Assembly: GCA_039920285.1 (NCBI GenBank)
Contig: JBDSDX010000001.1
Coordinates: 570,001 to 602,000, forward strand
Direction: 5' to 3'
DNA: 32,000 nucleotides
Source: Candidatus Saccharimonadota bacterium
GTDB taxonomy: Bacteria; Patescibacteriota; Saccharimonadia; Saccharimonadales; Saccharimonadaceae
Shown: positions 1 to 32,000 of the stretch, in pieces
Position numbering within the stretch: position 1 is the stretch's first letter
How the letters are laid out: each line of letters opens with the position of its first letter
Notes under the pieces: generated by a model
What the model was told of the DNA's origin: nothing
The model's database searches: none
Seen by the model: the letters and a program-made list of their open reading frames with translations, nothing else
Made by a program: the position numbers and the translations under genes

Positions 1-270
1 GATCAACTCTATTTCACACAAACTACTGGCTCAACTCGTAAAAAGGTTGCTATCTACGACGATACGTCAGGCGCAACTGGTGATTTATACTATCGTGATG
101 CGAGTGGCTACTTCAAACGACTTCCAATCGGGACGAGCAGTCAAATTTTGACAGCAAACGCCGGTCTTCCCACATGGCAATCTGCGAGTGGCGTCATCAA
201 CAATATGGATGGTGGTGCGGCATCGGCTATATATGGTGGAGCTATCGCCGTAAACGGAGGAGGTGCCTAG
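1..270 (+). CDS. partial CDS (3' end), phage tail-fibre/collar-like fragment
   Basis: Frame 1 is open from the window edge to TAG 268-270. The translation ...GDLYYRDASGYFKRLPIGTSSQILTANAGLPTWQSASG... resembles a motif I associate with phage tail/collar proteins. Recognised by eye only. Confidence 0.45.
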   Translation, partial: DQLYFTQTTGSTRKKVAIYDDTSGATGDLYYRDASGYFKRLPIGTSSQILTANAGLPTWQSASGVINNMDGGAASAIYGGAIAVNGGGA

Positions 271-271
271 T

Positions 272-1270
272 ATGAGTACCTTGATTCAGTTTAGGCGTGA
301 TACCCAAGCAAACTGGGCAAGTGTGAACCCAATACTCGCACAAGGTGAATTAGGTCTCGTCACTGACACGGGCGCATACAAAATGGGTGACGGCACCAAC
401 GCATGGAACACATTACCGTACCATGAGATCACTCCCGCAGTTCAGACACTGACATTCTCAAATCAAGTTGACCCTTCAACACCCGCGGCCGGCACAACTG
501 TTTTATATTCACGAACGGTTGCCGGAAGATCTTTCCCTAAATACATTGGTCCATCAGGTCTGAACAGCCCTTTGCAACCAGCTATTTTCCAAAACTCACT
601 CTGGCTGGTTCAACCGAATACAACATCATCCGTTTCTGCAATTGGTGGCGCAGTGGCGTCGGCAGGTACGCTATCAACTCCAACCCCAAACTCAACCTCA
701 TTTGGCGTTTCGACGAACTTCTTAAGTGGTGCGGTCGCGAATAACACGGCTGGAACAAGCCAGAACATTGCACCCCTCAATACCTCATCGGGCGTCGCCA
801 GCAATGGTGGTTTCTTTTTTGTCTGCCGTCTTTGGTACCCTGATGCGAACTACGGCTCAGGCTCAACAGGCTCACGTCATTTTATCGGCTTATCAGACCA
901 AACCTTCACCGCAACTGTCACCTCTGATAACCCTGCTGGATCAAGAATGGGCTTTGCAATGAGCACCAACCTTGGCGAAACAACCTTCCAATTTTCGACA
1001 AAAAATGGAACTGCAGAAACACGAACCGATACAGGAGTTTCGTTAGTATCAAATAATCTTTATGACTTTTATATATTTCTTCCTGCTGGTGGCACAACCG
1101 TATCGTGGAGAATCGATAATTTATCGACTAGCACCATAACTGAAGGTGACACGACAAGTACCATCCCTGGCACCAGTACCTATCTACGTGCAGGTTTTCA
1201 ATTGGCAACGCTCACAACCGTCGCGAGAAACGTCAGAATGAAGAAAATCTACGTCGAAACGGATAATTAG
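272..1270 (+). CDS. phage tail-fibre-like protein (HylP/Mtd-type N-terminal motif, unknown C-terminal domain)
   Basis: ATG 272 lies 8 nt after GGAGGAGG; the track ORF begins at GTG 263. The N-terminus IQFRRDTQANWASVNPILAQGELGLVTDTGAYKMGDGTNAWNTLPY matches the conserved N-terminal motif of phage hyaluronidase/tail-fibre proteins. The rest is Ser/Thr/Gly-rich. Confidence 0.65.
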   Translation: MSTLIQFRRDTQANWASVNPILAQGELGLVTDTGAYKMGDGTNAWNTLPYHEITPAVQTLTFSNQVDPSTPAAGTTVLYSRTVAGRSFPKYIGPSGLNSPLQPAIFQNSLWLVQPNTTSSVSAIGGAVASAGTLSTPTPNSTSFGVSTNFLSGAVANNTAGTSQNIAPLNTSSGVASNGGFFFVCRLWYPDANYGSGSTGSRHFIGLSDQTFTATVTSDNPAGSRMGFAMSTNLGETTFQFSTKNGTAETRTDTGVSLVSNNLYDFYIFLPAGGTTVSWRIDNLSTSTITEGDTTSTIPGTSTYLRAGFQLATLTTVARNVRMKKIYVETDN

Positions 1271-1271
1271 T

Positions 1272-1745
1272 ATGAAAATAGCACTTCCGATTGTCATTGT
1301 AAGTATCATCGTCATAGTTTCACTTGCAGTCGTATATGTTATTTTAAGCAAAAAAAACGTAACACCAACTCAACCAGCATCAACTAGCATTCAACAAGAA
1401 AATGTCGATGCAAAAGCATTGAAAACTGATGATAGAAACGGTGCTTACCTTGATTATTCTGACACTGTTATCGCAGATACTCCGGGTACAAAAATTCTAT
1501 TCTTTCACGCACCATGGTGTCCACAGTGTCGTGAACTAGATAAAAGCATCACAACAGACGGCATCCCAAACGGAGTCACGGTTATTAAAGTTGATTACGA
1601 CTCGCATCAAGCATTAAGGAAGAAGTACGGTGTCACTTTGCAAACGACGCTAGTCAAGGTGGACGACGCGGGTAATAAAATCTCGAGTTACGTCGCATAC
1701 GAGGAACCTCAGTTCAGCGCGGTTGAACGCGAGTTACTCAATTGA
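1272..1745 (+). CDS. membrane-anchored thioredoxin-like protein (CxxC)
   Basis: N-terminal TM helix followed by the thioredoxin active-site context FFHAPWCPQCRELDKS. Confidence 0.85.
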   Translation: MKIALPIVIVSIIVIVSLAVVYVILSKKNVTPTQPASTSIQQENVDAKALKTDDRNGAYLDYSDTVIADTPGTKILFFHAPWCPQCRELDKSITTDGIPNGVTVIKVDYDSHQALRKKYGVTLQTTLVKVDDAGNKISSYVAYEEPQFSAVERELLN

Positions 1746-2485
1746 TTGAACTTTTTGTTCTCTCCTTCGTTGCAGGTATACTCACTGTACTGGCCCCTTG
1801 TATCCTTCCTCTTTTACCCGTAATCGTGGGTGGAAGTTCACTACACGGAAACAATAAGCAGAAAGTAACACTCAAACAACCCCTCATTATCATTGCGAGC
1901 CTCATCGTATCAGTTATTGCTTTTACCTTATTGCTAAAGTTCACAACTGCGCTCCTGGGTATACCGTCAGAGGTATGGGCAATCATATCAGGTGGTATAG
2001 TGCTCTTATTCGGTATTAACCTGCTTTTCCCTAAGTTATGGGAGAAGTTCATGGATATATCTCGACTCTCACTCGCCGCAAATCGATTCATGGGAGTATC
2101 GCAAGGCAAAACGGGGATACGCAAGGATATCCTACTCGGTGCGGCGCTCGGCCCCATTTTCAATAGTTGTAGTCCGACATATGCACTCATCGTTGCAGTG
2201 ATCCTACCGACGTCATTCGTCACAGGGCTGGGATATCTTATCGCGTACAGCATTGGACTAGGAGCCGTGTTATTCCTTATCAGTATCTTCGGAAGGATTC
2301 TTGTTAATAAAATGAAGTGGATGAGTAATCCTCATGGTATATTTCAGAAAGTGATTGGGTGTCTCTTTATTATTGTTGGACTTGTTGTTATCTTTGGCAT
2401 CGATAAACAAATTCAGACCTATGTTCTAAATAAAGGTTTATACGATCCAATTATTCAAGTGGAGAAGTCTTTTCAACTCAATTAA
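1742..2485 (+). CDS. ccdA: cytochrome c biogenesis CcdA/DsbD-type thiol-disulfide transporter
   Basis: TTG start overlaps the upstream stop (TTGA). Polytopic protein with the two family cysteines (LAPCILPLLP and FNSCSPTYAL). Confidence 0.8.
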   Translation: MIELFVLSFVAGILTVLAPCILPLLPVIVGGSSLHGNNKQKVTLKQPLIIIASLIVSVIAFTLLLKFTTALLGIPSEVWAIISGGIVLLFGINLLFPKLWEKFMDISRLSLAANRFMGVSQGKTGIRKDILLGAALGPIFNSCSPTYALIVAVILPTSFVTGLGYLIAYSIGLGAVLFLISIFGRILVNKMKWMSNPHGIFQKVIGCLFIIVGLVVIFGIDKQIQTYVLNKGLYDPIIQVEKSFQLN

Positions 2486-2515
2486 ATAATGCCTCAATAC
2501 GAGGCATTATTTAAA
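2484..2515. terminator. bidirectional intrinsic terminator between convergent genes
   Basis: Perfect 12-bp stem AAATAATGCCTC / GAGGCATTATTT with loop AATAC. It is A-rich upstream and T-rich downstream. Confidence 0.75.
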
Positions 2516-2527
2516 TCCAAACCAACT

Positions 2528-2737
2528 CTAGAGGTTTATCAACCAGATAAACCCACCTAGTGATAGCAAGGTGAGCGCAAAGAACAGTCCGAGACCAACA
2601 GGTGAGCCCCAGCTAAACCAAGAACCCCATGCACGCCAGTGCTGTGCGGGCCATCCCGCTTCACGGGCTCGCTTTTGCAAGTCGAGAGCTTCGTCAAGTT
2701 TTAGATTTTTCAGCTTTTCTTTTTCAGATTTATCCAT
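2528..2737 (-). CDS. small Trp-rich tail-anchored membrane protein, unknown function
   Basis: AAGGAG lies 8 nt upstream of the ATG. Charged N-terminus and a C-terminal hydrophobic helix. Confidence 0.5.
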   Translation of the reverse strand: MDKSEKEKLKNLKLDEALDLQKRAREAGWPAQHWRAWGSWFSWGSPVGLGLFFALTLLSLGGFIWLINL

Positions 2738-2896
2738 AAAAGATACTCCTTATTAATAAGTAATTAACTCATTCGACCTATGCGTTAATGCTCATGGAGT
2801 GAAACCGCAACCTCTTTTTGTCGTTGAGCGCCGGCGAGGGTAGCAAGGCGGATTTATTTCAAGTCTATTTTACCATATACAAACAGTGTGATGGGG

Positions 2897-3289
2897 TTAC
2901 TTTATGGCGACGAGTTCAATATCAAATACTAAATCACTGTTTGGTGGGATAGATGAGGACGCCCGACGGTGACCGTATGCCATGGCGGCAGGAATCACGA
3001 GGCGCCGCGTACCGCCGACTTTCATGCCAGGAACCCCTTTTGTCCAGCCGTCGATGACTTGATGAAGCCCGAACGTTGCCGGGTTACGTGAATCATAACT
3101 GCTCTCAAATATTATTCCAGTTGCCGCGAGCGCGCCGGTATAATGAGCGGTGATTGTCGCAAGTTCCTGAACCTCATCGCCGTCGCCAACAATGGTATCA
3201 ATAATTTCTAGTTGTTCTACTTTATGTTTTTTACCTAATGGGGTGAAGCCTTCTAATGAAGTGCCTTTTAATTTTTCAAATAAACTCAT
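2897..3289 (-). CDS. FKBP-type peptidyl-prolyl cis-trans isomerase
   Basis: C-terminal FKBP signature ...VIDGWTKGVPGMKVGGTRRLVIPAAMAYG...DLVFDIELVAIK. Confidence 0.85.
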   Translation of the reverse strand: MSLFEKLKGTSLEGFTPLGKKHKVEQLEIIDTIVGDGDEVQELATITAHYTGALAATGIIFESSYDSRNPATFGLHQVIDGWTKGVPGMKVGGTRRLVIPAAMAYGHRRASSSIPPNSDLVFDIELVAIK

Positions 3290-3304
3290 ATTTCTATTGT
3301 ACAG

Positions 3305-3772
3305 CTATTTATTTTGAATGGGTTCAATCGGAGAATCGATAAGTCGACCAATAAGTGAATGGAGCGTCTGGCGTTCGCTTTCATTGAGGACATTATTAAA
3401 CCGTTCTGCTTCGGCAGCCTCAGTACGGCTCAGTAATTCTTTTTTTAATTGTGTCCCATGGGGGGTCAACGCAATAAGGGTAATACGTCGGTCACTCGGG
3501 TGATCTTGACGAGAAATGAGTCCTGATTTTTCAAGACGATCGATAACACCCGTTACCGTCGAAGCATCACACATAAAGTAGTCAGAAAACGTACGCATAG
3601 GCTTAGGTTCATCTGGTGAAAGCATAATAATAGCACTCGCTTGCATGACAGTGAGCTTATATTCTTCTGCAATCTCGTAGACTCGATGTTTTCCTTGGTA
3701 CATCAGTTGCAGAAGGTCCCAGAACATAGCGTGATGACTATCTTTTTCGTTCATATCATTATTATAGTACAT
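3305..3772 (-). CDS. MarR-family transcriptional regulator
   Basis: Winged-helix core ...TVTGVIDRLEKSGLISRQDHPSDRRITLIALTPHG.... An alternative start at ATG 3754 would fit a leaderless transcript from TTGTCA-17-TATAAT. Confidence 0.8.
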   Translation of the reverse strand: MYYNNDMNEKDSHHAMFWDLLQLMYQGKHRVYEIAEEYKLTVMQASAIIMLSPDEPKPMRTFSDYFMCDASTVTGVIDRLEKSGLISRQDHPSDRRITLIALTPHGTQLKKELLSRTEAAEAERFNNVLNESERQTLHSLIGRLIDSPIEPIQNK

Positions 3773-3778
3773 ATATAA

Positions 3779-3812
3779 ATAGTTGACAACACCAACTATC
3801 TTGCTTTACAAT
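3779..3812. promoter_or_regulatory. divergent promoter region with a candidate MarR operator
   Basis: Perfect inverted repeat ATAGTTG-N7-CAACTAT (3779-3799) overlaps the -35 TTGACA (3783-3788). -10 TACAAT at 3807-3812 with an 18-nt spacer, upstream of the MFS gene. Confidence 0.5.
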
Positions 3813-3843
3813 AGTATTCAATTACAAATAATTTTGGGGAAAC

Positions 3844-5265
3844 ATGAAAAAAGGAAAAGGATTACTACTACTTATATTAGCTGCGGCCCAATTTATGGTC
3901 GTGCTCGATAGTTCAATCGTAAATATTGCACTCTCATCGATCAGCACAAGTCTCGGTTTTGCACCCGAAAACCTTCAATGGGTTGTCACGGCGTATATTT
4001 TAGCGTTCGGCGGGTTCCTTCTATTTGGTGGTCGTGCAGCAGACCTCTTTGGTCGTCGAAAAGTCTTCTTATTAGGTCTGGTTGGGTTTACTATTGGCTC
4101 ACTCCTCGCTGGCGCAGCCCAGAACGAAGTCATGATGATCGTGGCTCGAGCTATACAAGGTTTGACCGCAGCATTTATGTCACCAGCAGCTCTGTCTATT
4201 ATTCTCACAGAATATAAAGAAGGTGCTGAACGCAATAAGGCGCTTGGTGTATGGGGTGCAGTTGGTGCCGGCGGTGCTGCCGCTGGTTTGATTATTGGTG
4301 GCATCGTTACCGAATACCTTGGGTGGCGTTGGGATTTCATCATCAACCTTCCTATTGGTATTGCGTTGATCGCACTTGCGTTGAAATATGTGCCGGCACA
4401 CCATTCAGAAGCTGAACACCGCGATCTTGATGCTCGTGGTGCAGTTCTCGTGACAGGTGGCTTAATGGCATTGGTCTATGGATTAACAAATGCACCGAAA
4501 TGGGGCTGGGAAGACATACAAACAATTATCTGGCTCGCGTCTTCAGTGGTTCTTATTGGATTATTCATCATAAATGAAATGCGGGTGAAACACCCATTGA
4601 TTGATTTGAAGATATTTAAGATTCGAAACCTCACTGGTGCGAACATTGTACAGCTCTTTATTACCTCTGGAATGATGTCAATGTTCTTCTTCATCTCACT
4701 CTATGTACAGCAAATCCTTGCTTACAAACCATTGATTACTGGTTTGGCGTTCTTACCATTCGCCGTTGTCGTGGGTATTACGGCGACACAATCATCACGA
4801 TTCATTGGTCGTTTTGGTCCAAAACCATTCATGATTGTCGGTCCGATCGTCATGGCAGCGGGATTGTTTATCCTCAGTCACATTAGCCTCACGTCATCGT
4901 ATGTCGAGGTCATTCTTCCGGGAATCATTGTCATGGCATTTGGTGCTGGATTAACCTTCATTGCACTCTCAGTTGCGGCAACGTCAGGTGTGCCAAAAAA
5001 TCAATCTGGACTCGCTTCAGGCCTTCTCAATACCTCTCAGCAAATCGGTGGCGCTCTAGGCCTTGCTATCCTTGCCGGCGTCGCAACCAGCACAGCAAAG
5101 GGTCACATCAGCGAGGGTATCGCATCAGCGACAGTAACTGGCTACCACACAGCCATCTTAGTAGCCTGTACGTTCGCTTTGGCTGCGGCGGTTGTAACTA
5201 TTCTCATTATTCGAAATAAAAAGAATGGTTCAAAATCCGACGAACCTATCATCGTTAGTCACTAG
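3844..5265 (+). CDS. MFS transporter, DHA2/EmrB-like 14-TMS drug:H+ antiporter family
   Basis: About 14 hydrophobic segments. N-terminal LDSSIVNIAL and GGRAADLFGRRKVF motifs typical of the family. Divergent from MarR. Confidence 0.85.
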   Translation: MKKGKGLLLLILAAAQFMVVLDSSIVNIALSSISTSLGFAPENLQWVVTAYILAFGGFLLFGGRAADLFGRRKVFLLGLVGFTIGSLLAGAAQNEVMMIVARAIQGLTAAFMSPAALSIILTEYKEGAERNKALGVWGAVGAGGAAAGLIIGGIVTEYLGWRWDFIINLPIGIALIALALKYVPAHHSEAEHRDLDARGAVLVTGGLMALVYGLTNAPKWGWEDIQTIIWLASSVVLIGLFIINEMRVKHPLIDLKIFKIRNLTGANIVQLFITSGMMSMFFFISLYVQQILAYKPLITGLAFLPFAVVVGITATQSSRFIGRFGPKPFMIVGPIVMAAGLFILSHISLTSSYVEVILPGIIVMAFGAGLTFIALSVAATSGVPKNQSGLASGLLNTSQQIGGALGLAILAGVATSTAKGHISEGIASATVTGYHTAILVACTFALAAAVVTILIIRNKKNGSKSDEPIIVSH

Positions 5266-5321
5266 CCATCCCGCGTGACGACTCATATTTATATGAATAA
5301 TAAGCATGTTACAGTAGTAGT

Positions 5322-5750
5322 ATGACTAAAATTATTCACAAGCATTCGTCTGGCGGCGTTCTATGCAAAGACGGCAAAGTACTTGTGATCCACTGGGATG
5401 CTCCTCGAAATTCATTCGATTTTCCTAAAGGAACGATAGAAGCAGGAGAGACGTCTCACGAGGCTTGTGTCCGTGAAGTACTTGAAGAAACAGGCTACGA
5501 GACGAAGATTATTGCACCGCTTGGTCAAACTCACTACGAATATGACTGGACTGATGGTACACATCATAAAAAAACAGTTGATTACTATTTACTCGGTTTT
5601 GCGCATGACATTCCAGTGGACCCAAAGAGAGAGCCTCATGAGACATTCGAAAACGCTTGGCTCACTTTCGACAAGGCCGCCCAACAGCTCACCTTTGATG
5701 TTGACCGCGATATCCTTCAAAAAGCTCTCAAACAGAACCTAGCGTTCTGA
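5322..5750 (+). CDS. NUDIX hydrolase
   Basis: Nudix box GTIEAGETSHEACVREVLEETGYE. Confidence 0.85.
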   Translation: MTKIIHKHSSGGVLCKDGKVLVIHWDAPRNSFDFPKGTIEAGETSHEACVREVLEETGYETKIIAPLGQTHYEYDWTDGTHHKKTVDYYLLGFAHDIPVDPKREPHETFENAWLTFDKAAQQLTFDVDRDILQKALKQNLAF

Positions 5751-5763
5751 TACAATCAACCAT

Positions 5764-6333
5764 ATGATTAAAGCAATTATTTTTGACTGTTTCGGTGTAT
5801 TAGTTTCCGATGGTTGGTTACCATTCAAAAGAAAATACTTTGGTGATACGCCAGCATTAATGGAAGAGACCACTCGTCTCAACCACTTAGTAGATGCCGG
5901 GGCGCTCCCGTATAAAGACTTCATACATAGCATCGCTCAGCTTGCACATATCAACACAGACGAAGCGCATACTCAAATCGAGAACAACCCTTCGAATATG
6001 CCACTTTTTGAGTATATCCAATCAGAATTAGCTCCTCATTACACATTAGGGATTCTCAGTAATGCAGCCGAGAACTGGCTCGATGAACTTTTTACGGCGG
6101 AACAACTCGGTATTTTTACTGATTACGTCCTATCATTCCAAATTGGCGTTATTAAACCGCAACCCGAAGCCTACCAAGCGATTGCAACCAAACTTGGAGT
6201 TGCGCTCGACGAATGTATCTTTATTGATGATCAACCGGCATATTGTGAAGGTGCTGGAGCGGTCGGTATGAAAGCGATTCATTACACTGACATTGAAAGC
6301 CTCAAAACACAGCTTGCACGATACCTTTCTTAA
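5764..6333 (+). CDS. HAD-superfamily hydrolase
   Basis: Motif I IIFDCFGVL, then ...LSNA... and the C-terminal ...CIFIDD.... Confidence 0.75.
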   Translation: MIKAIIFDCFGVLVSDGWLPFKRKYFGDTPALMEETTRLNHLVDAGALPYKDFIHSIAQLAHINTDEAHTQIENNPSNMPLFEYIQSELAPHYTLGILSNAAENWLDELFTAEQLGIFTDYVLSFQIGVIKPQPEAYQAIATKLGVALDECIFIDDQPAYCEGAGAVGMKAIHYTDIESLKTQLARYLS

Positions 6334-6421
6334 ACTCTCTTTCAGAAAGCGGTATAATAGAGCTAGGACACAAGTCGACAGTATTCCATTTTTGACTTCA
6401 ACAATTGACAAGGAGTAGACG

Positions 6422-6751
6422 ATGAACACAGCAAAATCTTTACGTGATGCAGCAACCAAAGAACAACAAAAGGCACTCGCCGAGCGCAAAAATGCCGACC
6501 TACACCGTGATAAAGCGAATTCATTTCATATGAACGATGACCCAAAACTACCAATGAACGAAAACATGATGGCGCAAAAAGCCAGTGAAACGGCGAGTCA
6601 ACACGATCTCGCAGCCAACGACATGATCCGTCAAGCAGCAGAACTTGAGGCGAAGGCATTAGTAAAAGAACGACAAAAACAAGAAAAAATTGCAACGATG
6701 CAAAATGAGATCGACAAACTCGACGCTGAAGCTAAAGCACTCCGCGGCTAA
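6422..6751 (+). CDS. hypothetical charged/coiled-coil protein
   Basis: AAGGAG RBS 7 nt upstream. Lys/Glu/Ala-rich sequence with no recognisable domain. Confidence 0.5.
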   Translation: MNTAKSLRDAATKEQQKALAERKNADLHRDKANSFHMNDDPKLPMNENMMAQKASETASQHDLAANDMIRQAAELEAKALVKERQKQEKIATMQNEIDKLDAEAKALRG

Positions 6752-6827
6752 TCTGTCTTGGGGGCTACGAAGCTTGGTTGTTTTTTGATATACTAACAAC
6801 AAACCATAAGCGATAAGGAGAATGCTT

Positions 6828-7400
6828 GTGAAAAAACTCGTTAGTATTGCTGCTTTTGTCGTGCTCGGCCTCGTTGTCACCTTATTGGCTCCTTACGCGA
6901 GTGCTCAAACAACTCCGACGGAAGGTGAAACAACACCTCCAACGACGACAACAGAGGCGACTCCATCCGCCCGCTGTACAGCAATAAAGAAAAACCTAGC
7001 CACCCGTCTCACAAAAGTTGACATCGCTAAAACAGCGCAAGTGAAGGTATATGAAGCTGAACAGACAAAAATAGATACTCTTTTGACGACTGCCTCGACG
7101 GCTGGTTATGACGTCACAGCCCTGACGACGGCGCAAGGTGTAGTGAAAGCCAAGATCACCACCTTTAACGATAAAGCCACGGTTTATTCAACCGCACTCA
7201 CTACTGCTCAAAATACCGAGTGTATGAGTGACGAAACCGCGATGAAGAAAGCGGTTGTTGATGCGCGCACAGCATTAGTGGCTGTCCGAACCGCATCACA
7301 AGATGTCCGTGTTGCTTTTAAAGACAGTGTTATTACAGCACTGAAAGATTATATTGTGTGGCTAAAGACCCAGACAAACTCTCGCGAGGCTCAAAAATAA
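6828..7400 (+). CDS. secreted hypothetical protein (signal peptide, Thr-rich, helical)
   Basis: AAGGAG at 6814-6819 favours GTG 6828 over the track start ATG 6822. Signal-like KKLVSIAAFVVLGLVVTLLAPYASAQ. Confidence 0.55.
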   Translation: MKKLVSIAAFVVLGLVVTLLAPYASAQTTPTEGETTPPTTTTEATPSARCTAIKKNLATRLTKVDIAKTAQVKVYEAEQTKIDTLLTTASTAGYDVTALTTAQGVVKAKITTFNDKATVYSTALTTAQNTECMSDETAMKKAVVDARTALVAVRTASQDVRVAFKDSVITALKDYIVWLKTQTNSREAQK

Positions 7401-8122
7401 TGATGCCGAATGCAAAAAACGAAACCCCTGTGAATCCACTGGGAAATGCACCGTTTGATACCTCAGCATCAACGGCAGGAGATGAAGCCGCTCTTCAAGC
7501 GATTGAAGCATTAGAAGCTGAAACAAACGTCGTATCAGGACTTGATCCAATCCAAGAGCTACCAAACATACCACAAGCTCCAATACCGATGACTACAGTA
7601 GTGCCGACCCCTATACCCGTCTTACCCCCACAACCAGTTAGCCCCATATCAATGCCTCCTCCGACTATGCCTTCGACAGCGGTCATAACAGAGCCCCTCG
7701 TGCCAACTACCCCTACACCAATGGCGTCGGCGCCTCTTGAACAACCAATAAGCTTACCAAATTCGGCATCACGTTCCATCGCACAGAGTCTTAACGAAGA
7801 AACACCAGTTGTCGTTAATGGTTTTCAGCCATTTGCACATCAAAAAAGACCATCGAAAAAATTAACTATTATCATTGTTATTATTTTAGTCACCGTACTT
7901 CTTGGTGGTGGCGGTTATTTTGGCTGGCAATATCTTCAAACCCAAAATAAACCTACGGCAACCACACAAACAAACGCACCAGTCACCGAAACAACACCAA
8001 CCATCACCGACACAGAGGCATCCGTAAACCAAACCATCACCGATATGCAAAAAAACCTTGATGCCGTTACCGACAGTGAATACGCTGATACAACATTTTC
8101 AGACACAACTCTCTACCAATAG
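7400..8122 (+). CDS. Pro/Thr-rich single-pass membrane protein, unknown function
   Basis: ATG 7400 overlaps the upstream TAA (TAATG); the track ORF starts at 7358. Pro-rich segment, then TM helix LTIIIVIILVTVLLGGGGYF. Confidence 0.5.
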   Translation: MMPNAKNETPVNPLGNAPFDTSASTAGDEAALQAIEALEAETNVVSGLDPIQELPNIPQAPIPMTTVVPTPIPVLPPQPVSPISMPPPTMPSTAVITEPLVPTTPTPMASAPLEQPISLPNSASRSIAQSLNEETPVVVNGFQPFAHQKRPSKKLTIIIVIILVTVLLGGGGYFGWQYLQTQNKPTATTQTNAPVTETTPTITDTEASVNQTITDMQKNLDAVTDSEYADTTFSDTTLYQ

Positions 8123-8161
8123 AGGTGACTATATCGCCATTTCTTTGCTATACTGTCTACT

Positions 8162-8728
8162 ATGAAACCGCTGACTCCGAATACTCCCCGAGCGATTATC
8201 ATGGTTGGTATTCCTGGCTCTGGAAAGAGCACGTTTGCTGAACATTTCGCCAACACATTCCAAGCACCAATAATAAATGAGCGTGCTATTGCACTTGCGA
8301 CCGATCTTTCTGTAGACGCAGCGAGCAAAGTCGCTGCATTGATGCTAGGTGAGCTTTTAAAGACTCGCCGAACGATCATCTACGAAGGACTTACTTCAAC
8401 TAAAGTTGCTCGAACGAATCTCATTAAACAAACAACGGCGGCTGGATATGTCCCGCTTATCGTCTGGGTACAAACAGAGTCACTCGAAGCAAAGCGCCGC
8501 GCAACGCGCAAACAAAAAGACGCTATCGCGCTCACTGAGGAAGAATTTGACGCCGCAATTCGTCGTTTTACTCCTCCGTCAGTCCAGGAAAAAGCAATTG
8601 TTATCAGCGGCAAACATACCTATGCCAGCCAACTGAAAATCGTATTAAAACGACTCGCTGGCGAGCAGCGACCCGAACTTCCCCCAGAGCCACGCATTCG
8701 ATCATCACGCACTATTATCTTGAGGTAA
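8162..8728 (+). CDS. P-loop ATPase/kinase-like protein (AAA_33/zeta-toxin-like fold)
   Basis: Walker A motif GIPGSGKST near the N-terminus. Size and layout match small P-loop kinases. Confidence 0.7.
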   Translation: MKPLTPNTPRAIIMVGIPGSGKSTFAEHFANTFQAPIINERAIALATDLSVDAASKVAALMLGELLKTRRTIIYEGLTSTKVARTNLIKQTTAAGYVPLIVWVQTESLEAKRRATRKQKDAIALTEEEFDAAIRRFTPPSVQEKAIVISGKHTYASQLKIVLKRLAGEQRPELPPEPRIRSSRTIILR

Positions 8729-8734
8729 TTCATT

Positions 8735-9427
8735 ATGCCGATCATTCAAGACGAAGAGTTTGGCAAAATCACCATTCGACGTAGCGCTCGAGCGACACAA
8801 GTGCGTCTGCGTGTTGCTCCTGATGGAACACTTCGGGCCTCTCTGCCACTCTATGCGCCGACATTCCTCGTTAAAAGACTCCTAAAAACATCGCGTACTG
8901 AATTACGACAACTCCTTCAACAGTCACAGCCAAAAACTGAGTATACCAATGGCATGCAAATAGGGAAGAGTCACACCCTTATTGTTGATTCTTCAGTAAG
9001 CTCTTTTGCTGTTGTGCGCCGCGGACAGCAGTTAATCGTGCGACTTCCAATTACTCAGTCCCTCTCCGATCCCGACGTCGTGAGAGCAATCAGAGATGTG
9101 ATCATTGCTGCACTACGTATCGAGGCGAAGAGTTATCTTCCAAAACGATTGTCATTTTTATCTGATAAATATGGTCTCCGTTACCAAAAGGTTCGATTTT
9201 CACATGCCAGCGGCCGATGGGGAAGCTGCAGCAGTCAAGGGACGATTAGTCTCAACATTGCACTCATGAAGCTACCTTTTGAGTTAATCGACTACGTCAT
9301 CGTTCATGAACTTGCCCACACTCGTGAAATGAACCACAGTTCTGACTTTTGGGATTTAGTCGGTCTGGCTGATCCTTTATATAAACAGCACCGTCGTGCA
9401 CTGAAGCAAGAAATTCCGACTATCTAA
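8735..9427 (+). CDS. YgjP-like (DUF45) metal-dependent hydrolase
   Basis: C-terminal HExxH context YVIVHELAHTREMNHSSDFW, typical of the DUF45/YgjP family. Confidence 0.75.
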   Translation: MPIIQDEEFGKITIRRSARATQVRLRVAPDGTLRASLPLYAPTFLVKRLLKTSRTELRQLLQQSQPKTEYTNGMQIGKSHTLIVDSSVSSFAVVRRGQQLIVRLPITQSLSDPDVVRAIRDVIIAALRIEAKSYLPKRLSFLSDKYGLRYQKVRFSHASGRWGSCSSQGTISLNIALMKLPFELIDYVIVHELAHTREMNHSSDFWDLVGLADPLYKQHRRALKQEIPTI

Positions 9428-9441
9428 AACCCAACCCGCTC

Positions 9442-11112
9442 ATGTATAATCAAGGAAATATGTTCGAGGGTGGAATTAGTTTTACACAAGGGTCAGATCG
9501 CGCCGTTCGTTGGATCGCGCTTCTTGGGACTCCGGTGTATGCCGCCTACAACCTTCTGGTGTACTACGGGTTAGTCCATAGTAGTAACTATGCCGGCGAT
9601 ACGATCTGTTTGATTATCTCAGGTCTATGGGTTGCGCTCGGCGCCTATCACTTCTTTGCTCCAATTCGATCTCGATTCGATATGATGTGGCGTTTAGTGC
9701 TCTATCAAGCATTAGCTTTGGCGACTATTCTTTTCATTACTGGATTTTTGGAACCTTTCGCGTCATCAATCGCATTACTCTTCTTGGCATCAAATATATA
9801 TTTCGGGCGAAAAGCACTCCTCGTAAGTATGGGTTCAGTTTTCGTTGCTGCAGTTGTCGATGGCATTTTACGATATCCAACCGATCACTCGATCATTGGG
9901 ACCAACATCATGGGAGCAGGGGCGATTCTCGTCCTTGGTGCGGCGATGGTCGGTATTATTGTTGCTCAAGAAACTCGCCGTCAAACTTTAGTTCATAGTC
10001 AGGCCCAAGAGCGCCTACAATATGACCGTATCTTGACCATTATCAATAATCTGACCGACGCAACCTTCAGTACTGATCAAAAAGGGACGATTCTGATGTA
10101 TAACGCCGCCTCACTTGATCTTCTCGACACCAATGACAGCCTCAAAGGGAAAGATATCAGTGAAGTGTTTAATCTTACTGATAGTGACAAAAAGCCCGTG
10201 ACACTATTCGAGATCTTAGAGGCGTCAACAAAAGCTACCCGTAGTGATAGTTACTCACACACATACGCCGACGGAGAAGCAATCCGCCTTGAAATAACCT
10301 ATGCACCCATTAGAAGTACCTACAGTCGACATAAGAAAGCTCAGCTCCAGGCTGGTTATATCTTAATTGTGCGTGATATCACCAAGCAAAAAAGTCTTGA
10401 AGAAGAACGTGATGAATTCATCAGCGTCGTCAGTCATGAACTCCGAACACCAGTGACAATCGTTGAAGGCACGCTCTCAAATGTCCAACTTATTATGCAA
10501 AAACAAGACAAACCAGATAAGACAATGCTGACTGATGTTATTAACACCGCTCATGAACAAACCCTGTATCTTGCGAAGATGATTAATGACCTCAGCACCT
10601 TATCGCGCGCGGAGCGCGGAGTTGCTGACGCCGCTGAAGAGATTAGTATCCAAGAACTCATGACAACACTTCATGGTGCATATCAAAAAGATGCCAATGC
10701 ACGCAAGCTCCACCTTAATCTTGATCTTGCGCCACGTCTTGGCTATGTACATGTCAGCCGCCTCTATCTCGAAGAACTACTTCAAAACTTTGTCACGAAC
10801 GCGATTAAATACACCGAAAAAGGTAGTATCACAATGACAGCCAAACAAACCAAAGGTAAAGTTCGTTTTAGTGTGAAAGATAGTGGAATTGGTATTAGCC
10901 GTGGTGATCAAGTTAAGATCTTTAATAAGTTTTATCGAAGTGAAGATTATCGTATTCGTGAAACGAGTGGAACCGGCCTTGGACTGTATGTTTCTGCGAA
11001 ACTATCACATAAACTCGGTACCAAAATTGATCTCAAAAGCCGTCTCAACCATGGATCTGAATTTAGCTTCGAACTTCCTGCAACAGATACGAAGCAAGCG
11101 CCTAAAGCTTAA
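9442..11112 (+). CDS. sensor histidine kinase (multi-TM N-terminus, PAS-like, HisKA, HATPase_c)
   Basis: H-box FISVVSHELRTPVT, N-box LLQNFVTNAIKYT, G-boxes DSGIGI and GTGLGLYV. Confidence 0.9.
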   Translation: MYNQGNMFEGGISFTQGSDRAVRWIALLGTPVYAAYNLLVYYGLVHSSNYAGDTICLIISGLWVALGAYHFFAPIRSRFDMMWRLVLYQALALATILFITGFLEPFASSIALLFLASNIYFGRKALLVSMGSVFVAAVVDGILRYPTDHSIIGTNIMGAGAILVLGAAMVGIIVAQETRRQTLVHSQAQERLQYDRILTIINNLTDATFSTDQKGTILMYNAASLDLLDTNDSLKGKDISEVFNLTDSDKKPVTLFEILEASTKATRSDSYSHTYADGEAIRLEITYAPIRSTYSRHKKAQLQAGYILIVRDITKQKSLEEERDEFISVVSHELRTPVTIVEGTLSNVQLIMQKQDKPDKTMLTDVINTAHEQTLYLAKMINDLSTLSRAERGVADAAEEISIQELMTTLHGAYQKDANARKLHLNLDLAPRLGYVHVSRLYLEELLQNFVTNAIKYTEKGSITMTAKQTKGKVRFSVKDSGIGISRGDQVKIFNKFYRSEDYRIRETSGTGLGLYVSAKLSHKLGTKIDLKSRLNHGSEFSFELPATDTKQAPKA

Positions 11113-12220
11113 CTGAACGGCCTTTCCATTTGACCATGTTTCTTGTGTATCGTTCAGTGCTAATAAGAAGTGCAATCATTTCCTGGATCAAAACAAAAGG
11201 CCATAACAGTGCAGCCAGCCACCAACCCTTTTTCCAAATAGCTTTTAAATACGTACCATACAGTGCTGAGAACAAAAGCCAGAAGACTCCTGCAATAATG
11301 TGATGGACATTCCAACCTATTATAAAGCCGCTCAAGACGACTAAGAATGGAGTAAGCACAATCAGCATATCGAGGAGTGCAACGATACTGTGAGCGATCT
11401 TAGCACCCAATAACGGGTATAGGAGACGGATGCTCGTCTCAATTTGCGTCTGCCACTTCTTTTCGTAAGATATCCCCAGACTTTCAGCGCCCATCACAAA
11501 GCGATACTGGTGTGTCTGCATTAAAGCAGCCGATAATTGCGATTCGGGTTGAATAGCTGATTTAAATGCTGTAAATCCTTCCCAACGATTTACCAACATC
11601 TTCCGATCAATCATCCAGGCATTACTGGCAGTCGCCGGTGACGCTCGACGATGAAACATCACTTCCCAAAAATAACGAAGGGTGGAGAATATGACACTGG
11701 TTCGCCAGCCATCGTCGCGTCGAGGCATTACAGAGACCATCGATGCTTGTTCTGATTGAGCGTACGTCACTAACTTCTCAATCGAGTCAGGAGATACCCT
11801 CGTATCAACGCTCAGAAATAGAACGTACGTGCCACTCGCTTCATCCAAAAGTTCTTGTAAAGCGTGGTTTTTACCCAACCAGCCTTCACGAAGTCTTGTC
11901 CCTTCAACGAAGCGAACACCTTCACTCGCAAATGATTTAATGAGCGCAGGCGTCTTATCACCTGACATATCATCAAGAACGATAATTTCAAGCTTCGGAT
12001 AGGTACTTGCGATGACTCGTTCGAGACAGTCACTGAGCGCATGATATTCATTACGAGCAGGAATACATACAGTCACACTCGGTAACGCATCCACAGCTTC
12101 AGGTTTTAAGATAATCGATTGTGCACGGAAATGAGTGAAAGCAAAACGAAGACGCCATGCGCCTACCCCGAGAACAGCTAACAGTACGCTATAGAGAACA
12201 ACTAAGAATACTCCAAACAT
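11102..12220 (-). CDS. family 2 glycosyltransferase with C-terminal TM helices
   Basis: GT-A signature VCIPARNE...IIVLDDMSGDKT. The 3' end overlaps the kinase gene convergently by 11 nt. Confidence 0.75.
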   Translation of the reverse strand: MFGVFLVVLYSVLLAVLGVGAWRLRFAFTHFRAQSIILKPEAVDALPSVTVCIPARNEYHALSDCLERVIASTYPKLEIIVLDDMSGDKTPALIKSFASEGVRFVEGTRLREGWLGKNHALQELLDEASGTYVLFLSVDTRVSPDSIEKLVTYAQSEQASMVSVMPRRDDGWRTSVIFSTLRYFWEVMFHRRASPATASNAWMIDRKMLVNRWEGFTAFKSAIQPESQLSAALMQTHQYRFVMGAESLGISYEKKWQTQIETSIRLLYPLLGAKIAHSIVALLDMLIVLTPFLVVLSGFIIGWNVHHIIAGVFWLLFSALYGTYLKAIWKKGWWLAALLWPFVLIQEMIALLISTERYTRNMVKWKGRSVKL

Positions 12221-12239
12221 ATTCTTTTATGATATCACC

Positions 12240-12269
12240 TTGACGATGTGGTCTCAAATACGGTATAGT
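12240..12269 (+). promoter_or_regulatory. candidate promoter of secE-nusG
   Basis: TTGACG (12240-12245), 18-nt spacer, TATAGT (12264-12269). Confidence 0.5.
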
Positions 12270-12279
12270 ACTACTTGAC

Positions 12280-12308
12280 AGTCTGCAGAAGCAGACTATT
12301 TTATTTGG
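12280..12308 (+). promoter_or_regulatory. terminator-like hairpin in the secE leader
   Basis: AGTCTGC-AGAA-GCAGACT followed by ATTTTATTT. The same bases could instead be the spacer of a second promoter, TTGACA(12275)-16-TATTTT. Confidence 0.35.
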
Positions 12309-12338
12309 TAGGAATTAACAGGTTAAAAGGAGAGGGTA

Positions 12339-12653
12339 GTGGCAGACACAAAAGTCACCCGCATAGTCGCAAGCGACGCAAAGCCGAAAAAGACGGTTGT
12401 AAAGGCTAAAAAAGCCACAAAACAATCAAAACAGCCGCGTCCCGCACCAACTAATCCAATCCTTCGTGGATTGTCGAGCTTTGGTGGCTATTTCATAGGT
12501 GCATGGCAAGAGCTTCGACTCGTTCGATGGCCAGACCGCCGCTCAACCTGGGGTTTAACACTTGCAGTGATTTTATTTAGCGTCTTTTTCGCGGTAGTCA
12601 TTCTGCTTCTCGATATCCTGTTTAAATATTTATTTGAACTGTTACTCCGTTAA
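12339..12653 (+). CDS. secE: preprotein translocase subunit SecE
   Basis: GTG start after AAAGGAGAGGG. Lys-rich N-terminus, ELRLVRWP motif and one C-terminal TM helix. Lies directly upstream of nusG. Confidence 0.85.
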   Translation: MADTKVTRIVASDAKPKKTVVKAKKATKQSKQPRPAPTNPILRGLSSFGGYFIGAWQELRLVRWPDRRSTWGLTLAVILFSVFFAVVILLLDILFKYLFELLLR

Positions 12654-12688
12654 AAAATTAAATTAAGATCTGAAAGAAAGAAACGATA

Positions 12689-13234
12689 ATGTCAATAAAC
12701 CGCTATGATTCATCACGACAATGGTACGCCATTCACACATACAGTGGCTACGAAGAAAAAGTAGGCGAAAGTATTCGTCAGCGTATTAACGCTGTTGATA
12801 TGGCCGACAAGATTTTCGACGTCATGGTCCCTAAAGAAAAACAAATCGAAATCAAGAACGGCAAACGTAAAGTCGTTGAAAAGAAGATTTTCCAAGGCTA
12901 CGTCTTAGTGGAAATGAAGCTCACTGACGAAACATGGTACATTGTTCGTAATACTCCTGGCGTGACCGGCTTCGTCGGTACAAGTACTCAACCAACTCCT
13001 GTTTCTGAACCTGAAATCTCGAAAATCAAGAAGCGCATGGGTGTTGAAGATCCAAAGCACTTCATCGACTTCTCTGAAGGTGAAGTGATCAGCATCACCG
13101 ACGGTCCTTTTAAGGGCTTCGATGGTTCTATCTCTGAAATTGACAACCAAAAAGGTAAAGTCAAAGTCATGGTTAGTATGTTTGGTCGCGATACTTCAGT
13201 TGAGCTTGACGCACTGCAGGTCAAAAAGGTCTAA
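12689..13234 (+). CDS. nusG: transcription termination/antitermination factor NusG
   Basis: WYAIHTYSGYE NGN start and a C-terminal KOW domain (GPFKGFDGSISEID...VMVSMFGR). Confidence 0.95.
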   Translation: MSINRYDSSRQWYAIHTYSGYEEKVGESIRQRINAVDMADKIFDVMVPKEKQIEIKNGKRKVVEKKIFQGYVLVEMKLTDETWYIVRNTPGVTGFVGTSTQPTPVSEPEISKIKKRMGVEDPKHFIDFSEGEVISITDGPFKGFDGSISEIDNQKGKVKVMVSMFGRDTSVELDALQVKKV

Positions 13235-13236
13235 TA

Positions 13237-13665
13237 ATGTCTTGGCCTGGCGAACCGATTCCAAGTGATCCAGCCGATGTACCGTTTAACTATGAGCGGT
13301 CTGCCTCTGTCGCTTTGGCTGATATTGCCGAAGCGAGCACACACCTTAACGATGTCTTTATGGTATTCAAGGTACTCCTCGACAGGTATAAAAAAGAGAC
13401 AGATGATGAGCTAAACAAAAAATCATTACTTCGTGTTGGCCAACATATCAAGGTATTGACGGACCGAGGTATCCACACCTCAATCAACGACCTCATACGT
13501 GAGGCTGAAGACAAGGCTCATCTCCCCTCATTCAATCCTCAGGGTGCTCGAACAGAAGGCGCAATCACAAAGGAATGGGTTGATCCCAGCGAACACTTAA
13601 ACCTTCATTCCGAATTTCTTCGGGTCATCAGTAACCTCGATACACACCCTAGTCAAAAAGGTTAA
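13237..13665 (+). CDS. hypothetical protein translationally coupled to nusG
   Basis: ATG 2 nt after the nusG TAA. 142 aa with no recognisable motif. Confidence 0.5.
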   Translation: MSWPGEPIPSDPADVPFNYERSASVALADIAEASTHLNDVFMVFKVLLDRYKKETDDELNKKSLLRVGQHIKVLTDRGIHTSINDLIREAEDKAHLPSFNPQGARTEGAITKEWVDPSEHLNLHSEFLRVISNLDTHPSQKG

Positions 13666-13669
13666 ATTC

Positions 13670-13678
13670 TGCTACAAT
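13670..13678 (+). promoter_or_regulatory. extended -10 element upstream of rplK
   Basis: TGCTACAAT lies about 52 nt upstream of the rplK ATG. Confidence 0.4.
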
Positions 13679-13730
13679 ACTTTAGTTACGCACTAAATAA
13701 GCTTCAAATTATTTAGTACAAGGAAAAAAT

Positions 13731-14156
13731 ATGGCAAAGAAAATTATTGGAAATCTAAAACTTCGTATTCCAGCTGGTCGCGCGACTGCAGGTCCTCCTG
13801 TTGGTTCAACGCTCGGTCAATGGGGTCTGAATATGATGGATTTCATCAACCCGTTCAACGATGCAACCAAAGATATGATGGGTAAAGATGTCATCGTCCA
13901 CATTCAAGTGTACGAAGACCGAACTTTTACATGGAACTCACTGGGTCAACCAGTTGACGACATGATCCGTGAAGCAGTGGGTATCAAAAAGGGAAGCGCG
14001 AAATCTCACACCGACAAAGTTGGTAAGATTACTCGTGCACAACTTGAAGTTATCGCTGAAGCGAAAAAAGACCAACTCAATGCCATCGACATGGATGGTC
14101 GTGTCAAGGTTATTGCAGGCACCGCACGCTCAATGGGCGTCGACGTCGTCGCATAA
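13731..14156 (+). CDS. rplK: 50S ribosomal protein L11
   Basis: Matches L11 over its full length (LRIPAGRATAGPPVGSTLGQWGLNMMDF...). Confidence 0.95.
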   Translation: MAKKIIGNLKLRIPAGRATAGPPVGSTLGQWGLNMMDFINPFNDATKDMMGKDVIVHIQVYEDRTFTWNSLGQPVDDMIREAVGIKKGSAKSHTDKVGKITRAQLEVIAEAKKDQLNAIDMDGRVKVIAGTARSMGVDVVA

Positions 14157-14175
14157 CGATATTCCTATCTTAAAG

Positions 14176-14203
14176 AGCCGCACTTTCGGGTGCGGTTTTT
14201 TGT
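14176..14203 (+). terminator. intrinsic terminator after rplK
   Basis: Stem CCGCAC / GTGCGG with loop TTTCGG, followed by TTTTTT. Confidence 0.8.
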
Positions 14204-14263
14204 TGCTTTTCACTGAAGAAAAGCTTATGTTAAAAGGAGTTATTGAATAGTGAGGGGAGTCTC

Positions 14264-16051
14264 ATGCACGCCAACGAATTACACGATCAGGAACCAATAG
14301 AAGAACTGCCGACTATTGAGGAGCCAGGGTCTCCCGAAGATACTGGAGTGCAACCCGAGCAACAAACTCATGTGCCAAAAAAGAAAAAACATACCAAATT
14401 AATTGTATTGATTATCACTCTCATTATTCTGCTAGCTGGAGCTGGTGTTGCAGGGTGGTGGTTTTTCCTTAGGCAAAAACCAGTCACAGATACGACCCAA
14501 ACCTCTTCAAATACGACGAAACCTATTCCCGTTTCTGATGCAATTGCTCGATTTACCACACCAACAACTGGAGAAACATGGCTCAAGGCACCATTACCAA
14601 TCACAGATCTTGGCTATATTGCTGATGCTGATGCATCCAATGGTATTGAAGTAAAATACTACGAAGTCGGTAAACACGGTGAAAATAAGATCATTATGGC
14701 GACAGAATCGAGTATTGGTCAATATATCGAGCTGTTTGAACAAGGGCCAAACGGTGAAGCACATGTCATTACACGCCCAAACGCAAACGTTGACTACACG
14801 TTAAATAATAATGACCCCGTAAAAAGCTACGAAGGTACTGGCCACTGGGCATACAACATCATAATTGACAGTACAACACACTATGATTCACTAAGTATTC
14901 CTCTCTCCATCCAACTCAACACAACTGATGCTCTCGCACCTTCAACTTATAACTCACTTGGGTACCTTACGAACACCGATTCCGACACAACGACTCGAAC
15001 AGTTGTCAAAAAGTACGGTGGTTCGACTCTTGTTAAACTTCAACGAGCCTACGTTGATACCAAATTAACTGCGGTCAACTACGCACTGGAGCTTCCGACA
15101 GGAACAACCGTGTATCTTACGTACACACCAATCCCAGAAAAGATCGATGCCTATACATGGACAGATGGCAAGACTCGAAGTGGCACCATTAGCGGTGTCA
15201 TCCGTGGATGTGGCGCAGTCGGCTCATCAGTCAGCCGACTCGACGGCGCAACCGATGCCGACTTTGTCGCAGTCGCTAAAACGGCGGATAATCGCACTGT
15301 CTACGGTTTCAAAAACGACACTCATCCGCTCTTGAAAGTTGATTATGATGAATACATTCAGTCGTTAAGCTATCAAGATAATGCAACACCTCTTCCATTT
15401 GATGGCTACATGGCTGATCATGCAATGCTGGCATATAAGAATGGTTCAAATGAATGGCTCATCTATAGCCAAGACAAATATGCCCTCGTTGGTGGCTGCG
15501 GTAAACCAGTCGTGTACCTTTACCCGACAACAACAACCAGTGTAAACGTCAAAGTTGGCGCCAACGTGACTGTTTCAGAGCCTTTCTACAACCCTGCAAC
15601 AGGTTGGAAGAACGTTACCGCAACTCCAAGTGGCCAATTGAGCTACCAAGGAAAAAGTTACGACTCACTCTTCTGGGAAGGGACGGGATTTGGTTCATAT
15701 CCAGGTATCACCAGCGGAACGGTTGTCGCTCATGCGCAGGTTGATGCAACAATTCGTTCACAATTAACGGCTCAGGGACTTAATGCAAAAGAAACAAACG
15801 ACTTTATGGAATTCTGGGCATCGCGTATTCCGAATACCTCATATGTACGTTTGTCTTGGTTTAGCACTAAAGATCTCAATATTTTAGCTCCTCTGACTAT
15901 TAATCCAGCGCCTCAAACACTTATCCGTGTCTTCCTTGATATGCAAGGACTCGATGCATCGATCCCTATACCAAGCCAGCACTTCACAACCCCTGCTCGT
16001 AACGGCTTTACTGTTGTCGAATGGGGTGGCCTCCTGAGTGGTATCAAGTAG
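14264..16051 (+). CDS. single-pass membrane protein with large extracytoplasmic domain, unknown function
   Basis: ATG 14264 after GAGGGGAG; the track start is TTG 14243. Acidic N-terminus, KKKKHTK followed by TM helix LIVLIITLIILLAGAGVAGWWFF, then about 520 aa outside the membrane. Confidence 0.6.
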   Translation: MHANELHDQEPIEELPTIEEPGSPEDTGVQPEQQTHVPKKKKHTKLIVLIITLIILLAGAGVAGWWFFLRQKPVTDTTQTSSNTTKPIPVSDAIARFTTPTTGETWLKAPLPITDLGYIADADASNGIEVKYYEVGKHGENKIIMATESSIGQYIELFEQGPNGEAHVITRPNANVDYTLNNNDPVKSYEGTGHWAYNIIIDSTTHYDSLSIPLSIQLNTTDALAPSTYNSLGYLTNTDSDTTTRTVVKKYGGSTLVKLQRAYVDTKLTAVNYALELPTGTTVYLTYTPIPEKIDAYTWTDGKTRSGTISGVIRGCGAVGSSVSRLDGATDADFVAVAKTADNRTVYGFKNDTHPLLKVDYDEYIQSLSYQDNATPLPFDGYMADHAMLAYKNGSNEWLIYSQDKYALVGGCGKPVVYLYPTTTTSVNVKVGANVTVSEPFYNPATGWKNVTATPSGQLSYQGKSYDSLFWEGTGFGSYPGITSGTVVAHAQVDATIRSQLTAQGLNAKETNDFMEFWASRIPNTSYVRLSWFSTKDLNILAPLTINPAPQTLIRVFLDMQGLDASIPIPSQHFTTPARNGFTVVEWGGLLSGIK

Positions 16052-16060
16052 TCCTAACCC

Positions 16061-16089
16061 TTGGCGATAATCTCTATTTGTGCTATAAT
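16061..16089 (+). promoter_or_regulatory. dedicated promoter for rplA
   Basis: TTGGCG, 17-nt spacer, TATAAT with the extended TGC, followed by a ~75-nt leader. Confidence 0.55.
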
Positions 16090-16168
16090 AGATATATAAC
16101 AATCAATGTTGGGAGGTCTTCAAGTTATTACTTGGGCCGCTTGCACCACAGAAAGGGTTTATACCTAC

Positions 16169-17179
16169 ATGGCAAAAAAAGCTGACCTGCTTGCACAGGC
16201 AAAAGAACTTGGTCTTACATTGACCGACAAGAATACTATCGCTGAAATCGAAACAGCAATTGCTGGCGTTTCAAACGCTCCAGTTGTTGAAGTTGTCGAA
16301 ATCATTGAGACTGAAGAAATCGTTGCTGACGAGAAAGTTGCCAAAGCCGGCAAACGAAGCGCAAAAGCGATTGCTGAAGTTGAAGCAAAAGAAGACAAAG
16401 AAGCGCGCAAAGAAGCAGGTGACACCACTCCTGTTGATGGCGACGCTCCTGTCGTAAAGCGTGGCGCCCGTCCCGTTACTCGTCCACTTATCGAACGACG
16501 TGGCAAAAACTACCGTAAAGTTGCCGAACAAGTCGAAAAAGACACTGTCTACACTCTTGCCGATGCGATTGAACTTGCAAGCAAGACGAATCCTTCAAAG
16601 TTTGACGCCAGTGTTGAGTTTCACGTTCGCTTGAACGTTGACCCTCGCCAAGCTGACCAAAATATTCGTACAACTGTTTCATTGCCAAACGGTACCGGTA
16701 AGAAAATTACTGTTGCTGTCTTCGCTCCTGAAGCAGATCACAAAGCAGCCAGCGCTGCTGGTGCTGACATCGTCGGTGACGAGACATTCCTCGCTCAACT
16801 CGACAAAGAAACGATCAACTTTGACGTTTTGATTGCCACACCACAATACATGCCTCGTCTTGGTAAATATGCACGTCTCCTCGGTCCACGTGGCCTCATG
16901 CCAAACCCAAAGAGCGGTTCTGTTGCAACTGACGTCGCGAAAGCCGTAACTGAAGCAAAAGCTGGTAAAGTTGAATACCGTGTCGACAAGCAAGCCATTG
17001 TTCACTTGAGCATCGGTAAAGTAAGCTTCGGTGCGGCAAAACTTCTCGAAAACGCACAAAGCTTCTTCGACAGCCTCAACAGCCAAAAGCCAACCACCAT
17101 TAAGGGAAGCTTCGTTAAGTCAATTAGCGTTAGCACCACTATGGGTCCTGGTATCAAGGTTGAGAACTTTATCAACTAA
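16169..17179 (+). CDS. rplA: 50S ribosomal protein L1 with ~110-aa N-terminal extension
   Basis: The canonical L1 sequence starts near residue 111 (RGKNYRKVAEQVEKDTVYTLADAIELA...FDASVEFHVRLNVDPRQADQNIR). The ORF continues upstream to ATG 16169 with no internal start codon. Confidence 0.9.
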   Translation: MAKKADLLAQAKELGLTLTDKNTIAEIETAIAGVSNAPVVEVVEIIETEEIVADEKVAKAGKRSAKAIAEVEAKEDKEARKEAGDTTPVDGDAPVVKRGARPVTRPLIERRGKNYRKVAEQVEKDTVYTLADAIELASKTNPSKFDASVEFHVRLNVDPRQADQNIRTTVSLPNGTGKKITVAVFAPEADHKAASAAGADIVGDETFLAQLDKETINFDVLIATPQYMPRLGKYARLLGPRGLMPNPKSGSVATDVAKAVTEAKAGKVEYRVDKQAIVHLSIGKVSFGAAKLLENAQSFFDSLNSQKPTTIKGSFVKSISVSTTMGPGIKVENFIN

Positions 17180-17195
17180 TTCAGTTGATCTTCAT

Positions 17196-17227
17196 AAAAA
17201 GATCCCCGTGATGGGGATCTTTTTTTA
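17196..17227. terminator. bidirectional intrinsic terminator
   Basis: AAAAAGATCCCC-GTGAT-GGGGATCTTTTTT. Serves rplA (+) and the convergent minus-strand gene. Confidence 0.85.
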
Positions 17228-18013
17228 TTGTTTTACGTTTTCAGATTCAATAATATGTACGGGCGCAGATATAGGGACCTCCCGGCGGTGATCAAACAAA
17301 AGACCCGTGACTGTTTGTCCCAGCATTGCCTGAATCATACCTCGAAACGTCGAAGCAGTAATCTCAACAGAACCAGTCGCAGCTTCTAGCTGCTCAGCTT
17401 CCTGTGCTGTTCCGATACCAGCAGTCACATCAAATTCAGCCATACGAAAAGCCGAGGGATGACGAGCCTCAAATAAACGACGCAGTTTATGAATTGTTTG
17501 TAAGTGAGCATCTTTTAATTCACGCTCTTTACCACCGGTATTCTCCTGTAATGCGATAATTTGGTCTTTTTGATTATCGATCGTCCGAAGACTTTGAGCA
17601 TAAAGATCGCCGGTATCTTCAAATTGAACAATTGGGATTGAACGTTCGAGCGTCGTCGAAACAAAGTTATCAATCAGTTCTGGCATCAATTGACCACGAA
17701 CACTTCCGTGCGTCAGGTTTATCGTTCCTTCATGAGCAGCGACGGTAACATCAGCGACAAGTCGACGACGTTCAGCCTCGTAAAATGTCACATTGTGAAC
17801 AGCAGCCATCGCCACATCGAGTGCACGTATTTCAATAAGAGGACGGGCGTAATCACTTGCGTCCTGTGGACCGATAGGCTCAGGGTGTATAAAGTCGGAG
17901 TAGTGCCGAGGACCGATGAAATTCTCATCCATTACCTGGCGACGACGCGCTTCGAAGGTATCGTCAAATGATAATCGTTGGGTATTAGGTTGAAATGTTT
18001 CACCGTGAGTCAT
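17225..18013 (-). CDS. hypothetical protein (262 aa)
   Basis: ATG 18013 lies 8 nt after AAGGAG; the track ORF extends to 18082. No recognisable motif. Spot G+C is about 50%. Confidence 0.55.
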   Translation of the reverse strand: MTHGETFQPNTQRLSFDDTFEARRRQVMDENFIGPRHYSDFIHPEPIGPQDASDYARPLIEIRALDVAMAAVHNVTFYEAERRRLVADVTVAAHEGTINLTHGSVRGQLMPELIDNFVSTTLERSIPIVQFEDTGDLYAQSLRTIDNQKDQIIALQENTGGKERELKDAHLQTIHKLRRLFEARHPSAFRMAEFDVTAGIGTAQEAEQLEAATGSVEITASTFRGMIQAMLGQTVTGLLFDHRREVPISAPVHIIESENVKQ

Positions 18014-18213
18014 CGTGACTACTCCTTGAACTGTTGTTGATAAAAGTACGTTTTTGTTTGGTGGTATACTGTGGCTTGCCACTAGTGTACCATAAGCGCC
18101 ATCACTGTTGTGAAAAATTCTTATATTTTAAGAGGCTAGTGTTGATTCACTGATTGCGATACTGCATATGGTGTGCCATCATAAAAGTATTACAGCTCTT
18201 GGGGAGGAGAAAC

Positions 18214-19131
18214 ATGAAACAATATCTAGACTTACTCAAAGATATTAAAGAAAATGGTGCGGTCAAATCTGATCGTACGGGTACTGGCACAAAGAGTGTC
18301 TTTGGTCGCCAAATTCGATTTGATTTAAGTAAAGGATTTCCCGCAACCACCACCAAGCGACTCTTTTTTAGAGGCGTTGCTCACGAACTACTGTGGTTCC
18401 TAGCTGGCGACAGCAACATCAAATATTTGGTCGACAACGATGTTCACATCTGGGATGAGTGGCCGTTTAAAGCCTGGCTTAAAGCAACAGGACAAGATGT
18501 CCCCGAGACCGGTTCTGAAGAGTGGAATACAAAATTAAAAGATTATACCGAAAAAATTAAAAGTGACGATGCCTTTGCTAAAAAATACGGGTACCTTGGA
18601 CCGGTCTATGGCCACCAATGGCGCCACTGGCCCGATGGCAATGGTGGAGAAATCGACCAAATCACTGAAGTAATTGATGCGATCAAAAACAATCCAGATT
18701 CACGTCGCATGATCGTCAGTGCCTGGAATGTCGCTGATATCAAAGAAATGGCAAAGTCTGGGTTACCCCCATGTCACAGCTTGTTTCAGTTTTATGTAAA
18801 TGATGGAAAATTGAGCTGTCAGCTCTACCAACGCAGCGCCGATGTCTTCCTTGGTGTACCATTTAACATTGCGTCCTACGCGCTTCTGACCATGATGATC
18901 GCACACGTGACTGGTCTCGAACCCGGTGAATTCGTTCACAGTTTTGGCGATACACACATTTACTTGAATCATCTCGAACAGGTTGACTTACAGCTTTCAC
19001 GAACTCCAAAGGCATTACCAACTTTGAAACTCAATCCAGACGTGAAATCTATCTTTGACTTCACGATTGAAGATATGACACTCGAAGATTACAACCCAGA
19101 CCCAGGTATCAAAGCACCTATTGCGGTCTAG
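18214..19131 (+). CDS. thyA: thymidylate synthase ThyA (long form with insertion)
   Basis: ATG after [27 protein letters not shown], catalytic [12 protein letters not shown] and [20 protein letters not shown] motifs. Confidence 0.95.
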
Positions 19132-19610
19132 AGTCGAGAGTAACGAACAAAGTCGTAGGCGTATTTATTTCGTTCATCGGCTTCGTGAGATTCACGAAAG
19201 TCTTCTTGCCAAAATTCGGCATCAATATCTGGAAAAAAGACAGTCGCTGTATCGAACGTTGCTTTCACTTCGGTTGCTTCGATAATATCAGCGTCCTTTA
19301 GTGATTCAGCATATATCTGAGCTCCTCCGATAATATATATATCCTGTGTTGCAAGATCGTAGGCTTCTTCAAGGCTGTGTGCCAATTCGATACCTTCAGC
19401 CAGGTCCATAGAATGGCTGACGACAATATTCTGACGATTCGGTAATGCTCGTCCAATTGAATTATAGGTATTTCGTCCCATGATAATGGTATGGCCCGTG
19501 GTTAATTCTTTGAAATGTTTCAGATCAGCCGGCAGATCACGGAGCCATAACAAATCGTTGTTGGCACCGATTCCGTGTTTTTTATCAAAAGCGACCACGA
19601 TTGTTTTCAT
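19128..19610 (-). CDS. folA: dihydrofolate reductase
   Basis: IGANNDLLW...[28 protein letters not shown]...[10 protein letters not shown]. Confidence 0.9.
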
Positions 19611-19659
19611 GACCTTATCTTACCATGCTACAATCAATGTAAAGTGAAGGGGAGAACAG

Positions 19660-20334
19660 ATGAGCGTCTATAGCAATATAGAAATTGAACAGGCAATTAA
19701 AGATGGGCACATTATTTTCCATCCGTACCGACCGGAACATATCAACGGGAGTAGTGTCGACGTCACACTTGGTGAATATTTTTACCGAACTGACCGCAAA
19801 AGCGAGAATGCGATCTATAACCCATTCCATAAAATTGAAGTTGATAAATATTACGGTGAGCCTCAAAAAGCGATCACCCACAAAGAGTGGTGTAAGCAAA
19901 CAGGTAATAAGCCTCTCGCAAACATCCCCGCCGATCATCCTGTCATCGTCCTCGAACCAGGCGAACGTATCTTGGCACACACCAACGAGTTTATCGGTAT
20001 TTTGCCCCCGGGAACCACCAGCATGCAATCTCGCAGCACATGGGGACGCAACGGTGTTGCTGTCTGTTTTGACGCTGGCTGGGGTGACCCAGGCTACGTG
20101 AACCGCTGGACACTCGAAGTCTACAACCTCAACCAACGTCACAGTATCGTACTTCCTGTGGGTGAACGTATCGCCCAAATTGTTTTCTTCCATACCGGTG
20201 AAGTTCGTGGCACCTATGCAAGCCTTAGCGGCAAATACACACTTGGTACGAACCTTGACGAGCTCATCGCAGGCTGGACACCACAACAAATGCTCCCGCG
20301 TGCCTACAAAGACCAGCGACAGGATGCCGTCTAA
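19660..20334 (+). CDS. dcd: dCTP deaminase-family protein
   Basis: INGSSVDVTLG, SRSTWGRNG, GWGDPGY and TLEVYN...VGERIAQIVF align by eye with the Dcd/dUTPase-fold motifs. Atypical ~40-aa C-terminal tail. Confidence 0.75.
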   Translation: MSVYSNIEIEQAIKDGHIIFHPYRPEHINGSSVDVTLGEYFYRTDRKSENAIYNPFHKIEVDKYYGEPQKAITHKEWCKQTGNKPLANIPADHPVIVLEPGERILAHTNEFIGILPPGTTSMQSRSTWGRNGVAVCFDAGWGDPGYVNRWTLEVYNLNQRHSIVLPVGERIAQIVFFHTGEVRGTYASLSGKYTLGTNLDELIAGWTPQQMLPRAYKDQRQDAV

Positions 20335-21011
20335 TGGGAGTCTTTATCGCCATTGAAGGTGGAGACGGTTCAGGCAAAGCAACCCAAACAAAAATTCTGG
20401 CAGAATACGCCGAAAAAATTCTCAAAAAAAATGTCTTTACGATTGCATTCCCACAACATGGTGAATTCTCGTCGTATTACGCCGACCAGTACTTGAACGG
20501 TGCCTATGGTGGCGTCAACGACGTTCATGCTGACCTCGCCAGTCTTCCATATGCGATCGATCGCTTTGCGGCCAGTCCGAAAATTCGAGCTGTCCTCGAT
20601 GACCCAAACGGGTTAGTTATTGCCGATCGTTACGTTGCCTCAAATCTCGCTCACCAAGGCTCAAAACTCGGCGACGACAAAGAACGTCACGACTACTACG
20701 ACCGTATGATGCAAACAGAGTTTGAGGTCCTTGGTATTCCGAAGCCCGATCTCAATATCATATTATTAGTACCGTCGACTATTTCTCAAGAAAATATTGA
20801 TAAAAAAGAAACTCGTGCCTACACAACGATGAAGCGTGATATTCACGAACAAGACGCAGGGCACCTTGACCGCACTAAAGCAAATTACGAAGAACTCACT
20901 GAGATCTACCCAGAATGGTTCCGTGCGATTGATTGTATGAACAACACAGGTACAATGCGTTCGATCGAGGATATCCAAGATGATATCCGGACACTTCTTA
21001 CGGCCGTTTAA
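20334..21011 (+). CDS. tmk: thymidylate kinase
   Basis: FIAIEGGDGSGKATQ P-loop and ADRYVASNLAHQ motif. The start overlaps the dcd stop (TAATG). Confidence 0.9.
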   Translation: MGVFIAIEGGDGSGKATQTKILAEYAEKILKKNVFTIAFPQHGEFSSYYADQYLNGAYGGVNDVHADLASLPYAIDRFAASPKIRAVLDDPNGLVIADRYVASNLAHQGSKLGDDKERHDYYDRMMQTEFEVLGIPKPDLNIILLVPSTISQENIDKKETRAYTTMKRDIHEQDAGHLDRTKANYEELTEIYPEWFRAIDCMNNTGTMRSIEDIQDDIRTLLTAV

Positions 21012-22206
21012 TAACCTTACTCAATAAACGACGAAGTGGTGATTTTTTTTTATTATGACCATACCCCATTTTGTCGAGTATTGCTTGGACATCATCAGGA
21101 TGGAGTTTGTCAGGGTTAAGCATCGCATTAGCGACTTGGTTGTGCATCGAGAGATCACTAAGTAGCGCAGGGGCCGTTTTACGCCACTCAACTTCACGCT
21201 CATGATCTTCAACTGAAAAGTAATAGTGACGAGATATACGCGGGTGAGGTTCTGTTCGTTCGGCCTCTTGCTTACGAACAAGTTCAGTCGTGGCTGGATT
21301 GTACGCATAAATAGTTGTCGAGAGTGAGATAGCGTTCTTCTGTTTCTTTGAGCTAGCCAACGTACTGATGAACGTTTCGAATGGTAATAGGGCAGCTTCT
21401 TGCTCATCGCTTTCAAGCAATTGAATGGCTCGCATCTCTGCAACGCCTTTATCGCCGAATTGTGTATAGAAGCGACTTTTTGCATCCATGCGAAGTACGA
21501 ACGATGATCGCTCACGAACGCTCGAGCCGTCAGGCAATGATGCAATCGTTCTTTTACGCGTCATCAAAACGCCAGCCGGATTCTTCGGATCGTCATTACT
21601 CTGAGTCAGTCCATCTTCACCGACCGATTCTTTAATACGGAATCGTGTCTCTGGCGTACCGTGCATTTCTCCTCCTACGAGACGAACTGCGTAAGCGACT
21701 GCTTTGTGCATTTCGGCAAGTGATTCTTCATGCTCCCCGTAAGGATGTGTCAGACAGGCAAGTTCAGCGCTTCGAATACCAAGTAAATCTCGTATAAGAA
21801 TGAGTTCCGCTGGAGAAGCAAGCCCCAGACGACCACGCTCGACCATGATTTGTATCTTTGGTTCAAGAATAGGAATAATATCCAAGCGAAGTGCAGTCAT
21901 GAAGTTATCATCATTTGCCTGACTACGGCTATCGAACCGAACATCAAAGGTATCACGGATAAAATTTGCAATGCTGAGCGGCGTATCATGCGGGATAGAC
22001 ATCGTAAGCATTCGTAAGCTTCCCTGAACATGCTTCTGATCACTGCGTGTCAGATGGCGGTCAAGCGGCGTCGCTCCGTAACTCAGAGCGTCACCGCGGG
22101 GAGCAATTTCAGAAAGCACCATAAGGTCAGTATCAAGCTGAAAGTATGGGCTTTGATTAACATGAGGGTGCTCAAAGTCAGCCTCGGTATGTACGGGACC
22201 TGTCAT
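20998..22206 (-). CDS. hypothetical protein (402 aa)
   Basis: Long ORF with no recognisable motif. No SD; a promoter lies directly upstream. The 3' end overlaps tmk convergently by 14 nt. Confidence 0.55.
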   Translation of the reverse strand: MTGPVHTEADFEHPHVNQSPYFQLDTDLMVLSEIAPRGDALSYGATPLDRHLTRSDQKHVQGSLRMLTMSIPHDTPLSIANFIRDTFDVRFDSRSQANDDNFMTALRLDIIPILEPKIQIMVERGRLGLASPAELILIRDLLGIRSAELACLTHPYGEHEESLAEMHKAVAYAVRLVGGEMHGTPETRFRIKESVGEDGLTQSNDDPKNPAGVLMTRKRTIASLPDGSSVRERSSFVLRMDAKSRFYTQFGDKGVAEMRAIQLLESDEQEAALLPFETFISTLASSKKQKNAISLSTTIYAYNPATTELVRKQEAERTEPHPRISRHYYFSVEDHEREVEWRKTAPALLSDLSMHNQVANAMLNPDKLHPDDVQAILDKMGYGHNKKKSPLRRLLSKVIKRP

Positions 22207-22215
22207 ATTAATAAT

Positions 22216-22244
22216 ATTATACCACTCTTAAAGATTAATATCAA
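22216..22244 (-). promoter_or_regulatory. promoter abutting the 402-aa ORF start
   Basis: On the minus strand: TTGATA, 17-nt spacer, TGG-TATAAT. Only 9 nt separate the -10 from the ATG. Confidence 0.5.
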
Positions 22245-22339
22245 GGAGTCAACAGAGGTGAAATAAGCCTTGGCGGATTGCCAAGGGTAGTGGTGGGGTA
22301 GTCTAACCAACCCACCACCGCTAGTGTCCACAGGGGTTA

Positions 22340-22368
22340 TTGACTTATCGACGTAATTTTTATATACT
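22340..22368 (+). promoter_or_regulatory. rplJL promoter
   Basis: TTGACT (22340-22345), 17-nt spacer, TATACT (22363-22368). Confidence 0.6.
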
Positions 22369-22374
22369 ACCGGT

Positions 22375-22556
22375 TAGACATCCCAAAGACAGTAGCAGTG
22401 GAAACACTTAATTTGCTACCGAGGTAAATGTAAAACATACATTTTTTCAGTCTTTGGCAGTGCGAGAACCAAAGACTTTTTGTTTTCTCTAAAGGAACTG
22501 CCTGTCTAGCAAGTCTTAACAATTTGGCCGAATGAATAATAACCAAGGAGATTTTT
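22375..22556 (+). promoter_or_regulatory. ribosomal protein L10 leader (autoregulatory attenuator type)
   Basis: ~180-nt structured leader upstream of rplJ. Inner stem GTAGC...GCTAC, and two copies of CCAAAGAC (22383 and 22470) that compete for GTCTTTGG (22450). Confidence 0.55.
22449..22486 (+). terminator. leader terminator (attenuator) upstream of rplJ
   Basis: 9-bp stem AGTCTTTGG / CCAAAGACT with an 11-nt loop, followed by TTTTTGTTTT. Confidence 0.7.
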
Positions 22557-23081
22557 ATGGCAATTACCCGCGATAAAAAGAACGAATTGGTTGCTGAAAT
22601 GGGCGAACTGTTTACAAATGCGAAAGCAACTGTTTTTGCTCAGTACAACGGTTTAAGTGTTGCGGATGTCCAAAAACTCCGCGCACAAGCTCGCGAAGCT
22701 GGCGTGGTCATTAGGGTTGTTAAAAACCGTCTTGTCCGCGTTGCTCTCGGTGAAGTCGAGGCATATAAAAACACTGATGTGTCCGGTCTGACTGGTCAAC
22801 TTCTCTACGCGATTAGCGCTGATGATGAAGTTGCACCTGCGAAGATTCTGAACACATTTGCAAAAAGTAATGACGCGCTTGTCATTGCTGGTGGATTTTC
22901 AAATGTTGGTGCTCTTTTGAGTGCTGATGATGTGAACTCTCTCGCTAGCTTGCCAAGTAAGAACCAACTTATTGGCGAAGTCATTGCGCAACTGCTTTCA
23001 CCAGTTCACGATATTACCAATGCACTTCAGGGCAACCTGCATGCGCTTTTGGATGGTATCGAAGCTAAAGCAACCAGTTAA
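22557..23081 (+). CDS. rplJ: 50S ribosomal protein L10
   Basis: AAGGAG RBS. Matches L10 over its full length. Confidence 0.95.
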   Translation: MAITRDKKNELVAEMGELFTNAKATVFAQYNGLSVADVQKLRAQAREAGVVIRVVKNRLVRVALGEVEAYKNTDVSGLTGQLLYAISADDEVAPAKILNTFAKSNDALVIAGGFSNVGALLSADDVNSLASLPSKNQLIGEVIAQLLSPVHDITNALQGNLHALLDGIEAKATS

Positions 23082-23127
23082 TAATTGAATCAACACTACA
23101 TTAAACGAATTTTAAAGGAGTCACACT

Positions 23128-23502
23128 ATGGCTGATTTGAAAAAACTCGCAGAAAGCCTCGTTGGCTTAACTGTACTTGAGGTCAACGACCTTAAGACCA
23201 TTTTGAAAGAAGAATACGGTATCGAGCCAGCTGCTGCAGCTGTCGCTGTTGCCGGACCTGCTGCAGAAGCAGCACCTGCTGAAGAAGCAAAATCTGACTA
23301 CACTATCGTCCTTAAGGACGCTGGTAGCCAAAAAGTAGCAGTCATCAAGGCTGTTAAAGACATCACTGGCCTCGGCTTGGGTGAAGCAAAAGCAATCGTT
23401 GACGGTGCACCTGCTACCGTTAAAGAAAAAGCTCCTAAAGAAGAAGCTGAAGCTGCGAAGAAAACCCTCGAAGAAGCTGGCGCAACCGTCGAGCTCAACT
23501 AA
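23128..23502 (+). CDS. rplL: 50S ribosomal protein L7/L12
   Basis: N-terminal dimerisation helix, Ala/Pro/Glu hinge, and C-terminal domain [27 protein letters not shown]. Confidence 0.95.
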
Positions 23503-23530
23503 TCATCATTCGGCCATTGTTGAGTCTTTA

Positions 23531-23563
23531 AATACCGTCTCTTACTGGGACGGTATTTTCTTT
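23531..23563 (+). terminator. intrinsic terminator after rplL
   Basis: Stem AATACCGTC / GACGGTATT with a 9-nt loop, then a T-rich tract. Confidence 0.8.
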
Positions 23564-23622
23564 GGCAAAATATACAACATTTTTTCACATACCTCTGATT
23601 TGGGTGTGGAAAACACCTCATA

Positions 23623-23651
23623 TTGACATTTAGCGTAGGCATTGTTATATA
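23623..23651 (+). promoter_or_regulatory. promoter of the 172-aa ORF
   Basis: TTGACA, 17-nt spacer, TATATA. Confidence 0.55.
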
Positions 23652-23701
23652 TAAGGTAATACCATTTCAAAAATACACAGATAAGGAAATTGCGAGTAAC
23701 C

Positions 23702-24220
23702 ATGTCTGACCTCCCTGAGAAGCAAGTCAAACGACTTCATTCATTGATTCAAGAAGCAGAAACAAACCTAGCAGCAGCCAAAGAACTGCTGATTAGCATT
23801 ATTGGTGATGACGGTACCGTTATCACCCCGAGAAGCGGCACAAACGAAGAAGTCAGCGGCAAAGTCGTTGAGGGTGTCTTCGATGGTCAAAAAATGGCCG
23901 GTCCTGACGGTAAAGAATACCCAGTTCCCGCAAACTACGCCAGTAAATCAAAGCTCGTCGAAGGGGATATCCTCAAACTTACCATTGCTGATGACGGCAG
24001 CTTTATCTACAAACAAATCGGTCCGACTGAACGAACACAGATCATTGGAACACTCGTCCAGCATGACGGTGCATACTACGTTGAAGCGAACGGTCGTGAG
24101 TACCGCATTCTTCTGGCAAGTGTGACCTATTTCCGCATCAATGTTGGCGACCAAGTCACCATCATTATCCCAACTGATAGCCCCGACGCACTGTGGGCAG
24201 CAGTCGAAGCTTCTCTCTAG
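23702..24220 (+). CDS. hypothetical protein (N-terminal helix plus beta-rich C-terminal domain)
   Basis: ATG 23702; the track start is TTG 23690. No recognisable domain. Confidence 0.55.
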   Translation: MSDLPEKQVKRLHSLIQEAETNLAAAKELLISIIGDDGTVITPRSGTNEEVSGKVVEGVFDGQKMAGPDGKEYPVPANYASKSKLVEGDILKLTIADDGSFIYKQIGPTERTQIIGTLVQHDGAYYVEANGREYRILLASVTYFRINVGDQVTIIIPTDSPDALWAAVEASL

Positions 24221-24227
24221 CTTGAAA

Positions 24228-24256
24228 TTGACTTTTATCCATTAAAGTGATATAAT
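24228..24256 (+). promoter_or_regulatory. cassette A promoter
   Basis: GAAATTGACTT...17-nt spacer...TATAAT, near consensus. Confidence 0.65.
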
Positions 24257-24331
24257 TCACCTCAGTTTTTTGCGTTTGCAATCAGCTAGTCCTGTTACAA
24301 CTCGCTCTACATGAAGGCTGGGGAAATAATC

Positions 24332-24934
24332 ATGCTTACGACATACCCGTTGTTGCTCGACATCGTCAATAACGACCACACGAGCATCAACGCGCTTAAC
24401 CGCCACGGGGTCTTTCACACGATCGCGCTGACCATGATGAGCCATCAGGAATTGATGGCGATCTACGGCCTCGGCCGACGTCGTATCGAACGCATCGAGA
24501 CAAACCTTCACACTGCCGGACTTCGGTTGCGTGATTTCTCGGAGCGTAAACTCGTGTTTCTCGACGGGCAACTGCCCGTGACGGAAGCATCCCATGCTGA
24601 GCTGCTCCACGTCTGGGTCAACTGGAAAAACCCTCAGCGCGAGGAAGGAGTACGCTACGAACCAAGTGCTGTCGCGACCGTGCTCTGCGAGAAGCAGGGG
24701 CTGACGACAGTCGGCGAGGTGTTGAGTGTTTCTTTCTGCGAAGTCACCGCTTTGCTCTTTGAGCTCAGTGGTGACGAGTGGGTGAGACTCTCTCGCTACA
24801 GCAAGTCGTTCACACAGCTCGATGACCGAGAACCGGTGATTGAACTGATGCTGACGCGACACCTCTCTCGCATCCAGCGGTGGGATCTCGACATTCCCGT
24901 TGTCATCAACGAGTCGGCCCTCATCAAGAGCTGA
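24332..24934 (+). CDS. cassette A: HhH protein, RpoA alpha-CTD-like layout
   Basis: ATG 24332 follows GGGGAAA, the SD form used by several host genes; an in-frame ATG at 24311 has no SD. G/C-rich third codon positions mark the + frame as coding. Contains TSINALNRHGVFHTIALTMMSHQELMAIYGLGRRRIERIETNLHTAGLRL. Confidence 0.6.
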   Translation: MLTTYPLLLDIVNNDHTSINALNRHGVFHTIALTMMSHQELMAIYGLGRRRIERIETNLHTAGLRLRDFSERKLVFLDGQLPVTEASHAELLHVWVNWKNPQREEGVRYEPSAVATVLCEKQGLTTVGEVLSVSFCEVTALLFELSGDEWVRLSRYSKSFTQLDDREPVIELMLTRHLSRIQRWDLDIPVVINESALIKS

Positions 24935-24945
24935 GATACAGGACA

Positions 24946-24974
24946 GCCGACCCCGCTCACAAGGCGGGATCGGC
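24946..24974 (+). other. GC-rich hairpin 3' of cassette A ORF
   Basis: GCCGA-C-CCCGC, loop TCACAAG, GCGGG-A-TCGGC: 10 bp with one C/A mismatch. Confidence 0.6.
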
Positions 24975-25015
24975 ATCGTCCCTATGAACAGGTCAATGAC
25001 GTGTTTTTAGAGACT
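24975..25015 (+). repeat. conserved 3' tail, copy A
   Basis: ATCGTCCCTATGAACAGGTCAATGACGTGTTTTTAGAGACT. 35 of 43 aligned columns are identical to copy B. Confidence 0.8.
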
Positions 25016-25033
25016 ATAACCCTTTTAGATGAA

Positions 25034-25062
25034 TTGACTTAGTTTTTTAAAAATGCTATAAT
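25034..25062 (+). promoter_or_regulatory. cassette B promoter
   Basis: GAATTGACTT...17-nt spacer...TATAAT, near consensus and similar to the cassette A promoter. Confidence 0.65.
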
Positions 25063-25137
25063 AGTTGGACTTAATCCCCAAGTATGGGGTGCGAGAGCCC
25101 CTGTACATTCCATGTTCCAATCCACCTGAAGGTACAA

Positions 25138-25641
25138 ATGAAAACCATGACTATGACACTTGATACTGTGTTCGAAGACAGCCCGCTGTCACTCAACATC
25201 ATCAAGAAGCGTCTCAAGGTTACTACGCTGGAAGAGCTGATGCTCTACACACCGATGATGATCATGAACACCTCGGGAGTTGGCAGCCCTATCGCTGCCT
25301 ACATCCGCGGTCGCTTCACGGAGCTCAACTGGGCACACCATGCCCACTTGCGTCTCCGCGACAACACCGAGTCCGTCCTGGACTTTATCGACACGATGTA
25401 CCACGCGCTGATCAATGCACCCCTAGTGGTGCTGAACTTCAGCCTGGACCACACCGGTTCGATCATTCACAAGCCGCTGGAGCTGGTCCAGATGTTCCTT
25501 GAGGTTAAGCCAGATGCCGTCGTACTCGATCTCGATGATCTTGACGACTTCCTCACGGCTAGCAACTGCCCGAAGAGCTTCATCACCGATCTCTCCAAGC
25601 GGATGATCGAGTGGAAGCTCCAGGGTCCCAGCGCAGGCTGA
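25138..25641 (+). CDS. cassette B: divergent paralogue of the cassette A HhH protein
   Basis: ATG 25138 after GAAGGT; the track start is 25084. Contains LEELMLYTPMMIMNTSGVGSPIAAYIRGRF and shares the ...LRLRD... block with protein A. G/C-rich third codon positions. Confidence 0.55.
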   Translation: MKTMTMTLDTVFEDSPLSLNIIKKRLKVTTLEELMLYTPMMIMNTSGVGSPIAAYIRGRFTELNWAHHAHLRLRDNTESVLDFIDTMYHALINAPLVVLNFSLDHTGSIIHKPLELVQMFLEVKPDAVVLDLDDLDDFLTASNCPKSFITDLSKRMIEWKLQGPSAG

Positions 25642-25663
25642 GTAGGAACATGGCACAGGGCAG

Positions 25664-25694
25664 GTCGATCCGCTTCTTCGTGAGGTGGATCGAC
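25664..25694 (+). other. GC-rich hairpin 3' of cassette B ORF
   Basis: GTCGATCCGC pairs with GTGGATCGAC (10 bp including one G-U). Its sequence is unrelated to hairpin A but it sits at the same position. Confidence 0.6.
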
Positions 25695-25737
25695 ATAGTC
25701 CCCAACAACAGGTCAAACAGACGTGTTTTTAGAGACT
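25695..25737 (+). repeat. conserved 3' tail, copy B
   Basis: ATAGTCCCCAACAACAGGTCAAACAGACGTGTTTTTAGAGACT. Confidence 0.8.
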
Positions 25738-25740
25738 TTA

Positions 25741-25769
25741 TTGCAAAACGGCTGCATAAGCACTATAGT
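25741..25769 (+). promoter_or_regulatory. tdk promoter
   Basis: TTGCAA, 17-nt spacer, TATAGT, starting 4 nt after repeat copy B. Confidence 0.5.
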
Positions 25770-25830
25770 GAGTTCATCACTGAGGTGAAAACAAAAAGGG
25801 TGTGAACAATACAGAATATGGGGGAAATAG

Positions 25831-26445
25831 GTGTCGAAACTTCATTTTAAGTACGGGGCGATGAATAGCGGTAAAAGCGATACGCTTATTAAAACTGCCT
25901 ACAATTATTTAGAGCGTGGCCTTTCAATCGTTGTTTTGAAACCGAGTGTTGATACAAAAGGTGATACACAGATCATTGCTCGTGGTGGCGCTCAGCGCAC
26001 GGTTGATATCCTCGCGACACCCGACCTTGATCTCCGCATAGCAGTAAAGAAGTTCGCCAAAGACAATGCCATTACCCATCTCTCATGCATCCTTATCGAC
26101 GAGGCTCAATTTTTGACTCCTGATCAGATCGATCAGTTATTTTCGATTGCTAAAGAAGACCAGACATCTGTTATAGCCTATGGACTCAGAGCTGATTTCC
26201 AAACAAAACTCTTTCCTGGGAGCAAGCGCCTTATTGAACTTGCGGACAATATCGAAAAACTCCCAACGATGTGTCGTTGTGGCAACCAAGCCGAGTTTAA
26301 CTGTCGCAAGGTAAACGACCAGTATATATTCGAAGGAGAACAAGTCGCAATTGATGGTGAAGGGAGCGTGACGTACGACTCGCTCTGCGGAACATGTTAT
26401 TTAACAGAGAAGGCGCTCGCAGCGTCCAAAAACACAACGAAATAG
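25831..26445 (+). CDS. tdk: thymidine kinase
   Basis: GTG start after GGGGGAAA. GAMNSGKS P-loop, IDEAQF motif and C-terminal zinc-ribbon cysteines (CRCG...CGTC). Confidence 0.9.
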   Translation: MSKLHFKYGAMNSGKSDTLIKTAYNYLERGLSIVVLKPSVDTKGDTQIIARGGAQRTVDILATPDLDLRIAVKKFAKDNAITHLSCILIDEAQFLTPDQIDQLFSIAKEDQTSVIAYGLRADFQTKLFPGSKRLIELADNIEKLPTMCRCGNQAEFNCRKVNDQYIFEGEQVAIDGEGSVTYDSLCGTCYLTEKALAASKNTTK

Positions 26446-26489
26446 ACCAGCCCGAACGGGTATACTAAAACAAACAAAGGGGAAGCAAC

Positions 26490-27890
26490 GTGGCACAAGC
26501 ACTGTATCGAAAATATCGGAGCAAATCATTGGCGGAAATCGTTGGCCAATCACATATTACTGATATTCTCAGCCGAGCAATTAAAGCTGGGCGTATTTCG
26601 CATGCCTATCTCCTAACTGGACCTCGTGGTGTTGGTAAAACATCGGTTGCTCGTATCTTGGCGCACGAGATTAACCAATTACCGTACAGTGATGACTCGA
26701 CTCACTTAGATATCATCGAAATTGATGCCGCCAGCAACAATGGTGTTGAGGATGTCCGTGATCTCCGCGAAAAGGTACAAATTGCACCAGTCTCTGCAGC
26801 CAAGAAAGTCTACATTATCGATGAAGTCCATATGCTTTCAAAAGCTGCCTTTAATGCACTTCTTAAAACCCTCGAAGAGCCGCCTGAACACGTTGTTTTT
26901 ATCCTTGCGACAACTGATGTCGACAAACTTCCTGCAACAATCATCAGTCGAACTCAGCGCTACAGTTTCCGTGCTATTAGCGAACCCGATGCTATCACAC
27001 ATCTTCGTTTTATCGCTGATGAAGAAAAGATAAAAATTGACGACGAATCTTTAGCAATTATTGCGACTCGTGGTGATGGAAGTTTCCGTGACAGCATTAG
27101 CTTACTCGATCAAATAGCGAGCCTCGCCGACGAAAAGACTGGTATCACCGCAGATCTCGTCACCAATACTCTCGGTCTTGCACCGCTGACGGTCGTCGCC
27201 GACCTGCTTGCAGCCGTGGAGACTCATGACGTCACAAGAATCGCACAACTCTTACGTGATACAGAAGCCGATGGCATTAGCCCCGCCACGTTAACGCAAC
27301 AACTCACACTGAAGCTTCGTGAACTAATATCTGAAAAACCTCAATTCCTTCCCTTGTTCGACGGTCTACTCGACGTTGCTCGATCAAGCCAACCCTCTCT
27401 GAAACTTTTGAGTACACTCGGCACTGCTGCTTTAGAGAACAAACCCACCAAAACAGCAGCTCTCGCAACTCCTGTCCTCGAAATCACGGCCACCATCGAA
27501 GAACTCTCGAAACAAGCCACGCGCATCAAGCCATCGCTAAAAGTTGAGCCAATAAGTGAAGGGCCCCTGAAAAAGAGAAGTGCTTCACTTGCGGTCTTCG
27601 ACTCAACCGAGCTGATTACATACACAAAAAAGAACTACGTTGCCCTCTATAGCGTCCTCGTTAAGTGTACCTTTGAACTCAATGGCAGTGATTTAACCCT
27701 ATATACCGTCAACACTTTTTACAAAAAGAAGCTTGATGACCTTAAATACAGTTCACACCTTTACGAGTCACTCAAAGCGCTTGGTTATGAACTCACTATC
27801 CACACAATTCCCACAACTAAACCTCCCCAAGATAGCCAGGCTGCTGCTATAGCTGTTATTATGGGCGGAGGAGAAGAGGTCGCGATTTAA
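26490..27890 (+). CDS. dnaX: DNA polymerase III subunit gamma/tau
   Basis: GTG start after AAGGGGAA. GPRGVGKTS Walker A, IIDEVHML Walker B, and SRTQRY sensor motif. Confidence 0.9.
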   Translation: MAQALYRKYRSKSLAEIVGQSHITDILSRAIKAGRISHAYLLTGPRGVGKTSVARILAHEINQLPYSDDSTHLDIIEIDAASNNGVEDVRDLREKVQIAPVSAAKKVYIIDEVHMLSKAAFNALLKTLEEPPEHVVFILATTDVDKLPATIISRTQRYSFRAISEPDAITHLRFIADEEKIKIDDESLAIIATRGDGSFRDSISLLDQIASLADEKTGITADLVTNTLGLAPLTVVADLLAAVETHDVTRIAQLLRDTEADGISPATLTQQLTLKLRELISEKPQFLPLFDGLLDVARSSQPSLKLLSTLGTAALENKPTKTAALATPVLEITATIEELSKQATRIKPSLKVEPISEGPLKKRSASLAVFDSTELITYTKKNYVALYSVLVKCTFELNGSDLTLYTVNTFYKKKLDDLKYSSHLYESLKALGYELTIHTIPTTKPPQDSQAAAIAVIMGGGEEVAI

Positions 27891-27914
27891 CTGTAGCGAT
27901 CCGAGTGTAGGGTT

Positions 27915-29264
27915 ATGGCGACGAAAGATGTTCCCGCAGGGAAAATTCCACCACAAAACTTAGATGCCGAGATGAGTCTGCTCGGTGCTGTTTTGATTGA
28001 TGAGGAAACACTGTCTGATATTTCTGAACACGTCAAACCGCACGACTTTTATGACAAGCGCCACGGCTTGATCTATGACGCAATGATGCGTCTTTACGAA
28101 AAGCACAAACCAGTTGACCTTCTCACGTTGACTGAAGAATTAAAGAAAAAAAATGATATTGAAACAATCGGTGGTTCAGCGTACTTAACAGACCTCACCA
28201 ACTATGTTCCGACCGCTGCCCACGCCGAGGCATATGCCGAACTCGTTGCCCAAAAAGCAATTCGACGTCGCTTAATTAAGGCCAGCGCTGAAATCTCAGA
28301 ACTTGGCTTTGACGAGGAAACTTCAACGGCTGAATTACTCGAGCAAGCAGAAGCTGAACTATTCTCAGTCAGCGACCAATCACTGCGTCAAGATCTTGTA
28401 AGTATCGAAAGTATTCTGACAGAAAGCTTTGATCGTATGGAAGAACTTCACCGTAACAAGGGGAGTCTTCGTGGCGTGCGTACCGGCTACCGTGATCTCG
28501 ACAATATGACCGCCGGACTCCAACGCAGCGACCTTATCATCTTGGCAGCGCGTCCTGCGATGGGTAAAACAACGCTCGTGACCAACTTGGCATACAACGT
28601 TGCGACCATCGCCAAACAACCAGTGCTTTTCTTTAGCCTCGAGATGAGTAAAGAACAACTTGTCGACCGTATGTTGGCCGACGCTTCTGGTGTCGATGGG
28701 TGGAATATTCGTACCGGTAACCTCTCTGATGAAGATTTTAGTAAATTATCTGAAGCGATGGGTGAAATGGCTGAAGCACCGATTTTTATTGATGATACGC
28801 CTGGTGTCAGTGTGCTTGAAATGCGTACCAAAGCTCGCCGAGCTGCTCACGAGCAACCACTAGGACTTATCATCGTCGACTACTTGCAGTTGATGCAGGG
28901 AAGTGGCCGTGATAACGGCAACCGTGTCCAAGAGGTGAGTGAGATCTCTCGTGGCCTCAAATTGCTAGCTCGTGAATTAAATGTTCCTGTTATTGCACTG
29001 TCACAACTGTCTCGTTCTGTTGAATCTCGTTCGCCACAAATTCCACAACTTGCCGACCTCCGTGAATCAGGATCAATCGAGCAAGATGCCGATATCGTTA
29101 TGTTTATCTACCGTGAAGCCTATTACAACCCTGACACTGAACGAGGTAATATTACCGACCTCTATATTGCAAAACACCGTAACGGACCGACTGGAAAAGT
29201 AGAACTCTACTTCCACCCTGAACGCCTCCGTTTCATGTCGCTTGACCGCAAGCACGATGCGTAA
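27915..29264 (+). CDS. dnaB: replicative DNA helicase DnaB
   Basis: PPQNLDAEMSLLGAVL N-terminus, AARPAMGKTT Walker A, IVDYLQLM and QLSR motifs. Confidence 0.95.
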   Translation: MATKDVPAGKIPPQNLDAEMSLLGAVLIDEETLSDISEHVKPHDFYDKRHGLIYDAMMRLYEKHKPVDLLTLTEELKKKNDIETIGGSAYLTDLTNYVPTAAHAEAYAELVAQKAIRRRLIKASAEISELGFDEETSTAELLEQAEAELFSVSDQSLRQDLVSIESILTESFDRMEELHRNKGSLRGVRTGYRDLDNMTAGLQRSDLIILAARPAMGKTTLVTNLAYNVATIAKQPVLFFSLEMSKEQLVDRMLADASGVDGWNIRTGNLSDEDFSKLSEAMGEMAEAPIFIDDTPGVSVLEMRTKARRAAHEQPLGLIIVDYLQLMQGSGRDNGNRVQEVSEISRGLKLLARELNVPVIALSQLSRSVESRSPQIPQLADLRESGSIEQDADIVMFIYREAYYNPDTERGNITDLYIAKHRNGPTGKVELYFHPERLRFMSLDRKHDA

Positions 29265-29287
29265 AGTGGTATAATCAAAAGTATTCT

Positions 29288-30718
29288 ATGGCGTCCCTAG
29301 ATCCAAACAAGTTCATTATTTACCGATGGCGTTACATCGTCGGGTATGCCACTATTGGTCTGCTCCTTGCTGGACTCCTAATCTTCGCTGGGCTTTTCGT
29401 TCCGGGTGGTGTGTCACCAGAGGAAATGCGAGCGACAGTCAGCGCTGACGCTGTCTCGTTAACGAACCTTGATACACTCGCAATCGCCAGTCTCCCATAT
29501 TATCTCTTTCAAGCAGGTATCTTCCACCTCTTTGGCATCTACGAGTTCACTATTAAGCTCCCCTCACTTATTCTGGCGCTTTTTTCGGCAATCGGACTCA
29601 TCTTACTGCTTCGCCGTTGGTTTAAACCCAACATCGCAGTACTTGCATCTCTTATCGCTGTGACGACTGGACAGTTCTTGTTCGTCGCTCAAAATGGGAC
29701 ACCGGGTATTCTGTACATTTTTTGGCCAGTTGTATTATTGCTTCTCGGAACTCAGGTTACACGCGCCAAAAAGGGGAAACTATTTTGGAAATTGTCATTC
29801 GCGACATCGGCCGCTCTCAGCCTTTATACGCCTTTGAGCCTGTATCCATTATTGGCAATCGTCTTAGCGATTGCGCTCCATCCACATCTTCGTAACGCTG
29901 TCCGTCGTTTATCAAAGATACAAGTATCTCTCAGTATCTTGCTCGGCCTTGTTGTTGTTGCGCCACTTGGACTGATTATTTGGCACGACCCCCAGATCAG
30001 CCTGACGATGCTTGGTTTCCCAGCAACATTACCACCTGACATTGCTGCTAACTTCCAAGTTATCGTTCACCAATACTTCGACTTCTGGAAACCAAGTACA
30101 ACAACCCTAATGACACCTGTCTTTGGACTTGGCTCAGCAATTCTGATCGGGCTTGGTCTCTACCGTTTAATCCGGACGCGTGAAACAACACGCAGTTATC
30201 TCATTATTATTTGGCTCATTTGTTTAGTGCCAGTAATACTTATCAATCCAAGTTTCACGAGCGTCACATTTTTACCATCAGTCTTATTACTCGCAGCCGG
30301 GTTAACGAGCCTTATAGGATATTGGTACCGTTTATTCCCACACAACCCTTACGCACGTGTCACTGGACTCATTCCGTTAGTTATTCTGGTTGTCGTCTTG
30401 ATGGGATCTGGGCTCGACCGATTCATCTACGGGTATCACTATGACCCCAACACGGCGGTTAATTTTTCAAAAGATTTAACATTGATTCCAGCCAGCACAA
30501 AACTCCTCGTTGTCACCCAAGATGAATTACCGTTTTATCAAGCCGTCTCTCATCACCGCGAGAACCTCAAAGTTGCATTGCAACCAACAGGTAAAACTTT
30601 TACTGCAACGCGTGCTGCTAAGAACAATTTCACTGGGTATGTTATCAGTCGAATCGTCACCACAACCTATTCATCCGATAGCGACCGGTTGTATGTCTAT
30701 AAAAAGGCCGTACAGTAA
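29288..30718 (+). CDS. polytopic membrane protein, GT-C (ArnT/PMT-like) glycosyltransferase candidate
   Basis: About 11-12 TM segments followed by a soluble C-terminal domain. The family call rests on topology and N-terminal loop resemblance only. Confidence 0.5.
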   Translation: MASLDPNKFIIYRWRYIVGYATIGLLLAGLLIFAGLFVPGGVSPEEMRATVSADAVSLTNLDTLAIASLPYYLFQAGIFHLFGIYEFTIKLPSLILALFSAIGLILLLRRWFKPNIAVLASLIAVTTGQFLFVAQNGTPGILYIFWPVVLLLLGTQVTRAKKGKLFWKLSFATSAALSLYTPLSLYPLLAIVLAIALHPHLRNAVRRLSKIQVSLSILLGLVVVAPLGLIIWHDPQISLTMLGFPATLPPDIAANFQVIVHQYFDFWKPSTTTLMTPVFGLGSAILIGLGLYRLIRTRETTRSYLIIIWLICLVPVILINPSFTSVTFLPSVLLLAAGLTSLIGYWYRLFPHNPYARVTGLIPLVILVVVLMGSGLDRFIYGYHYDPNTAVNFSKDLTLIPASTKLLVVTQDELPFYQAVSHHRENLKVALQPTGKTFTATRAAKNNFTGYVISRIVTTTYSSDSDRLYVYKKAVQ

Positions 30719-30758
30719 CGTATAATTAAGATAGTAAGTAAAGACGGAGTTAAGAATT

Positions 30759-31049
30759 ATGGCTTTTGACCAAGTAAAGATGTTGAACCAACTGCGCAAA
30801 GCGCAAAATGAATTGAAAAAAGAAGTAGTAGAAGTTGAAGCGGGTGATGGTGCTGTCATTGTGCAAATCACGGGTGAAATCAAAATTAAGAAAATCACTA
30901 TTGATGCAGAACGAGTTGATGTCGACGACATCGGCGAACTTGAGCACTGGATTGAAATTGCGATTCGCGATGGGCTTGTGAAAGCACAAGAAATCGCTGC
31001 TGAAAAAATGAAGCCTCTTATGGGCGGACTCGGCAACCTAGGACTGTAG
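30759..31049 (+). CDS. ybaB: YbaB/EbfC nucleoid-associated protein
   Basis: ~96 aa with MLNQLRKAQNELKK...GGLGNLGL. Lies directly upstream of recR. Confidence 0.85.
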   Translation: MAFDQVKMLNQLRKAQNELKKEVVEVEAGDGAVIVQITGEIKIKKITIDAERVDVDDIGELEHWIEIAIRDGLVKAQEIAAEKMKPLMGGLGNLGL

Positions 31050-31051
31050 TC

Positions 31052-31666
31052 GTGGCACGCTTGCTGCCCGTTGCACTCGAAAAACTGATTGATGAACTCG
31101 GCCGTCTGCCGGGTGTCGGTGTACGTACTGCGGAACGGTACGCTTATTTCTTGCTTCGAGCAGACCAGCGCATTAACGACGGGCTGGCTACTGCTATCCA
31201 TGATGTTCACGCACAAGTGAAGACTTGTCCTATCACTTTTGCCCTTATTGATGCTGACGACGACGTATCTGCACTGTATAGTGATCCTGATCGTGACAAA
31301 ACAACGATTGCTGTTGTCGAGGAACCCCTCGACATTGTCGCCCTGGAGCGCACAGGACAGTTTAAAGGCACATACCATGTCTTAGGAGGAGCTATTAGCC
31401 CTATCGATGGTATCGGCCCTGAGCAGCTTCATATCCCTGAATTACTAAAACGCTTAACCGATGACCACGTAAAAGAGGTGATTATCGCCACTAACGCGAG
31501 CGTTGAAGGGGAATCAACTGCACTCTTTTTGCAACGTCACGTGCTCGACGCTCAGATTGATGTCATCATGACTCGACTAGCACGAGGCATACCCGTTGGC
31601 GTTGATCTTGAGTACGCCGATCAAATTACACTCTCACACGCCCTCGAAGGCCGACGAACACTCTAA
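31052..31666 (+). CDS. recR: recombination protein RecR (zinc-finger cysteines degenerate)
   Basis: GTG start. HhH motif LPGVGVRTAERYAYFLL and Toprim VVEEPLDIVALERTGQFKGTYHVLGG. Only one of the four canonical cysteines is present. Confidence 0.9.
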   Translation: MARLLPVALEKLIDELGRLPGVGVRTAERYAYFLLRADQRINDGLATAIHDVHAQVKTCPITFALIDADDDVSALYSDPDRDKTTIAVVEEPLDIVALERTGQFKGTYHVLGGAISPIDGIGPEQLHIPELLKRLTDDHVKEVIIATNASVEGESTALFLQRHVLDAQIDVIMTRLARGIPVGVDLEYADQITLSHALEGRRTL

Positions 31667-31687
31667 TCTCTGGTACAATAAGACCCA

Positions 31688-32000
31688 ATGTTCGATAATG
31701 CAATTGATCTCATGAAAGCGGCAAAGAAAATTGTCGTGATTCAGGCTGAAAACCCCGACGGTGATTCGCTCGGAAGCGCTTTGGGTCTCGAAGAAATCCT
31801 CAGCGATCTTGGTAAGGTGGTGAGTCTCTACTGTGACGTCGAAACACCGAAATACCTTCGCTATATCAACGGTTGGGACCGTGTGAGTCAAGATTTTGAT
31901 ACTTCGGCTGACCTCGCAATTATTGTCGACACGAGTAGCGAAACCTTAATCGGTAAATCACTTGATCTTCCTGGCGTCCGACATTTCTACGAAACACATC
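31688..32000 (+). CDS. partial CDS (5' end), DHH-family phosphoesterase (NrnA-like)
   Basis: Open frame from ATG 31688 to the window edge. IVVIQAENPDGDSLGSALGL is the DHH motif I/II context. Confidence 0.7.
   Translation, partial: MFDNAIDLMKAAKKIVVIQAENPDGDSLGSALGLEEILSDLGKVVSLYCDVETPKYLRYINGWDRVSQDFDTSADLAIIVDTSSETLIGKSLDLPGVRHFYETH

Follow-up and report, generated by a model that had tools for sequence, protein, structure and literature searches.

A Saccharimonadaceae hot spot carries two paralogous gene units that probably encode stand-alone α-CTD-like proteins on predicted closed-loop mRNAs

Introduction

The genomes of Saccharibacteria and other CPR bacteria are tiny, and most of the accessory genes in them lack annotation. 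Among described accessory units, phage morons carry their own promoter, ORF, and terminator between conserved genes and have a composition unlike that of their neighbors. The C-terminal domain of the RNA polymerase α subunit (α-CTD) contacts DNA in Escherichia coli through residues R265, N268, G296, K298, and S299. Pairing between the 5' and 3' regions of a bacterial mRNA is known from hok, where it leads to fold-back inhibition. In the icaR mRNA of Staphylococcus aureus, the leader forms a helix with the region just past the stop codon, which closes the mRNA near its translation signals, and cleavage by RNase III accompanies this 5'-3' UTR pairing (PMC3868564).

We analyzed a 32,000-nucleotide stretch of a Saccharimonadaceae genome (the window), in which two tandem units, A and B, follow a gene for a 172-aa protein (p172). 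Like morons, they are autonomous promoter-ORF-terminator units of deviant GC content that are present or absent between syntenic genes, and, as in icaR, their mRNAs are predicted to be closed by a helix between the two untranslated regions. A literature search found no paper on stand-alone α-CTD-like proteins or on this locus. Our results favor the view that A and B are members of a lineage-specific, fast-evolving accessory family occupying a hot spot downstream of the 172-aa gene; they are probably self-contained units with a closed-loop mRNA and α-CTD-like products.

Results

Gene order and the variable site downstream of p172

All relatives examined had the gene order rplJ-rplL-(172-aa gene)-(tdk)-dnaX-dnaB; in this lineage, the usual successor of rplL is the 172-aa gene, followed by tdk or dnaX. 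A sequence-only reading of this DNA had placed the two units in the position where rpoBC normally follows rplL. It was right that neither gene is found in the 32-kb window, but rpoBC has not been displaced, and the cassettes are inserted between the 172-aa gene and tdk. The neighbors of units A and B (rplJ, rplL, tdk, dnaX, and dnaB) are cellular core genes. More than 8000 homologs of p172 were found, the top matches being 86–95% identical and all of the Saccharimonadaceae type, and Pfam searches gave only weak MazE/AbrB and RuvA_N hints for this protein.

In about 80 related loci, a variable gap of 62 to 3355 bp lies directly downstream of p172, and the number of cassettes per relative locus is 0, 1, or 2. 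In L072 and L073, an IS-like ORF is present in the same gap. The same reading had proposed comparing the rplL-tdk junction across relatives; its content proved variable, and the codon usage of the cassettes was not host-like but GC3-rich (see below). Close relatives could in principle gain and lose cassettes rapidly, but this explanation was dropped, the related loci being only 77–81% identical in their flanking genes; at this distance, the differences in content may reflect rapid in-place divergence or cassette replacement.

Architecture of units A and B

Two consecutive, independent, and similarly built units had been described, and all of their features were located at the positions given (Table 1). 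The two promoters are the best + strand matches between positions 22000 and 27000, with 11/12 matching positions each, and a promoter of the A type recurs at the homologous place in six related loci (L003, L040, L054, L067, L092, and L014). No terminator was found in the interval from the p172 stop (24220) to promoter A (24228). The transcription start sites, the 3' ends, and all RNA structures of A and B are predictions; on this basis, the leader measures about 69 nt in both units. Counterparts of the 5'-terminal hairpin with another sequence (TTTTTG..CAAAA) occur in L092, L035, and L059.

The stretch taken for a conserved tail in each unit is indeed conserved, with 72% identity between A (24967–25013) and B (25687–25733) and an exact common 16-mer, ACGTGTTTTTAGAGAC. 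It is, however, not a loose stretch but a second, imperfect hairpin, H2. A covariance model of the tail matched unit A at 24967–25020 (52.9 bits) and unit B at 25687–25742 (60.7 bits).

Table 1. Features of the p172-tdk interval, in positions of the window; P1, helix predicted between the leader and the region past the stop codon; H1 and H2, 3' hairpins.
Feature	Position	Strand	Evidence
p172, conserved 172-aa gene; left edge of the hot spot	23702..24220	+	Homolog search and position
Promoter A, TTGACT-17-TATAAT, TG before the -10 (extended -10)	24228..24256	+	Promoter scan
Predicted 5'-terminal hairpin of mRNA A, core TTGC..GCAA	24264..24287	+	MFE and centroid structures
P1 5' arm of A, GTCCTGT, within the conserved leader motif GTCCTGTTAC	24289..24295	+	Predicted pairing, covariation
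ORF A, 200 aa, NCBI ABIP50_03220, hypothetical protein	24332..24934	+	ORF list
P1 3' arm of A, ACAGGAC, 4 nt past the stop codon	24938..24944	+	Predicted pairing, covariation
Hairpin H1 of A, GCCGACCCCGC..GCGGGATCGGC, 11 bp, -20.8 kcal/mol	24946..24974	+	Folding
Hairpin H2 of A, terminator-like, T-rich 3' arm	24978..25014	+	RNAalifold, covariance model
Promoter B, TTGACT-17 nt-TATAAT, TG before the -10	25034..25062	+	Promoter scan
Predicted 5'-terminal hairpin of mRNA B	25070..25095	+	Folding
P1 5' arm region of B, GCCCcTGT ... CCATGTTCC	25097..25118	+	Predicted pairing
ORF B, 167 aa, NCBI ABIP50_03225 (annotated from a later Met, 162 aa)	25138..25641	+	ORF list
P1 3' arm region of B, GGAACATGG c ACAGGGC, 4 nt past the stop codon	25645..25661	+	Predicted pairing
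Hairpin H1 of B, 13 bp, -23.0 kcal/mol	25664..25694	+	Inverted repeat, folding
Hairpin H2 of B, previously described as the tail	25697..25737	+	RNAalifold, covariance model
Promoter-like site of tdk, TTGCAA-17 nt-TATAGT; right edge of the hot spot	25741..25769	+	Promoter scan; kept directly after H2 in other loci

A divergent protein family

That A and B are divergent paralogs was confirmed by hhalign (A family versus B family, 99.3%, E 8e-21 over 150 columns), as was their shared block (HTAGLRLRDFSERKLVFLD versus HHAHLRLRDNTESVLDFID; 11/19 identical, E 0.002). F2 cassette ORFs aligned with B at 96.4% and with A at 95.1%, whereas the cassette ORFs of L003, L056, F3, and L012 showed no link to the A/B/F2 superfamily (hhalign ≤ 36%) and no Pfam domain. 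Relatives were found by exhaustive HMMER searching and by mining of the hot spot. Among 1.84 billion representative proteins, HMMER found P0123 and P0135 as the sole full-length relatives of A, both of which are encoded immediately after this 172-aa gene in the genomes of other Saccharibacteria; the relatives of B also lie at this hot-spot site. In a word-indexed search of 5.8 billion proteins, A and B matched themselves only. No stretch of the family alignment is conserved, and PADLOC defense models gave no significant match for A, B, p172, or the L003 cassette protein. Each subfamily has its own relatives in other genomes, and the pair may have arisen either through tandem duplication long ago or through the joining of two subfamily members.

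Protein A is predicted to consist of an N-terminal α-CTD-like domain with helix-hairpin-helix (HhH) motifs (approximately residues 5–69) and a helical C-terminal half. The earlier assignment of both proteins as HhH or α-CTD-like was supported for the N-terminal domain by the family profile and Foldseek, but protein A alone stays below the Pfam threshold, scoring 17.1 bits against PF03118 (cut-off 23.8; E 0.0045), and B was unmatched. Six of 16 family members matched PF03118 (best E 1.2e-6), and the 16-sequence family profile matched about 50 RpoA α-CTD structures, the best being 1z3e_B (E 1.3e-9). In addition, residues 17–69 of A matched proteins with multiple PF03118 repeats (E 5e-14 to 1e-4).

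An AF2 model of A built from a four-sequence alignment placed helices at residues 8–11, 16–24, 30–34, 38–43, and 49–61 with moderate confidence (pLDDT 60–84) and is confident only in the N-terminal third, and no fold was assigned to the C-terminal half; the single-sequence model reached a pLDDT of 36. In the model, A shows a five-helix fold with two HhH motifs. The top Foldseek matches for this domain were all α-CTDs (probability 0.99–1.0; TM-score normalized to the target 0.58–0.76; rmsd 1.5 Å over 51 residues to 1z3e_B). Taken from profiles and models, these data indicate that the N-terminal five-helix domain of the A/B family resembles the α-CTD. It occurs at the N terminus of stand-alone proteins of 167–200 aa that have no match to the α-NTD, and thus not in the C-terminal position that it takes in RpoA. 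By alignment, the equivalents of N268 and G296 are kept, and that of R265 is not conserved (T in A); the second hairpin glycine is followed by RRR in A but by SPI in B, where the basic residues are missing. Hence, DNA binding in the style of the α-CTD is doubtful.

Composition and coding frame

Sliding-window analysis bore out the raised G+C content of both ORFs. GC content rises to 0.55–0.58 inside ORFs A and B (300-nt windows) compared with about 0.45 for the window, and GC3 is 0.71 in A and 0.76 in B compared with 0.34–0.51 for the window's 16 confidently coding genes. GC3 exceeded that of both neighbors in 23/23 cassettes examined, unrelated ORF families included (mean 0.70 versus 0.47), whereas the promoters, leaders, and tails within the hot spot are AT-rich. 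The + frame had also been read correctly as the coding frame: the GC1 > GC2 << GC3 periodicity fits the + strand, and Shine-Dalgarno-like sequences lie at the right distance. Codon changes between L054 and L055 comprised 14 synonymous and 3 nonsynonymous ones. Long ORFs are also carried by the antisense strand.

Predicted RNA architecture

Helix P1 is predicted to pair a segment of the 5' UTR, 25–55 nt before the start codon, with a segment 0–15 nt past the stop codon. In a 758-nt transcript, the P1 arms of A paired with a probability of 0.91–1.0; in B, positions 25110–25118 paired with 25645–25653 (0.99–1.0) and 25097–25104 with 25655–25661. Across 17 cassettes, P1 positions 1–8 were paired in 13–17, and 3–5 pair types occurred at positions 6–9. 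Permuted partners reached the observed count in 0/5000 trials, with segments curated by eye around conserved GYCC/GGRC cores, a choice that favors pairing. Partition functions of full transcripts gave P1 a probability of about 1.0 in 8/8 cases, and end-to-end pairs with p > 0.9 numbered 6–19 in 11/11 cassette transcripts compared with 1/10 control genes. Applied to single cassettes, RNAduplex and ungapped-helix searches gave noisy results on 5'-3' pairing (p about 0.0–0.7); the signal is clear only by position-anchored comparison across cassettes and in full-transcript partition functions.

The P1 3' arm abuts H1, which brings the stacked base pairs to about 20, and in several cassettes this arm contains the stop codon, so terminating ribosomes must open P1. 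H1 was present in 17/17 cassettes of the type to which unit A belongs (9–14 bp), and 11/14 pairs of H2 showed compensatory changes in RNAalifold. The tail model matched cassette 3' ends only in the window plus 600 kb of related loci (630 kb searched). When the tail motif was sought in 596 Gb of genomes, a collection that evidently lacks the window's own genome, one match in a TM6 genome had no hairpin context and was judged to be due to chance. Rfam 15 gave chance-level matches only on 24150–25850 (E > 3), and the only gathering-level match in the window was the L10 leader.

Whole transcripts folded with z-scores of -7.8 (A) and -7.3 (B) compared with -1.8 for the neighboring gene. The coding sequences (CDSs) were more structured than their synonymous shuffles (z -3.8 for A and -4.1 for B), and in 17 other cassettes the mean z was -3.1 compared with -1.3 and -0.8 for the neighbors (p 4.6e-5); this excess is moderate, given that rplJ reached z -3.7 and L059 and L028 showed none. 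The fold potential of B was similar on the antisense strand, and unit B may form hairpins at the DNA level.

Discussion

The composition of the two ORFs had been attributed to recent acquisition from GC-rich Actinobacteria or their phages, with GC3 as a donor codon signature. The difference in GC3 and the self-only matches in the word-indexed search would suit such an origin, but a GC content of 55–56% is well under that of typical actinobacterial genes. All full-length relatives of A in the exhaustive HMMER search come from this locus in Saccharibacteria, no actinobacterial relatives were found, and no phage relatives were found in PHROGs, by tblastn against 50,697 phage records, or in three IMG/VR scans. 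Cultivated Saccharibacteria do live as epibionts of Actinobacteria (PMC10633639); nevertheless, GC3 is high in all 23 hot-spot cassettes examined, from many genomes, including unrelated ORFs with the same UTR architecture, which, together with the excess RNA structure, argues against a donor signature and makes this origin very unlikely. Alternatively, high GC3 could have arisen without selection for RNA structure, as a side effect of GC-biased gene conversion or of frequent recombination where strains exchange the hot spot by natural transformation. Natural competence and recombination of homologous DNA are documented for Saccharibacteria (PMC10633639), the content of the site is variable, the enrichment is common to unrelated ORFs, and tails within one genome (A/B; L040a/L040b) are more alike than the CDSs, which suggests conversion. 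Yet the AT-rich promoters, leaders, and tails belong to the same hot spot, and the synonymous codon arrangement gives more structure than shuffles of identical GC3; composition alone is therefore an insufficient explanation, and we regard this account as unlikely. That the GC-rich segments are structured noncoding RNAs with accidental ORFs would agree with the whole-transcript z-scores of -7 to -8 and the open antisense frames. It is extremely improbable in view of the codon periodicity in the + frame, the synonymous excess in close pairs (14:3), protein homology that is detectable where DNA is saturated, a recognizable α-CTD-like domain behind well-placed Shine-Dalgarno-like sequences, and the absence of an Rfam match.

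The inverted repeats could also act at the DNA level, with GTCCTGT...ACAGGAC and the hairpins as integron-, inverton-, or MITE-like recombination or inversion sites. An ORF flanked by inverted repeats, the recurrence of the same flanks around unrelated ORF families, the varying hot-spot content with its occasional IS-like ORF, and the similar folding of B on both strands are in keeping with this proposal. We consider it quite unlikely, however, since a search of the 32-kb window and of ±5 kb around related loci found no integrase, invertase, transposase, or reverse transcriptase, and orientation relative to the promoter is identical in 23/23 cassettes (assemblies). Moreover, the arms are only 7–10 bp long and contain G-U pairs that are mismatches on the other strand, each unit's own promoter lies outside the repeat, and the tail motif is confined to cassette ends apart from the chance-like match. 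At the RNA level, P1 and H1 might be where an enzyme such as RNase III processes the transcript, freeing the cassette mRNA from p172 read-through, or might regulate translation as in icaR, instead of acting as a passive stabilizer. The lack of a terminator upstream of promoter A, the stacking of P1 on H1, the stop codons within the 3' arm, and the documented cleavage of icaR (PMC3868564) speak for this role, whereas P1 on its own would be a short RNase III substrate and the duplex does not continue across the junction. In F3-type cassettes, moreover, the 5' arm coincides with the predicted transcription start, a position better suited to protecting the mRNA end than to cutting the unit out, and we deem processing or regulation unlikely.

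We therefore prefer to see A and B as members of a lineage-specific accessory family of self-contained units. Each would be transcribed from a strong predicted σ70-type promoter with an extended -10 into an mRNA composed, in order, of a 5'-terminal hairpin, P1 closing around the CDS, the GC-rich H1, and the terminator-like H2. This architecture would protect the mRNA ends and insulate the unit from the upstream gene, and raised GC3 may be kept at least partly for RNA structure and not inherited from a GC-rich donor. The proteins could be small cytoplasmic transcription modulators that bind DNA or RNA polymerase partners as α-CTD mimics or decoys, their hypervariability possibly reflecting host-specific or conflict-driven selection. 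A bolder proposal, which we put forward tentatively and hold to be on the unlikely side, is that the RNA platform itself (promoter, 5' hairpin, 5'-3' closing helix, structured GC3-rich CDS, and double 3' hairpin) is the selected and exchangeable unit: an "armored" closed-loop mRNA at one Saccharimonadaceae hot spot that carries diverse fast-evolving small proteins, including stand-alone α-CTD mimics hitting the RNA polymerase partners of phage, epibiont, or actinobacterial host. If true, the hot spot would hold a kind of bacterial gene cassette not described before, with mRNA architecture and not a recombinase as its defining feature.

The hot spot is recurrent and can be located from one conserved neighbor, the 172-aa gene. 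The stand-alone α-CTD-like family could modulate or mimic RNA polymerase α and provides candidates for strain- or host-specific functions, and transcripts that join a covarying closing helix between 5'UTR and 3'UTR to a CDS with excess structure make mRNA architecture testable in CPR bacteria. Caution is also advised in calling horizontal transfer, as a GC3 jump of +0.25 marks the whole cassette class here and tracks RNA structure, not a foreign donor.

Compared with known systems, the N-terminal stretch of about 60 residues in A and its family matches the RpoA α-CTD (PF03118) by profile and predicted fold, with five short helices, two HhH turns, and the G-x-G hairpin. It differs in standing alone, untethered to an α N-terminal domain, in being followed by an unrelated helical half of about 120 residues that ends in an R-L-x-x-W-x-L motif, and in belonging to an accessory and hypervariable family, not an essential one. 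The multi-repeat α-CTD/HhH proteins (P0124-P0141; 3–11 PF03118 repeats, some with σ70 region 4) are the best matches to residues 17–69 of A outside the family, but they are 300–1000 aa long, have a single domain in common with A, and are not syntenic with the hot spot. Integron cassettes are likewise variable ORFs at one site, each followed by an imperfect inverted repeat and arranged in tandem. Here, however, there is no IntI integrase or attI, no integrase or recombinase domain appears among the scanned ORFs of the window or in the genes tabulated for related loci, and the units lack the R''/L''/L'/R' core sites; arrays comprise 1–2 units only, each A/B unit has its own 11/12 σ70-type promoter, and the 3' elements are two separate hairpins. 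An inverton is not indicated either, given the single orientation and the lack of an invertase. Unlike morons, A and B lie in a cellular core-gene neighborhood, not in a prophage, at one fixed site and with a conserved UTR architecture. In contrast to icaR and hok, P1 covaries across many cassettes with different ORFs, and further elements accompany it in the cassettes: one hairpin at the 5' end, two at the 3' end, and a GC3-rich CDS that is itself structured.

Layout and coding frame of units A and B

A sequence-only reading had described two tandem units, each with a promoter, an ORF, a GC-rich hairpin and a tail, and all of these components were located (Table). When positions 22000-27000 were scanned, the two promoters were the top two plus-strand matches of the sigma-70 type. 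The promoter-to-ORF distance was approximately 69-75 nt in both units, and the tails were 72% identical over 47 nt, with the exact 16-mer ACGTGTTTTTAGAGAC common to both. The NCBI annotation, for a 795-kb contig of a Candidatus Saccharimonadales MAG, lists A as ABIP50_03220 and B as ABIP50_03225, both as hypothetical proteins. Sequencing run SRR26386597 contains the sequence of the window.

Features of units A and B and of the surrounding genes (window coordinates)
Feature	Position	Strand	Remarks
Protein with N-terminal Mtd_N domain (major tropism determinant)	263-1267	+	335 aa; E 1.9e-13
ORF between rplK and rplA	14243-16051		602 aa; no Pfam match (region 13731-17179)
ORF between rplA and rplJ, with thyA, folA, dcd, tmk	20998-22206	-	402 aa; unknown
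L10 leader, Rfam RF00557	22365-22491	+	68.3 bits; upstream of rplJ; sole gathering-level Rfam match in the window
Promoter A	24228-24256	+	TTGACT-17-TATAAT, 11/12, TG before -10
ORF A	24332-24934	+	200 aa
GC-rich hairpin of unit A	24946-24974	+	3' of ORF A, before the tail
Promoter B	25034-25062	+	TTGACT-17-TATAAT, 11/12, TG before -10
Closing helix P1 of unit B, segment 1	25097-25104 with 25655-25661	+	
Closing helix P1 of unit B, segment 2	25110-25118 with 25645-25653	+	
ORF B	25138-25641	+	167 aa
GC-rich hairpin of unit B	25664-25694	+	3' of ORF B, before the tail

Sliding windows gave GC peaks of 0.55-0.58 within the two ORFs compared with 0.457 window-wide, and GC3 was 0.71 (A) and 0.76 (B) compared with 0.34-0.51 in 16 confidently coding window genes. 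GC1 (~0.55-0.60) and GC2 (~0.35-0.38) followed a coding-type pattern in the plus frame; a 239-aa antisense ORF lacked this pattern and had no Pfam match. Computation thus bore out both the GC and GC3 excess over neighbouring genes and the plus-strand frame that had been read by hand. Codon changes between close pairs of related loci (14 synonymous and 3 nonsynonymous for L054 and L055; 8 and 6 for L036 and L039) support protein-coding cassette ORFs, and the L036/L039 ratio suggests relaxed or fast evolution.

Position of the cassettes

The window opens with nusG, rplK, the 602-aa ORF and rplA, then thyA, folA, dcd and tmk, and continues with the 402-aa minus-strand ORF, the L10 leader, rplJ, rplL, p172 (a conserved 172-aa gene), A, B, tdk, dnaX, dnaB and a PMT_2 protein. 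Thousands of close homologues of p172 were found, and the order rplJ-rplL-p172-(tdk)-dnaX-dnaB was present in all relatives for which context was retrieved, so it is normal in this lineage for rplL not to be followed by rpoBC. The cassettes are placed between p172 and tdk, not at the rpoBC position, and the proposed displacement of rpoBC had to be dropped.

Only 8 nt, without a terminator, separate the p172 stop codon from the -35 element of promoter A downstream (24218-24233), so that transcription of p172 is expected to run on into unit A; loci with cassettes of the F3 family have a terminator hairpin overlapping the -35 instead. Elsewhere in the window, RplA (357 aa) has an N-terminal extension of ~150 residues ahead of the L1 domain. 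Judging from its domain, the Mtd_N protein could be targeted by a diversity-generating retroelement; the 32-kb window was found to contain no reverse transcriptase.

A variable hot spot after p172

A metagenome scan with p172 collected 80 further loci, in which 62 to 3355 bp separated the p172 stop from tdk or dnaX, whichever conserved gene came next. The insert was absent in about half of them, and the remaining loci carried one or two small plus-strand ORFs, mostly with GC3 of 0.6-0.89. GC3 exceeded that of both neighbours in 23 of 23 delimited cassettes (mean 0.70 vs 0.47). The flanking genes of related loci, which belong to different species, were 77-81% identical to those of the window; the cassette differences may reflect rapid in-place divergence or replacement, both of which fit.

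Some loci were occupied differently. At L076:4197-7553, the hot spot is filled by four tandem ORFs of ~180-210 aa, two of them mutually paralogous and two with TTGACT promoters; their GC3 is 0.46-0.51, unlike that of the GC3-rich cassettes. L072:5371-7130 and L073 have a 363-aa minus-strand ORF with an IS-/transposase-like layout plus a small plus-strand ORF, which fits an insertion-prone site. The most GC-rich cassette (L012:1875-2243, 67% GC, no Pfam match) has an ORF that runs off the contig end. Genomes that lack tdk (L017, L030, L035, L044 and others) keep a remnant of its promoter and leader (..ATCACGAGGGTGAAAACAAACA..) ~60-150 nt upstream of dnaX, with the conserved stretch AAAGTGTAAAAA(A/C)(T/C)ACGGCA next and then another promoter ahead of dnaX.

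Families and domain of the cassette proteins

A word-indexed protein search with A and B returned self-matches only. An exhaustive HMMER search with A yielded two full-length relatives, P0123 (36% identity, E 3e-30) and P0135 (E 2.5e-5), both encoded directly 3' of a 172-aa gene in other Saccharibacteria. The B family comprises window B, L067, L044, L017, L030, L053 and L040 (two copies), and the other protein groups of the hot spot are F2, F3 (~100 aa), a 293-aa DUF2797 family and singletons. Proteins A and B are only ~22% identical; profile-profile comparison of their families gave 99.3% (E 8e-21, 150 columns), with B vs F2 at 96.4% and A vs F2 at 95.1%. On these alignments, A and B are remote paralogues over their whole length, and the common block noted by eye is real.

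Protein A alone scored 17.1 bits against PF03118, the C-terminal domain of RNA polymerase alpha (alpha-CTD), below the 23.8-bit threshold, and E 0.0045-0.01 against RpoA chains; its residues 17-69 matched proteins of 3-11 PF03118 repeats with E 5e-14 to 1e-10. With a 16-member family profile, ~50 RpoA alpha-CTD structures ranked first (best E 1.3e-9, B. subtilis 1z3e_B), and 6 of the 16 members matched PF03118 individually. AF2 gave no usable model of A from the single sequence; from a four-sequence alignment, residues ~5-65 formed five short helices (pLDDT 60-84), for which the best Foldseek matches were alpha-CTD (probability 0.99-1.0, rmsd 1.5 Å over 51 residues). Profile and predicted fold agree in supporting an alpha-CTD-like HhH domain at the N-terminus, as had been proposed. 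The C-terminal half of A was helical in a low-confidence model and may hold a further small helical domain, to judge from weak matches of the family profile to a SAM-like domain and LigA HhH repeats. In the alignments, the equivalent of alpha-CTD R265 is unconserved, and a basic G-R-R-R hairpin is kept in A and absent from B.

RNA architecture of the cassettes

Promoters of the same type were found across the cassettes compared. Their leaders contain the motif GTCCTGTTAC or a variant, with its reverse complement 0-15 nt past the stop codon, so as to form a predicted closing helix between the 5' and 3' UTRs (P1). The arms covary: GTCCTGT/ACAGGAC in A, GTCCTGTGAG/CTCACAGGAC in L092, GCCCTGTT/AACAGGGC in L067, GCCCTTACT/AGTAAGGGC in L030, GTCCcTACTAC/GTAGTAcGGAC in F2 and GTTCTGT/ACAGAAC in L040a. 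In a position-anchored table, P1 positions 1-8 were paired in 13-17 of 17 cassettes, and 3-5 types of base pair occurred at positions 6-9. Permutation of partners reached the observed pairing in 0 of 5000 trials, on segments picked by eye, a choice biased toward pairing. An independent check by partition-function folding of predicted transcripts at full length (640-790 nt) put the probability of P1 at ~1.0 in 8 of 8, and 6-19 end-to-end pairs with p > 0.9 appeared in 11 of 11 cassette transcripts, four of them of the unrelated F3 type, compared with 1 of 10 controls. The sole positive control was an rplL segment with arbitrary ends (23100-23560; 12 predicted 5'-3' end pairs, p > 0.9).

Directly 3' of the P1 3' arm, a GC-rich hairpin of 9-14 bp (H1) was present in 17 of 17 cassettes. 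The tail, previously described as a conserved element, is indeed conserved between the units and is predicted to form a second, terminator-like hairpin (H2), with compensatory changes in 11 of 14 pairs, followed by T-rich sequence and then the next promoter. An H2 covariance model had no window matches beyond the tails of A and B, and its matches in 600 kb of related loci were confined to hot-spot cassette 3' ends; Rfam had no match to the cassette RNA elements. A tail-pattern scan of 596 Gb of genomes gave a single match (L002:6756-6782, TM6 genome CAMATL010000014.1), which has no hairpin context and is probably due to chance.

H2 tails within one genome (24975-25015 vs 25695-25737; L040:1761-1818 vs 2512-2566) are far closer than the coding sequences, a likeness that suggests concerted evolution or a genome-specific factor recognising tails. 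The F3 cassettes (L023:5520-6194, L025:5520-6687, L027, L028, L071) have a GC3 of 0.59-0.76 and encode proteins of ~100 aa that are not related to A and B; L025 has two in tandem. Here GTCCTGTTAC starts 6-7 nt past the -10 element, at the predicted transcription start, and CAGGAC stands immediately ahead of a canonical terminator, the same closing-helix logic around a different ORF.

The predicted transcripts run to H2 from near 24263 in A (~0.76 kb) and from near 25069 in B (~0.67 kb). Relative to dinucleotide shuffles, their folding z-scores were -7.8 (A) and -7.3 (B), compared with -1.8 for the p172 transcript. Against shuffles preserving protein and codon usage, the coding sequences scored -3.8 (A) and -4.1 (B), the lowest of 19 window genes or gene segments, with rplJ close at -3.7. 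In other genomes, 17 cassettes had a mean z of -3.1, compared with -1.3 for their p172 and -0.8 for the next gene (Mann-Whitney p 4.6e-5). Because these shuffles keep protein and codon usage, the lower scores indicate that synonymous codon placement, as modelled, favours structure.

Origin and possible role of the cassettes

The sequence-only reading held up in its paralogy and alpha-CTD-like domain and failed in rpoBC displacement and in horizontal transfer from Actinobacteria. A foreign donor had been proposed from the GC3 excess; the exhaustive HMMER search found full-length relatives of A only in other Saccharibacteria, after a 172-aa gene. Selection for RNA structure, as the folding models have it, offers a donor-free cause of the excess, short of proof. 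Another possible cause is that recombination at this hot spot is accompanied by biased gene conversion, an option favoured by the natural competence of Saccharibacteria (PMC10633639).

The 5' hairpin, P1, H1 and H2 would place both mRNA ends within helices, and the paired ends may protect and insulate cassette transcripts, p172 and unit A being joined without a terminator. With its 3' arm adjoining or overlapping the stop codon, P1 would have to be opened by ribosomes at termination, a possible link between translation and stability or re-initiation. The main mechanistic rival takes P1 as a processing site or as part of icaR-like regulation (PMC3868564). Proteins A and B, in which no signal peptide was seen by eye, probably act in the cytoplasm as modulators, binding either DNA or, as mimic or decoy, a partner of RNA polymerase alpha; conflict or host specificity may underlie their variability.

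Comparison with known systems

The defining tests for integrons, invertons and known defence systems failed for units A and B, the two had no PHROG, PADLOC or phage matches, and our literature search found no paper on this locus or protein family. That the RNA platform represents a new class of cassette seems to us rather unlikely. The N-terminal domain groups with alpha-CTD-like HhH domains in fold and profile; however, it is stand-alone and not part of RpoA, and relative to PF03118, A lies below the Pfam threshold and B is absent at it. The units behave like phage morons but are located outside any phage. The 5'-3' pairing is like that of icaR and hok, whereas here it is a family-wide, covarying trait of the cassette platform.

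Follow-up and report, generated by a model that had tools for sequence, protein, structure and literature searches.

The locus considered here poses a simple question: why should two neighboring genes that cannot be aligned with each other as nucleotides be followed by nearly the same noncoding sequence? Within a stretch of 32,000 nucleotides of a Candidatus Saccharimonadota genome (the window), two tandem paralogous cassettes are placed between a conserved gene for a 172-aa protein and tdk, in a chromosomal housekeeping region with rplJ, rplL, tdk, dnaX, and dnaB as neighbors. Both lie on the forward strand and display the same order of parts: a strong sigma-70-type promoter, a 5'UTR, a GC-rich ORF for an RNA polymerase alpha-CTD-like protein, and two hairpins, HP1 and HP2. 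The two promoters, each TTGACT-17-(TG)TATAAT (24228-24256 and 25034-25062), match 11 of 12 consensus positions, and that of cassette 1 is homologous to the promoters of the cassettes in the related genomes L026 and L010; the two are the window's sole matches to the pattern TTGAC-N17-19-TATAAT, of which 0.06 would be expected. The first promoter starts 8 nt past the stop codon of the 172-aa gene with no hairpin between them, and in the cassette-bearing genomes that gene has no terminator of its own. The ORF of cassette 2 (25138-25641; 167 aa; GC 55%) is a very distant paralog of that of cassette 1 (24332-24934; 200 aa; GC 56%), with the same alpha-CTD-like N terminus, and the cassettes as a whole reach 55-59% GC, compared with 46% for the genome. 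The two ORFs show 57% identity against 54% for shuffles, which bears out the original prediction in holding them hard to align.

The GC-rich hairpin predicted after each ORF is found at the positions proposed (HP1; 24946-24974 and 25664-25694). In cassette 1 it consists of 11 pairs, including one C.A mismatch, around a 7-nt loop, and no U tract follows. The two hairpins had been taken to be unrelated in sequence; instead, their stems are homologous (GCCGACCCCGC...GCGGGATCGGC versus GTCGATCCGC...GTGGATCGAC) and have the stem base GYCGAYCC...GGATCGRC in common, with pair 2 changed in a compensatory manner from C:G in cassette 1 to T:A in cassette 2, and pair 6 from a C.A mismatch to T:A. The near-identical tails that come next (24975-25015 and 25695-25737; 41 and 43 nt) agree in 35-36 of 43 columns and contain two stretches without any difference, AACAGGTCAA of 10 nt and ACGTGTTTTTAGAGACT of 17 nt. 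The latter occurs in the window at just these two places, against 0.09 expected by chance, and for the longer tail pattern the expectation is 0.00. As foreseen, a single G-G mismatch interrupts the inner stem AACAGGTC/GACGTGTT, and its loop, 3 nt long in one copy and 5 nt in the other, takes up the sole indel; this is compatible with a hairpin, which tolerates such a change. However, the tail amounts to more than a small stem-loop ahead of a T run: all of it forms one long imperfect hairpin (HP2; GTCCC..AACAGGTC-loop-GACGTGTT..AGAGAC; z = -4.1 and -3.3 for the two copies), with the run of five Ts lying within its 3' arm. The copy of cassette 2 is succeeded by TTTATT and then by a promoter-like site of tdk (25741-25769). 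Folding of the repeated structure on the plus strand gives z = -5.9 and -4.4. The HP2 copies of the window carry 1-2 C.A mismatches there, which would be G.U pairs on the minus strand, and the minus strand folds slightly better; the count of wobble pairs, about 2 G.U on the plus strand against about 4 C.A, does not decide the strand. The observation is real as a whole and partly confirmed in its details, subject to these two corrections, the homology of HP1 and the nature of the tail as a second hairpin.

The same pair of hairpins is found 3' of the orthologous or homologous single cassette in three related genomes, L026, L010, and L017. The covariance model of hairpin plus tail that had been proposed was built from five sequences (R1), and pairing is kept across the relatives: RNAalifold yields 28 pairs, 12 of them with compensatory changes in which both sides have changed, among about 4 independent sequences. 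The fraction of paired cells is 87.9%, compared with 33-46% when the partners are slid by 1-3 columns, and covariation as high as that observed is reached in 0 of 500 shuffles. Between the close strains L010 and L017, the 4 substitutions in the element are confined to unpaired positions (the HP1 bulge and the HP2 loop), the ORFs being 85.8% and the neighboring genes 91-93% identical. The inner sequence of HP2 in L010 is wholly different from that of the window copies with its pairing kept; the G-G "mismatch" of the inner stem is retained in both window copies and in L026. The recurrence of the two hairpins in relatives with many compensatory changes supports a structural constraint on the 3' element.

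The original prediction went further and read the divergence of the ORFs beside an undiverged tail as a sign of direct selection. Of this argument, the structural constraint stands, but the contrast was overstated, the ORFs being the hyperdivergent outlier. Between the window and L026, amino acid identity is 98% for rplL, 95% for the 172-aa gene, 89% for dnaX, and 87% for tdk, whereas the orthologous cassette ORFs retain only 34%. Nucleotide identity amounts to 70% for the 3' element, 71% for the promoter plus 5'UTR, and 79% for the 5' region of tdk, so that the noncoding flanks of the cassette (70-71% versus 79%) change at about intergenic rates. The contrast between ORF and tail comes mostly from the hyperdivergent ORFs. 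Within the window, the bodies of the 5'UTRs are, like the ORFs, fully randomized between the copies, and the divergence of the ORFs runs along their whole length and is not limited to a C-terminal variable region. The tails of the two cassettes, for their part, are 84% identical to each other versus 70% to the L026 ortholog, and they have 10 states in common against L026, a pattern indicative of gene conversion or recombination between them and not of selection alone. Moreover, the HP1 of L026 is nearer to that of cassette 2 than to that of cassette 1, and its single cassette is a mosaic of a cassette 1-type 5' end and ORF with a cassette 2-like HP1.

An added feature brackets each ORF. In cassette 1, the 5'UTR motif GTCCTGT (24289-24295) is complementary to ACAGGAC (24938-24944), 3 nt past the stop codon; in cassette 2, GCCCCTGT and CCATGTTCC of the 5'UTR (25097-25118) pair with GGAACATGG and ACAGGGC (25645-25661) over 9 + 6 bp, with a duplex energy of -23.8 kcal/mol that is equaled in 8 of 1000 shuffles. 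In all five alpha-CTD-like cassettes (the two of the window and those of L026, L010, and L028), the 5'UTR is complementary in this way to the opening nucleotides of the 3'UTR, with helix sequences that differ among them (GTCCTGTGAG/CTCACAGGAC, CCTACTA/TAGTAGG, CCATGTTCC/GGAACATGG); the shuffles that do as well number 13, 8, 0, 8, and 0 per 1000. These counts come from RNAduplex runs on the short segment from the stop codon to HP1, runs with long 3' segments having given no discrimination. Folding of full-length transcripts predicts 5'-3' pairing with probabilities of 0.86-1.0, which we weigh lightly because 2 of 15 control genes from the window pair their ends as strongly. Taken together, these patterns are suggestive of a 5'-3' clamp around each ORF, whose pairing in vivo we infer from complementarity.

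Among the roles that were offered for the element, that of a terminator or 3'-end signal fits best. In L010, HP2 (ATCCCCGA..TCGGGGA followed by TTTTTATTT) is a canonical intrinsic terminator. Two related genomes, L030 and L007, are free of cassettes, and at the same place the empty site of L030 carries a simple terminator, after which come the same TTTTTATTTGC and tdk promoter. HP1 is devoid of a U tract in every genome compared; after HP2, a U tract is present in L010 and L017 (TTTTTATTT), partial in cassette 2 (TTTATT), and absent from cassette 1 and L026, so these last copies are not canonical intrinsic terminators, and a terminator consensus scan called neither copy in the window. We consider it somewhat better than an even bet that the element is the 3'-end module, for termination and stability, of an autonomous, moron-like single-gene cassette that has been tandemly duplicated. 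On the mRNA, HP2 would be an intrinsic terminator or a derivative of one: its form in L010 is canonical, the copy after cassette 2 runs into a U-rich stretch, and that after cassette 1 is degenerate. The very stable HP1, which lacks a U tract, would block 3'-exonucleases and aid 3'-end formation, and the sequence just past the stop codon would pair with the 5'UTR. Such a module would terminate the transcript of the cassette as well as any that reads through from the 172-aa gene. The identity of the tails would then reflect common descent of the whole cassette, purifying selection on structure, and homogenization between the two direct repeats by gene conversion or unequal crossing-over, with coding regions that diverge exceptionally fast.

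The foremost rival moves the function to the DNA level. Cassette 2 is bracketed exactly by two direct repeats of about 70 nt, which lie 720 nt apart with the gene between them, and these repeats, perhaps folded as single-stranded hairpins, might be joints at which cassettes are gained, duplicated, or deleted through unequal homologous crossing-over or a trans-acting recombinase; in that case recombination, and not RNA function, would account for their conservation. The 17-nt identical core, the 10 tail states, the mosaic L026 cassette, and the folding of the window copies at least as well on the minus strand all accord with this proposal, as does the behavior of the locus as a hot spot that in relatives holds 0, 1, or 2 cassettes, whose ORFs belong to three or more unrelated families. 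However, not one integrase, transposase, or reverse transcriptase is found among about 40 Pfam-scanned ORFs of the window, target-site duplications and integron core sites are lacking, homologous cassettes always occupy the same locus and orientation, which fits vertical descent, and the HP2 of L010 is a plain terminator. The motif is also missing from the other genomes and viral contigs scanned. The search for its core beyond the window, as originally suggested, did not recover the exact motif: scans for GGTCAA-N1-7-ACGTGTTTTTAGAG, in collections that excluded the window's own genome, gave 3 matches among GTDB species representatives and 2 in JGI metagenomes, all of them chance hits with neither hairpin nor matching context, and the stricter CAGGTCAA-N1-7-ACGTGTTTTTAGAG gave none in IMG/VR. 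Given its absence from these collections, the motif is no widespread signal. The R1 model likewise found no more copies in the window, 32 kb of the 795-kb genome, or in 13 related loci, only reverse-strand echoes of the palindromes, and Rfam had nothing relevant for positions 23000-27000 at E <= 10. We regard a recombination joint as unlikely.

Other mobile or repetitive systems were tried and set aside. A tblastn search against 50,697 phage records returned no matches, and this, with the housekeeping neighbors, speaks against a phage origin. GTTTTTAGAG resembles type II CRISPR repeats, yet a pair of copies 720 nt from each other, with an intervening gene, does not make an array. An Mtd_N protein is encoded at 263-1270; a diversity-generating retroelement was rejected, the window holding neither a reverse transcriptase nor a TR/VR repeat, and the two cassette ORFs diverging over their full length.

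A broader reading, which we rate as doubtful, sees the site that follows rplJL and the 172-aa gene as a dedicated expression slot of this small-genome (probably Saccharibacteria) lineage, in which a chassis is kept and hypervariable genes are swapped, duplicated, and deleted through recombination between the repeats of that chassis. The chassis could be the consensus promoter, the GTCC...GGAC clamp between 5'UTR and 3'UTR, and the HP1-HP2 end, and the genes could be alpha-CTD mimics plus at least one unrelated family of about 100 aa, whose members have the same GTCCTGTTAC motif in the 5'UTR and an AGGAC-plus-hairpin end. Were this true, the 3' element would form the 3' end of the RNA and also act as the joint for recombination in an integrase-free cassette system.

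An equally doubtful alternative denies the element any function of its own and views it as a residue of tandem duplication kept alike by gene conversion, with decaying terminators for hairpins. The greater similarity of the two tails to each other than to their ortholog (84% versus 70%), the mismatches of HP2 in the window and the loss of the U tract after cassette 1, and the lack of the motif in the collections scanned would all follow from it. Against this stand the compensatory changes that keep both hairpins paired across genomes, the close-strain substitutions that spare the stems, and the full randomization of the ORFs and 5'UTR bodies, unlike the tails. Finally, that the palindrome ACAGGTC-N-GACGTGT or the A/T run is an operator, bound as dsDNA by the cassette proteins or another regulator, is very improbable: the alpha-CTD-like (HhH) domain of both proteins is of a type that binds A/T-rich DNA, the G-G "mismatch" is conserved in three copies, and the tails sit just upstream of the next promoter, but the half-sites differ by 2 bp in spacing, which speaks against a dimer operator, the distance from tail to downstream -35 hexamer is 18 nt in one case and 3 nt in the other, the changed but still paired inner sequence of L010 is the signature of a hairpin, and the cassettes' own promoters lack a matching site.

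The cassette proteins are themselves unusual. In a word-indexed search of 5.8 billion proteins, that of cassette 1 matched itself alone, that of cassette 2 gave nothing beyond itself, and the family alignment brought in no new members, returning 3 of its 5 own inputs; an exhaustive HMMER search did find an ortholog of the former, P0021 (36% identity; E = 3e-30), at the same locus in L026. The AlphaFold2 model of the cassette 1 protein matches alpha-CTD structures in Foldseek, its Pfam match to RNA_pol_A_CTD is sub-threshold, and both ORFs display the alpha-CTD-like HhH fold. In these free-standing proteins, identity drops to about 34% between genomes that retain about 90-98% in their housekeeping proteins. 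Fast divergence, strong promoters, and cassette turnover together suggest an arms-race function, for example transcription interference in the host or a competitor. More generally, a conserved flank beside unalignable ORFs can mean hyperdivergent coding sequence with concerted evolution and is not necessarily a new signal.

Comparison with known systems places the element among ordinary regulatory modules, shaped by structural selection and probably by recombination between copies, and not as a new element type. Integron cassettes with attC sites likewise have an ORF followed by an imperfect palindrome whose structure is kept over sequence, and occur in tandem; they differ in that the cassettes described here have their own promoters (11 of 12 consensus positions), no integrase among the window ORFs, a single locus, and no RYYYAAC/GTTRRRY cores, as none of the AAC-ending 7-mers (TATGAAC, CCCCAAC, CAACAAC) starts with a purine and GTTTTTA stands in the GTTRRRY place. 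REP/BIME elements are also imperfect palindromes 3' of genes that could stabilize upstream mRNA, but the present element has only 2 copies in 32 kb, both tied to one gene family, with none dispersed in the window or the 13 related loci. Pairing of 5'UTR with 3'UTR is a feature of hok and other type I toxin mRNAs. The same is known for S. aureus icaR (PMC3868564) and B. subtilis hbs (PMC5737220). As in all of these, the 5'UTR of the cassettes is complementary to the start of the 3'UTR; unlike in them, the predicted pairing mostly leaves the ribosome-binding site uncovered. With intrinsic (Rho-independent) terminators, a class in which tandem hairpins and hairpins lacking a U tract also occur, the element has in common stable GC-rich stem-loops directly past the stop codon, compensated stems with freely varying loops, and canonical forms in L010 and at the empty L030 site; it departs from them in the position of the T5 run inside the 3' arm of HP2 in the window. 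Phage morons are autonomous promoter-ORF-terminator units of deviant base composition; the moron concept is mentioned in PMC4378225. The cassettes resemble them in joining one ORF to a near-consensus promoter of its own and a terminator-like end, wedged between conserved genes, in their deviant GC, and in being present or absent among relatives, but they reside in the chromosomal rplJL...tdk-dnaX-dnaB region and not in a prophage. What the element adds is a lineage-specific, structure-conserved two-hairpin 3'UTR/terminator module, which together with the 5'-3' clamp offers defined entry points for experiments on expression control in organisms difficult to culture.

The two tandem cassettes lie in the order rplJ (22557-23081), rplL (23128-23502), a conserved gene for a 172-aa protein of no Pfam family (23702-24220), cassette 1 (ORF 24332-24934, 200 aa, 56% GC), cassette 2 (ORF 25138-25641, 167 aa, 55% GC) and tdk (25831-26445), then dnaX and dnaB, in a genome of about 46% GC. 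Protein look-ups place the window in a 795,370-bp NCBI contig and reveal an identical 3.2-kb Logan contig (L006). Upstream of each ORF lies a TTGACT-17-TATAAT promoter whose -10 is extended by TG (24228-24256 and 25034-25062); no other TTGAC-N17-19-TATAAT site exists in the 32 kb, where 0.06 would be expected. The duplicated unit spans everything between the -35 region and the last base of HP2, the second part of the 3' element (about 24226-25015 and 25032-25737), with 16 nt between the copies. The first promoter begins 8 nt past the stop codon of the 172-aa gene with no terminator of that gene ahead of it, and read-through would therefore have to end at the cassette 3' module. The 172-aa protein is strongly conserved, its 90% cluster comprising 146 members, and is, per some sources, a PrlF/AbrB-like antitoxin or regulator; its gene lacks a terminator in every case where a cassette comes next. 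A 239-aa antisense ORF across cassette 1 (24257-24976, minus strand) exceeds the sense ORF in length, but is probably an artefact of GC-rich sequence because the plus-strand protein shows an alpha-CTD fold and 36% identity to its orthologue.

A GC-rich hairpin (HP1, 24946-24974 and 25664-25694) and a conserved tail (24975-25015 and 25695-25737) follow both stop codons, with positions and tail identity as originally predicted: 35-36 of 43 columns are equal, with no difference at all over stretches of 10 and 17 nt, and the 17-mer occurs at these two sites and nowhere else in the window (0.09 expected by chance). The prediction was essentially correct, with two corrections. The HP1 hairpins, held to be unrelated in sequence, have homologous stems, with G[C/T]CGA[C/T]CC at the start and GGATCG[G/A]C at the end; at pair 2, cassette 1 has C:G and cassette 2 has T:A, and at pair 6, cassette 1 has a C.A mismatch and cassette 2 has T:A. 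The small stem-loop proposed for the tail is present, but as the inner part of a second, long imperfect hairpin (HP2; GTCCC..AACAGGTC-loop-GACGTGTT..AGAGAC), with the T5 run within its 3' arm. HP2 folds at -14.6 and -10.9 kcal/mol (z = -4.1 and -3.3) in the two copies. Both strands of the full 3' region fold well (z from -4.1 to -6.1), and C.A mismatches on the plus strand of the window HP2 copies would be G.U pairs on the minus strand; wobble and mismatch counts do not decide between the strands.

Syntenic loci retrieved through the conserved 172-aa neighbor and an exhaustive HMMER search with the cassette 1 protein reveal that the 172-aa gene is followed by a hot spot. Some relatives have no cassette, with tdk next (L030-L035); one has neither cassette nor tdk (L007); others carry a single homologous cassette ahead of tdk (L026/L027, L010-L017, L028), two tandem GC-rich ORFs of about 100 aa from an unrelated family (L036-L045), or a 211-214-aa HExxH protein (L018-L025, L046-L049). 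The product of the L026 cassette (P0021) is the orthologue of the cassette 1 protein (36% identity, E = 3e-30); its promoter and 5'UTR are as in cassette 1, its HP1 is GCCGATCCGCCC-TTCG-GGGTGGGTCGGC, and its HP2, GTGATCCCTAGAAACAGG-TAAAAA-CGTGTTACTAGGGATCAC, pairs almost perfectly. The L010 cassette encodes a likewise alpha-CTD-like protein of 177 aa, followed by GCCGACC...GGTCGGC as HP1 and, as HP2, a textbook intrinsic terminator (ATCCCCGAATACATAT-AGCA-ATATGTCGTCGGGGAT, then TTTTATTT). At the L030 site, which holds no cassette, one terminator, GCCGTCCC-TCA-GGGGGCGG plus TTTTTTATTTGC, precedes the same tdk promoter region. The tandem paralogous ORFs of the unrelated family (L037, 2732-3900; also L036-L045) each have their own promoter, the 5'UTR motif of cassette 1, GTCCTGTT(A/G)C, and AGGAC ahead of a terminator hairpin; a "chassis" is therefore common to different cargo genes. 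The HExxH proteins (L018, 4589-5224; L046, 3078-3722) show a weak match to the Peptidase_M91 "effector" family, and tdk is absent there. In L007, a different GC-rich 185-aa orphan ORF (4160-4830, minus strand) with a TTGACA-17-TATAGT promoter and a GC hairpin sits between rplL and a 175-aa gene, using the rplL terminator region.

The encoded proteins were rightly predicted to be of the HhH type: Foldseek searches with the AlphaFold2 models (pLDDT 73.5 for cassette 1; 82.7 for cassette 2, whose alignment includes the cassette 1 family) recover RNA polymerase alpha-CTD structures almost exclusively, for example that of B. subtilis (target-normalised TM-score 0.70, rmsd 1.1 Å over 51 columns). 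Sub-threshold matches to Pfam RNA_pol_A_CTD are seen for the cassette 1 protein, P0033 and P0040, and phmmer relates residues ~10-80 of the cassette 1 protein to repeated alpha-CTD-domain proteins, such as P0022 with 7 RNA_pol_A_CTD stretches. The two cassette proteins share the order of secondary-structure elements, an LRLRD motif and a C-terminal R-x-x-x-W-x-L motif; as modeled, they are more precisely free-standing alpha-CTD-like proteins. No phage homologues of them were found.

The window also encodes a 335-aa protein with a Pfam Mtd_N domain (major tropism determinant N-terminus; 263-1270, plus strand; E = 1.9e-13), a typical target of diversity-generating retroelements, and contains no reverse transcriptase or TR/VR repeat pair of such an element. 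Its nusG-rplK-rplA cluster is interrupted by 142-aa and 602-aa ORFs without a Pfam family (13237-13665, 14243-16051), and RplA (16106-17179), 357 aa long in all, is extended at its N-terminus by about 150 aa. ThyA and DHFR lie beside dcd and tmk (18154-20334), and ThyX (Thy1) occupies the corresponding place in L007 (1-843), a swap in the type of thymidylate synthase among close relatives.

The contrast between a conserved tail and divergent ORFs stands, but the outlier is the coding region. Between the window and L026, amino acid identity is 98% for rplL, 95% for the 172-aa gene, 89% for dnaX and 87% for tdk, and falls to 34% for the cassette ORF (57% at the nucleotide level, against 54% for shuffled sequence). 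The 3' element (70% nucleotide identity) and the promoter plus 5'UTR (71%) compare with 79% for the tdk 5' region; the anomaly is a hyperdivergent coding region and the tail is not unusually frozen. At 10 tail positions both window copies agree against L026, which matches cassette 1 alone at 3 and cassette 2 alone at 1. The L026 HP1, including its TTCG loop, is nearer to that of cassette 2, in contrast to its promoter, 5'UTR and ORF, which are of the cassette 1 type. This mosaic pattern, though drawn from small numbers, indicates probable exchange between the 3' elements of the two tandem copies, by gene conversion or unequal crossing-over. That the 3' element is itself a recombination joint is unlikely in our estimation; the window encodes no recombinase, transposase or reverse transcriptase.

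RNAalifold, run on an alignment of both window copies, L026, L010 and L017, recovers both hairpins, with 28 pairs, 12 of them changed on both sides. Standard pairs fill 87.9% of cells versus 33-46% when partners are slid by 1-3 columns, and none of 500 shuffles reached the observed covariation. In the 85-nt element, the closely related strains L010 and L017 differ at 4 positions, all of them unpaired (HP1 bulge, HP2 loop), with the ORF 85.8% and flanking genes 91-93% identical. The covariation and this confinement to unpaired positions argue that both hairpins are under structural selection. A functionless residue of the duplication, with which the 84% identity of the two tails within one genome might be reconciled, appears quite improbable alongside such selection. 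An operator, also originally proposed, is highly improbable, given the 2-bp difference in spacing between the copies, the unequal distances that separate them from the -35 downstream, and the wholly replaced sequence in L010 with pairing retained.

Each ORF is further bracketed by complementarity between a 5'UTR segment (around GTCC) and the segment from stop codon to HP1 (around GGAC): GTCCTGT/ACAGGAC in cassette 1 (24289-24295 with 24938-24944), CCATGTTCC/GGAACATGG plus CCCTGT/ACAGGG in cassette 2 (25097-25118 with 25645-25661), GTCCTGTGAG/CTCACAGGAC plus ACTCA/TGAGT in L026, CCTACTA/TAGTAGG plus 4 further pairs in L010, and TGTCCTTT/AAAGGACA plus more in L028. Shuffles of the respective 5'UTR equalled the real pairing in 13, 8, 0, 8 and 0 of 1000 cases, and full-length transcript folds give the 5'-3' helix a probability of 0.86-1.0. 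The complementarity may represent an mRNA 5'-3' clamp, comparable to the UTR pairings of icaR (PMC3868564) and hbs (PMC5737220), or a DNA inverted repeat; because of the latter possibility, and because rplL and orf142, two of the 15 genes of the window taken as controls, also have high predicted end pairing, it is suggestive only as a cassette feature.

Exact scans for the core motif gave 3 chance matches in 185,579 GTDB species representatives and 2 in JGI metagenomes, all lacking the hairpins, and none in IMG/VR; Rfam had no match for the 3' element, and a covariance model of HP1 plus HP2 found no extra copy in the window or 13 related loci. Across the collections, related loci and 32 kb of the genome covered, the element thus goes with this one gene family and this one locus. 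The original interpretation is borne out in part. Of the roles originally proposed, we favor the terminator type with moderate confidence: HP1 and HP2 would end transcripts and stabilise the 3' end of an autonomous, moron-like, tandem-duplicated cassette, being kept by selection on their structure and homogenised from copy to copy. The 3' element itself is of modest interest, and the surrounding hot spot of hypervariable alpha-CTD-like cassettes is the more interesting lead. HP1 plus HP2 belongs to a known kind, the terminator-type 3'UTR hairpins, as a member specific to this lineage.
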